A stretch of DNA of 56,952 nt from Sarea resinae. Taxonomy: Eukaryota. The notes below the pieces were generated by a model that saw only the letters and a list, made by a program, of their open reading frames with translations, was not told where the DNA came from and did not search any database. A program made the translations under genes and the position numbers. Positions within the stretch are counted from its first letter, which is position 1, and every line of letters begins with the position of its first letter. Shown piece by piece: positions 1-56,952 of the stretch. Location of the stretch: NCBI GenBank assembly GCA_026026165.1, contig JAPEUD010000029.1:186001-242952 (forward strand), given 5' to 3'.

Positions 1-671
1 GTGTAGGAGAGCAGCGGGTGTGATCGGTATTTTCTGCTAGAGCGAGTTTGTGTGCTGTGCATACTCGATTTTGGAATTGGCTCTTCTGTTTATTGGTTTG
101 GAAAGGGGGGTTCTTGCTTCTGTCCTCGGTCGACTGGGCACTAGAATGATATTTTTTTCTTTGGAAATACTGACAGAATCGGGCGAGGGTTGTAAGTAGA
201 TGTTTGATTTTCGGTCTTGACATGGCTTCTTGGATCAGACTCTGTGCTCGGACAGACTACATCTACTGTAGTAGTGAGAGGGGGCTATAGCATATTTCCA
301 ATGAGGGGTTCAAAGGTCAAATGCGAGATCTTCGAGGATCTTCTGGATTTCTCACTCGGATTGATTCATTTGGTTTTTTGTTTTTTTATTTCAGTATATA
401 TTGGCCAATCAAGTAAGTAGAAGAATCAAAGAAGAGGCAGGATATATCAGAATTGCCAATAGTTCGAGACCAATAGATATCAACCTTTCTTGACACTACT
501 GGCCACCGACATAAGCACTCCTCTACGTTCTCCCTCTCCTGTCGTCGCTTCTATTTCTCTCTGATCACGGCATCAGATTAGCATCAAATGAGAGCACAAG
601 AGACCGCGGGGATTTTCTCCCTCGCATCATAGCGCAGAGCAGGGCAGTGCAGCCACGTCAGTCGGTGTAGT

Positions 672-701
672 GAGGCAATGCGAGGCAATGCGAAGTAATG
701 C
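672..701. repeat. 10-bp tandem repeat (GAGGCAATGC) x3, last copy degenerate
   Basis: gaggcaatgc gaggcaatgc gaagtaatgc. Confidence 0.7.
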
Positions 702-2204
702 AGACAACGCCTCTCGATCGATCGTCTCGATCGATCAATCAATCGTGTGTGCCTATTGATCCCAATGTGGATTGATCTGATTGGTTGGAGCCATGTCCGT
801 CATCTGGCAGGGGGATCGCATAAGTCATAGAGTATATACCACATACGCAATCGATAGATTGGCCCTTTACGAGTAGATAGGACACCCCAGGGTGCCTACC
901 TATGATGGCGATGGGATGGAAGAGTGCGGTGCAAGGAAGACACCGACCATGACTGTGATAGCCGGGGCATGAGCCGAGGCAACTGAGCGGCCTGCCTGTG
1001 ATGCATAACGTCTGGCAAAGAAAGTCGGGCCCAGATGTTCTTTGAGAGCCAAAAGTCGAAACATGAAAGGTGGAAGAAGAAGATGGGATCGTGGATCCTA
1101 TCAGGCGGCGTTTGTTTTGACTCGGATCGCCTTTGCATGACATGGCATCCTGTCCTGCATCTCATCTCATCTTTCTAGAGTCACGTACGGAGTTACGTCC
1201 AACACAGCCACCGGGGAACATCGTCTGTACGAGGACGTCCCGCGGCCAGCTGCCTGGCTGCCTCGCTGCCTGGCTTGCCTGCATGCCCCGCATCTCCTCG
1301 TATCGACGGCGCAGCGCATTGCATCATCGATCATCTATGGGGATGGAGGTAGGATCCTCCATGCATGCCATGGCGTCCGTCCGACTTCATGGATATCTCT
1401 CTCCATGGAAAGTACATGCAATTTGATGTGGATGGCCGATCGGTTGCATGATCGGCGTGATTGATGTGTGCAGGTGGTCGGATGACCATGACCATGGCCG
1501 TGCAGCAGACGAGACGGGACCGAGTCGAGATGGGATGAGGAGTCATGGGGAAAGGGCGATGGTGGGGTCCAAGGGCAGTCGTCGAGATGGTTCAATGGAT
1601 GCTGTGGATTACCGACTAACTACGTAGTGGTATGTACCTAGGCATGCACAGCCACAGCCACAGCTCCCCATCTCCTCCCTTCCTTCCCCTTCGTCCACGT
1701 TGCGTTGCGATGGTCCAGGATCGTCTGGCTGATTGGCCCGGTGATTTGCCTCGATCATCGAGGACCGGATGGGGTGCCCGGTCCGATGCCCATGTGTTGG
1801 GTGAGGTGCAGAATGGAGTGGGGGGGAGAAGAGATGGCCCCCTGCCTGATTGCCTGCGAGATCCTCCATTACTACGTAGTCTGGACGGCCGTAGTCAGAG
1901 GCAGAGTCAGAGTCAGAGGTCTCCTTCCTCTCACAGTCGACTCGGAGGATTCTGGAGGCGACGCTTGTCAAGGTCCCTGGATCCATCCGTCCTCGTTCGC
2001 AATCTCCACCCACTAGTAGAACTACAGAGTACTACGATGTATTGCGGAGTACAGACGACCAGGTCAAGATGAACGGGAACCGCCCGGTCGGGGCTGAAAC
2101 CGCCCAATGGATCCATCCATTTCCCCCCACACCCCTCGAGGACCAAACATGGCAAAAACACGCAATTGCGCCCAAGTGGGTCGCCCCGAACAAGGGCCAA
2201 AGTC

Positions 2205-2239
2205 GACTCTCACGGTGCGGACTCTCACGGTGCGGACTC
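2205..2239. repeat. 15-bp tandem duplication (GACTCTCACGGTGCG) x2.3
   Basis: Directly visible in the sequence. Confidence 0.8.
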
Positions 2240-3496
2240 ACCCCGTCGCCGGATGGGGCAATGGGAATCGTGAATAGGGAATTCAATCTCCGCCCTTCTG
2301 GACCGCGTAAGGTAATGCTCAACTTGGCGCGGTGCCAAGCCACCTGGGGTAACCGAGGATATGGCGTGGGGATTTGACGTCTGCTAGTCCAGCTGCACCA
2401 GGGGCAGGTGGGGTCCTCTTCACGTCAGATGGCTTCGTCTATTGATAGGATCGGAGTCGATCGGTAGACTACGGAGTAGATCAATCTCCACAGACAATAT
2501 AGCATGGCTCTCAAGGCTGGACCGAAGACGGATCAGATTGGAGGGCAAAGGGACACGATTGCCCGAGGACATGGAAAGATGATGGCCAGACGAAACAAGA
2601 TGCCTTTTCGCGCGAGTGTCGCCCCGCGACAGCATCTTGTCTTTGTCTTGTCCAATCGAGCAACCGGGAGTGCTCGTGTGGTGGCAGTGCAATAGAAGAA
2701 GCGGTGTGGCACCCGTCAAGCGACCCCGAGCTCTCGGGTCCATGTTTCAAGTCCGCCCTCCCATCACAGCCTTCAGGCCATTCACTGGCCAGGGCCGATG
2801 ACCATGGCACGACAACAAAACTACAAGATCCTGACAAGAAACACGCCTTCTGAGAGGTTCCTCTCTGCTTCGCACGCGGAGTGAGACGGTACGTTCATTT
2901 ATTATCTCTTTCTGCTCTGTACGAACGGGCTTTGTTCGTGTTGATTAAGCCGCATTGGAGCGGCCATGATAAATGGTTCGAATATATTCAAAAAGCTTCA
3001 TGTGTAGAAAGCTTCGCTGTATTGGGTGATGGCGGTGTATCTGTTTCGTGAACGTCGTAAGGATTAGAATCAACCCCCCGGTCCCATGGCCTTGCCGTGT
3101 TTCCATTCCAATGCCACGAAGGTTTCCTCCCTCAGCCATTTCCCCAATCCACAAGGACAAAGGAAATAAAAAAGATCACAATTCCACGAACCATGCCCAC
3201 TTGTAATGACCGCCCTATCAACGGACCAGCCAACTGACATTATCTATTCCCTCGAGTCCCTGGCCAGAAATGAAAATTGGAAAGCATTGTAATGAGCCCT
3301 CCAAATATGCGCACACAATAAGCAGAATTCCATATTTGAATACAGTGGTATCATGTGTAAGAAATGAGAGAGCCCTCTCACAACAAACTCCGGATGGTAA
3401 AGAAAGCCCCCTAAATGGTAAATGGTTGAAGTACACAACATGGCCATAACTCGTCATCTGGACTCACGAAATCCCGAACAAAAAGGCAAAAGCGTT

Positions 3497-6250
3497 TTAG
3501 CAATACAGACGCAACTCAAGCCCAGACGATTCAACTGTCTCGACAGAACTAACGTTGCCATCAACCTGTATGTCTGTTGAGCCTGTAGCCCACTCCCGCG
3601 ACATCGGACCTTTAGGTTTGATCTCACAAAATTCCACATTCATATCTTGACCTTCAGGAAGCTCACGAACGACGTCGTCATCGATGAGGATATGGAGTCC
3701 CTTGTGGTTGACGTGAATGGTCCGGACAATTTTATTTGGATCGAGATGGCATTTCGACGCAATGCTGTTGACGAGCTCTTTCGACGAACGCTCCATGAGG
3801 TAGATGGCTCGATAGTAGCCATGTTCCATAGCTTTGCCAGCTACTCTCGGAAGGATGTAGAAACAAGCAACTGGATTTGACATTAGCTTGGGCTCCAAAA
3901 CTATGCAAGATAAAGGCGCTTACCGGGCTTGACTGATCGCTCGGGAGGTGGCTGATAAGCACTATCAACATCAAGCGCTTCAATCCAACTAGTGAGCATC
4001 CCAGGTTGGTCTTCAGATTGCTTCTTCACCTTCACAGGCTGTTGATGATCTGGCGGACTCGCAAGGTGCTGAGGATTCGATTGGAGATCCGTCGGACCAG
4101 TCTGCTGAGAATTGGTCCATTCGCTTTGCCTCAAAGACGGGTTGAATGGAGTCGCTTGCTGAAAAACAGAGCTGCGGCGATCCTGTGATTGAAGAGACTG
4201 CGAACTGGGAGTAGGAGAAACAAGCGAAGTGCTTCTCCCGGCGTTGGAAGTAGCAACACTTTCCCTTCGATCCCACGTAGAGCGTTCTACGGGCTCCATC
4301 TTCGTTAGATCTTGAGGCTCACCGGTGAGGAACACCGGGTGCAGATCCGGGTCATCCGCCTCTTGTCCGCTCAGGTAAAGAATGCTAACAGGTCTAGTCG
4401 ATGTGAACATGTCCTGCAAAGCAGCAAGCTTCAATTGCAGATCATCCTCGGTGACATGCCGACCTCCTGTTGAGCTTGCCGAGGACATAGACCATGTCCT
4501 CTTATGTTTCTGGACCTTTCCGGGTCTGCTATTCGCGGACATCTTCGCAATGGATCCGCTCCTCTTCCTCTTCCCAAAGTCTTTCATTCCAGTTTCCGCC
4601 TGCGCGATTTGCTGCTTGAGTTTGTCAATCGTCTTCTTAACATGCGCTACGTCGTTCGAAAGTTTCCGCTCCGCGCCATGATCTCTGAAGAGTTTCACCT
4701 TGCAGTAGCAGACTTCGGAAATACGACTCGTAGTGGGAATCGGACTTCCAATAGAGACCACTTCGGTTTTGGCGCATAGCCTGACTGGGATGCCTTTGAC
4801 TCCTTTAGAATGACTAAAGTCGGTGGACAAGAAATTGAACCGAACTGCGACGGAGCAATCTGCTGTGCCGCTGGGACTCGGACTCCAGACGACAGAGAAA
4901 CCATCGAATGAGGCAGTATCGAGCTCGACTCGAGGTCGGCGGGTGTCTTCGTCGCCACCCTGGTTCGGATCCACGTATTCAACGGCTTGCAGCTTTCCAC
5001 CCCGTTGATGGGCTTCATTCGTACCACGTCCCTCTTTCCAAAGTTGCCAGCACGCGGCAGGGCGCTGTCTTTGCTGCTCATCTTCGAATGAAATACGAAT
5101 GTGAGTGCGATATCTGACCAGACCGGGAGTCTGTTGTGCTGGCGCGGTGTCTATGATTGAGACGGAATAGGCTTGACCCTTGTTCAGGTACGTCACGGGA
5201 ATTTCGTCGGGATGCTTCACCATAGCTGTTGGCGCATTCAATGTGACGTGGTATCGAAACCTAGTGTACGAGAGATAAGCTATAGCCCACCATATAATGT
5301 AGAAATAGAAAACACAGGAAAGGAGTTTCGGGGACGGGATGGAATACTTACTTCCCAGAAGTCTGTACGGGGAGCCCAGACATGTTCTCATCAAATGAAT
5401 GAGAAAGTCCCATGAGCGGGGATTTCTCATGCATGTCGGTATCCATTCCCATATCATCCATGGGAGAATGATCTCCTGACGCATCCATGGTGTCGAAGCC
5501 TGTAGAATGGTGCGAAAACTGACTTGGTGCGAAAGACTCTTGAGGCCCGAAATTACCACTACTGTGGAAATGGTGCGGGTGAATCGACTGCGAGTGGAAA
5601 TCGTGCAGATCCAACGTGGAACCGGCATGAAAGCCAATCTCAGATGTAGGACCAGAGAGCGGAGTGTCCATTCCCATTCCCATGCCGGGAGTGTGGAGAT
5701 CTCCGGCCTGGCTATGGTAGAGCGTATTCGTGCCTCCAGGAGTCGGTGTATAGTAACCCGGCGGCTGGTTCGCGAAAGAGGCAAAGGCGAAAGAATTGGG
5801 GTCCAATAAAGACGGCGTAAACCTCCATTGATCGTGGGAGCCACGAGGAGTAGGGTCGTGGTCTTTCATATCTTCGCCCTCCATAAAGTTTCTGTGAAGC
5901 GGCAAAGGTCCCGTTAGCAAGGAGCATCGACAGAATCTCGCACGCACGTAAACAAGCCTTGGACGTACCGTGGATCAATTGTCGCGTCAGTCAAGGCATC
6001 GGCAATTGAAATCGTGTTGAGGTCTGGGACTCCAGACGATGTGGGCCTGACTTCGGGGAAGCTCTGCCTGAAGGTGGAGTACAGCTGTTCGGCTGGTTTC
6101 TGCGAAGTTTTGCTAGGAACCGTCTGTCAGTCCCGTCATGTCTTCGAAGATCAGCTTTCCCCCACCGGGCAAGGCTGTCACCAAGCGCAAGGGCGATAGG
6201 TATACAACGCAACAAGAAGATGAGAGATCTACTCACCGGTTGCGGAACAT
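3497..6250 (-). CDS. CP2/Grainyhead-like transcription factor (5 exons: 6250-6237, 6112-5969, 5891-5352, 5260-3924, 3870-3497)
   Basis: The spliced start reads MFRNRKTSQKP. The CP2 DNA-binding domain motifs are present (FRYHVTLNAPTAM, PVTYLNKGQAY, FNFLSTDFSHSKGVKGIPVRLCAKTE, CKVKLFRDHGAERK), plus the C-terminal GRHL region (YYRAIYLMERS, ILIDDDVVRELPEGQDM). Canonical GT-AG junctions keep the frame. Confidence 0.92.
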
Positions 6251-6497
6251 TGCATTGAGGATTTTTGGAGAACTAATCTAGGTGGGCGGCATAGAGACGA
6301 GATGTTGGGTTCGAGGTCTTTGTAAGATGTAGGCTGACTTGTTGCAAGGTGCAACGCGCCGAGGTGTCCGACAACAATGAAGGAGGGTGGATGGGAGTGG
6401 GAGCTTCAGAGGTGAAGATCAAAGTCAAATGACGAGAACAGAGATGAGGATGAAGATGAGGCAGGCGGCCCATGGAGATATAAAATAATAATGGCGC

Positions 6498-6551
6498 GGT
6501 GCCGGGTGCCAGGTGCCAGGTGCCAGGTGCGACGTGCGATGTGCGATGTGC
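6498..6551. repeat. 7-bp tandem repeats (GGTGCCA)n followed by (GTGCGAT)n
   Basis: ggtgccgggtgccaggtgccaggtgccaggtgcgacgtgcgatgtgcgatgtgc, upstream of the Grainyhead-like gene. Confidence 0.75.
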
Positions 6552-6655
6552 AAGGTGCGTAGCTCAGGTATGATATGGGAAAGAGCAGACAGAGACGGAC
6601 GGTCAGCGTAAGGTAGCGCCACCATCTGCGACAAGGGCTCAATCGCTTCCTTTAT

Positions 6656-6691
6656 CCATGGCTCCATGGCTCCATGGCTCCATGGCTCCAT
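6656..6691. repeat. 8-bp tandem repeat (CCATGGCT) x4.5
   Basis: Four perfect units plus CCAT. Confidence 0.85.
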
Positions 6692-8323
6692 CGCTTCTCT
6701 CTTGACCTCCACTGCGCTCTCCGTCTCCCTCTGCTGGGCTCTCTCTCGTCACGTCGCACACCGGGACGGGACCTACAGGAGGGAGCTGCACGGAGGTTCC
6801 GGTGAGGTAAGGCAAAGTCTCGGTACAGGCAAGCTCATACGGGCCATACATGCGCATACTTGCGGGACATGTATGCGACGCATACATTGGAGAGTAGTGG
6901 GCGAGTAGTCCGCTAGCAGTCAATCAGTCAATCAGTCAATAAAGACCTGGACCCTACTAATCAAGTGTGGCATGGGGGGGGAGGGGGGTGGAGGGACATG
7001 GGGTGGTCAGACCAGGGGGGGGTTCTGTTTAGTGAGTGGAGGGAAGAGGTGAGGAGAGTTCTTCAGTAGATGATGATGATGCTTGTTCGAAGTGGCTCCT
7101 CCCCGGCCCGCCGCTCTTGTGTCTTGACCTGGCCGTCTTCTCTTCGACTCGGATGGAGCTCTCCCACCTTCGTGCTGCGTACTCGTCCCGCGTTGGACGG
7201 AGGTGCGCTTGCAAGTACCCTACCCACGGCCCTCCTGGTCTCCCTCTGGTCTCCCTCTGGAAACTCTCACAGCTTTCCAAGGTTGGCTTTGACAACGAAC
7301 GAGGACGGCTAGGGACTGGCCCGCACTCGACAATCATCCTCCTCGGCGGAACTCATTGCTCAGTCGTCGTAAGCACTGCAGGAGACAGACAGGCTGCTGT
7401 TTCCCCCCCAGCCTGGGGGTGCCGGCCCATCCCACGTCCCAGGTGCCCCAAGCAGCGAGAGATCTGATACAACGGACAGCAAAGCCACACTTGCCCGTCG
7501 GCGCTACCGAGCTACTTGCATGCTGCTATCGTACCTTAGTTCTCTCGACCCTGCCCCGTCCTCCTCAGCCGGTCAGGTACCTACGTGGTAGGTACCTACT
7601 ATGAGTAGTAGCTTCTGAGGCACACCTACCTTATCGCCAGCGAGTACCAATGTACGAAGTACTGCGTACGGATGGATACCCTCTAGCTACCGTACCCATC
7701 ACTCCTCCTCACCTCGTTACTATGAAGTATTGTCACCAATCCGGCTGCTACCATTACTGACCTACTCCGCAGCAGTATTCTCTACGTACGCAGTACCGTA
7801 CTTTTGGCACGTTACGAAAGGAAATTTACAGGCCATCTCTCGTACCGATCTGGGCCTGGGATTCAGCACGCAATGACCCGTCGAGAGGCCTGGGCATCCA
7901 TGGATGATCGGCCTTTCCTTCGTTTTGGGACCAACCCACCGCCGCCCCTGCTAGAAGAGGATCGGCCGAGAGAGACGGCGCCACTAGACTAAAGCCACGC
8001 CGCTTCCTCTTTCGACCCAAGTGAGGCGCGTGAATCCTCGGCCTCTAAGTCACGACCTCACACCTCGCCTTACAGAGATGGCAGTGAGTTACGAGTACTC
8101 CACTTACCACCCTTAGGGTCAGCACGAAAGAAAGAAAATTCCGTACCATCCATAGTAGACTGGTAGAGCAAAGTAGCCTCTAGAGTCTGTATCTGGTGCC
8201 AACAGCTAATGTATTCGTGGGAACCTACTAGGTAGGTACTTCGAACAGCGTTCGGCTCTCGATGGGATCTCCCTTTTCCTTGTACCGTGATACCCACCCC
8301 TCTTTCCCATTATCCTAAACAAA

Positions 8324-8929
8324 ATGGGATCCTTCATATGGCGGCGGAAGATCGATCCATCCACACACGCCACACCTCAGGCACCCCAATCGGAAATGAC
8401 GTCCGAAGAGCTACGGTATGCGCTAATTGTCCAAGAGAGGAAACTGCCCAGCGATCTTTACGCGGCCAAAACTTTACTCAGACCAAAAGTGGCTCGACAG
8501 GAGGCTGCCACCCCATCGCTTAGTATGGACAGCAAGCAATACGAATACTGGAGCTAAGTCGGCCATACGGGGGGCCAGATCTCCAGCCTCAGTGGCTGTG
8601 CACTTCTCTGATACCCGGCCTGTAGGATACCACAGCCTCCCGTCTCGTACTGAGTACTTTACTTGCCCTTAGCATGGTCGATATACTCCGGAGTATTGAA
8701 CCTCTTTCGGATCATTCTTCTGCTGATCCTATCTGCTCATACCATTTACTGTGCAATAAGGTTTGCCTCGACTTTAATCAGAATCACGAGAGTAATAACA
8801 AGGTACCACGGCTCACTATCCTGGGCATGTGTGGCGCAAATCGAAGGTATCTGTTCTGTTCAAGATGCCTGGCAAAACTTCGCACCGGCCAACCGAGTGG
8901 ATATGATCTCCGCATTGGTGCCCCTTTGA
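8324..8929 (+). other. Candidate orphan small membrane-protein gene or gene relic (possible exons 8324-8522, 8673-8929; 151 aa)
   Basis: The start has a strong AAACAAAATGG context after a CT-rich tract. A GTATGG donor and a TACTGAG...CCCTTAG acceptor join two same-frame ORFs in phase. There is one hydrophobic segment (VLNLFRIILLLILSAHTIYCAI). No family is recognised. Confidence 0.25.
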
Positions 8930-10699
8930 CGCGTCGCACTTACGGTAGCGCCATTGGCCAGCTGAAAATTTGCCATTGAACAATTCCATCCCTTTGATGA
9001 TTCACCAGTGACGAGGAGAAGCCCCTGGTTGTTGGGCGACCCTAAAATAGGACATTTTATTGCGTGCGAGCGAGCTCCATGATTGCTATCTACCATACTT
9101 AGGCCTGAGACCGAGAAAAGTCAAGAAAGTCAATTGAACGCCAATTACCGGTCCTCAAATGTTAGCTAACCACTACGCGCCCGAATAGAATGATCAGTGC
9201 CATGGCGTAACGGCAGAGCTGGGACAAAAGCCGCAAGCGCGTTTCGATGGCATTCCGTCGCAGTCTGCGTGTTGGATCTTTTGGGTTTGTCGACATCTCC
9301 GAGAAGTGATGTTTACTCTCCCGTCTGCCGGGGGTATTACTCGGCATGTGGGCCCCAATCATTACGAAACGCCATGAAAAGAATAAATAAATTATCGATT
9401 GAGAGGTTTCTCAGCATGCCAGAAGAGAGTACAAGTGGAGCATTCGAAGAGGAGCCTTTCGTCATCAACAAAAATAGGTATTCAACCGAAGATCGGATCA
9501 GGCTCGATCGCGACATGACAGACAAGGAATTATGCAAGCGCTTGCATAAAAAGACAACACACACGAAGTACATTGTAAACTTCAGGGCCGCATCCTCGGG
9601 CCCTACCTACAAGGTCACCTGGGCTACTACCTTACCTACAGTAGGGTAGGTAGGTAGGACTAGGCAAGTGCTGTATCTCAGCCGAGTCTACGGAGTAGTG
9701 TGCGACGAGACATGCCGAGCGGCCGATCAAATCAATGATCGATGGAGACGCGACTCCACCAGCACCTTCAGGCCGAGTACATTCTAGATGGTCGCACGCC
9801 TATGCTTGCCGCACTTGGAATGGACAGAGAGTTTTCGTACTCGAGTAATCGCACTTCTCACGGGGGGGACATGTCGGCGCTCACCGAAAGCAATTCATTT
9901 TGGCGAGATGAAAGCGTTTCAGATATGGCGAATGGGGGTAGAGTAAGGTAGACTCGTCTCCACTAGCCAAACCCCTACCCACGTTCAATTTCCGCATGTC
10001 AATGGAGATTACGATGGGTCCCACGTGGTGCGCTGGCAGGGAATTCCAACAAATCGAGATGGGATTTATGCGAGGTGAAAGGCGAAAGGGTAAGCTAGAG
10101 GTAGGTAGGTACCTTAGGTACCTCCTTAGCCAACCATACCATACCCTCTCGCCATGCGTTCAAGTGAGCGCAGACTGTCTACTTTCGTGCTAGCCCTAGA
10201 GAGATAGAAGGCCTAAAGCACCCTCGCCACAACTCTGTTGCCACATTCCCCGCTTGTGGCGATACGTTGTGGCTGAGCGCTGACGACGAACGCCTTGGGT
10301 GGATGGACGACCTCTCCGCTAACGAGGGCCTGAGAGGAAAGAACCGAGTACCCACCTTAACCCCATCGGACAATGGGGTGGTAAGCACTCTACTCCGAGC
10401 AAGGTAGGTAGAAATCTCCATGAAGCCAAAATTTGTTCTGGACCCGCACATCTGTAGCCGGCAAGTCTTTCGATCGCCTGGGCTCATCTGACTTTACAGC
10501 CACAGAGCGTCACGGCTTGAGAATGCATAAGGTAATTTCGGAACGCTTCTAGATCATCGGTAGACTTTAAAATGAGAACAATTGCAACAGCTTCTGATCG
10601 GCAGTCCATACAATAGTTCAGGGTTTTACACGATTGTCCAGTAGATCTCTTCCAATCCTAGGCGCGGATCTTCTTCCTAGACCGCTGTTATGGTCGCCT

Positions 10700-11900
10700 C
10701 GTTCCCCTCTGACGCGCCCGAGTCGGGAATCCTATGCGGGGACGCATTCCCACGTTGCCTTACCTTCATTTGCTATCTCCTAATCTGGCACGACTGGCTG
10801 CCAAAAGTACTCTCAAGTCATCCCAGTCCAAGACCGCTCATGGCTGTACGTCTATCTACCTCTCAGCGGGCAGCCTCACCAAGCCTGGAGATCTCATCCA
10901 GCCACATTGTAGAACATGCTTGACGCATTGATGCCAACCGTACCTTATCCATGGCAAGGGTACGAGGCAATCTGGGGTCTGGTCAAGTCTTTCGCCACCT
11001 GCCGTTCCAGCTTCTCGTGACAGTACTGAAATATGCCGATCAACGTGGATGGCTCATAGTCTTCGAGATTTCCTGACTTATCCGGTTCTTTTGTCACAGC
11101 GGTCCATTTTTTACGATATTCGTTTCCCCACTTCTTCCAAATTGAAGCCATGTGCTCTGTGGCGGCCCACATATGAATGCTTCGATCACAAGGCCTCTTT
11201 GACGAACTGCCAGATCTGTAAAGACCTCCTGAAAAGAGATGGCTAAAGCAATTCCCACGTGAGCTAAAAAAGAGTGCTCTGTAATACCATCCCTAAAATC
11301 CGATCAATACTCAAGGTCGTAAACGCTGTACGGCTGATATTGGCTATGGTTTTCCTATGCTACGAGATAGGTCTGAGTTGAGATACGATAGGGACTACCA
11401 GCCTTCTTTGTGATCTTAATAGCATTGATTTGACAAAACTCATGATATATCTGGATGCCTCTATGAAGACCGAAATTATCCAAAGTTCTGAAGATCATGC
11501 TAGGCTACTATAAACCTTTGAATCTGAATGATAGCAACAAAAAAGCCCCCCTTTAAATCCTCTCCTTAGTGTGTATTTTCTGTTGTTCTGTTGATGCTAG
11601 TAATGTTTTCAAATTATAATTTTGCAGGCATTTGATAGTACTAGGCTTGCGGCTAATTGATTCAGTAAGTACAAATCAAACTGCTTCTAAGTCAACTAGT
11701 TACTTACCCTCTTACTATTCTCTCGACGCATTAGAGAGTGGTATTTAACCTCAAAAAGAGATAGTCTCCTTCCTTTTTTTTCGATATATTGATTGTATAT
11801 ACTGCCCAAGGTTCGAGATATTAAACAAACTTCAATATTTGATCGTAGGCTATATATTTTAAGCGCCATAGCCATAGCCATGTGACGTTCAAGTAACACT
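10700..11900 (-). pseudogene. Possible decayed gene relic, AT/TpA-rich toward 11400-11900
   Basis: Protein-like minus-strand frames are broken by isolated TAA/TGA stops (e.g. YIAYDQILKFV*YLEPWAVYTINISKKKEGDYLFLRLNTTL*CVERIVR, then a GTAAGT donor). The ORF at 10945-11172 is also protein-like. No family is recognised. Confidence 0.25.
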
Positions 11901-12368
11901 CCTAAGCCTTTGCTGTGAAATAGGACAACCTAACTGAATAACAAATTCCACTGTGCTATTTGCCAATGAAGAAGTATTTATGATTGTTGGGGTTGGTCGA
12001 TAAGACATTTGACGTTCTCTCAAAATAGGAATTATCACGAGGGTAAAGTTGTCAGATTGTTAGTAAAAGAGTACCTAAAAGTACACTCATACTCTATTAT
12101 CGAGTGTTATCTACCCGAAAGTACCTTTGGCAGTAGTCCTCACCAGCTAAAGATAGTGACTCGTGCAAGCGACGTATCTTATCGATCGCGACGTCAGTGT
12201 ATCACCTTCGGCTGGCAATCGCCGCTACCGCGCGTCTCAAGGCTCTGATTGCTGACTTCACATTCGACTTCGAGAACCAGCCTCCGACCATCAACCTGCG
12301 GGTTGGATTGATTAATGAATAGTACCAACGGGAGCAACTACGCCTGAAGCTCTAGAGAAGCCGCCAGT

Positions 12369-14192
12369 ATGCCAACGTCGTCCTCAGGGTCTACCGCGAG
12401 CGTGCGCTCGTCCGCCGCTCCAAAGGCCGCCTCAACAAAGTCTACAGAAGCCACAGTTGCATCCTCACCGCCTGCCACCGCCGAGAAAGCTCCAGATGAC
12501 ACATCCAAACTTAGGACTTTCTTGTCAATCCTTAGGAAGTAAGTACCTAAGGCTTCTAGCTACGCAGGCGGGTTTTGGAGATCATCTCTTATCGCTGCCA
12601 CTGAATGGAACGAAGCTAATGTTGGGACATCAACTGCCCAGATTCATTGGTGTCACAGACATTGCATCTGTCAGATTCTCGCTCCCCGCCCAGCTACTCG
12701 AGCCCACGCCAAATCTGGGTATGTATTAGAGCTTCGTTCCTCGGCCTATCGGCAGCTGAGTCGCATGCTCTTCGTAAAAGCTATTAACGGCTGCAAACAG
12801 AGTACTGGAACTATCTAGACAGACCCGAGATGTTTATCAGGTATGCAATGACTGACACTGATTTACATTGGCGACTTACCAGGAATGCAGCATCGGAGAC
12901 TCGAATGATCCGCTTGGCCGTATGCTCGAGGTGCTGAGATTTTGGTTCACGAAGGATCTCGTAAGCCCCAAATCTTTGAGACGGCGTCCACGATCTAAGC
13001 TGATGGTGATGGAATTATCCAGAAATACGTCAAGGGAAAGCCATGCAAGCCTTACAACTCCGCTCTTGGAGAATTTTTTCGGGTCAGTACATTGTGTAGT
13101 ATGTGGTACTAGCGACTGATTCATGGATCAGTGCAATTGGGAAGTTGAGGATACTGCCTCACCAATTCTTGATTCTTCGTCTGAACGGGCAAAAGATCAA
13201 AATAGCGAGGCCAAAGACAAGCCTGTTAAGGTTTCCTATCTCACCGAGCAAACTTCACATCATCCGCCCGTTTCTGCCTTTTATGTGGATTGCCCCGAGA
13301 AAGGCATCACAGCCCGTGGCTTCGATCAGCTAAGCGCCAAGTTTACGGGGACCAGTATTCGAGTAACTCCAGGCGCGCACAATCTTGGAATATTTGTCAC
13401 TCTACATGATCGAGACGACGAGCAGTATCAGCTTACGCATCCTGCTGCTCATTTGGGTGGTCTACTTCGAGGTATGTTTGCCGACGTTGCGCATGTGGAT
13501 GGAGATCTAAACGTCTTTAGGGAGCTTGAGTATCTCGGTCGCGGATATCTGCTTCATTACTTGCCCTAAGACCAAAATAAAAGCTATCCTTCACTATCTA
13601 GAAGAAGGCTGGCTTGGACGGGCCCAGAATCGAATGCAAGGCGTCATTTTCAGATACGACCCCGAAAACGATACGAAATTACGCATTCAAGATGTAGCCA
13701 AAGAGGATATTCTGGGGAGAGTAGAAGGCTGCTGGCAGGACAAAATATATTACACCTTGCCAGATTCAACCGTCAGTAACAATGCCGGCTGTGATTTATG
13801 TGTTATCTTGCTCCTGCTGACTTCTCTATGCACCTTAGGATAAGAAACTTCTCATCGATCTCAACCCCCTTTGGCCCGTCCCAAAAATAGTCCCCCCAGA
13901 CACCGAGCAGCTCCCCAACGAATCCCGCAAATTCTGGGGCGGTGTTACGCAGGCTATCCTTAACCGGGAATTTAGCCAAGCCACAACACTCAAACAACAG
14001 CTCGAGGAACGACAGCGGGGTAAAGCCGCCGAGCGGAAACTCAATGAAGAGGAGTGGCATCCGCGATTCTTTACCGATGTTGTCACGCCAACGGGTAGGC
14101 CCAGTTTGACTCCGGACGGAGAGCTGGTTCTCAAGGGGCTGCATACGGGCGACTATCATCTTGAGCCTAGCGTTGCGAATGGCGCCTACTAG
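12369..14192 (+). CDS. Oxysterol-binding protein (OSBP/ORP family, ORD-only), multi-exon
   Basis: Spliced exons give FIGVTDIASVRFSLPAQLLEP, KPCKPYNSALGEFFRCNW, the OSBP signature EQTSHHPP and a C-terminal KQQLEERQR. ATG at 12369, TAG at 14190-14192, 7 GT-AG introns. Confidence 0.92.
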
Positions 14193-15530
14193 TTTTGTTT
14201 TCTCAGGCATGGTGGGGTGTGTGAAAGAGGACTGATTGGCTGGTTGGCTAGATAATGCTCTGTCTATCTGTCTTTGAGCACCGAATCTGCTTGCTTAATT
14301 GGGCTGATTGACTAGTAACCAGACCGTCTTTATCTTTTTCTTTGATGTAAACGAACAAGATGTGTGGGAATTGTTGGGTGAGGTCTTCTAGCTGTCTTGG
14401 GTCCTATGAGAGAACACGGAAATCGATTCGGCGTGATGTGGTGTGGGCTGCTGACAGGAAACCATGGAGAGGAAGTATTACTATATTACTCTCTTTTCTG
14501 CTCTCATTTTCTTCTAGCATGGATGCACGTATCATGGTACGGTTTGACCGAGATAGACTTTTTTTTTTCTTTTACTACCTACACATTACAATGAAATGAA
14601 ATACTATATCCTGGGTGGAGACGGAATCTGTACCCGTGACCGGCCGTGACCGGTCTCGTCGTCGTTTCTGCGACAGGCATCCAAGAGCTCAGCCGGCTAT
14701 GGCAGCCAGCCAATGGGGAGGTTGGGGACGATTTATCATCCAACGTCTCTACTCCCAAGCTCGTCCGACAGCCACTCAAGGACTGACCGGCAGAGATTCC
14801 GGGCCAATTGATAAGGAGGTTTGGATCTCTATCGTTGAGTGTCTCTAAATGCCTTCCTGACCGACTTTCAACAATGCTCTGGCAACACTCGACGCAGCAA
14901 GGCCGGTCAGGAGTGGGTAGAGATTGGATATCCGATGTTGTTTTTCTATTCAAGCTGTGTCTGTGCGATGTTCAACGACAGAAAAGGCATTGCCTTCGTC
15001 TAGCCGGCACGCATACATACCTTAGCGGTGTTCTAATGATCCGACCTATCTATCAGGGATTGGAAAATCATGTCTTTCCTTTGCAGGTTCGCTTTTGTGA
15101 AGGTATTGGAAATGAGTTATAGAAAGGGAAAAGGAAAAGAAGTGACAGAAAGAAGCTCGCCCCAACACGTCAGATTAGACGTGATCTCGCATGTGGAGAA
15201 CTCTGTGAAGGGATGGGCACCACAGAGATGCTGAGGCAAGTCGGTGAGTAGCTAGCTCTCGGTACCTCTTATAAGTCTGATAAGGTAGAGTAGATGATAT
15301 ATGTAATTCTTCCATTGGTATGCTCATTGACACTAAGGTTCACTTCTGGGTCCGGTCTGGGGCTCCAACATCCCTAGCTTCTAGTGACTCCTTCCCCGTC
15401 TGTTCGAGTGGCGGATTGAGCAAAAATACAACGAAAGGAACATATTTGAGAATGCGACATACATACAAGAAAGAAGGGGGATCCGTGATCCTTGAAATGA
15501 TAGAAACATTTGATGGTGAAAGGAACCTTG

Positions 15531-15573
15531 ATTGATGATGATGAAGATGATGAAGATGCTGATGATGATGATG
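15531..15573. repeat. Imperfect (GAT)n microsatellite
   Basis: gatgatgatgaagatgatgaagatgctgatgatgatgatg, in the 3' region between convergent genes. Confidence 0.8.
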
Positions 15574-15956
15574 GAAGCCACGTATAAAGATCGAAAGATC
15601 AAGGATCCAATGCCCAATCCAAGCCAACCTAGACAGACAAAACCGACCTCTAAGCAGCTGACATTATTAAGGTACGAGCAAGAAGTACGAGCCTCAACCC
15701 AGCGCCTCGTTCGTTGCTGCGGCTGTTGTTACAGCCACAGAAAAGAAGTAGAAATTGGAGACGAGGTAAGAAAAAACGCCATAAAAGGAGCCCAGATGCC
15801 GTTCTTTGTTGCCTATGTGGTGAGAGGGACAAACAAAATGGAGTAGAAAGAGCTGGCAATGATTATGATGATGATGACCGTGTCGCTATGTTACTACTTC
15901 CTTGCCTAAGCTAATCTTTTCCAGCCATGACTGCATTTTCCTGATTTCTTATATTT

Positions 15957-18605
15957 TCATCGAGTGATGATAAGAGAGAAGCCATCGACCCATGCGCCAC
16001 AGGATCCCGAAACACCAGCAATGGTGTAGCCCCGGGGCGGTATAAGCGTGTGCCTGATGCCAAACAAAGACGTTGTCAGCTAGGAGCTCTTTATGATGAC
16101 TTTAAAAGTTCGATCCCTTTTCACAAATCCCTCCCTGAGTCAATCTGATTGAATTGAGACTTACCCTGAACCGCCAGCAGGATTGCCAAAAACGCCAGAT
16201 CGCCTTCCCAAACTCGTTAATATCTCAATGCCATCAATCCAGAGACCTGCTCGGAGATAGAAGCCCAACAGGCATTCGCCCCTGCGCGTATCTGATTTAA
16301 TCAAGATGATTAGTAAGGTGTTGGCTTCCGATGTATCACATATGGTTGAGGAAATACCGAAATTGAATTCACTCCCTCCAGGTTTGCCGCCTTTGTTACC
16401 GAACATCTGACTTGTAAAGTCTTCATAGATAAATTCAACCCCATCTAGCGCGAACCCATGATAGACCTTGATTTGTTTGAGTAGTTTGGTCTGTGACAGG
16501 GCACTTTCGATGATGACTTCCACTGGCTGGGACCCCTCCATTTGAGAATAGCCAAGCTTGCTGCCTCGGAAGCCCATCTGACCATTCGGCAATTTCAGTG
16601 TTGAGGCTTTCGACTTTAGCTGACCAAAGTCTTCAATGGTATGCTCTCCCTGACCAACGGAGTGGATCACGACTTTCATCTTCTTGTTGCGTTTGTCGTC
16701 TGGTAATCGACTTCGAAGCTCACCCTCATTCAGCATAATCTGCCGCGGGGTAATACCGTTGCTACTGCCATTGGAATCCAGGTATTCTATCGAAGAGTGA
16801 CAGAATTCATCGCCCTCTGTGAACAGTTCAATCCACGCAATGCCGGACGCCGCGGTTACCATGACATTCCCGTTGTCGACTGTCCAAACCGCAACACTAT
16901 CGTCTGGGGGCAAGGGCGGATCATTCGGCATTCGGAAGCAAGGGTGGAATCGGAAGCGAAGACAATCGAGCCGGTGCCAATTACATTCATCGCTTTGAAG
17001 ACAGAGACGGACGCCCGACGAGTTTGTTCGAGTTGAAGCGGGTTCCCGGCATGTGAAGGTTCTGTTCAAAGTGACATAGTCGCGTAGCATCACTCCGGAT
17101 TCTTGATGAGGGCATCCGAGAAGATGGCCAGTCTCATGTAGATGTGCCCCAATGCCGATGTTGGCAGCCTCCCAATTACTTCCAGATTCGTTGCAGTCAT
17201 TTGCAACATAAGTGGTATCAGTACGAGTGGTATCGGAGAATGCCGGAACCACCTCTTCAATGCACGAAGGATAACTTTGTAGAGCTTGCGAGCCAAATAT
17301 TGCAAGCTGGATTTCTCCAGATCCTCCACCAAGCGCAGCATGTCCAGTGATGGTCTTAGCCTGGGTATCCCAATGAGCATCCAGAAATAGTGCCGAGACA
17401 TAAATCTTCTGGCCTGGTATGGGCTTGAAGTATTCTCGCACAGCATCCATGGCCATCGAATACAGATCGCCCTTGCGCGTCGCCTTCTCATATTGCTGGG
17501 CTATGTCCAGATCCCTAATCTCCGCCACTGTTTTGTCTACCCGTATGACGTGGATCCGGGCTTCGTTCCGCATTTGACCAGTGTCAATATCTCGAGATGT
17601 GAGTGATCCTGTTTGCCAATCTTCCTCGTATCGGAATACCCGCCTTCCGAACCTGTTGCGGTTCATCTGCTCTGAAGTGAACGCCTGCCACAGATACGCG
17701 GCCATTCGATATTTCCGGATAGCCGTGCTAAGCCCATTGCCTTCCCTTTGTATGCGCTCAGGAATTGCGTCGTACGTGAGCGGAGAATCTTTGGCGACAA
17801 GAATAGCTAGCTGGAGAGGCGGATTGGAAACAAGAGGTAGGTAGTTGATATTCAGCCAGGAGGAATGCGGAGTTGATGAACCAGGTGACGCCAACTTTGG
17901 CGAAGAGAAATCGAATCGTAGTCTATTCGGCCCAGGAGTAAGATGCACCAGCGCCTTGAAATGCGAGTCACACACGGGCCAATTGACCGCGGGAAAATTA
18001 TCCTGGTGATGGGAAACAACCAAATTCCCGTCCATTGGCTGTTGTGATGGCTCCCCTATCTGGCCGTAGATGAGTAGAACCTTTTGATGTACCTGATTAA
18101 GAGATGTTAGCTCATTTGGAATCCGAACTATTTAGATGTGTTCCTCATACCCAATTATTTTCCGATATGTTCATTATACGTGGAGCATATGGTGAGCTCG
18201 GCATCGCAGGCTTGTAGGATCCATTGATCGAAGGGGTACCCAAACCCTAGATGAAGACTCGTATCAGCTAAGATTCACCGACAGACGGTAGCACCCTTTT
18301 GGCGACCAATCTCAATTTCAGACCGTAGAATACCATACCGACACGCTGTATCTATTGCTTGGCGAAGTGCGAACGTTGGGTCTTTGTGGTACAGGAGGTA
18401 CTCCGTTCGTGCCGTTCGATCTAAAGGTTGACAGATTCGGGGATGACATCTGCATCTGCGGATTCCCATACATGGAATTTAAAGTAGAGGTTGATTTGTT
18501 CTTTGAGATGGTGCCATTGGTGCCATCAGTACTAGAATCCTGGGAGGACTTGTCCGTCTTGCCGCTCGCCTTGGAGCGACGTCGTAGATCCTTGAAGAAC
18601 GGCAT
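15957..18605 (-). CDS. Putative zinc metallopeptidase (metzincin HExxHxxGxxH) with C-terminal jacalin-like lectin domain (YIL108W-like)
   Basis: The zinc motif reads HETGHLLGCPH. The C-terminus is jacalin-like (GFYLRAGLWIDGIEILTSLGRRSGVFGN...IAGVSGSCGAWVDGFSLIITR). Exons are approximately 18605-18339, 18246-18151, 18092-16358, 16291-16165, and a last exon ending at 15957. Confidence 0.88.
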
Positions 18606-20492
18606 GATGCAGTCAATTTAAGAAATTTCGCAGGAGATGATGGAGAATGATCTGGGAGCAGCCGACGCGATTCAATGGCTCAAAAGGGAAAAACAGCCTG
18701 CTTGTATTCGGCCAGGGACAAAGCGAGCAGAGAACGAAGGGGTTTCACGAGCCGTGGCAGTTGTGCGACAAGGGACACACCGAATGAAAGATGGCTAAAC
18801 GAGGGAATAGCAGGCCGTCGCAAGAATGAAGTGTTGACGGCGACGCTGCTGCTGTTGTGGGAACGGAACAGCCCGAAGGAAGTAAATCGAGGATGAATTG
18901 CTTCGAGAATGAAAGTCTTGAGTAGTCGAAGAGTAGCAAGGCAGTTAGCAGGACTGGAGATCGCAGTGGTTGGTGGTGATGATGACGACGGCGTACCCGT
19001 TTAGCGTTCCCTGGGAGCGAAGCGATCGCAATTTGCTCCACCACTACGAAGGTACCTGTAACTTTACTTGCCTGGGGCGGCTCTTCGATGCTACCGCTAT
19101 CTACTCGGAGTAAGGTCATTACGGTATGAATATCTATCTAAGGAGGTAGGTAGGGACTTGTTCATAGATGCCCGATTGCACTCGAGTGGGAGGATGCATC
19201 CCAAAGATGTCTCTACGATTTACTGACCACCTCACCGTTTACTCCCCTACAATATACGGTGGTGAGGCGAGGGGTTCCCGCCGAGAGTGTTGAAAGGCTG
19301 CCCCAACCAGTTCCGCCACCAAGACTGCCCGTTCAGACAGCTGCAGAGGACTGAGACATCTGGTCAACAACCTGATATACTATGTACGGCAGTGATATGA
19401 CTACGCAGCATCTCCGATGCGGTCGGGAGACACGGTGACCTTTCTACGTGGATAGCGGATTTGCATCCATCCATGTATCAGGGTGCAGTTGATACATGCC
19501 CATAGAGCTGAAAGGTCGATATCTCCTATCAGCAATATCAGCACTTGTTTAGCCTGATGCGGTGGGGATACCTTAGTACTAGGTACCTTACCTAGGTAGA
19601 CGGGGATGCTTTAGCTGCCTCCAGCCTGGACGTTAAGGGTAGAGTGCAGTAGTCGTAGCTAAAGATAGCGGACAGTACCAAGTACGATGGACTTCGTACT
19701 TCGTGCGAGGGCCGAGGGGCGCCATGCCAATTGCCAAGGGAACCACTAGAAATGTTCAGTCTTGAGGTACGAGGGACATATGCTCTCCCGCGTACCTTAG
19801 TCCCCGGCTGCCAGGGCTCTCAGGACAAGATGAAAAGCTGGAGGCAGATATAAGAGTAATGGGCGTGACGCTCCCCTTGTTGCAGCCAACGCTGGGAAAG
19901 GAGAAATCACTTCCTGGCATCTGCAGTAGGTAGTGAATAGCTTCAATTCATCTTCTGATGGTTCGACGATTGATTCGGCGGGTCTTGCCTGTGTGGGTTG
20001 CTCATCGTTGAAGCCCGTCCAAAGGGTCCCGGACGGTCTTCGTTCCTGCGTACCAGTACTCGTAGTCTGCGTGCCGAAGAGCCAACCATCCAACCTGCCA
20101 ACCAAGCGAACCAGCCTCCAGCTCTCTTCAGCCATACCTTACATCCAGATACAGACACTACCTATTGCGTGCATACCTCCTGCCTTCAAAGTATCATTCG
20201 TCCCTCTGAATCTCTTCCTGTCCGTCCGTCGATCGCCACTGCAGATGTTCCTGCATTCTTGCAGCCGTGAACAGTAGCAGCCTCTTTTGTTCTGGTGCCC
20301 TTGACGAGAATCCGGCTCGAGATCTCCACCGAGTGACCTGTCCACAAACTGCCCACCAGAGAGAGTGTAGCCGCCGGGCAGCTGATTCTCAACGTCGTCA
20401 CCCCAATTTCTGGCTGCTGCATACACACTTGCCTGAACACGAAGGAGCACCTACATCCAACAACAAATTTGTTCTCACTCTACACAAATACG

Positions 20493-21762
20493 ATGTCAGC
20501 ATCGGCGGTCACGATATCGCCCGCAGGGCATCCGGATCAAGCGGGGGAGATTGTTGAGAAGGTTTTGAGGAGGGCTGAAGTAGCCAAGGTATGGTCTCGT
20601 CGCCCCGCCCGCTCCTCTTCCAGACAGCTCGAAGCCTGCCTCTGGTGGATTCAAATTAGTGACCTCTTTACAGATGGCTCGACTTTTGCAAAATCGACTC
20701 GCTCTCGCGAACTTCAAGACAAAGCACGGCTGGGAGAAGCTCACACTCGATACGATCGAGCCAAAGGTAGATAAAGAGCTGAAGCGAAAGCGGCGGAACT
20801 CCAACGGCGAAACCCTCTCGGACTCGTCGAGTATCTCAGTCCCGTGCTACTCCTTCTCTTCAGGAATCACAGCTTCGTCTCCGTTGACTGCTCCCATGTT
20901 CTCTGACGATATCCGTGGATCTATAAGTGGCAGCGATTTTCAAAGGCGAGGCCTCAAGAGGACCGCTACATATACCGATTTTGTAACTGATCAGACTGCT
21001 CGCAAACGACACCGATCCGAGTCAAATGCAGCGTCAAACTTCCAAGCCACCCGATCATCGTGGAAGAGTACGCATCGTCTACCTGAATCGTCCCCAATTT
21101 ATCACCGTCAACGTAGTCGCTATCCTGCTTCGCAAGAGCCAAATCTGTCTTTCGTGTCCGAGGTTTCAACTTTGCCCGACAATTCGCCTACCTTCTCGGA
21201 TGACGACGAACAAGGCCTCCCAGTACACTCCTTCCAGTCAGGCTCTGCCCGTATTACCTCATCGCCGCCCCGCACTCCGCCTCCTAGTCGAGCTCGCTCT
21301 GCACGAGCCCGTCATGCGAGCGGTATTGGTCCCGCAGAGACTGGCGACGAAGGACCGAATCTTTTGCTTTACCTTGCTACATCTCCTTCTCCAGCCAATC
21401 CAGGCATGAAGGCTCGCGTGATATCCCCGTCTACGCCACCTTCACGCCAGGCAGCTCTTCCTTCTTCAATGATGACTACACCTGGTGGAGGAGCATTCAT
21501 GAATGGAATGATGGGCCCAATGACACCGTCTCAAGCCTTTAACATCTCGGACTTCATCAACATCACCCCGAGCCCTGCTCAAGGTATCTGGTGTGGACGA
21601 ACACCCGCAACGGCCAAGACCCCAGTTGCTGCGAGAGAGGCTCGTCGGAAGCTCAACTTCGATGCACTCGCCCCTCCGACCGGCAGCCCGAACCTCAACC
21701 GCGGTGGCGCTCGTCGAGATACTGGCCTCGGGATGGAACTTGGTGGAGAGCTAGGATCTTAA
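20493..21762 (+). CDS. Whi5/Stb1-like intrinsically disordered cell-cycle transcriptional regulator (exons 20493-20588, 20674-21762)
   Basis: It has a Whi5-like motif LQNRLALANFKTKHGWEKLTLDTIEP, an Stb1-like motif GPNLLLYLATSPSP, and many S/T-P CDK-type sites. The intron runs GTATGG...TTTACAG. Confidence 0.7.
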
Positions 21763-23144
21763 GGTTTAGGGGTTTTCTTTCTTACCCCACGCAACGCATT
21801 ATATGACGATGTGGTATGAGATCACGACGCCTCGGTATGAGGTACACCGCATTCGCAACGACCGCTTTCATTGGCGTGACATTCTATTCCTTTCTTTCAA
21901 GACCGGTTTCCTCTTTGCCCGATCGCTATTTCCTCCGTTCTTCTGGCGGTACTATTCGTTCGACATGCTATTGCCTACGAATGACTTCAATGTTCTATTC
22001 CTCCCCGCCTAAGTCGGTTCAGCACCTCAGTGAGGCTTCAGTCCCTTCATACCTCTTTGTCATTCTCCGTATGATTTCTCACTCATTATGCTCTTCATGA
22101 ATGCACACATGCAACGATGCCATGCGAGGAGATAGATTAGGAAGATCAGGGTACTCTTTGTTTAGTCTTGACGTAACATGGAGCGTGTTCGTGCATCTGT
22201 ACAGGGACATCAGATTGGACACATTTGTAGTATGTGCATGAGGTGGTGCTCTTCCAATCTCCCATCTATCCAATCTACTCTGGCTGAGTTGGCTGCAGCC
22301 TGCATTGCAACCACTTAACGCGGATCCCAAAGGTAGACGCGCCGATGCCCTCGCATAATCGTCTTAGCGCGTCGTTTCGCGTTTTAAAGTTTGGGGACCG
22401 AAGGGTACCTACGTGCGCCGCAAGAGCCCTTGGGTGCAGATAAGTGATGAAGGGCTATTCGGGATTCTGTGCCCTAACCAAAATCCTAGTACCTGCGTAC
22501 CTTAGGCAACCCTGGTATTTTACTATGTACCTATCAAAGGTAGGTGGCCATTGCAGTACATGTGAGCGCAAATATGTATGTGAAGTTTACTTTCCATTTG
22601 CTCATCCAGAATTGCCATCGAATATCTGACGGTACAAGTATCTACCCACACTCTGAAATGGATCATTAATGGCATCTACTCGGTGTTAATGTTTTGCGGC
22701 ACATGGATGAGGGTACGCGGCCTTTTGGTCACCACCTACTGAATTGAGTCGCACACAAACCGCATTTAGTGACGGGGCGAGGGGTGTGAAATGTAATACT
22801 AAGTGAAAGCATTTTGATTTTCCTAAATAAGAGACCCACGTAACTGAAAATCCACGCCTGTACACGTACGTACTTGATAGAAGAGATGAAAGACGAAAGG
22901 GGGAAGACGGTGGTTTGCTCGGGTGGAAGAGATCGGCCATGTAGACGCGGATGGATAGATGGGAGAGGAAATGACTGAGAGTGAGAGAAGGGTGGATAGG
23001 TAAAGAGCAAATCTATAGAGGGGAAGAGAGGACGAGATGGAGGCGGCAGGATAGATAGAAGTACAAATTGACTGAAGAATGCAAGTAAGATGATGGAGGA
23101 GAAAAGAAGTGTGAGCTACTTCCTTTCCTTTGCGTTCTTACCTC

Positions 23145-24890
23145 TTACTCCTTCTTACTCTTCTTCTTTTTCTCCTTCTTCTTGTCGGCCTCGACTTCGC
23201 CGTCAACCGCCTCACTATGTCTCCTCTTCTTCTTATCTTTCTTCTCCTTCTTCTTCTCCGCTTCATCGTTTTCGTCGGCGGCGCCAACCTCGCTATGTCT
23301 TCTCTTCTTGTCCTTTTTCTCTTTCTTCTTCTCTTGTTTTTGGACCGCACGGGGTGTCATATCGGCCATTTCCTCGTCGCTGGCGGCGGCGGGCTCGTCG
23401 ATATCAATGTCCGCGAGGACAGAGTCCATGGCCGATTTCTAGAAGGGGAGTTCAATCAAAACTGGTCACACGGCAAAACCTGGGGCGAGAAACTTACCAT
23501 AGCAATTTCGTTCTTCGTGGGCGCAGTACCCGAGGCGTAGAACTCGAGGCGCTCCTCTACTTGTTTCCTGAGGGCGTCACCGAATTTCGTCGTTGGCGCT
23601 TCCGAAAAGTTATCGATTCGCGAGGCGATTGAGCATTTATTAGCCAGAAAGCGCGAGATCCGGCCCTTGTTCTTCTGGCCGGCGCGGCCGATGAAGGAAG
23701 AGTGGTAGATGAGCCCGTACTTGGGAGTATTGCCCTTAGTCTTGAGGGCACGGAAGAGCGCCTTTTCAGCACCAAGGATCTGAACTGTCGAGGCCGGGTA
23801 CTTGGAGAGATTCGTCAAGCTTCCCGCATGGGAAATAAGGCGTGCTCCGACGACCTCGCCGATGAGAGCCGCGAGATTAGGAGCGACGATGCCCATCTTT
23901 GAGACTAAGTAGTTGAAAAGACCTTTGCGGTATTCGCCCAGACTGACGACTCGTTTGGCGAACGCCATGACATTTTCCATGTCGCTCTCTGAGATGTCCT
24001 GGCCCATGCTCACACGTGCGGCGTCGATGATGCTTTGAGCAATATCGGCGTCGTCGTTGACGATTGCAGCTAGATCATGCAATTTCTCATCTGATAAGGT
24101 CATCTTGTCACCAATGAAGAGTGCCAGCTTGGCGTAGGTGTGGTTCTCGGAGACGATCTTTATGAGCTCGGGGAAGTGCCACGAATACCATTCGCGGACA
24201 CGCATTGATAGGGTATTGATAGCCTTATCGAGGTGGTCTAAAGTCGCGATCGCTTGAATGATGTGATTATCGTTCTTCTGGACGCTGAACTTGACTTTGG
24301 CTCTAGAGTAAGCGTGACCGAGACCAAGCTGGGCACGCTCTACGTCTCCCTCTTGCAGTTGCTTCAGGAGCTTTGGTGCATGGAGTCGTAGGCCACGAAG
24401 GAGATCCTGAACCACTTCACTGGTGTCGCCGGTTTCGCACTCGACGTGAGGAAGAGCCGCTTTGATGCTACCTGCCAAGTTCTTGTCCGAAACACCCAAA
24501 ACAATTTTCTTCTTTTTGCCAGGCTTTGGCAGGTTGACCTCTAAGAGCGACTGGAGATACTCGGAAGCGATGCCTTCCGAGACATCGTTGGCATTTTCAA
24601 GGGCTTGAGCTGCACCTCTGGAATCGGATTTAGCGATACTCACGAGCGACAGGTGAAGCAGACTTACTGGAAAGGCGCAAAGCTGACCAATTTGATCATT
24701 TTCCCTAATCTTGCGAGATCTAGATGCTGAGGTTGGCACTCGTCATCACTGTGTGAAGTAGGGATGTCATACCTTGAGAAGCCTCCTGAACTTCTTTCAA
24801 TCGTAGACCTGGGCCCGTCTCAGGGGTCTGAACCACCTGGAAGATGGCATAACCCACGGAGCTCTCGTGCAAAAGATAATCGACGGACAT
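23145..24890 (-). CDS. NOP56: Box C/D snoRNP core protein Nop56 (exons 24890-24773, 24719-24668, 24617-23498, 23438-23145)
   Basis: N-terminus MSVDYLLHESSVGYAIF. Conserved Nop motifs LGLGHAYSRAKVKF, MRVREWYSWHFPEL, PASTVQILGAEKALFRALKT and KNKGRISRFLANKCSIASRID. KKE/D-rich tail. Confidence 0.96.
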
Positions 24891-25313
24891 GGTGGGCGGT
24901 GTACTGCCTCACCGGTCTGGCTGGTAGCTGAAAGGAAGACCTCTCCAATTTCGTCTCGTATACCCAGTTCCGCAGCAGCACCGGAGTCCTAGATGCGCAC
25001 CAAGTCGAGGCAGGGACTGGCGTGGAGGACTGGTCGCGATTTGAGGATGGATGACAATTTGGTGTCCTGGCCTTTCGTTCGTTCGTTCAATCTGGAAATT
25101 CTGCGATGACCTTTTAGTGGGCTTGTAGCGAAAAGGCGAGCTAGTCCGGATCGGATCAGACGCGAGCGCGAGCTCTGAGAAATCAAATCGCTACAACTAC
25201 GACTGCCGATATTGCTGTTAACTTGCCTGCCGGCACATTAACTCAACAATCTCCAATACCTCACGAAAGGCATCAAAAACTGTTCATCAGGCTGACGATC
25301 AGTATTTCCCATT
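24891..25313. promoter_or_regulatory. Compact bidirectional promoter NOP56/CCT6
   Basis: Only 423 bp separate the two divergent start codons. Confidence 0.6.
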
Positions 25314-27442
25314 ATGTCGGCAGCACAGTTGCTGAATCCTAAGGCTGAGTCTAGGGTACCCTTTGACCAAGTACCTTGATGTTATGTGTGCAGCTGCTGA
25401 ATCTGCGATATAGCGACGGGGTGAAGCTCTAAGAGTCAACATCAATGCCGGAGAGGGAGTATGTCTCATCTCAGAGCCTCAGCGGTGATATTTGATCGTG
25501 GCTAACTTGAGACCCAGCTGCAAGATGTTCTCAAGGGCAACCTTGGACCCCTCGGGACTCTGAAGATGTGAGACTCCTAAATTTGAGATCTCCTACACCT
25601 TGCTGACAATCGATAGGCTCGTAGACGGTGCAGGCTCGGTACATTCCTTGAAATCACTATTTTTGTCGGGCAATTAGGAAGCTGAGACTTGCTTAGATCA
25701 AACTCACAAAAGATGGAAGCGTCCTATTACGGGAAATGGTATTTCAAGCAAACCACCTCAATCCTAAGCCTCCCTAACATACTTTAGCAAATACAAAACC
25801 CCACTGCTGTTATGATTGCACGAGCGGCAACGGCCCAAGATGACATTACTGGAGATGGAACGACCTCAGTAGTCCTGATGGTTGGAGAGCTGCTAAAGCA
25901 GGCTGATCGATATATCTCTGAGGGTCTTCACCCCAGAATCATCACAGATGGCTACGAAATTGCCAAGACAGAAGCCTTGAAGGTACTAGCATCTTTGTGT
26001 ACGTTGAGTTTGTTCTATCACTGACATAGCATAGTTCCTAGATGACTTCAAGCTAGAGAAGGAAGTTGACCGCGAGCTTCTGCTTTCCGTGGCTCGGACC
26101 TCTCTTTCTACCAAGCTGAACAACACTCTTGCCGAACAGCTGACTCCTTCTATTGTCGATGCCGTCCTGACGATTTACAATCCGCCCTCCAAGCCGGACC
26201 TACACATGATCGAGATCATGAAGATGCAACATCGCACAGCAGCGGATACCCAACTTATTCGTGGTCTAGCTCTAGATCACGGCGCTAGACACCCTGACAT
26301 GCCTAAGAGGGTGGAGAATGCTTTCATTTTGACGCTGAATGTCAGTCTTGAGTACGAGAAGTCGGAGATCAACTCAGGATTCTACTACTCGAGTGCCGAT
26401 CAGAGAGAGAAACTCGTTGAGAGTGAGCGAAGATTCGTCGACGACAAGCTTCGAAAGATTGTGGAACTGAAAAGAACGGTCTGCGGCAGTGATAAGAAGA
26501 GGAATTTCGTGATCATCAATCAAAAGGGCATCGACCCCCTCAGTTTGGATGTTCTTGCAAAAGAGGGCATCTTAGCGCTGCGAAGAGCTAAGAGAAGAAA
26601 CATGGAAAGATTACAGCTGATTTGCGGAGGTACTGCCCAGAACAGCGTTGAAGATTTGTCTCCTGAAGTGCTGGGTTGGGCGGGTCTGGTTTACGAACAT
26701 CAGCTTGGTGAAGAAAAGTTCACTTTCATCGTAAGCTAGGACAACCCTCGAGTCTGGAATTGGATGCTAACAGCCACTAGGAAGATGTCAAAGAGCCAAA
26801 ATCTGTTACCTTGCTCATCAAAGGACCGAATGCGCACACCATCACCCAAATTACAGATGCCGTCCGGGATGGTCTGAGAAGTGTGTATAACATGATCGTT
26901 GATAAGAGTGTGGTTCCTGGTGCCGGTGCCTTTCAAGTCGCCTGTGCTGCACACCTTTCCAGCGATGCGTTTAGGAGACAAGTTAAGGGCAAAGCGAAGT
27001 GGGGCGTTCAAGCATTTGCAGACGCTCTGCTTGTCATCCCGAAGACTCTTGCTGCCAACTCCGGTCATGACATCCAAGACTCCTGTAAGTGGAAAGAACT
27101 CGGATTATATATACGCAGTCTAACATCACATCTTTTCAAAGTGGTTGCATTACAAGAAGAGCATGCAGAGGGCAACGTCGTTGGCCTGAACCTGACCACT
27201 GGTGACCCTATGGATCCTATCCAAGAAGGCGTCTATGACTCCTTCCGAGTGCTACGAAACTGTATCGCTTCTAGTGCGGGCATCGCATCGAATTTACTCC
27301 TGTGTGACGAATTGCTCAAGGCTAGGCAAATGGTAAGCAGTTCTCTCTGCTCTGCACAACTGTGTTGATGATCTTTATCTCAACATTGGCGTATGCTAAC
27401 TTTCTCTTGCAGAGTAAGCCCGCGGATCCTGGAGAACAGTAA
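25314..27442 (+). CDS. CCT6: T-complex protein 1 subunit zeta (chaperonin CCT6), multi-exon
   Basis: It starts [20 protein letters not shown], has the ATP-binding motif [11 protein letters not shown], and contains [30 protein letters not shown] and [17 protein letters not shown]. The last exon is 27413-27442. Confidence 0.96.
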
Positions 27443-28417
27443 GAGAGAACCCTGTATCCGAGACCATTGTCGCGTTAGGAGTGCATTGTGTTGTATGAAG
27501 CATGGAATGAACTTGTAAACTACCGGCCCTAGCTTAGATATACCGGAAAAGACAATACTCAATGGACCTGCCGAATTTCCGCGTTGCAGCAGATCTATGA
27601 TACAAGAAACCTGTGACCTTCTCTCAAGTCGAGGATCTTCCCTTGCCCAGAGTGCCGTACCAGTAATTGATGACACTGTTGTCCGCGCGTACCTAGGTAC
27701 GACGAGTACCTGAATCTGGACTTCCTTGAGTTGAGCTTGGCGGATAGCTAGCCTCCTTGGCCCAGACAGGGCGGGAAGGAGGCCAAAGGAGGTCGTGTAT
27801 ACCTATGGAAATGGTGTACCAGATCGCCCAGCATGAGGTACTGAGTACGGTACTGTAGGTATGAAAGGATTGGATACGAAACGAGTCGGTGCATGGGAAA
27901 GCGATCCCCCCTCTCGCCAGTATTTCGGTGGTATTAGTGGATGCTTCGCTACCTTAGGTAGTAGGTACGGAGTACTCTAGGTAGAGTACGAATACTTCGT
28001 ACAGAGTACGGCCTGGGGTAGTCGTACCTCACCTCCAGGGCTATCCATATCCCATAGCATGCCTGATCTGCGAGTCAGCTTAGCCAAGCCTCCCAATACG
28101 ACACCATAGCATTCTCTCAATTTGGACCTCTTGACCTCCTCTTCCACCTCACGCTTTCGGTTCAGAAGTTGCCCGTTTGATCTTGATCCGATCCCGATAT
28201 CTCTTGGAGTTTCAAGTCCTCTCTCGCCTTCATTCGCTCTACAGACTTTCCTTGCAGTAATCCTACTCTACACCTGCCTGAGCGATCGATCCCTTGCCTA
28301 GTTGCCGATGCTTCTCAGCGCGCTTCCGTTTTCTTGAACTTCCGCAGCTCGATCCGAGCAGGCCTTTCCTCCTTGGTCCGTCTCCAGACTGGGTCCGACT
28401 GACCCTCTCACGCCACG

Positions 28418-31400
28418 ATGCTCAGACTTCGGAGGTATAAGGTCTTGGTGGTGTTTTCTGTCTTCGCCATCATCGTCCTCTATCACTTCACCAGTGTGCG
28501 CGACTGGGAAAGGGCGACGTCAATCAGCGTCGATGCATTGAGGAACTTTGGAGAGAAGCAGCCGACCACTTTACCGAAGCAGCTTGAACCTGTCGCAAAG
28601 GAAACCAAACCATTTGTCGTCGAGGTCCCCCAAGCAGAGACGACAAGAGCTCCAATACCTCCACCATCAATCGCACCAATCAGCAAGCCTTTGCAGAAGC
28701 TGCCTGGCGTGTCCTCTTCCGTGGTTTCATCCGTGATATCTTCATCGACGCTATCGGCCGCTCCTGTGACGACAACATCGACCAATTCCTGGGGGAATTG
28801 GATGCTTCCGCCCTCTACCACAAGCTCAGTTGCTCAGGCCGTGCAGTCAGAACCCGGCTCTGACGACTATGAAGGATATGAGGGAGGCGAGGGGAGACTC
28901 GAGGCTCCGGCTCCAAACACTCGATTTCCTCCCATCCATTGGACAAAACTCCCCGAGCATTTCCCAGTGCCGTCCGAATCGATCATTCAACTGCCTAGTG
29001 CAAAACCGAGGGCCATACCTCAAATCCAACACTCATTCAGCGATGAGACCTCAGACTCGAAGGCCGATAGAGAGAGTAAACTGCGCACAATCAAAGAGTC
29101 ATTCATTCATGCTTGGACTGGATACAAGGACAAAGCATGGCTTCACGACGAGCTCTCGCCCATTTCCGGAAAGTTTCGTGATCCATTCTGTGGCTGGGCT
29201 GGTAAGGTGCATTACTTTCATTTCTCGCCCCATGCTAATACTTCGAAGCTACCCTGGTTGATACTCTCGATACACTTTGGATCATGGGTCTAAAAAGCGA
29301 CTTCGAAGAAGCTGTGAAAGCAGTCGAGAAGATTGATTTCACCACAACTCCAAGGAACGACATACCTCTATTTGAGACCACGATCAGATATCTGGGAGGC
29401 CTGCTAGCGGCATATGATATCAGCAAAAGTAAATACCCGATCCTTCTAGACAAGGCCGTCGAGCTTGCCGAGGTCTTAATGGGGGCTTTTGACACGCCTA
29501 ATCGCATGCCGATAACTTTCTATCATTGGAAACCGTAAGCTTGGACCCTTAAAGAACCTAGAGTGAGTGGTATTAATCATTGCACAGTACTTTTGCGTCT
29601 CAGCCACATCGATCAAGTAGCAGAGTAGTCCTTTCAGAAATAGGGTCCCTCTCTTTGGAATTTACCAGACTAGCGCAAATTACAAAAGAGCCCAGATACT
29701 ACGATGCAATTGCGCGCATCACTGATGCTTTCGAACTGTGGCAGAATAGCACCAAGCTTCCTGGCATGTGGCCAATTTACGTTGATGCTTCAGGGTGTAG
29801 AAAACCAGAGCAGTCTATTACGACGCCCCTAGAGCACTCTCTTCTCAATGGGCCTCAAGACTTGTTGCCTCCCGAACTCTCCCATAACAAGGCGGTGAAA
29901 TTGGATACTGTGAAGGGCATAGCAGCACCAGTTGCAATCGAAGCCAACGGCAAGGCTCAAACTAGGGCAGATCAAAAGGAAGAGGGGCCAGATGCGAAAG
30001 AGCAAGACGCTGAAGATTCCACAAGTGACCCCAGCAATACCTTCGTTCAGAGGCGACAGTTGGTCGACGCTTCTTTGTCTGATGGTAGCCAAGATCTCGC
30101 CAAATCGTCTCCCTCAAACTCGTCGAGCGCAAAAGGAGGACTTGATTCTGAGTCCACAGTGTGCCCACCGCAAGGACTAGCCTCTCCACCTAAAGCAGTC
30201 CGCGAATCCTTCACTCTAGGCGCGCTGGCAGACTCACTATACGAGTATCTACCGAAGGTATACTCTGACTCAATTGAATGACTGATAACTGCTAACTTGA
30301 ACAGCAATACATGCTTCTGGGAGGTCTCAACGAACAATACAAGACTATGTATGAACAGTCTATGAACGTTGCAAAAGAGAAATTGCTCTTCCGACCCATG
30401 ACCAAAGACGACCGCAACGTTCTTCTCTTTGGAAGTGTTTCAACGACAGGTCAATTTGATAAAGAAGACGATGTTAGGCTTACCCCGGAAGGGACCCATC
30501 TGACTTGTTTCGCTGGCGGTATGCTTGCGCTTGGATCGAAGATATTTGGGCGTACTCAGGATCTAGCAATCGCATCTAGACTCACGGATGGATGTGTTTG
30601 GGCGTATGAGTCGACCACTACCGGCATCATGCCAGAATCATTCCTCGCGGTACCTTGCCAAGACAAAGACAATTGTCCTTGGAACGAAACCCAGTGGTGG
30701 GAAGCTTTAGACCCATGGCGCAAGGAGCGAATGGAGCAGAATTTCCCGGCCTTACCAAGTCAAATCGTCGGCGAGGATGAGACGACCGCCTCGAAAGACA
30801 ATCCGAAGGCAGATGATGCTGCTCCTGGCGCATCATCAGACTCACCTGCAAAGAGCAGAAGGCAAGTAGGCAACATTGAAAATACCATGCCGCTGTCAAC
30901 AGGCGAAAGTAATGCCACTTCTGCAAGTACCGAGCAAGCGGACGTACTTTTAATACCACCTCAGTCGCATGAAAGTTACGTCAAGTCGAGAATTGAGAGT
31001 GAGCGCCTGCCTCCTGGTTTCACTCGCATTTCCAACCCCAAGTACATCTTACGGTATGACGCCTTGCCCTCCATTGGAACGTATATCTAATCATTTCCAG
31101 GCCTGAAGCAATTGAGTCAGTTTTTATCATGTGGCGGGTAACTGGGGATGATTACTGGAGACAAAAAGGCTGGAAAATGTTTACAGCCATCCAAAAGTAC
31201 ACAGAGACCGAATTTGGCAATACCGCGATTCGCGACGTTACAAGCAATGCGCCCATTGCTGCAGATGAGATGGAATCTTTCTGGCTGGCCGAGACGCTGA
31301 AGTACTTTTACCTGCTGTTCAGCAAACCAGACCTAGTCAGCTTGGACGACTACGTGCTGTAAGCTCTTCTGTCATGTCTCCCTGCCAGCTTGAGGCTTTG

Positions 31401-31455
31401 AAACTAATGCGTCTTCAGCAACACGGAAGCCCATGGGTTTGCTAGACCGAAGTAG
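28418..31455 (+). CDS. Glycoside hydrolase family 47 class I alpha-1,2-mannosidase, type II membrane protein
   Basis: An N-terminal signal anchor ([18 protein letters not shown]) is followed by an S/T/P stem. GH47 motifs include [64 protein letters not shown] and NTEAH. Confidence 0.95.
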
Positions 31456-31985
31456 CCGATTCATGTGTGGCAATCTTTGAGAGTAGAGTCGCCGTCAGCA
31501 TGATCTAGGTGGTTATTGCTGGTCGGCTTTCGTGGAATCTATGGGGTTGGACCAAGGAAGCCTGGAACAGGTGCAGATACTCATGTATAGTCTATACACT
31601 TTTAGCTATAGCTTTTAGGAGTTTTGGGTGACGGACCAAGTCACGCGGCGTATCAAGTAGCTTGGGCCTTATGGCCATTTCCAGGTTTGCCATGGATGAG
31701 CTCCTTGTCTGATGGATCATTGATATGTTCTCGTAGAGTCATGTGGAGAATGCATTCCTGTTGCGCGATTGTTTACATCCCTACCATTCGTACCTTACAA
31801 GTTACCTAGTAGTGGTACTTGAATTCGTACTCTACCTGTGCGGTCAAATGGTCCAGTCCTCGTGCTAGTTCGACCGACAGTCTACTCCGAGTACATACTG
31901 CTAGGGCAACCTCTCCACCAAGATTAATACCGGGATATGCCTCAGCGATAGCAGCGGCTCTGTTGCTCCTCCTGCTGCACCAGAA

Positions 31986-33722
31986 ATGGAATTCGAGGTC
32001 TCCTATAGCTTAGACAATGAGCAGCAATTCTGGGATGGTCGATCACTCCTCTTCGTCCTCAAGGCGCTCTCCAGACTGACCTCTTTATCGGCAGAACTCG
32101 ACGATATTGTGTCGGTGCACTGCCAGACCCACGAGCTTATCGATAACGCGCTGAGACTGTATCTGCACTTTACGACAATTTACAAAGGTTGGAATGGACT
32201 AGCATTGAGGATGAGTGCGGGTTACGGTGCTGAGAGTAAATAGATGAATATCTCCGGTCCGAGTACGACGTCGCGCGTTGCTCCTGCAGGCTCTTAGATT
32301 CCACCCTCTTCCTCGCGCACAAGGACTATGTGCGGAGACAGATCATATACGGACTCCTTCAGGTGAATCAGAGTCTTCAAGATGCACAGCTCTGCGGCTA
32401 ACTGATCTGCAGGAGGACGCTCCAAACACACTGCTTCTCATTGCATCGTTCCTCCTCTTTGACGGCAGGCAGAATGAGAACACATTTGAGATGATGAACG
32501 ATGAGGGCGCTTTTCCACGACTACTGGAATTGATACAGAGCACCAAAGATAATACGGAACTACACCAGATGCTTCTTGAGCTCCTGTACGAGATGTCACG
32601 AATACAACGACTGAACGCCGACGATCTGAGTAATGCCCCCCTGGATAATAATGAGAACATCTTCGTTCGCTGACACGTCTGTCAGGACTCATTGATGACT
32701 CGTTCGTTATTTACCTATTTCAAATAATCGAGCAGCTGTCCGACGATGTCGACGACCCTTATCACTATCCTGTAATCCGGGTTCTGGTCAGTACCGATGG
32801 GCCAAATGTTGATATGTCACTGACAAAGCCCAGCTGGTCTTGAACGAACAGTATATGGTGTCCGCGCATGACCCTGGACCTGGCAACGCCCCTGAGTCCC
32901 TAACAAACAGAGTCATCAAGATGCTTTCCCTACATGGTAGCGCCTATAAGACATTTGGCGAGAATATCATTCTGCTCCTCAATCGTGAAAGTATGTGTGC
33001 ACGGAAGCCTTCCCGTTCCCTGGTCCTGCTTGCTGACATTCCACGGCGACCATCTAGGCGAGACGTCTCTCCAACTCTTGATCCTCAAGCTCCTCTACCT
33101 CCTCTTCACCACTCGTTCCACATACGAATACTTCTATACCAATGACCTGCACGTCCTGGTCGATGTCATGATTCGCAACCTCCTCGACCTGCCCGAAGAA
33201 TCCGCTGCTCTTCGCCACACCTACCTCCGGGTCCTATATCCTCTTCTCGCCCATACTCAGCTCAAAAACCCTCCTCACTATAAGCGCGAAGAGATCATGA
33301 AAGTCTTGTACATGATGACAAACGTGCGCAGTGCACATTTTGCTCCCATGGATGAGACTACCATCCGACTAGTCGGCCGATGCGCAAAAGTCCCCTGGCT
33401 AAGAGACGAGGGCGCCGATGCTGCTGGCGTTGCCAAACGACTGTTGGGAATGCAACTCGAAGAAGCCCGGGGCAGCTCTCTATCCGTCGTCGAAGTCGCA
33501 GCCCAAAAGGAGAAACCTGGAGTCATGACGCCAAGCCGAGGCGATGCCACTTTGCACCGACAAGATGATGAGGCTCCTCCCGTACCCGCCATTGCAGTTG
33601 ATGGGACTGACGAGAACGATAAGCCTATCAATAATGAAATCGCCAGGAATAGCCCTCTGGAAAAGACCGCAGCGATCATGCCGGAACTGCGCAGTCCCTT
33701 CGAAGTTGACGGCGAGGTCTGA
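31986..33722 (+). CDS. LDB17: Ldb17/Dip1/SPIN90-family Arp2/3 activator, multi-exon
   Basis: Motifs [66 protein letters not shown] and [13 protein letters not shown] are characteristic of the SPIN90/Ldb17 leucine-rich domain. Confidence 0.85.
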
Positions 33723-34764
33723 TCCCTCCTTTCTGGTCCATCTTTCTCTTTGGAAAAACCGCCTTGTGTCCCGCAGGCAAGAAGATCTCTTTCTCTGCCT
33801 AAAATCTAAATCATAACTTGCACTCTCGAATTGCCTGCATCGGCCTCGGTTTGCATGTTTATTTACATCCTCATGGCGTCTCAATGACCTGTCATCTGAA
33901 ACTGTCAGGCGACTTTATTCTTCGTGCAGGTCAGAGAATCTTTTTGTCATCTCAGACTCGTTCCGAGAGGTGAAGCCCTCTTTTTATCCTGAAGTCATAC
34001 ATCAACACACCAGGTTTCTTCTTCCTTTTCTGGAGGCGTTCTTGGAATCGCTTCTTCGATGGCGTCCCAGGGAACAGAGCCAGGCATGCGTTCCAGTTGC
34101 TCCCTCCCGATTTCCCCTTCCGAGTCTCATAGACGTCCAATGGTATTTGAAATTTGATCAAAAACCGTCGAACCTCATTAGAAGAGCCCAGCGACTACCG
34201 ACATTTCTTTCGTCTTTATTTTTTAAATGAGGAAAGCATGTGAAATGAAGAAGAACAGGATACTCGTTCTAGTCATCAAAGTAGTGCCTTTCCTATCTAC
34301 ATTTGGGATCTTGGATTGGGGCCGCAGGGCGTTATAACAAATGCAGCAGAATCCTATAGCGACAGGCAGCACAGCCACAGCTACAGTAGTAGCATCAATC
34401 CTAGAATATTGCCAATTTTACTTTTTCGAAGTCTTTCCTTGCAGACTCGCTGGTCTATCACGCTTGCCATGAGAAATATAGAAGCACTGATAGCAGAACT
34501 GATACAAGTGTTGTCACTACCCAACCCCAACCCCGTACGCAGCTACTCCATCCACTAGAAGAAAGAAGACAACACCGCAAGTAAGACAGAGACACTGCCA
34601 CTCGTGTCTCTCTCTTTCTGCGTGCGACTGTGGTATGTGAATTCTAGTAAGCAAAATACGCCCCTTCGCATGCAATACACCCCATCCCCAATGCCATAAC
34701 CGGTTCCACCCTTCACGACAAGGAAGGCAAGGGGGGGAAAAGATAGAGGCGCCCCCCTTGACGA

Positions 34765-36435
34765 TCAAAACCCAAACGGATTCCCTCCGGGAAACTGGAA
34801 TTTCGCCCCACCACCACCGCCACCGCCGCCGCCCCTCTGAAAGAAAAATTGCTGCTGCCCTCCGCCCCCGGGCCCCCCGAACGGCGAGCCCTGGAACGGA
34901 TGGCCCTGCTGACCCTGGCCCTGGCCCTCGGGCGAATTCGGATCATCGCCCCGGTCGAACCGGGCCCGGAGTTCGGGATCGCTCAGGACCTCGTACGCTT
35001 CGTTGATGGTGGCCATTTTGCGCTCGGCGTCCTCTTTGCTCACGCCGGTGCGGATGGCCTTGTCGGGATGGTGCTGTTTGGTCAACTGGCGGTAGGCGCG
35101 TTTGAGGGTCCGGTCGTCGGCGTCCGGCGGCACGCCCAGGGTCTTGTAGTAGTCCTTTTGCGTGGCCCGTTTGTGGGCGATTTGCGCTTTCTGGAGCAGA
35201 GGCCCGATGAGGGGCGACGAGGGATGGTGCTGTTTGGCGAGATTCAGGGTCTGGATCGCGCTCTCGTAGGCGGAGGCGCTGAGGTGCGTTTGGGCCAGAT
35301 GGAGGAGGGCGGGGAGGGAGTGCGGGTGGTAGGTGAGGGTTTCCGTGCAGTAGGGCGTTGCGCGTTTGTGGTTGTTCATCTGTTTGATTTTTTTCCGTAT
35401 CAATGGGCTGCATCAGGAGGATTCTAGGGCAACGAGAAGAGATAAGCTTACGTCTGTATAGGCTTGACAGGTCATCTCAAGCAGAGTGGCTAGCAGCTCG
35501 TCCGGAGACTTTTTATGTATTGATCCATTTTCTCGGAGACCCTTGACCGCGTCCCGGACATCCTGTATCAATCCCGCATCTTCGCCATTCGGCGTCAGCA
35601 GCTTGACCGCGCTTGCGAATTGACTCTTCTCCATCAACTTCCGCACCTTGGCCAGCTCCTTATCGATGACCTTCTCCTGTCGGAACAGCTTACTGCACGG
35701 CTTCGAGTCGGGATCCGAATGGAGACATTTTCGCACTTGTGCTAGGCCCTTGTCGGTGTCGGCGAGTGAGAAGAACAGCATGGCTGAGATCTGGAGATGG
35801 GGCTCGATGGACCCCTGCGGCGAGATCTGCAGGACGTGTATCAGATCGCTGACACCCTCGAGCACCTCGCCACGCTCGAAGCGACAGCGGGCGCGGAGCT
35901 GACGGAGAGAGAGCGCGGTGCTAGCGGTCATGATGGCGACACCGGCCTGCGTGACGCAGGTCTCCCAATCCGACTTCTTCTCCGCGGCGACGGCAAGAGC
36001 GGCTGCGCTCTTGGCTTCTTCAAGCTCTTGCACCTCAGGGCCGGCCTTCCGTCCTGCCGCAATGTAGTCCTTCTTCGCGGCGGCCCAGTCGGCGCTCTTC
36101 GCCTTGATCCTCGCACGCTGGAGGAGGGCACCTTCAAAGTCCGGCTTCACTTTGAGCACCTTGTCGAAGTCGTCGCTGGCCTGAGCATTTTTGCCCAAAG
36201 AGAGATAGGTGGCGCCGCGCTTGAAGATAGTGAGGTAGTTTTGGGGATCGCGGGTGATGGCGGCGTCGAAGTATGTGAGCGCATCGTTGTAATTGCCCTT
36301 TGCGAGGTTCGCATTGGCCGAAGAGACGAGGGAAGATACGGGCGTGTCAGAGGGGATGTCAAGAGTCGCAGCGAGGGGGGTGGTGGTAAAGAGTGCGACG
36401 GCTCCTAGAGCTATCGACGAAAGCCGTATAATCAT
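34765..36435 (-). CDS. ER-lumenal TPR-repeat DnaJ co-chaperone (DNAJC3/P58IPK/Jem1-like); exons 36435-35452, 35379-34765
   Basis: It has a signal peptide (MIIRLSSIALGAVALF), TPR repeats, a J-domain (KDYYKTLGV...HHPDK...INEAYEVLSDPELRARFDRGDDP) and a G/F-rich tail. Confidence 0.93.
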
Positions 36436-36888
36436 GGCTGAATGAATGATTGTGAGAAGGCTTAAGACATGGGCGGAGCAGAGAGAGAGTGGAGCGATAT
36501 TGAGAATTTTGAAGCCTGGAGATCAGTCAACAGGAAAGAGACACAGTGGACGATTGCCGAAGGACGATTGCTTCAGATCCTTCTTTCATTGTTTTATGGT
36601 GTTGAGGGTGGAGTGTCGGCGTGAGACGACGGATCCCGATGCCTTTGGAACAATCTGGCATCTCTGTCTCTCGGCAATCGCCGTCACCGTTCCCTAACGT
36701 GGATGCAGTGTAAACAATGGAACACCAAGATTGTCATGCAATCAATCCAGCAAGCAACACATCCAAGCTTCATCGTTACCAGAATCAACGGACTACAGCC
36801 AATCTATCAGGTCTACTCGGAGCAGACTTGAGCTGGCACCGACAACTCTTTGGCATACTCGAGCTCTTGAATTTCGTCCTTCGAAAGC
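36436..36888. promoter_or_regulatory. Compact bidirectional promoter TPR-DnaJ/HAUS1
   Basis: Only 453 bp separate the two divergent start codons. Confidence 0.55.
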
Positions 36889-37773
36889 ATGGACTCCCCA
36901 GGCGCCATCTTCTCTCCCTCGCTCGCCCGCCAACAGCTCGCCCAAGCGCGCGATTGGGCCTACATCGACACTTTCCTCTCTACGCTATACCATCCCTCTC
37001 CCGTGCCCCGCTTCGAGCGAAACGGCTCGACCTTGAAGATCCTCCTCGCCCTCGCTGCGCAGAACGAGACGGCCGAAGAAGAAGCGACGATACTAGCAGC
37101 GCACTCGACCTCCATAACTCGAACATTGGCCGAAAATACTGCTGCGGACCCCGATGCGCATATCTTCTCGGCCCTGACAGATGCCCTGAAACCGGCGGCG
37201 CAAGCAGCTCTCACGGCCCTCGCCTCCACGTCAACCGCACTAGGAACGGCGCCTACAGCTGACCCGTGTCTGCTCGCCCAGCGGCTCATAGACCTGACAG
37301 CGCAGTCTGCAGACCTCGCTCAGCAATCGACCCGCCTAGAGACGCTCTCTGTGGCCCTGCAGAGCCAACTAGAAATCTTACAGGCTGACCTCAAGACCCT
37401 GAAAACGCATACCGCTTTCAATCCACCCGATTCGCTTCCCCAGAAAACGGCCGACTGGACGCGCGGATCGAAACACCTGCATACCAAGCTTCAGGACTAC
37501 CACTCCCGCCTCGCTTCATCTCCATCAGCATCATCATTAGCGGCAGCTGAGCTGAGCCTGCCTGAGCTCATCGCGGCGGAAAAGTCGGTCTTGGAACTTC
37601 AGACTCAAGTCCGGGACCTCGAAGGCCGCGTGCGTGCATATAAGGGGCTTCCCCATGATGCAGAACGGGCGAAGCGAGAGGTGGAGAGGGTGGGACGGGA
37701 GGTACGGGCCGCTGAACGGAAGAGAGACAGGTTATTTGAGAGCTTGGTCGAGAGTGGTGGCGGCGACATATGA
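36889..37773 (+). CDS. Augmin complex subunit HAUS1-like coiled-coil protein
   Basis: Single-exon 294-aa ORF. The N-terminus (FSPSLARQ...DWAYIDTFL...VPRFERNGSTLKILLALA) and the C-terminal YKGLPHD + coiled coil resemble fungal HAUS1. Confidence 0.75.
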   Translation: MDSPGAIFSPSLARQQLAQARDWAYIDTFLSTLYHPSPVPRFERNGSTLKILLALAAQNETAEEEATILAAHSTSITRTLAENTAADPDAHIFSALTDALKPAAQAALTALASTSTALGTAPTADPCLLAQRLIDLTAQSADLAQQSTRLETLSVALQSQLEILQADLKTLKTHTAFNPPDSLPQKTADWTRGSKHLHTKLQDYHSRLASSPSASSLAAAELSLPELIAAEKSVLELQTQVRDLEGRVRAYKGLPHDAERAKREVERVGREVRAAERKRDRLFESLVESGGGDI

Positions 37774-38565
37774 AAAAAGGGTAGGCGGGGCTACGGAGAG
37801 GTTCAACGGATGGGTTGGAGAGGGCCGTGAGCGACTATAGATATATTCGAGGAGGTCGATAGAATGATTGTACCCCGGAGGAAGCAGGCAGGTGCGTGAA
37901 ATGAAACCCTAAGCAATTGCGATGTAGAGTACGTCTGAATGGGCTAATTCATGTCCACTTCGTTGTTTGCTAAGCTTATATTTTCACATCGAGCACGTGG
38001 CCAAATGTAATAAGATCTCACAGTGGAAAAGGAATTAGGTTCATCTCATTGCTTCGCTGAGCTAAACTAACCTATTCCTGTCAATCCATAAAGTGTGAGT
38101 CCCGAATAGACATGATACGATTCGGCGACATGCGGGGGACCCAAGTCTGTCGCTCGCTGAAAAGGAAGAAAAGCGTTGTCTCAATGAACGGGAATAAGGA
38201 TAGGACATAGGGAGAGACAGACGAAATCGGCGTCGAAAAGGAAATGGAAAAGAAAGGGATAAAAAGGCAAACTCAGGTGGGCGACAGCGAAAAAAGAGTA
38301 TGATACAGGTATACGGCTAGCCAGCGCTTGAAAAAAAGAGACGGATAGACGCACGCAGTCAGCAAAACAAGCATGAGAGAAATTTCACGGAGAGCAAATG
38401 ACGAGAAGTGTGTACGATGTGCTGGTATATAGGAACGACAGGATGAGCATGGGGGGAAACAGGGACAAAGGAAGGCGATTGTTGAGTATTTGTTGCCAAG
38501 GTATAATGATTAGGATAAGACAGGCTCAAGTGGGTGCTTCTACAAACTACAGCTTTGACGAGTAC

Positions 38566-41362
38566 TTAAGAAGCAGGCGTTGGAGGAAACTCGCCAGGGA
38601 TGTGTAGATGCGAGGCAGCGACCGGCCGAGTATGACTACCCGTAGTTGGCGGTGGATTGACAGAAGTACTGTTGTCAACGGCCTTAGCTATTGGTTGCTG
38701 AGCGTAGGAAGCAACAGGAGGAATAGCCGTATCGTAGAGCTTCTGATCGTCGGTATCATCGATGGTATTACCAATGGTCGTCGGGACGGTGCTGGCACTC
38801 TCTGTCTGGCTAGGCTCGCTGGCAGGAGGGCCTCTAGCACTAGCGGAGCTGTCGACCCTCGAGAATTCCGCTGCCGCTGGGACAGGTGCGCTCAATCGGG
38901 TATCTGGTTGTGGGTCATTGTGCTGAGACTGAGAATGGTAGGCTTGTGCTCCGGTGGCGCCCGCGGCAATGCCCCCTGCAGCAGCGGCAGTTGGCGCCAT
39001 CCAGTCACCGTAATTGGTAGTAGGTCTTTCTGGTTCGGACTGATGGCCGGTACCGTAAGCTTGTGTCTGTGGTTGTTGGGGAGAATTGAACGAATCTGGC
39101 GCCTCTCCTGGAAGGAAATGGGTTTGCTGTTGTGAATATTGATTGCCATGAAAGCCTCGGCCTGCTACCGCTTGAGCCTCTCCACCGGCACTCTTATGCA
39201 TGATAGGCTGGCTAGACTGCTCAAACGGAACACCGGAGCCAGAAAGCACGCCGGCGGGGGCTATGACGTTACGATCATCCTCGGAACTTGCACTAGATGC
39301 CGAAAGTGGTGCCTGTAAGCCTCGGTTGACCTGGAGATCACTGGGGAAGCGCCCACCTGGTTGAGGGCGCTGCACAGTGTCTTGTTTGACCGCCTGATTC
39401 ACCGATGAGGCGTTGGCGGAGTACGGGACTCTGTCTGCTTCATCCTCATCCATTGCGCCCTCGCTGCTGATTGAAAGTGCCTTGTGGCTTCCCCCGCTAA
39501 CACTGCGGTGATGCCGTACAACAAATGCGTTCCTCTCTTCGCCGGACTTCTCGGTGAGGTTCTTGATATCCTCGTACCAGGCAAGCATAGTGTCATGAGA
39601 CTCGGCTCGGAATACCCAGGAGTGTCCCCGGTGCATTGAGCCGGTTTGGCGACCCTTCAGCATGAATTTGTGGGATGACGAATCGGGCTGCGAGTGAGAT
39701 CCCAGCTTCTGCTCAGGCAGATATAAGGACATGACCGGCGGCTGAGCGGAGATTCGATCCGCGGACTTGAATTCGTGAAGGTGGGTTGGCGATAAAACGT
39801 ACCTAAATCACGATCAGCGTCAGAAGGTTAAGATAAGACAGGCAAATGGAAACTCACCATCCCGGAGTATAGCTCTTCAGGTATTTGCTCTTACGTTCAA
39901 GCATACCAGCTCGGACCTCGCAGGCGGCCGGATGATTCTTCCCCGGATACGTGATATCCTCTGCTCTTCGAAGAGGAAGTCTAGGATCGACAAAGTGTTG
40001 ATCGTTCTCGACGAAAGTGGCCCATTCTCGATCTTTAGGCATAGAAACTGGCCCATCGCGGAGCTTCTCCGCCGTCTCGTAAGCCTCATCTGCTTCGCGC
40101 TTGAGGATCCCGGCATAGGCATTGTAGGCCTTCTGAATTTCCCCCACCACGATCGATTCAAGTTCGCGGCCGGAACCTTCTAAGTTGAGAAATGCCTGAG
40201 AAAGACGCGATTAGCAATTGGAGCACGGTCGAATGGAAACCCATAGATGGCTTACTCTATGGAGATAGTTCTCCTCATCAATCTGCTTCTCGATCTGCCG
40301 ATCGACGCCCAACTTTACAACAAATGGATCTCCCTTGCCCGAGGCTGCACCGGGGTCTGTATCTATGACACCCAAAGCTTCTTGTAGTGTGTTGACCGCC
40401 TTGCGAGTACCCTCCATTTCCTTCTCGACGGAGTTTTTGAAATCTCCTGACAATCCTTTGATCTCCTTGATCTTCTGATTAAGATCGCTCCTCAATCCCG
40501 ACAATTGAACGATGATATCATTTTCAATTTCTTTGGCTTTTGTCCTCTCAGCGAGTGCCTTCTTGTGGAAATCGCGTAAGATATGCGTTGCATCGTTGAT
40601 ACCACCTTCAGTGAGAAAGGTTGGGGGGGTATTGGTATTGTTGATGACGTTGGATACTTTGAGCAAGTCCTTTGCTCGATGCTCATGCGAAGTCTGGAGT
40701 TCTCGAAAGTAGGTAATGAGGTCCTTTAGAACCTTGCGCCACGCTACAGAGAGTCAATATCGGATGCGCGACGTGGCGATAGCAAAGCAGACGAGTGCTG
40801 CACAATGCGCAAGCCATGCTTTTGATTGTGACTAACCTTGGAATCTGGCCGCCAGAATGTCCGTCGGATTACCACTCGTTGGAACGGGGGTGGCAAAGGC
40901 ACTGTTCAATTCGTCGTCTCCAGCTCCACCATAGTGCTCTTTTTCTCCAAGCGCCAGACTTCTTACGCTGCCAGCTCGGCTACTCTTCCTGCTGCCGATG
41001 CGCTTGAGACTCCCCTTTCTACTGACCGATGCACTCTTCTTCAAGGTCCCACTCCGCGAGGGGATAGTGATGGGGTCGGCGTTTTGCATGTTGGTGTTGC
41101 CACGGTGATAATCGCCTGTGGTACCGTCCAGTATGGACGAGCCTCGTTGGCTTGCGTCAAACTCTTCGTTGAAGCGACCGTTCTGGGCCTGCGCAAAGGG
41201 CGATAGATGATTATTGGCTGGAGCACTTGCGAACTCGGTCGCCTCGGGATTACCAGGAACTAGATGCGATGGATCGTTGTAGCTGGTCGCGCCGTAGCCT
41301 TTGTTCGGCGTCGGGCCTGATCCATATGGATCGTGCGATGGGGTCGGCGCTCGAATAGACAT
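38566..41362 (-). CDS. Slm1/Slm2-like BAR-PH domain protein (exons 41362-40837, 40743-40256, 40195-39858, 39802-38566)
   Basis: PTSGNPTDILAARFQAWRKVLK opens a BAR-like helical region. The PH domain reads VRAGMLERKSKYLKSYTPGWYVLSPTHLHEFKS...SWVFRAESHDTMLAWYEDIK. The C-terminus contains HIPGEFP. Confidence 0.87.
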
Positions 41363-42641
41363 GAAAGTCGGTTGCAAGGGAAGGAAGCGCGCGAAGCGAC
41401 TCCCGTGGCTGCAGCGAGATGCTTTGTCGCCGAACGGCGTCGAAATATACACAGCTCAAGCACTTCAATGCAAAGTGAATGGTGACTCCAAAGGCAAAAG
41501 CCGACGAGATATTATGACTTATGGCCTAGAGAGGCAGGTTAGGCAGGCAGGAACAATGATGATGGACTAGGTAGTCTCCGGGGGTCGGGTCTTCGAAAGA
41601 GGAATACGTACGTACGTACGTATGTAATATGAAGGAGTGATGCCGGTAACGGGTTGCAGAGGTGCGGGATAGAGATCAAGTAGTAAAGCAGAAGAGAGGG
41701 AGCGATTGGGGGCGAGGAGGGTGGGGAGGGAGCTGGGTGTGAATGGCCTGGGGTTGATGATGACGATGACGTTTGATGTTGCGGTTTGCGTGGTGTATCT
41801 CCGCGCGAACCAGCCAGCCCACGAGCCAGCAAGAGAGGAATCACAACAACAATGCAGCGAGCAGCCAGCAGCACAGACAACAATGATGGTCTAATCCCAT
41901 GTAAAGGTCAAGTAGGAGGGAGGTCAGGGCCGGTAAGGTATGAGGGAAAGAGCAAGCTTGGAAGGTACGAAGGACTACTGTAGTACTCTACTGCGGGAAG
42001 GTATGAAGTAGCCCAGGGCAGGGCAAGTGCCAACCTATGAAGGTAAGGACTACTCCAGGGCTACTGAAGTAGTAGGTCGGTTACCTCGACGGGAATCCCA
42101 ATCCAGACGGTGAAGGGGAGGACTACGATCTATCCAGCACTACCTACGTACTGGAGATGACCACCCGTGGACTGCAGCAATGAAGCTGGAGCTCACCGCC
42201 CCTTTGCATCACATCCTTACTCCGTACTGTGGAGGAGAACCCCATCATGGCAACCACTTGAGGGGGGGCGCGACAACAAGCGCAAATGCAAAGGGCCGAC
42301 CAACTCGGCCGATCGTTGCCGTGGGGGGCAAAGCATCATCTCGCTTGGGCCCGGAGAGTCAGCCCAGTACGTCACTCCAGCCAAAGAACGTCGATACCTT
42401 AAGGTAGGTGCTATGTAAATGATTGGATGACGCATGCCATCCCTCTCCGCCACGGGCCACGTACCGGCTTGATTGCGCACAGCCCAGAGGTGACTCTCCT
42501 GCACGCCGCTACATCTACGCAATACGACTACGGAGTACATCGTCCCCAACAGACAACACAAGAGATTGGACACGGGACCACCCGTGGTGATCCCAGATAT
42601 TTCGATCATCTATGGAGTGCGCTCACATCTCAGATGATATC

Positions 42642-45101
42642 TCAGATGGCATTGACCAAGCGTCTTTCTTTACGCAAGGCATTCAACTTCGTCAGAGCTT
42701 CCTCGAGCGTGACCATCTCTCCCTTGGCCTGTGTCGCGGGATCATCGCGATTTCGGATGTTGACCGAACGCGACGTCTTCTCTTGTTCGCCGACCACTAG
42801 GGAATCATCAGTGAGCCGAATCGCTGCTTCTTGAGAGGACGTGCAATCTTACCGAAGATGAAATTGTATTGCTTCATTTGGCCCATGAGGATCTTCTTCT
42901 TCATCGTATTACCGCTGATGTCAATGTCCGCGAGCATCTTCTTCGCCCGAAAGATCTTCTGCACCTCTTCGACGTAGTCATTGACCGTCGGCATCACCGG
43001 GATGATGAGCACTTGTCGCGGGCTGAGCCAGAATGGCCATTTCCCGGCAAAGTGTTCGGTGAGGATGGCGAAGAAGCGCTCGAAGCTGCCATAGATAGCT
43101 CGGTGGATCATTACCGGTCGTGCACAGCCAGGGCTAGGGCCCTTCACGCCTCCTTTATCTTGCGGCTCCGGCTTGGCCTCCGTATCGCCATCAACCTTGG
43201 CCTTGTTTGACCCTTCAGCCGTCATGTATTCGAGCTCAAATTTCTGCGGTAGTTGGAAGTCCAGCTGAATGGTGGCGCACTGGAAGTCTCTTCTTAGAGC
43301 ATCCGAGATGGTTATATCAATCTTTGGCCCGTAGAATGCGCCGTCGCCAGGGTTGAGCTCCCATTTGGTGCCACTGGCAGCTGTAAATGAATCGAGAGCG
43401 TCTGTGAGCTTCTGCTCTGCCACATTCCAAGTTGCAATATCGCCAAGATACTTTTCCGGGCGTGTAGACAGCTTGAGCTTGAAGGCGAATCCGAAAAGTC
43501 CGTAGATGAATTGTAGGAAATCAAAGAGGCCTTCAATCTCTTGGGTAATCTATTACGGAATCAGCCACGATATCCTACGGCCTCAAGATTAAAGACCACA
43601 TACCTGATCTTGGGTACAGAAAATGTGCGTGTCATCTTGCACAAATCTCCGTACTCTAGTCAATCCACTCAGGGCTCCAGAAGCCTCGTTCCGATGAAGA
43701 ATACCAAAGTCTGCAACCCTCCATGGGAGTTCTCTGTAGCTTCGCTCCCGGTGTCCGAACAAGATGCAATGTCCTGGGCAGTTCATCGGCTTCAAAGCAA
43801 ACTCTTCCTTCTCGACATCGAAAGTGAACATGTTCTCTTTGTAGTGCTGGAAATGACCTGAAGTTTTCCAGAGCTTTGTGTTAAACATATTCGGGGTCAT
43901 GACCTCCTGATAACCGCGCTTCCAGTACTGTTGTCGAAGGAGCTTCTGCAAAGCATTGTAGATGATGGTACCGTTGGGCTGGAAGAAGCATGATCCAGGA
44001 GAGACGTCGTCGAAGAACATGAGCTCCTGGTCGGCGCCAATTTTTCGATGATCACGCTTGGCCGCCTCCTCGACAAATTTCTTGTATTCCGCCAAGAGCT
44101 TCTTGTCGGGGAACGAGATTCCATAGATACGTTGAAGCGAGTCGTTCGCGGCATCACCCAAGAAATAGGAAGAGGAGTTCTACATCTTGTGCGTTAGTCA
44201 ACATAATTTTACAAGCACGACAGCCTTACTAACCTTTGTGACCTCTAAAAATTTGACCGCACCAGTGTGTGGAACATGAGGACCCAAGCAAAGATCAATC
44301 AGCGGGCCGCATCGATACACTGTGCTACTCTCTCCATCTGGAATCTTTTCGGATATAAAATGGACTTTGTACTTGTTGTATCGGAACATTTCCAGTAGGT
44401 GCTCCTTTGACATGACTAGACGCTCGAAGCGCTGTTTTTCCTTGATGACGGCAGCTGCGCGCTTTTGAAGATTTTCATAATCAGTCTTTTGCACAACACC
44501 AGCACTACGACAATGTTAGTTCAAGCGCACACAATTTGAAAGGGTTTGAGCAGACATACCCATTGGCAATGCTCATGTCATAGTAGAACCCATCTTCCGT
44601 CGGTGGACCGTTGCAGAGATAGCAGCCATATTTGTTCTCGGCCGCTTCACCCAGGATATGTGCGCTGGAATGCCAGAAGACCCGTTGACCCTCGGGATCA
44701 TGGAAATTAAGATATCTCAGTATGCAGCTCTTCTCGAGAGGCCGTCCAAGATCCCATAGTTGTTCTTCGTCCACCTTGGAAATGATGACTCCCTCTGAAA
44801 CGTCCTTGGGAACTTGCTTGAGCAATGAAGCCGGGGTTGTTTCCCAGGAATTACCATTCAGAACGAGTTGTTCTTTGTTATCGCTGTGGGAAATGGTAAT
44901 CGTGATCGGTTCACGCGGCTTTTTGGAGATCTCTTCGTCGAATTCTGCTTTGAGACGATCGTACAATTGCAGGCGGTAATTGATGAACTCGGTGTCGGGC
45001 GCTTCAATCGGAGGCTCTGGGGCAGAAGCCTTAGCTTTGCCGCTTTTCTCTTTTGGCCGTATGGGCAGGTCCTTAGACTTGCCCTCAGGTACTGAAGCCA
45101 T
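42642..45101 (-). CDS. THS1: Cytosolic threonyl-tRNA synthetase, multi-exon
   Basis: TGS and editing domains ([19 protein letters not shown]), catalytic motifs ([50 protein letters not shown]) and an anticodon-binding domain (WPFWLSPRQ) are all present. The stop is TGA at 42644-42642. Confidence 0.97.
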
Positions 45102-45219
45102 GATGGTCAATTGGGCGTTCCTGAGAGGTGATATAGCTTCTGATCATGAGAGAACAAGAGAGGGAAACTGCAAGCTTTATGCACAGTCAATTCCCATCAC
45201 CCGGGCTGGCGAAGACGTG

Positions 45220-45267
45220 TGAGTCGTAATTGAGTCAGATGTCAGATGGAGGGGTGATGAGTGACTC
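45220..45267. promoter_or_regulatory. Cluster of Gcn4/CpcA (AP-1-type) elements in the ThrRS/GAR1 bidirectional promoter
   Basis: TGAGTC at 45220-45225, a perfect TGAGTCA at 45231-45237 and TGACTC at 45262-45267, lying 120-165 bp upstream of the ThrRS ATG. Confidence 0.65.
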
Positions 45268-45434
45268 CCTCGTCAAAGGCCAGGGACTGCCCAACTGCCC
45301 GCACTAAATTTCGATACGGAGCGACAAACGAAAGTTGAGGCTCTGCGCTACCACGAAAATTAAGCGAAGCGATCAATCTCTATCTAGAGACTGTTCACAA
45401 CGCTCTCCATCTTCAAACCAGACACTGCTTCATC

Positions 45435-46341
45435 ATGTCATTCCGTGGAACTCCTCGAGGTGGCCGCGGCGGCGGTTTTGGTGGCGGCTTCAGTAGCGGG
45501 AGAGGTGGTATGTCAAATATATGAGATCCTACACCAGCGCAGCAAAGAAACTAATTGCATACGCACAGGACGTGGTGGCTTTCAGCAGTCATACGGCCCA
45601 CCTTCCGCAGTCTTTGGTGCGCATACGTTCTTCCGAGCAATTCGAATCTTTGACTGACCAGCGCATAGAGATGGGCTCTTTTCTCCACGCCTGCGAAGGA
45701 GAAATCATCTGCGAATCCATCAACCCCAAAATCCCCTACTTCAATGCACCGATCTACTTGGAGAACAAGGTGGCTAGACCGCAATCTTCGCCAAGGCGAT
45801 GACTAACTATCTTCAGACTGCAATTGGCAAAGTGGATGAGATTCTCGGCCCTATAAATCAGGTGTATTTCACAATCAAACCGCAAGATGGTATTGTGGCT
45901 ACCTCCTTCAAATCAGGCGACAAGTTTTACATCGGAGGAGACAAGCTACTACCCCTAGAGAAGTAAGTCGTGCCAGAGCAGGCCGATATCATTGGTATTG
46001 ACGAAGGTTACAGGTTCTTGCCCAAGCCCAAGCCTCCACCAGGTAAGTGAAGTACTCGGGTGTCTAAACCCACATTTCATGCTCTGACGCTTTATCCAGG
46101 AGCTCCCAAACCAAAGCGCGCTGGAGGAGCATCGAGAGGCGGCCCCATGCGAGGCGGTCGCGGCGGTCCACGTGGTGGACGAGGTGCCCCGAGAGGCAGA
46201 GGAGGTTTCGGTGACCGAGGCGGCCGAGGTGGAGGACGCGGCTCCTTCGGTGGCCGAGGCGGCGGATTCAGCCCTGGGCGCGGAGGTGGTCGTGGGTCAT
46301 TCGGAGGCCGCGGAGGAGGGTTCGGTCGTGGAAGGGGTTAA
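45435..46341 (+). CDS. GAR1: H/ACA snoRNP subunit Gar1, multi-exon
   Basis: RGG-rich N- and C-termini flank the core [46 protein letters not shown]...[14 protein letters not shown]. Confidence 0.96.
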
Positions 46342-47218
46342 GTGGGCTTTCACTGGTGACGGTGGTTGCAATCGCGGCGTTTGGGTTTCGTTGCGCTACT
46401 ATGCTCGTGTGCAATACTATCTCTGGGCGCAGAGAAAAAGAGAAAAAGCTCTCGGGAAGGAGTGTACTAGTGATTGTGTTCAAACTGGATCGAAATGTGC
46501 AATCTGATATCACCAGGAAAGTGTGAAATGGAAGATCAGGGCACTTCAGGTTGCCATTCGAGGCTTTGCAGACGGACAGTACTCAGCACTGTACTTCAGT
46601 GAAGTACGCACGGCGGTATCTCTTGGCTGCCCTGGAATGTCCTCTCGCGTATCGACCTTAGGGCCAAGCAGGTAAGGAGCGACGTACTGTGGGTACGAAG
46701 TCCTGCACGAGAGGTACGAGTCTCAGGCCACCTCTGCCGCCTTCCCTCAAGTACCTGATGTACACCGCCTGATCTGCGACTGGGGGTTTTCGTGCACATG
46801 ACGTTTCCCGTTTCTCTTCCTCCACAGTCTCGCTTGGAGACAGCGCACGCCAGTACAAAGTACTCTGTACTTTGCACGTACTTTGCACGTACTCCAGAGT
46901 ACATGCCGGCCGGCTCGTAGTGAGGGGGCGCGGGGCGAGGGGCGAGGGGATACGAAGTTCCTCCGGTACTCCAATAGTCCATATCTGGTACCGGCGTGGA
47001 CCGAAACCTGGAAATCGACAAGCACAAGCACAAGCACAAACAAGCGCGGACCAGCAACATTCAGGTCCAGCCAAGGGCCCAGAAACGCTCAGCCACAACC
47101 CATATCTTCGCCTTCTTCACCACATTCACCTCTTCCCCATTTCTCTTTTCCTCTATCCTTCTCTGCTCTCCTCCACCCCATTTCCTTCAAGCTCTCACTC
47201 GGTCGCTGAAAGTGCAAC

Positions 47219-48198
47219 ATGTCACGTCGGAATGGTGCCGTTAATGGTGCCGAGAAAGATTCTTTGGATCCAGCCTCGGATGGCGGTACGTCAGGGTCTA
47301 TGACATCTGTGTTTATCTGCGACTATCGTTCATCACTCACATGTCGAGGATCACAGGGCAGGAAAAGCAGAAGATGCTGCTAGCCTCAGACACGGGACAC
47401 TTCTCCATGATAAAGTATGCACACAGTCAACACAGTCCATGGCCTGCAGACTGCTACTAATTGCCCTCCAACATAGAGCGCTTCACCTCGCCGATCTAAT
47501 CACCGAACTCAATGGTGAGTCTCAACTTCCTCCAAAAACAGCCAAACAAGCTAACGGTTTTCTATCCAAGGCTTCTGTGGCATCATGTCCATCTTCTCGT
47601 GTCTACGCTACTGTCTTGGTTCGCCAGAGCACCACGGCAACCTCTGGGCAGCTCTAGCCTTCATGCCACTGGGTCTAACCTTCGACTTCATGGACGGCAA
47701 AGTTGCGCGCTGGCGCAAGAAGTCCTCACTGATGGGTCAGGAGCTCGACTCTCTCGCTGATCTGGTAAGTATTCTCAAACAATAATTCTTGTCCTTCCGT
47801 TGCCATATCGACTTACCCACTCTCGTTAGATCTCCTTTGGAGTGGCCCCCGCCGTCACAGCATTCGCCATCGGCCTCCGTTCGCCCCTCGACCATATCCT
47901 CCTGACCTGTTTCGTCCTCTGTGGCCTCTCACGTCTGGCCCGGTTCAACGTCACCGTCGCGGCGCTCCCCAAGGACGCAACAGGAAAATCAAAATACTTC
48001 GAAGGCACGCCCATCCCAACGACGCTGTTCATCGCGGCCATAATGGCATTTTGGGTGCATAGGGGCTGGATCTTGGAAGACTTGCCGCTTGGGGTAATCG
48101 GGAAAGGGACGTGGTTTGAGATTCACGGCGCAGTTGGGCTGTTTGTTACGAGTGGGTGCTTGCAAGTTAGTAAGTCGATACACATACCAAAGCCGTAG
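47219..48198 (+). CDS. CHO1: CDP-diacylglycerol--serine O-phosphatidyltransferase (phosphatidylserine synthase), multi-exon
   Basis: The CDP-alcohol phosphotransferase motif reads [31 protein letters not shown]. Also present are [34 protein letters not shown] and a C-terminal SKSIHIPKP. Confidence 0.95.
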
Positions 48199-50081
48199 GA
48201 GGGCTTAGCCATTATGGGATCGGCCACGAGAACAGGGGTCTCTGGAGTTGGGAGACCGGTATAAACACGGCGCGCGGAAGGGAACTTTGCGGGAGCGAAA
48301 AGAAAAAGGGCATGAAAGTGATAAGTCGGCATGATTGTTGGTATACTGCGCATCGCTGTCGGCTCAGCATAGCCGGGGCAAAAGCTCTGTTCCTTCAGCC
48401 ATGTCTTGTCTTTTCTTCATGGTCACTCTCCTAACGTCTTCCACCCTCTCTTTCCCATGTCCTCTTTTCCTTTCCTTTTCATCGATAACGCGCGCCAGCT
48501 AGCAAGCATAGCTTACGATACGAATGTTACGACCCGTGTTTCTGTCCTTCATCTTCGCTCTAGCTATCACAATCTTAAGAAAAGAAGATTCCAACCAAGT
48601 ATGTATGCTCACTTTGATGGTGGGAATCTCTGGTACGCAGCGACGTGAGCAACGATACGTCCAGCACGCACAATGATATATCCACATGCGTTATTGACAA
48701 GACATTCTTACACCAGCGGCACTTCTATAGCACACGAGTTTACTCACCCATAAAGCCACGCAGAAGAGCTCACATGCACCTCACCTCCGCATCAACGACA
48801 GGTCATGCGCCTACCACGCCCATCCCACGAGTGCGCTGGCCACCTCATATATATACTACTTAATCGATAGCTAGGCCGAACCTACGGTATGGCAGTCTAG
48901 AGGGCATGACAGTGGTGCATCCCGGCATCTCGCATAGCCTCACCTAAGGTAAGTAGGTACTCAACTAGTAGTTGTTGATATGGCATGCGTAGAGATTTAC
49001 GCTGTGCAAGGCAGCTATCCATCTGCGCTTGTCTTGTCTCTCTTATGTTGCTCCTTGTGTCCTCATCCGCTCCTCACACGGCTTTTGTAAAAGTACTTTG
49101 CACCCCCGCGACCGAGATTCGCAGCTATGTTTCTTGCCCAGTACTACGACTCTCTACCATCCCCTTCTCGTTCTCGCAGTCCTTTTCCTACTCCTATCCT
49201 CGATCGAATCCAAGGCTGCTATAGGAACCAAGACAAAACCGGGACTCACGGGCCTCATAGCATTTACAACTCAGCAGCAAAATACATCCATGCTAGGGAA
49301 GAACAGAGAAGAACGGTTGTATTTGTATTTGTATCTGTGATGACGGCGTACGAGAGTTTTGGGTGATGACGATGATGATGAATGGCGAGACGTGATAGTG
49401 TCCTCCTGACCGAAGTCTTCAGAAAAGACAGCAGACAGCCAGTAATAGCGAGACCAATGGATGTATGCAAGACAGGGGCTGAAAGGCCACAGACAAGGTG
49501 GGGAAATGAGACTTTAGGTGGGATATGCGGGCAGCACATGGCAGGACATGTTCGCCCTAGACAGACAGACGCTCGCTCGGCCACATATTAGAGAGACAAA
49601 AGAGAATGCGCACATCAAAAGAAACGCTTGGAAAAAGAGCCCATTGCTGGCTGGATATGCGTTTAGGCTGGCTGTTTGATAGGGTCTTGACTGGCTGGCT
49701 GGCTTGTACGAGGCAATGAAAGAGAAGAGGATTTGATTGGAGAAGGGAAAATAGTGAATGTAGCGGACTGACACAAAAAGCTGGCTGCTAAGGGGGCCCG
49801 GCGAAGGGAAAATGAAGATGGGAGGCCAAGAAGCCAAAGTCCGTCCAGTCCATACTTGGGTTAGTAAGGAGGGATGTAGACTTCGTGTTCTCGTCACACG
49901 TAAAACAACGCACGCCGGCACAGACACCCAGGAGACCCGCATGATACAAGAGGAAATAGTTCCGAGGCAAACGAGGAAAAAAAGTAGACTTCCGTCCATG
50001 CTCCAGAAGAATCGTCAGTGAAGTCGAATGTGGAAGAGGCTGAAGGGTAAGATGATGAGAGTCGTTGTCATGAAGGTTAGA

Positions 50082-51060
50082 TCAGCTTCCATCAGGATTC
50101 GTGACCTATTTTCAGTCAGTATGGTCTCGTGGCATTTCCTTGACGTGCCCACCTTGAGGATTCTCCGAGAGTAATCCTGATTGTCTGCTATGCTGCCGTC
50201 ACTCTGCCTTCGTTGCATCATAACAGATGGTTCAAGACGAGAGTCGGAGACGGAAGAAGCACTGCCCGGCTTGGCTCCGCCGAAACCCGTCAAGGCTGCA
50301 TTCCGGCGATACTCCTCCTCGATGGCTCGTCGTCTCCGCATCCGCAAGTATACCAAAGCTCCGCCTATTATAGCACTAAGGGCGACCACACCGACAACGA
50401 CGCCTGCGGCGATGCCGGCCTTGTTGGTTCCAGAGCCATGTTTTTTGGTGGTTTCTGTTGGTGCTGCCGCGGTTGATTGTCCGGATGCAGTGACAACCTT
50501 TGTAGGCCCTCCGATGGTAACGACTGATGGCCCTTCGGTTTTGAGAGTGGGAGATGTCGCAACAGTGGAGCTAGCTTTTGTTGTGGCCGCCGCAGAACTC
50601 GATGATGGCGACGCAACCGGCACACTGCCTCCAATACCTGCCAATGCAACTGTCCACAGCATATCTCCACCACCTATCAAGAATGATTAGCCATTTACGC
50701 CCGTACCTGGGCTCCGGGGAGCAACATACACGTATCTTGTTGGTACCCTTGGCATGGCGAGTTGCACTGGTTGTCGGCAACCTTGTCTGATGTGGGCGGC
50801 AACTCATCACCACACCAGCAATTACTTCCCCCAGTAGTTGCCATGACTGGCTTATTCAAGGCCACGCAGACCTTCTGACAGTAGCCTGAGGTTTGGAAGG
50901 TGTACGCTCCTTGATCTTCTAACGGATAACCGGTAGAGTAGCATCCTTTCGTCACAATGGCACCGTATGCCTGGGTTGGAGAAGGCGTCTGGCCAAGCAC
51001 GGGAAGAACAGCAAAGAAGAACGAAGAGACCGCCGCGGCGGCATATGGTATTGATTTCAT
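50082..51060 (-). CDS. Wsc1/WscA-like cell-wall stress sensor (exons 51060-50730, 50673-50153, 50105-50082)
   Basis: It has a signal peptide, a Cys-rich WSC domain (KGCY...CQKVC...NCWCGD...CNSPCQGYQQDTCGG), an S/T-rich stalk, a single TM helix (AGIAAGVVVGVVALSAIIGGALVYL) and a cytosolic tail ending DNQDYSRRILKVTNPDGS. Confidence 0.92.
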
Positions 51061-54000
51061 GATGAAGGGCTGTTGAAGGTAAATATTAGATTCGAGTAAG
51101 GTGAAGTAGGTGTAGCTTCGTTTGGTGCGAGGGACAGAAACGAAAGATTCTTAGAAGCCTATACTTGGTCCATGTCAGTAGGTATTCACTTGGTCTGCCT
51201 CAGGTAGACTGGGTCGCTACGCGAACCGACCTTGTTTCTGGCCGCGGACGCAGTGAAGCTCGAGGCTCACCAAGTAAGCGACTCGAACGTCCTTTTGCTT
51301 CAGAGCTTGTATTTCGATCAGAGTCGGGTCTTCCTTGAAGTGACGATGAGATTGAAGATGATCGGTGCTTTCCCCCAACGGTGGTGACACAACCGTGAAC
51401 GCTGCGTCAATGGATGCCGACCGGGTCCAAGCAAGAACCTTCGCTAGAAGGCTTGCCTTCTTTCACTTCAAAACACCGGATGGACAGCAAATTCGGGAGG
51501 GTTGGATGATCGGTCGAGATTGATACAATCGTCCAGAGAAGATGGAAGTGTCGAGATGTTTGATGCTTCGTGTTGCAGTCAACTGATTTGAGGGTGCCCC
51601 GGCCAACCCCTCCCTCCTTTTCCTCTCGCGTGCCGTGTTTCGTAAGCCGAACGAGCGAAGGCCTGGTCCGAACGTGAACTCAACGAGCGTGTAGAATAGT
51701 GGTGATCAATGAACGTGATGATGGCTGAAAGCCTCGATCGATGCCAAAAACGAGAGGAATGTCGTCGTCGAAGGCTGCGACGATTTCGACTGAGGTGGCA
51801 CTAAATTGAAGGTAGGTGAGTGATTACCTTGGGATGGATGGATGTGGATCAGACGTGAGAAGAGATGAGTGAGTAAGGCAGGTCAGGTAGGTAGTGAATA
51901 GTAGTAGGTAGTGGATGGTCGGTAAGGCAAGGAAGGACGACAAGTCGTCAACAGGGGCGAAGGAGGCGAGGTAGGTCGGCGTGGTGCCTGTCGGGTGGCA
52001 CAGCACCGGTCACCACCACCATGACCGCCCACCACATCAGGCGTCCTTTGTACCGCGTTCTTGCCGTGAATTGGCTTGGGACTCGTGAGCGGAGAGAGTA
52101 CCAAGGGCGAGAGGGAGAGCGAGTCGTAGTACCTGTGGAGGCCCGTCGGGATTGGCGGGCGAATGGGTACCGTCACCTCTTCTACGATGTGAGGCATGTG
52201 CCTCGTGCCTGACTGTTGACCCTGACTGCGGCATCCATCACGAAGTGTACCTGAATGCACAACGAGTACTATTACGAAGTATGTACGGGACTACTCCGAG
52301 TATTCCATAGTACCGTGCCAAGTGCGCAGATCCTAGGCCGGTTCCAGCCATGGCGCGTTCGAGGTGGATCCCGCCAGGAGCGCATGTGGAAGGAGAGCAA
52401 CCGACACCGAGGCCACGCCATCTCCCCCATTGGCCAGGTCTTTCAGGAACGGCCGTCTCGTCCCGAGAGCGGTTAGGCCCCCACCGCGCACGGAGTCAAT
52501 GAGCATACCGAGTACACAGAGTACGGAGTAGTAGGGTACCGTACCAACCGAGTGCTTCTGACACGCGTTGTGCCAGCTAGAGTAGAGTACCGTACCTCTC
52601 TCCTCGAGGGACTTGCGAGTACCTCGCACTCCAGAGTAGATACCCTCATCCTCACTGACTGCTATGGATTCTCCTCATCTTCTCATCCAAAACAACTTCT
52701 ATGTAGGTCGAAGTCTCGCAGAGGCCTGGAGGCGAGTAGCTTGCTCTACTCTAGAGCGTGGACGATTGTGTGGCCCTCATGGAACAATCGACTTTAGACT
52801 CTACCCCTTCTAGGGACTCCTAGAATGCTGTCCTTCGTATGAAGTACTGCGTCGAAATCGCGATCAAGTCCGACTAAATCTCGAAAATCACACACTACCG
52901 TCTCGAAGCAGGGAATTGTCCCTCTATTATTATTGTCTCTCCACAGTCTTCCGCTAGAGTAGAGTACGGAGTAGGTCGATGGGTCTACTCGTATCCATCG
53001 TCTCCCTACCTACTATGTAGGACTTTATATGGTGGATCTGGACGTCTCGCCAGCCACAGCCGTGGCGAAGTCTTCAATCATCTAGATCACCATACGATGA
53101 CAGCCAGCAGCAGGAATGAGATACTGTTCCGAGTTGTTCGCGACTTCTTCGATGCCTCTAGACCGAGGACCTCTCACATCTCGTGGATATGTACCTCCAC
53201 CCCCGATCTGAGTACAGTACTCTAAGGTACTAATCCACGAAGACTCAGGGGCCCGGAGTAGAAAGCCTTTCCTTTCCGCTTCTCCTTCCTACCTACCCCC
53301 TGAGCTCCTTCAAGCGAGCACACTACAGCGTACTCTCTAACCAGGTTTTGATCGGATCGAGCATCGAAGGGCCACAAGTAGAGTACTCTACTATCGGAGT
53401 ACGTAGTGCACTGGCAGCTGCATGCACGCAAGGACCACAAAGGACACACGTCTGCCGTTTACAGGGGACCTGTCAAAAACGCGCGTGCAAATTTGAGGTA
53501 ACGAGAGCAGGTAGGAGGGAAAGGCGCGGGATAATTTTCGCGGAAATCGATGCAGTAATCCTCTGGCCTGGGCTCAGCCGATCTATCTTTATTATACTCC
53601 GGAGTAAGAATAAATGCTCGCGAGGATCCCCGATGCTTACCTTCCTTAACTTCCTTATCTGCGGCACACACACGGCTTACAGTACTTTTACTCCCGAGTA
53701 CTGTCCCGCGCTTCTCAGATGACCTTTTCCGGCCGAGGATCACTTATTCTGTCCCAATTCGATTATCGTCAAAAGGCCCGCCATGCATCAAATCAGTCGC
53801 GCGCCAGAACGTCGGCAGGACAGAGCTGGCAGTCTTCCTCCTGCACTTCAAGCTATACATTTCAAGCCATATAAAGTAGTCGTAGGATGTCACAGCTTCT
53901 ATTTCATTGAGGCCTTGAAGGCAGTCTCTCTCGATGAATATTTCGACTGCTTCAGCCAACGTGAATCCACGTCTCCATCCTGTTTCTCTCGAAAAACTTG

Positions 54001-55479
54001 TGAAGGATACGTCAGCATTGAAGCCATAATATGGCGATACTGCAGAGACGCAAAGACCACGGCCTCTGTAACGGTCCTCGCGCCGATCTGGGGCTCTTCT
54101 GAGATTAGAGCCGAGCATTCGGGCGTCCGACGAGAATCAAATCAGAGCAGGAAGTCAAGAATCTATAAGACCTGATCTGATGAAGATGTGTATGGGTGAA
54201 AGTAGTTGAATTACTTTCTGGCGATCGCATTCCGTCATAGAGTCTGTCTAGCCCGTAGTAGACTCCGATGGCCCAGGCATGAATGATCAATGAAGGGCGA
54301 TGCCAATACTAGTACTAGAGCAGTCCTCAGATGGCGCAGGAGAAACAAAGTGAGGCTGATTTGCCTCTTGACCAACCTCTGAAGAAAAGGTAGAAAGACG
54401 GAGAGTAAAGTAATATAATCGGAAAACCGTTTCGGTCAATGCGCTGAATCTCAACTCAGGTAAATGCAGCCCGAAGGATCATAATTGAAGATCTGATGAG
54501 GGCCATACAAAGGGCCCACCGTTCCATGGGTCAGTCTCGATCACTCTTGATACCCAGACATTCTCGACACTCTCTGGACACCAAAGTCGCGCTTCCTTGA
54601 AGAGTAATCCCAACGGCCACCGTAATAGAAAATGTGCTTCGTACGTTCGTACCGTATGTATACTCCGTATCATGTATCTCCGAGACTGTATAGTTCCGAT
54701 ATCTCACCGGGTAAGAGTGCAAGCGAAATCAAAGGACTGCAATGGATGAAACGGCCGCCGCATCAGTACCTACCTACCATATGAATTAGGATTGAGACGT
54801 TTGAATCTTGATGGAGCTTCTGCCACACTCAAAGACACATCCAAGGTGACACAGAGGCTGACCGTCGATCTCAATTCACTTGGTGCTTCTTCAGGAGAAA
54901 TTCATTCATCTAGATTGTCATATCCGACTTTAAAACCAATCCTTATAAGCTTGAATTCAAGACGTTCGTGCCGCCCAAGAACATACGTGAAAACCGGCGC
55001 GGCCGGAGAAGAAAGACCGGGGAGAGAGGAAAGAAAGATATTTCGCTTCAGATATGGTCATACTCCCAAGAAAGGTCCAGAAAATTGAGAGCGCTCGGTA
55101 AGATCCGGTGCGTCGAAAAGTACAATCTCAGATACTTGAAGCCAATGGGTGAGGATTCAGGAATGCCGAGCTGGCGAGGAATGTGTTCTGCGGCAGGAAC
55201 GTTCTGATCATGCTCTGAGGAACCCTCTAATCTCCCATTTCCTCCTTCGATCCTTACAATCAATCATCTCCGGATAACGGAACCAAACATAGTCCAGATT
55301 CTCTTGATTCTATAGTTGATATACCCATATGCCTATATAGAAGAATTATGACGCTACCTAGATAAGATTGCTCATTGTGTTTGTCATAAGAGGAACACAG
55401 TATAGGAAGAATTGAATAGTAACCGAAAGAGATTACAGAAAAGACAATAATACAGAAATAGCAGTGAGAAGAAAGAATT

Positions 55480-56952
55480 CTATCTTGACAGACGCTTTCG
55501 CACGAGGTCCCGAATCTTCTTCGTGCTGAAGGCCCTGGTATAAATAGCGATTGAGACCCCAGACGTGCCACAAAGACCTCCACCGCTTGTACAAACGTTG
55601 CAATTGGACTGTACTATCTGTCCCTGACCACCGCTGCCAGCTACCAGAACCAAAGTGTTGCCACAATAACAAGAGGCCGATGAAGTAGTCAATGCAACGG
55701 TGCCAAAATAAGAGTAACCGCCCGCTGAACAAAGAGTTGTGCAATTTTGGTCATCATCGGTGGTAAATGAACCCCCGTAAACTGTGAGAGCTGTCCCGTT
55801 AGGAGTGGTACTGCTGTTGCCGGTCTGTGTGAAGCAGCCAACATAGGAGTATCCAACTCCAGTCGAGCCTGGCGCGCCAGTAGGACCTGCGGGACCAGAT
55901 GGACCTGTTGCGCCAGTAGGCCCCGATGGACCCGTCGACCCGTTGAACCCTTGAGGTCCAGAAGGTCCAGAAGGTCCTATTGCACCAGTAGGGCCAGAAG
56001 GACCTGAAGGCCCAGCTGATCCATTGAAACCTTGCGGTCCGGAGGGTCCAGAAGGTCCTACTGCACCAGTGGGCCCTGGGGGACCTGTCGCGCCAGTTGG
56101 CCCCGATGGACCCGTCGATCCGTTGAACCCCTGCGGCCCTGAGGGACCAGATGGGCCCGTCAAGCCGGTAGGCCCTATTGGACCTGTCGCGCCAGTTGGC
56201 CCCGATGGACCCGTCGATCCGTTGAACCCCTGCGGCCCTGAGGGACCAGATGGGCCCGTCAAGCCGGTAGGCCCTATTGGACCTGTCGCGCCAGTAGGCC
56301 CCGATGGACCCGTCGACCCGTTGAACCCTTGCGGCCCTGAGGGACCAGATGGGCCTGTCGCGCCAATAGGCCCCGATGGACCCGTCGACCCGTTGAACCC
56401 TTGCGGCCCTGAGGGACCAGATGGGCCTGTCAAGCCGGTAGGCCCTATTGGACCCGTCGCGCCGGTAGGCCCTATTGGACCTGTTGCGCCAGTTGGCCCC
56501 GATGGACCCGTCGACCCGTTGAACCCCTGCGGCCCTGAGGGACCAGATGGGCCTGTCAAGCCGGTAGGCCCTATTGGACCCGTCGCGCCGGTAGGCCCTA
56601 TTGGACCAGTTGCGCCAGTTGGCCCCGATGGACCCGTCGACCCGTTGAACCCCTGGGGTCCTGTTGGTCCCGACGGCCCTGTCGCTCCGGTTGGGCCTGA
56701 AGCTCCTGTTGCGCCCGTGGGTCCTGACAGTCCCAACGGTCCTGACGGTCCCGACGGCCCGCTAGGTCCTGTCGAACCGTTGAAGCCTTGTGGTCCAGAG
56801 GGCCCTGACGGTCCACTGGGTCCTGTGGCGCCTGTTGCTCCCGTAGGCCCCGACGGTCCTGTCGCTCCCGTGGGGCCCGAAGCTCCAGTTGCGCCCGTGG
56901 GCCCCGATGGCCCTGACGGTCCGCTGGGTCCTGTTGAACCGTTGAAGCCTTG
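55480..56952 (-). CDS. Collagen-like (Gly-X-Y)n protein with C-terminal WSC domain; 5' end lies beyond the window
   Basis: The frame is open from the window edge (56952) to the TAG at 55480, giving 490 aa in the window. About 121 consecutive G-X-Y triplets ([18 protein letters not shown]) are followed by a WSC-type Cys pattern (YSYVGCF...CTTLC...YSYFG...CYCGN...CNVC...LCG...IAIY) and a basic tail. Confidence 0.88.
55861..56952 (-). repeat. Coding minisatellite array of the collagen-like gene (units of 72-126 bp in the central part, all multiples of 9 bp)
   Basis: The anchor CCGTTGAACCC (or a close variant) recurs with spacings of 126, 126, 72, 99, 99, 99 and 81 bp. The central units are nearly identical at the DNA level. 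Confidence 0.9.

Follow-up and report, generated by a model that had tools for sequence, protein, structure and literature searches.

What protein is encoded at the very end of this contig, where a long collagen-like repeat runs into a cysteine-rich domain on one side and off the assembled DNA on the other? The locus lies at the edge of a 56,952-nucleotide stretch of the Sarea resinae genome (contig JAPEUD010000029.1, positions 186,001 to 242,952; hereafter the window), where the minus strand from 56952 to 55480 forms a single frame of 490 amino acids, open at the window edge. A preliminary description drawn from these letters had proposed a collectin-like protein, with an uncharged collagen stalk, a C-terminal WSC glycan-binding head and a basic tail, perhaps assembled into a trimeric rod displaying three heads.

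Completion of the gene and its collagen rod

The window ends where its contig (C66) ends, and the last 122 bases of C66 (56831..56952, minus strand) are identical to the first 122 bases of a second contig, G000:C127 (L006); the string occurs once in each contig and keeps the reading frame. C127 carries the frame onward and completes the gene, adding a second globular domain. The resulting model has 823 amino acids, two putative introns (both in C127 and of GT-AG type) and one stop, and reads, in order, a hydrophobic N-terminus, a Ser/Thr/acidic segment, a dibasic Kex2-like site, a DUF7908 domain, 158 triplets, the head and the tail. On the minus strand of L006, the first exon (1224-1007) holds the ATG and a signal-peptide-like start, and is followed by a putative 55 nt intron (1006-952; GT donor, CTAAT branch, AAG acceptor), placed there because it is needed to join the first exon in frame. 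The next exon (951-521) encodes the Kex2-like site and the DUF7908 beta-trefoil (923-525), and a second putative intron of 48 nt (520-473; GTAAGT...CAG) precedes the 36 further triplets with which the rod begins. Excision of this second intron gives a 12-residue spacing between two cysteines, as in four homologs (read by eye), and both indels of a low-depth relative fall within it. The DNA run covering the 5' part may be the assembly's own source, and so is not independent of it.

Extension of the contig, which the preliminary description had suggested as the way to find an ATG and a signal peptide, thus reached the ATG on C127 and a short, hydrophobic N-terminus (hydropathy over 7 residues reaching 2.8, with a short h-region) which is signal-peptide-like as judged by hydropathy alone; the encoded protein is probably secreted. 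Upstream on L006 lie genes for an FCP1-like CTD phosphatase (NIF domain; 4330-6768, plus strand) and an MSH2-like MutS protein (7449-10000, plus strand), housekeeping neighbours which place the collagen gene outside a mobile or subtelomeric context. Downstream, 4.4 kb away and on the same strand, the window carries a canonical Wsc1-type wall sensor gene (50015-51060, minus strand) with a signal peptide, a WSC domain (E 6.9e-13), a Ser/Thr spacer, a TM helix and a basic stop-transfer sequence.

The window part of the stalk (55852..56949, minus strand) consists of 122 consecutive Gly-X-Y triplets, bearing out the at least 121 first reported, and the run continues uninterrupted to 158 in the whole model, which may be a minimum since the contigs break within the repeat. 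No Gly-X-Y run longer than five occurs in any other frame of the window, and the Pfam Collagen family (PF01391) matches at E 3.9e-55. As first described, the window part is uncharged (0 charged residues), with X mostly Pro (75/122) and Y mostly Thr (50/122) or Ser (38/122). Over the whole rod, X is Pro in 99 of 158 triplets and Y is Thr or Ser in 112, Pro in three and never Lys, and there is one charged residue. The description of the stalk as GPT-rich did not hold, as GPS (49/158) is commoner than GPT (25/158). The rod carries 13 recurring N-G-S sequons, ten of them in the window. At the collagen-helix rise of 0.286 nm per residue, it would be about 135 nm long if triple-helical. Pro occupies 102 of its 316 X and Y positions; the median metazoan collagen is given as 64 triplets with 29.9% Pro at X/Y in the main text of bioRxiv 10.1101/2021.10.08.463732. 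All four Gly codons are used and synonymous sites are saturated: when 12 copies of a 12-residue unit are compared, third codon positions account for 51 of the 60 base differences, a partly circular count as the copies were picked by protein identity. Neither a Gly substitution nor a stop occurs within the 158 triplets. The remaining collagen Pfam matches of the genome lie on C89 and C116 and resemble simple repeats within short frames.

The WSC head and its predicted trimer

The eight-cysteine head (55528..55851, minus strand) matches the Pfam WSC family (PF01822) at E 1.1e-4 and 22.8 bits, which is under the gathering score of 27.8, so that the WSC pattern noted at the outset is recognised by HMMER below the cut-off; one relative, P0012, exceeds it (29.3 bits). 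The cysteines stand in WSC order, each present in 17 or all 18 of the aligned rows, and the predicted fold is that of WSC structures, albeit in a model with a pLDDT of only 58.9. Foldseek placed yeast Wsc1 (7pz2) first (E 5.8e-3) and Kremen next, with no match at E<=0.001 for either the head or the DUF7908 domain. In a wide structure search, the top four matches were all WSC-bearing entries (Z 8.2-7.2, the best with rmsd 3.0 over 96 aligned residues), and the next fell to 4.3. A sequence-profile search of solved structures gave weak Kremen matches (E 0.13) and nothing better. Of the CGG motif at the last cysteine, C-G is kept and the third residue is not Gly. As modelled, the head is a divergent WSC domain of PAN/apple fold with an altered CGG motif; Pfam and the two structure searches assign it to WSC/PAN, and not to the C-type lectin or fibrinogen-like folds. 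Its first strand starts at the last triplet with no helix before it, and a coiled-coil neck between stalk and head is absent.

Beyond the head lies a basic extension of 15 residues (55483..55527, minus strand) and then the stop codon (55480..55482, minus strand). As had been described, it carries no TM or GPI signal: no hydrophobic segment follows the head, there is neither a TM helix nor a cytoplasmic tail, and the C-terminus is basic. It is not conserved. In 25 of 26 homologs the protein stops at the head's last strand, on the conserved final aromatic of a Y-x-R-x-F motif, so the extension is private to this copy; a search of the sequence for an intron that would excise it revealed no donor site. 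Heads of Chaetothyriales (P0074, P0082, P0083, P0094) have an insertion with two extra cysteines after the first strand, probably a fifth disulfide.

Three copies of a construct with eight triplets and the head, the 15-residue tail left off, were modelled together. The trimer scored 0.75 (0.75, 0.78, 0.72) against 0.01 for the best control, and the runs shared at least 83% of contacts at a pLDDT of at least 73. In calibration with two copies only, the mark that the trimer passes was reached by 21 of 30 solved microbial homo-pairs and 0 of 23 monomers, and by 17 of 29 eukaryotic homo-pairs and 0 of 30 monomers; among eukaryotic pairs without an older solved relative, however, only one in seven reached it. 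As the construct held eight triplets, the pass may also partly reflect memory of collagen helices. The lowest-error contacts are between heads: Y27 lies at the axis and contacts residues 129-131, and the terminal F132 packs against residues 25-26 and 58-62 of the neighbour. Positions 25, 27, 128 and 132 are aromatic in 17, 17, 18 and 16 of 18 aligned rows; 16 rows also have R130. The placing of the terminal aromatics in the predicted interface would explain why the family ends exactly there; the tail omitted from the construct directly follows the predicted latch residue. Three other conserved aromatics of the head (72, 73 and 86) lie outside the listed interface residues. The model supports binding without showing it, and the head probably mediates trimerisation. 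Of the proposed trimeric rod with three heads, the head trimer is thereby backed by a prediction, one which includes eight triplets of the rod.

The N-terminal domain and the distribution of the family

The domain found on C127 matches DUF7908 (PF25485) at E 2.6e-30. Its model (pLDDT 86.7) takes a beta-trefoil fold, and the best structural match is the lectin Mitsuba-1, at a middling Z of 8.9 (rmsd 3.0, 113 aligned residues), with many trefoils tied behind it; 23 chains reached Z>=8 and the matches listed are all trefoil proteins. QxW/F motifs number zero in this copy and 0-2 in relatives. We therefore speak of a predicted beta-trefoil lectin fold, which is a statement on fold and says nothing on function. 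The nearest predicted structures of DUF7908 include DUF7907 and a 'cell wall' cluster, it may be related to the yeast PIR C-terminal domain, and our literature search found no paper naming it. A relative seen at low depth (run X2, L006:459-832) is ~91% identical over the DUF7908 exon, and differs there by nine non-synonymous and five synonymous codon changes, which at this low depth argues for no strong purifying selection on the domain; the loose end of this relative continues into collagen-type sequence.

DUF7908 recurs in two Ser/Thr-rich secreted paralogs in the genome, a likeness to wall-type proteins. The first, on C35 (L025:3923-7477, plus strand), is a second collagen gene with the order reversed: a signal peptide, a Ser-rich region, ~32 triplets in two runs (Gly-Ala-Pro-rich, with Pro at Y and so hydroxylatable), and DUF7908, behind which come an Asn-rich repeat, an extended Ser/Thr region and a hydrophobic, GPI-like end. 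Collagen and DUF7908 appear to have been fused independently in this gene. The second, on C55 (L026:3686-8339, plus strand), lacks collagen, has more than 1000 Ser/Thr-rich residues and carries an N-terminal module with no Pfam match, which is also found in 14 of 26 homologs of the collagen protein and is missing from the present copy. Between the signal peptide and the Kex2-like site of P0008, P0020 and P0057 (residues about 35-100), ~70-100 residues form a conserved module which bears an N-A-P-T motif, belongs to no Pfam family and is possibly a pro-domain.

HMMER with the head over 1.84 billion representatives found 32 relatives. A profile search, which scored 8000 candidates of 334-2000 aa, listed 46 matches, 21 of which combine DUF7908, collagen and this head; the remainder comprise one N-truncated protein with collagen only, one with DUF7908 and seven triplets, and 23 long multi-WSC proteins with mostly lower scores. 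Word-indexed homolog searches returned none of 657 candidates with the head alone and none of 357 with the DUF7908 region alone, and ESM Atlas features gave no usable match. By a look-up of 30 proteins, the named carriers of the three-part layout among the matches listed are Pycnora, Cladonia, Stereocaulon, Lambiella, Aureobasidium, Cladosporium, Elasticomyces, Friedmanniomyces, Cladophialophora and Fonsecaea, with partial models in Xylographa, Peltaster and Recurvomyces. We take these carriers to be lichen-forming fungi and black rock, leaf-surface or yeast-like fungi; going by the named carriers among the matches listed, the family would be linked to these lifestyles. By sequence comparison, then, the architecture is that of a family in at least four ascomycete lineages and no one-off. 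In 26 homologs, the rods have 7 to 114 detected triplets, nearly uncharged and rich in Thr, Ser and Gln at Y, none with N-sequons, and a dibasic-Gln pattern occurs in the N-terminal part of 22.

A tree of both domains from the query and 17 homologs (near-duplicates and fragments excluded) groups Dothideomycetes (100/100), Chaetothyriales (100/100) and Lecanoromycetes (75/80). The query and Pycnora fall outside these groups in a weakly placed position (64/69), and the query has the longest branch. As the tree follows the fungal classes, it fits vertical descent from an old ancestor. Absence of the family from Sordariomycetes, Leotiomycetes, Eurotiales and yeasts is only suggested by these searches; the Sordariomycetes and Leotiomycetes matches among those listed are long multi-WSC proteins without collagen. 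Public models of the family are often partial or lose the frame within the rod, which may explain why the family was overlooked: P0002, P0013, P0067, P0082 and the Aureobasidium models are out of frame, contain intron-like text or are marked partial in the rod or head. Public databases list the proteins under automatically assigned names alone.

Known systems, proposed role and alternatives

Animal collectins (MBL, SP-A, SP-D) and ficolins share with this protein a collagen stalk with a C-terminal head of carbohydrate-recognition type; secretion, which is probable here, a trimeric head, which is predicted, and the avidity of three heads would be further common points. Collectins are defined by a C-type lectin domain, a coiled-coil neck and hydroxylation. 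The present head is WSC/PAN-apple where theirs is C-type lectin or fibrinogen-like, there is no neck, the stalk is much longer, and the N-terminus is a beta-trefoil domain in place of a short Cys peptide. With Pro at Y in three of 158 triplets and no Lys, the rod would also have no hydroxylation-based stability, unlike collectins. The collectin-like architecture first proposed thus stands as to the collagen stalk with a C-terminal head and fails as to the lectin domain and neck; the N-terminal beta-trefoil had been missed, and its presence makes the protein double-headed and not a one-ended collectin. The protein is convergent with collectins, would work much as they do, and is not a member.

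The eight-Cys WSC fold is shared with SiWSC3 of Serendipita indica and the yeast Wsc1 CRD (PDB 7pz2), in both of which the last Cys pair and CGG motif differ from the head described here. The three WSC domains of SiWSC3 sit on one chain, whereas here they would come from three; Wsc1 is a sensor that combines a TM segment with a Ser/Thr spring, whereas here there is no TM segment and the head is C-terminal. In Wsc1, whose first Cys is at 27, aromatic cluster 1 comprises Y22, Y24 and Y107, and its mutation impairs function, according to passages of PMC9024836. Y25 and Y27 lie at the same distances from C30 as Y22 and Y24 from the first Cys of Wsc1, and Y128 corresponds approximately to Y107. Bacillus BclA and Pasteuria Pcl7 resemble the protein in their hydroxyproline-free, Thr-rich collagen with Pro at X, variable length and globular C-terminal domain, and differ in head fold; probable eukaryotic secretion, introns, an excess of GPS over GPT and the added beta-trefoil also set the fungal protein apart, and the exosporium-targeting motif, in the form given in passages of PMC10987987, does not occur in the N-terminal translation. 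Metarhizium Mcl1 and other collagen-like proteins of fungi are secreted Gly-X-Y proteins, as this one would be; Mcl1 reportedly has neither WSC nor trefoil.

Collagen-like domains have been counted in 73 of 169 fungal families, and the main text of that survey makes no mention of WSC (bioRxiv 10.1101/2021.10.08.463732). Our literature search, from which most subscription journals fell outside, found no description of a collagen and WSC family in fungi, in line with the initial impression that such a fusion had not been characterised; the architecture search suggested at the time shows the layout to recur without a published description being found. In the literature on lichens, 'collagen-like protein' was not found among the matches listed. 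The double-headed collagen/WSC family is apparently undescribed, as is this variant of the collagen-stalked lectin design, with a WSC head and an N-terminal trefoil.

We propose, with confidence evenly balanced, that the protein is a secreted, non-anchored, homotrimeric collagen-like glycoprotein which cross-links the fungal wall or an extracellular polysaccharide matrix. From sequence and conservation, the N-terminal signal peptide would take it into the ER and the Kex2-like site would allow removal of a pro-region. In the model, three WSC heads would pair directly, neckless, through Y25/Y27 and the terminal Y-x-R-x-F, setting the chain register from which the helix would zip from the C-end. 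Glycosylated Thr is able to stabilise a collagen helix, and the 158-triplet, ~135 nm rod would be held by Pro at X and probably by O-glycosylated Thr/Ser at Y in place of hydroxyproline. Such a trimer would supply three WSC domains in trans. According to passages of PMC9024836, a single WSC domain has no glycan pocket, SiWSC3 with its three binds long beta-1,3-glucan, multimerisation is proposed as the WSC route to glycan affinity, and WSC domains also mediate protein-protein contacts, as in Kremen. Glucan binding by SiWSC3 also appears in passages of PMC7816849, where the lichen matrix is glucan-rich and described in terms of polysaccharides. The clustered heads may therefore bind long beta-1,3-glucan by avidity, as SiWSC3 does, the three beta-trefoils at the far end may bind a wall glycan or wall protein, and in the gel matrix around lichen and black fungi the rod would keep two surfaces or polymers tied together at a set spacing. 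As the WSC heads would be joined in trans, a lectin-fold trimer would occupy the far end and no membrane anchor is present, a spacer cross-linker is the most economical role. Against it stand the sub-threshold WSC score and changed CGG motif, the middling Z scores and lack of QxW/F motifs in the trefoil, the short h-region, the nine versus five codon changes in DUF7908, the private tail and the missing N-terminal module.

To decide between coat fibre, adhesin, mask and partner lectin we rely on inference. An adhesin or partner-recognition lectin, whose trefoil end grips the fungal wall and whose rod carries the WSC trimer out across the matrix to a foreign surface such as an alga, a cyanobacterium, a leaf cuticle or a rock biofilm, would suit rods that range from 7 to 158 triplets across the family, as in projecting adhesins, the many amino-acid changes in DUF7908 of the low-depth relative and the lichen fungi among the named carriers. 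Collagen-like proteins of Pasteuria and Bacillus do adhere via the C-terminal domain (passages of PMC10987987). We nevertheless think it unlikely, because non-lichenised Aureobasidium, Cladosporium, Friedmanniomyces and Cladophialophora have the same protein, so that photobiont recognition cannot be the family's general role; the protein also has neither a GPI nor a TM anchor, and the gene tree tracks taxonomy. A protective coat or glucan mask, in which glycosylated, uncharged rods held by WSC heads shield glucan from hydrolases, grazers and host receptors and keep water, is comparable with Metarhizium Mcl1 or a spore nap. The 112 Thr/Ser at Y, 13 N-sequons and near-absence of charge would fit it, as would the exposed, drying surfaces which we take the carriers to inhabit; yet a mask needs no second conserved globular domain at the far end, and the rod N-sequons recur in none of the 26 homologs, making this role quite improbable.

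It is more doubtful still that the heads bind proteins and not glycans, with WSC and trefoil acting as trimerisation or end-to-end assembly domains of the protein's own network or filament. Kremen WSC binds proteins (passages of PMC9024836), conserved head aromatics are taken up by the predicted trimer core and DUF7908 lacks ricin-type QxW motifs, but aromatics 72, 73 and 86 lie outside the listed interface and the sole characterised multi-WSC fungal protein met in this comparison is a glucan lectin. That this copy is decaying or misassembled within a real family seems to us highly improbable: the stop read past the family C-terminus, the lack of an N-terminal module, a branch longer than any other in the tree and a repeat interrupted by a contig break are set against 158 triplets without a Gly substitution or stop, eight conserved head cysteines, saturated synonymous sites and an overlap that is exact, unique and in frame.

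Extending the cross-linker proposal, we advance only tentatively that lichen-forming and black fungi may share an ancient, independently evolved collagen matrix protein, a strut of up to ~135 nm with lectin-fold trimers at both ends cross-linking the gel that cements thalli and microcolonies, in which WSC would act as a chain-registering trimerisation domain via a Wsc1-type aromatic cluster. If true, the strut would serve as a direct structural model of how WSC domains cluster and gain avidity. Collagen domains abound in fungi, and for hardly any of them is a job or a partner domain known; here the architecture is defined and conserved, and its carriers are fungi in which an extracellular gel holds the cells together. 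The family makes testable whether fungi use true triple-helical, hydroxyproline-free collagen as matrix, and whether clustering is what gives WSC domains their glycan affinity, the proposal made in passages of PMC9024836, since the predicted interface is open to mutation. There is a short natural member, as well as tractable carriers such as Aureobasidium.
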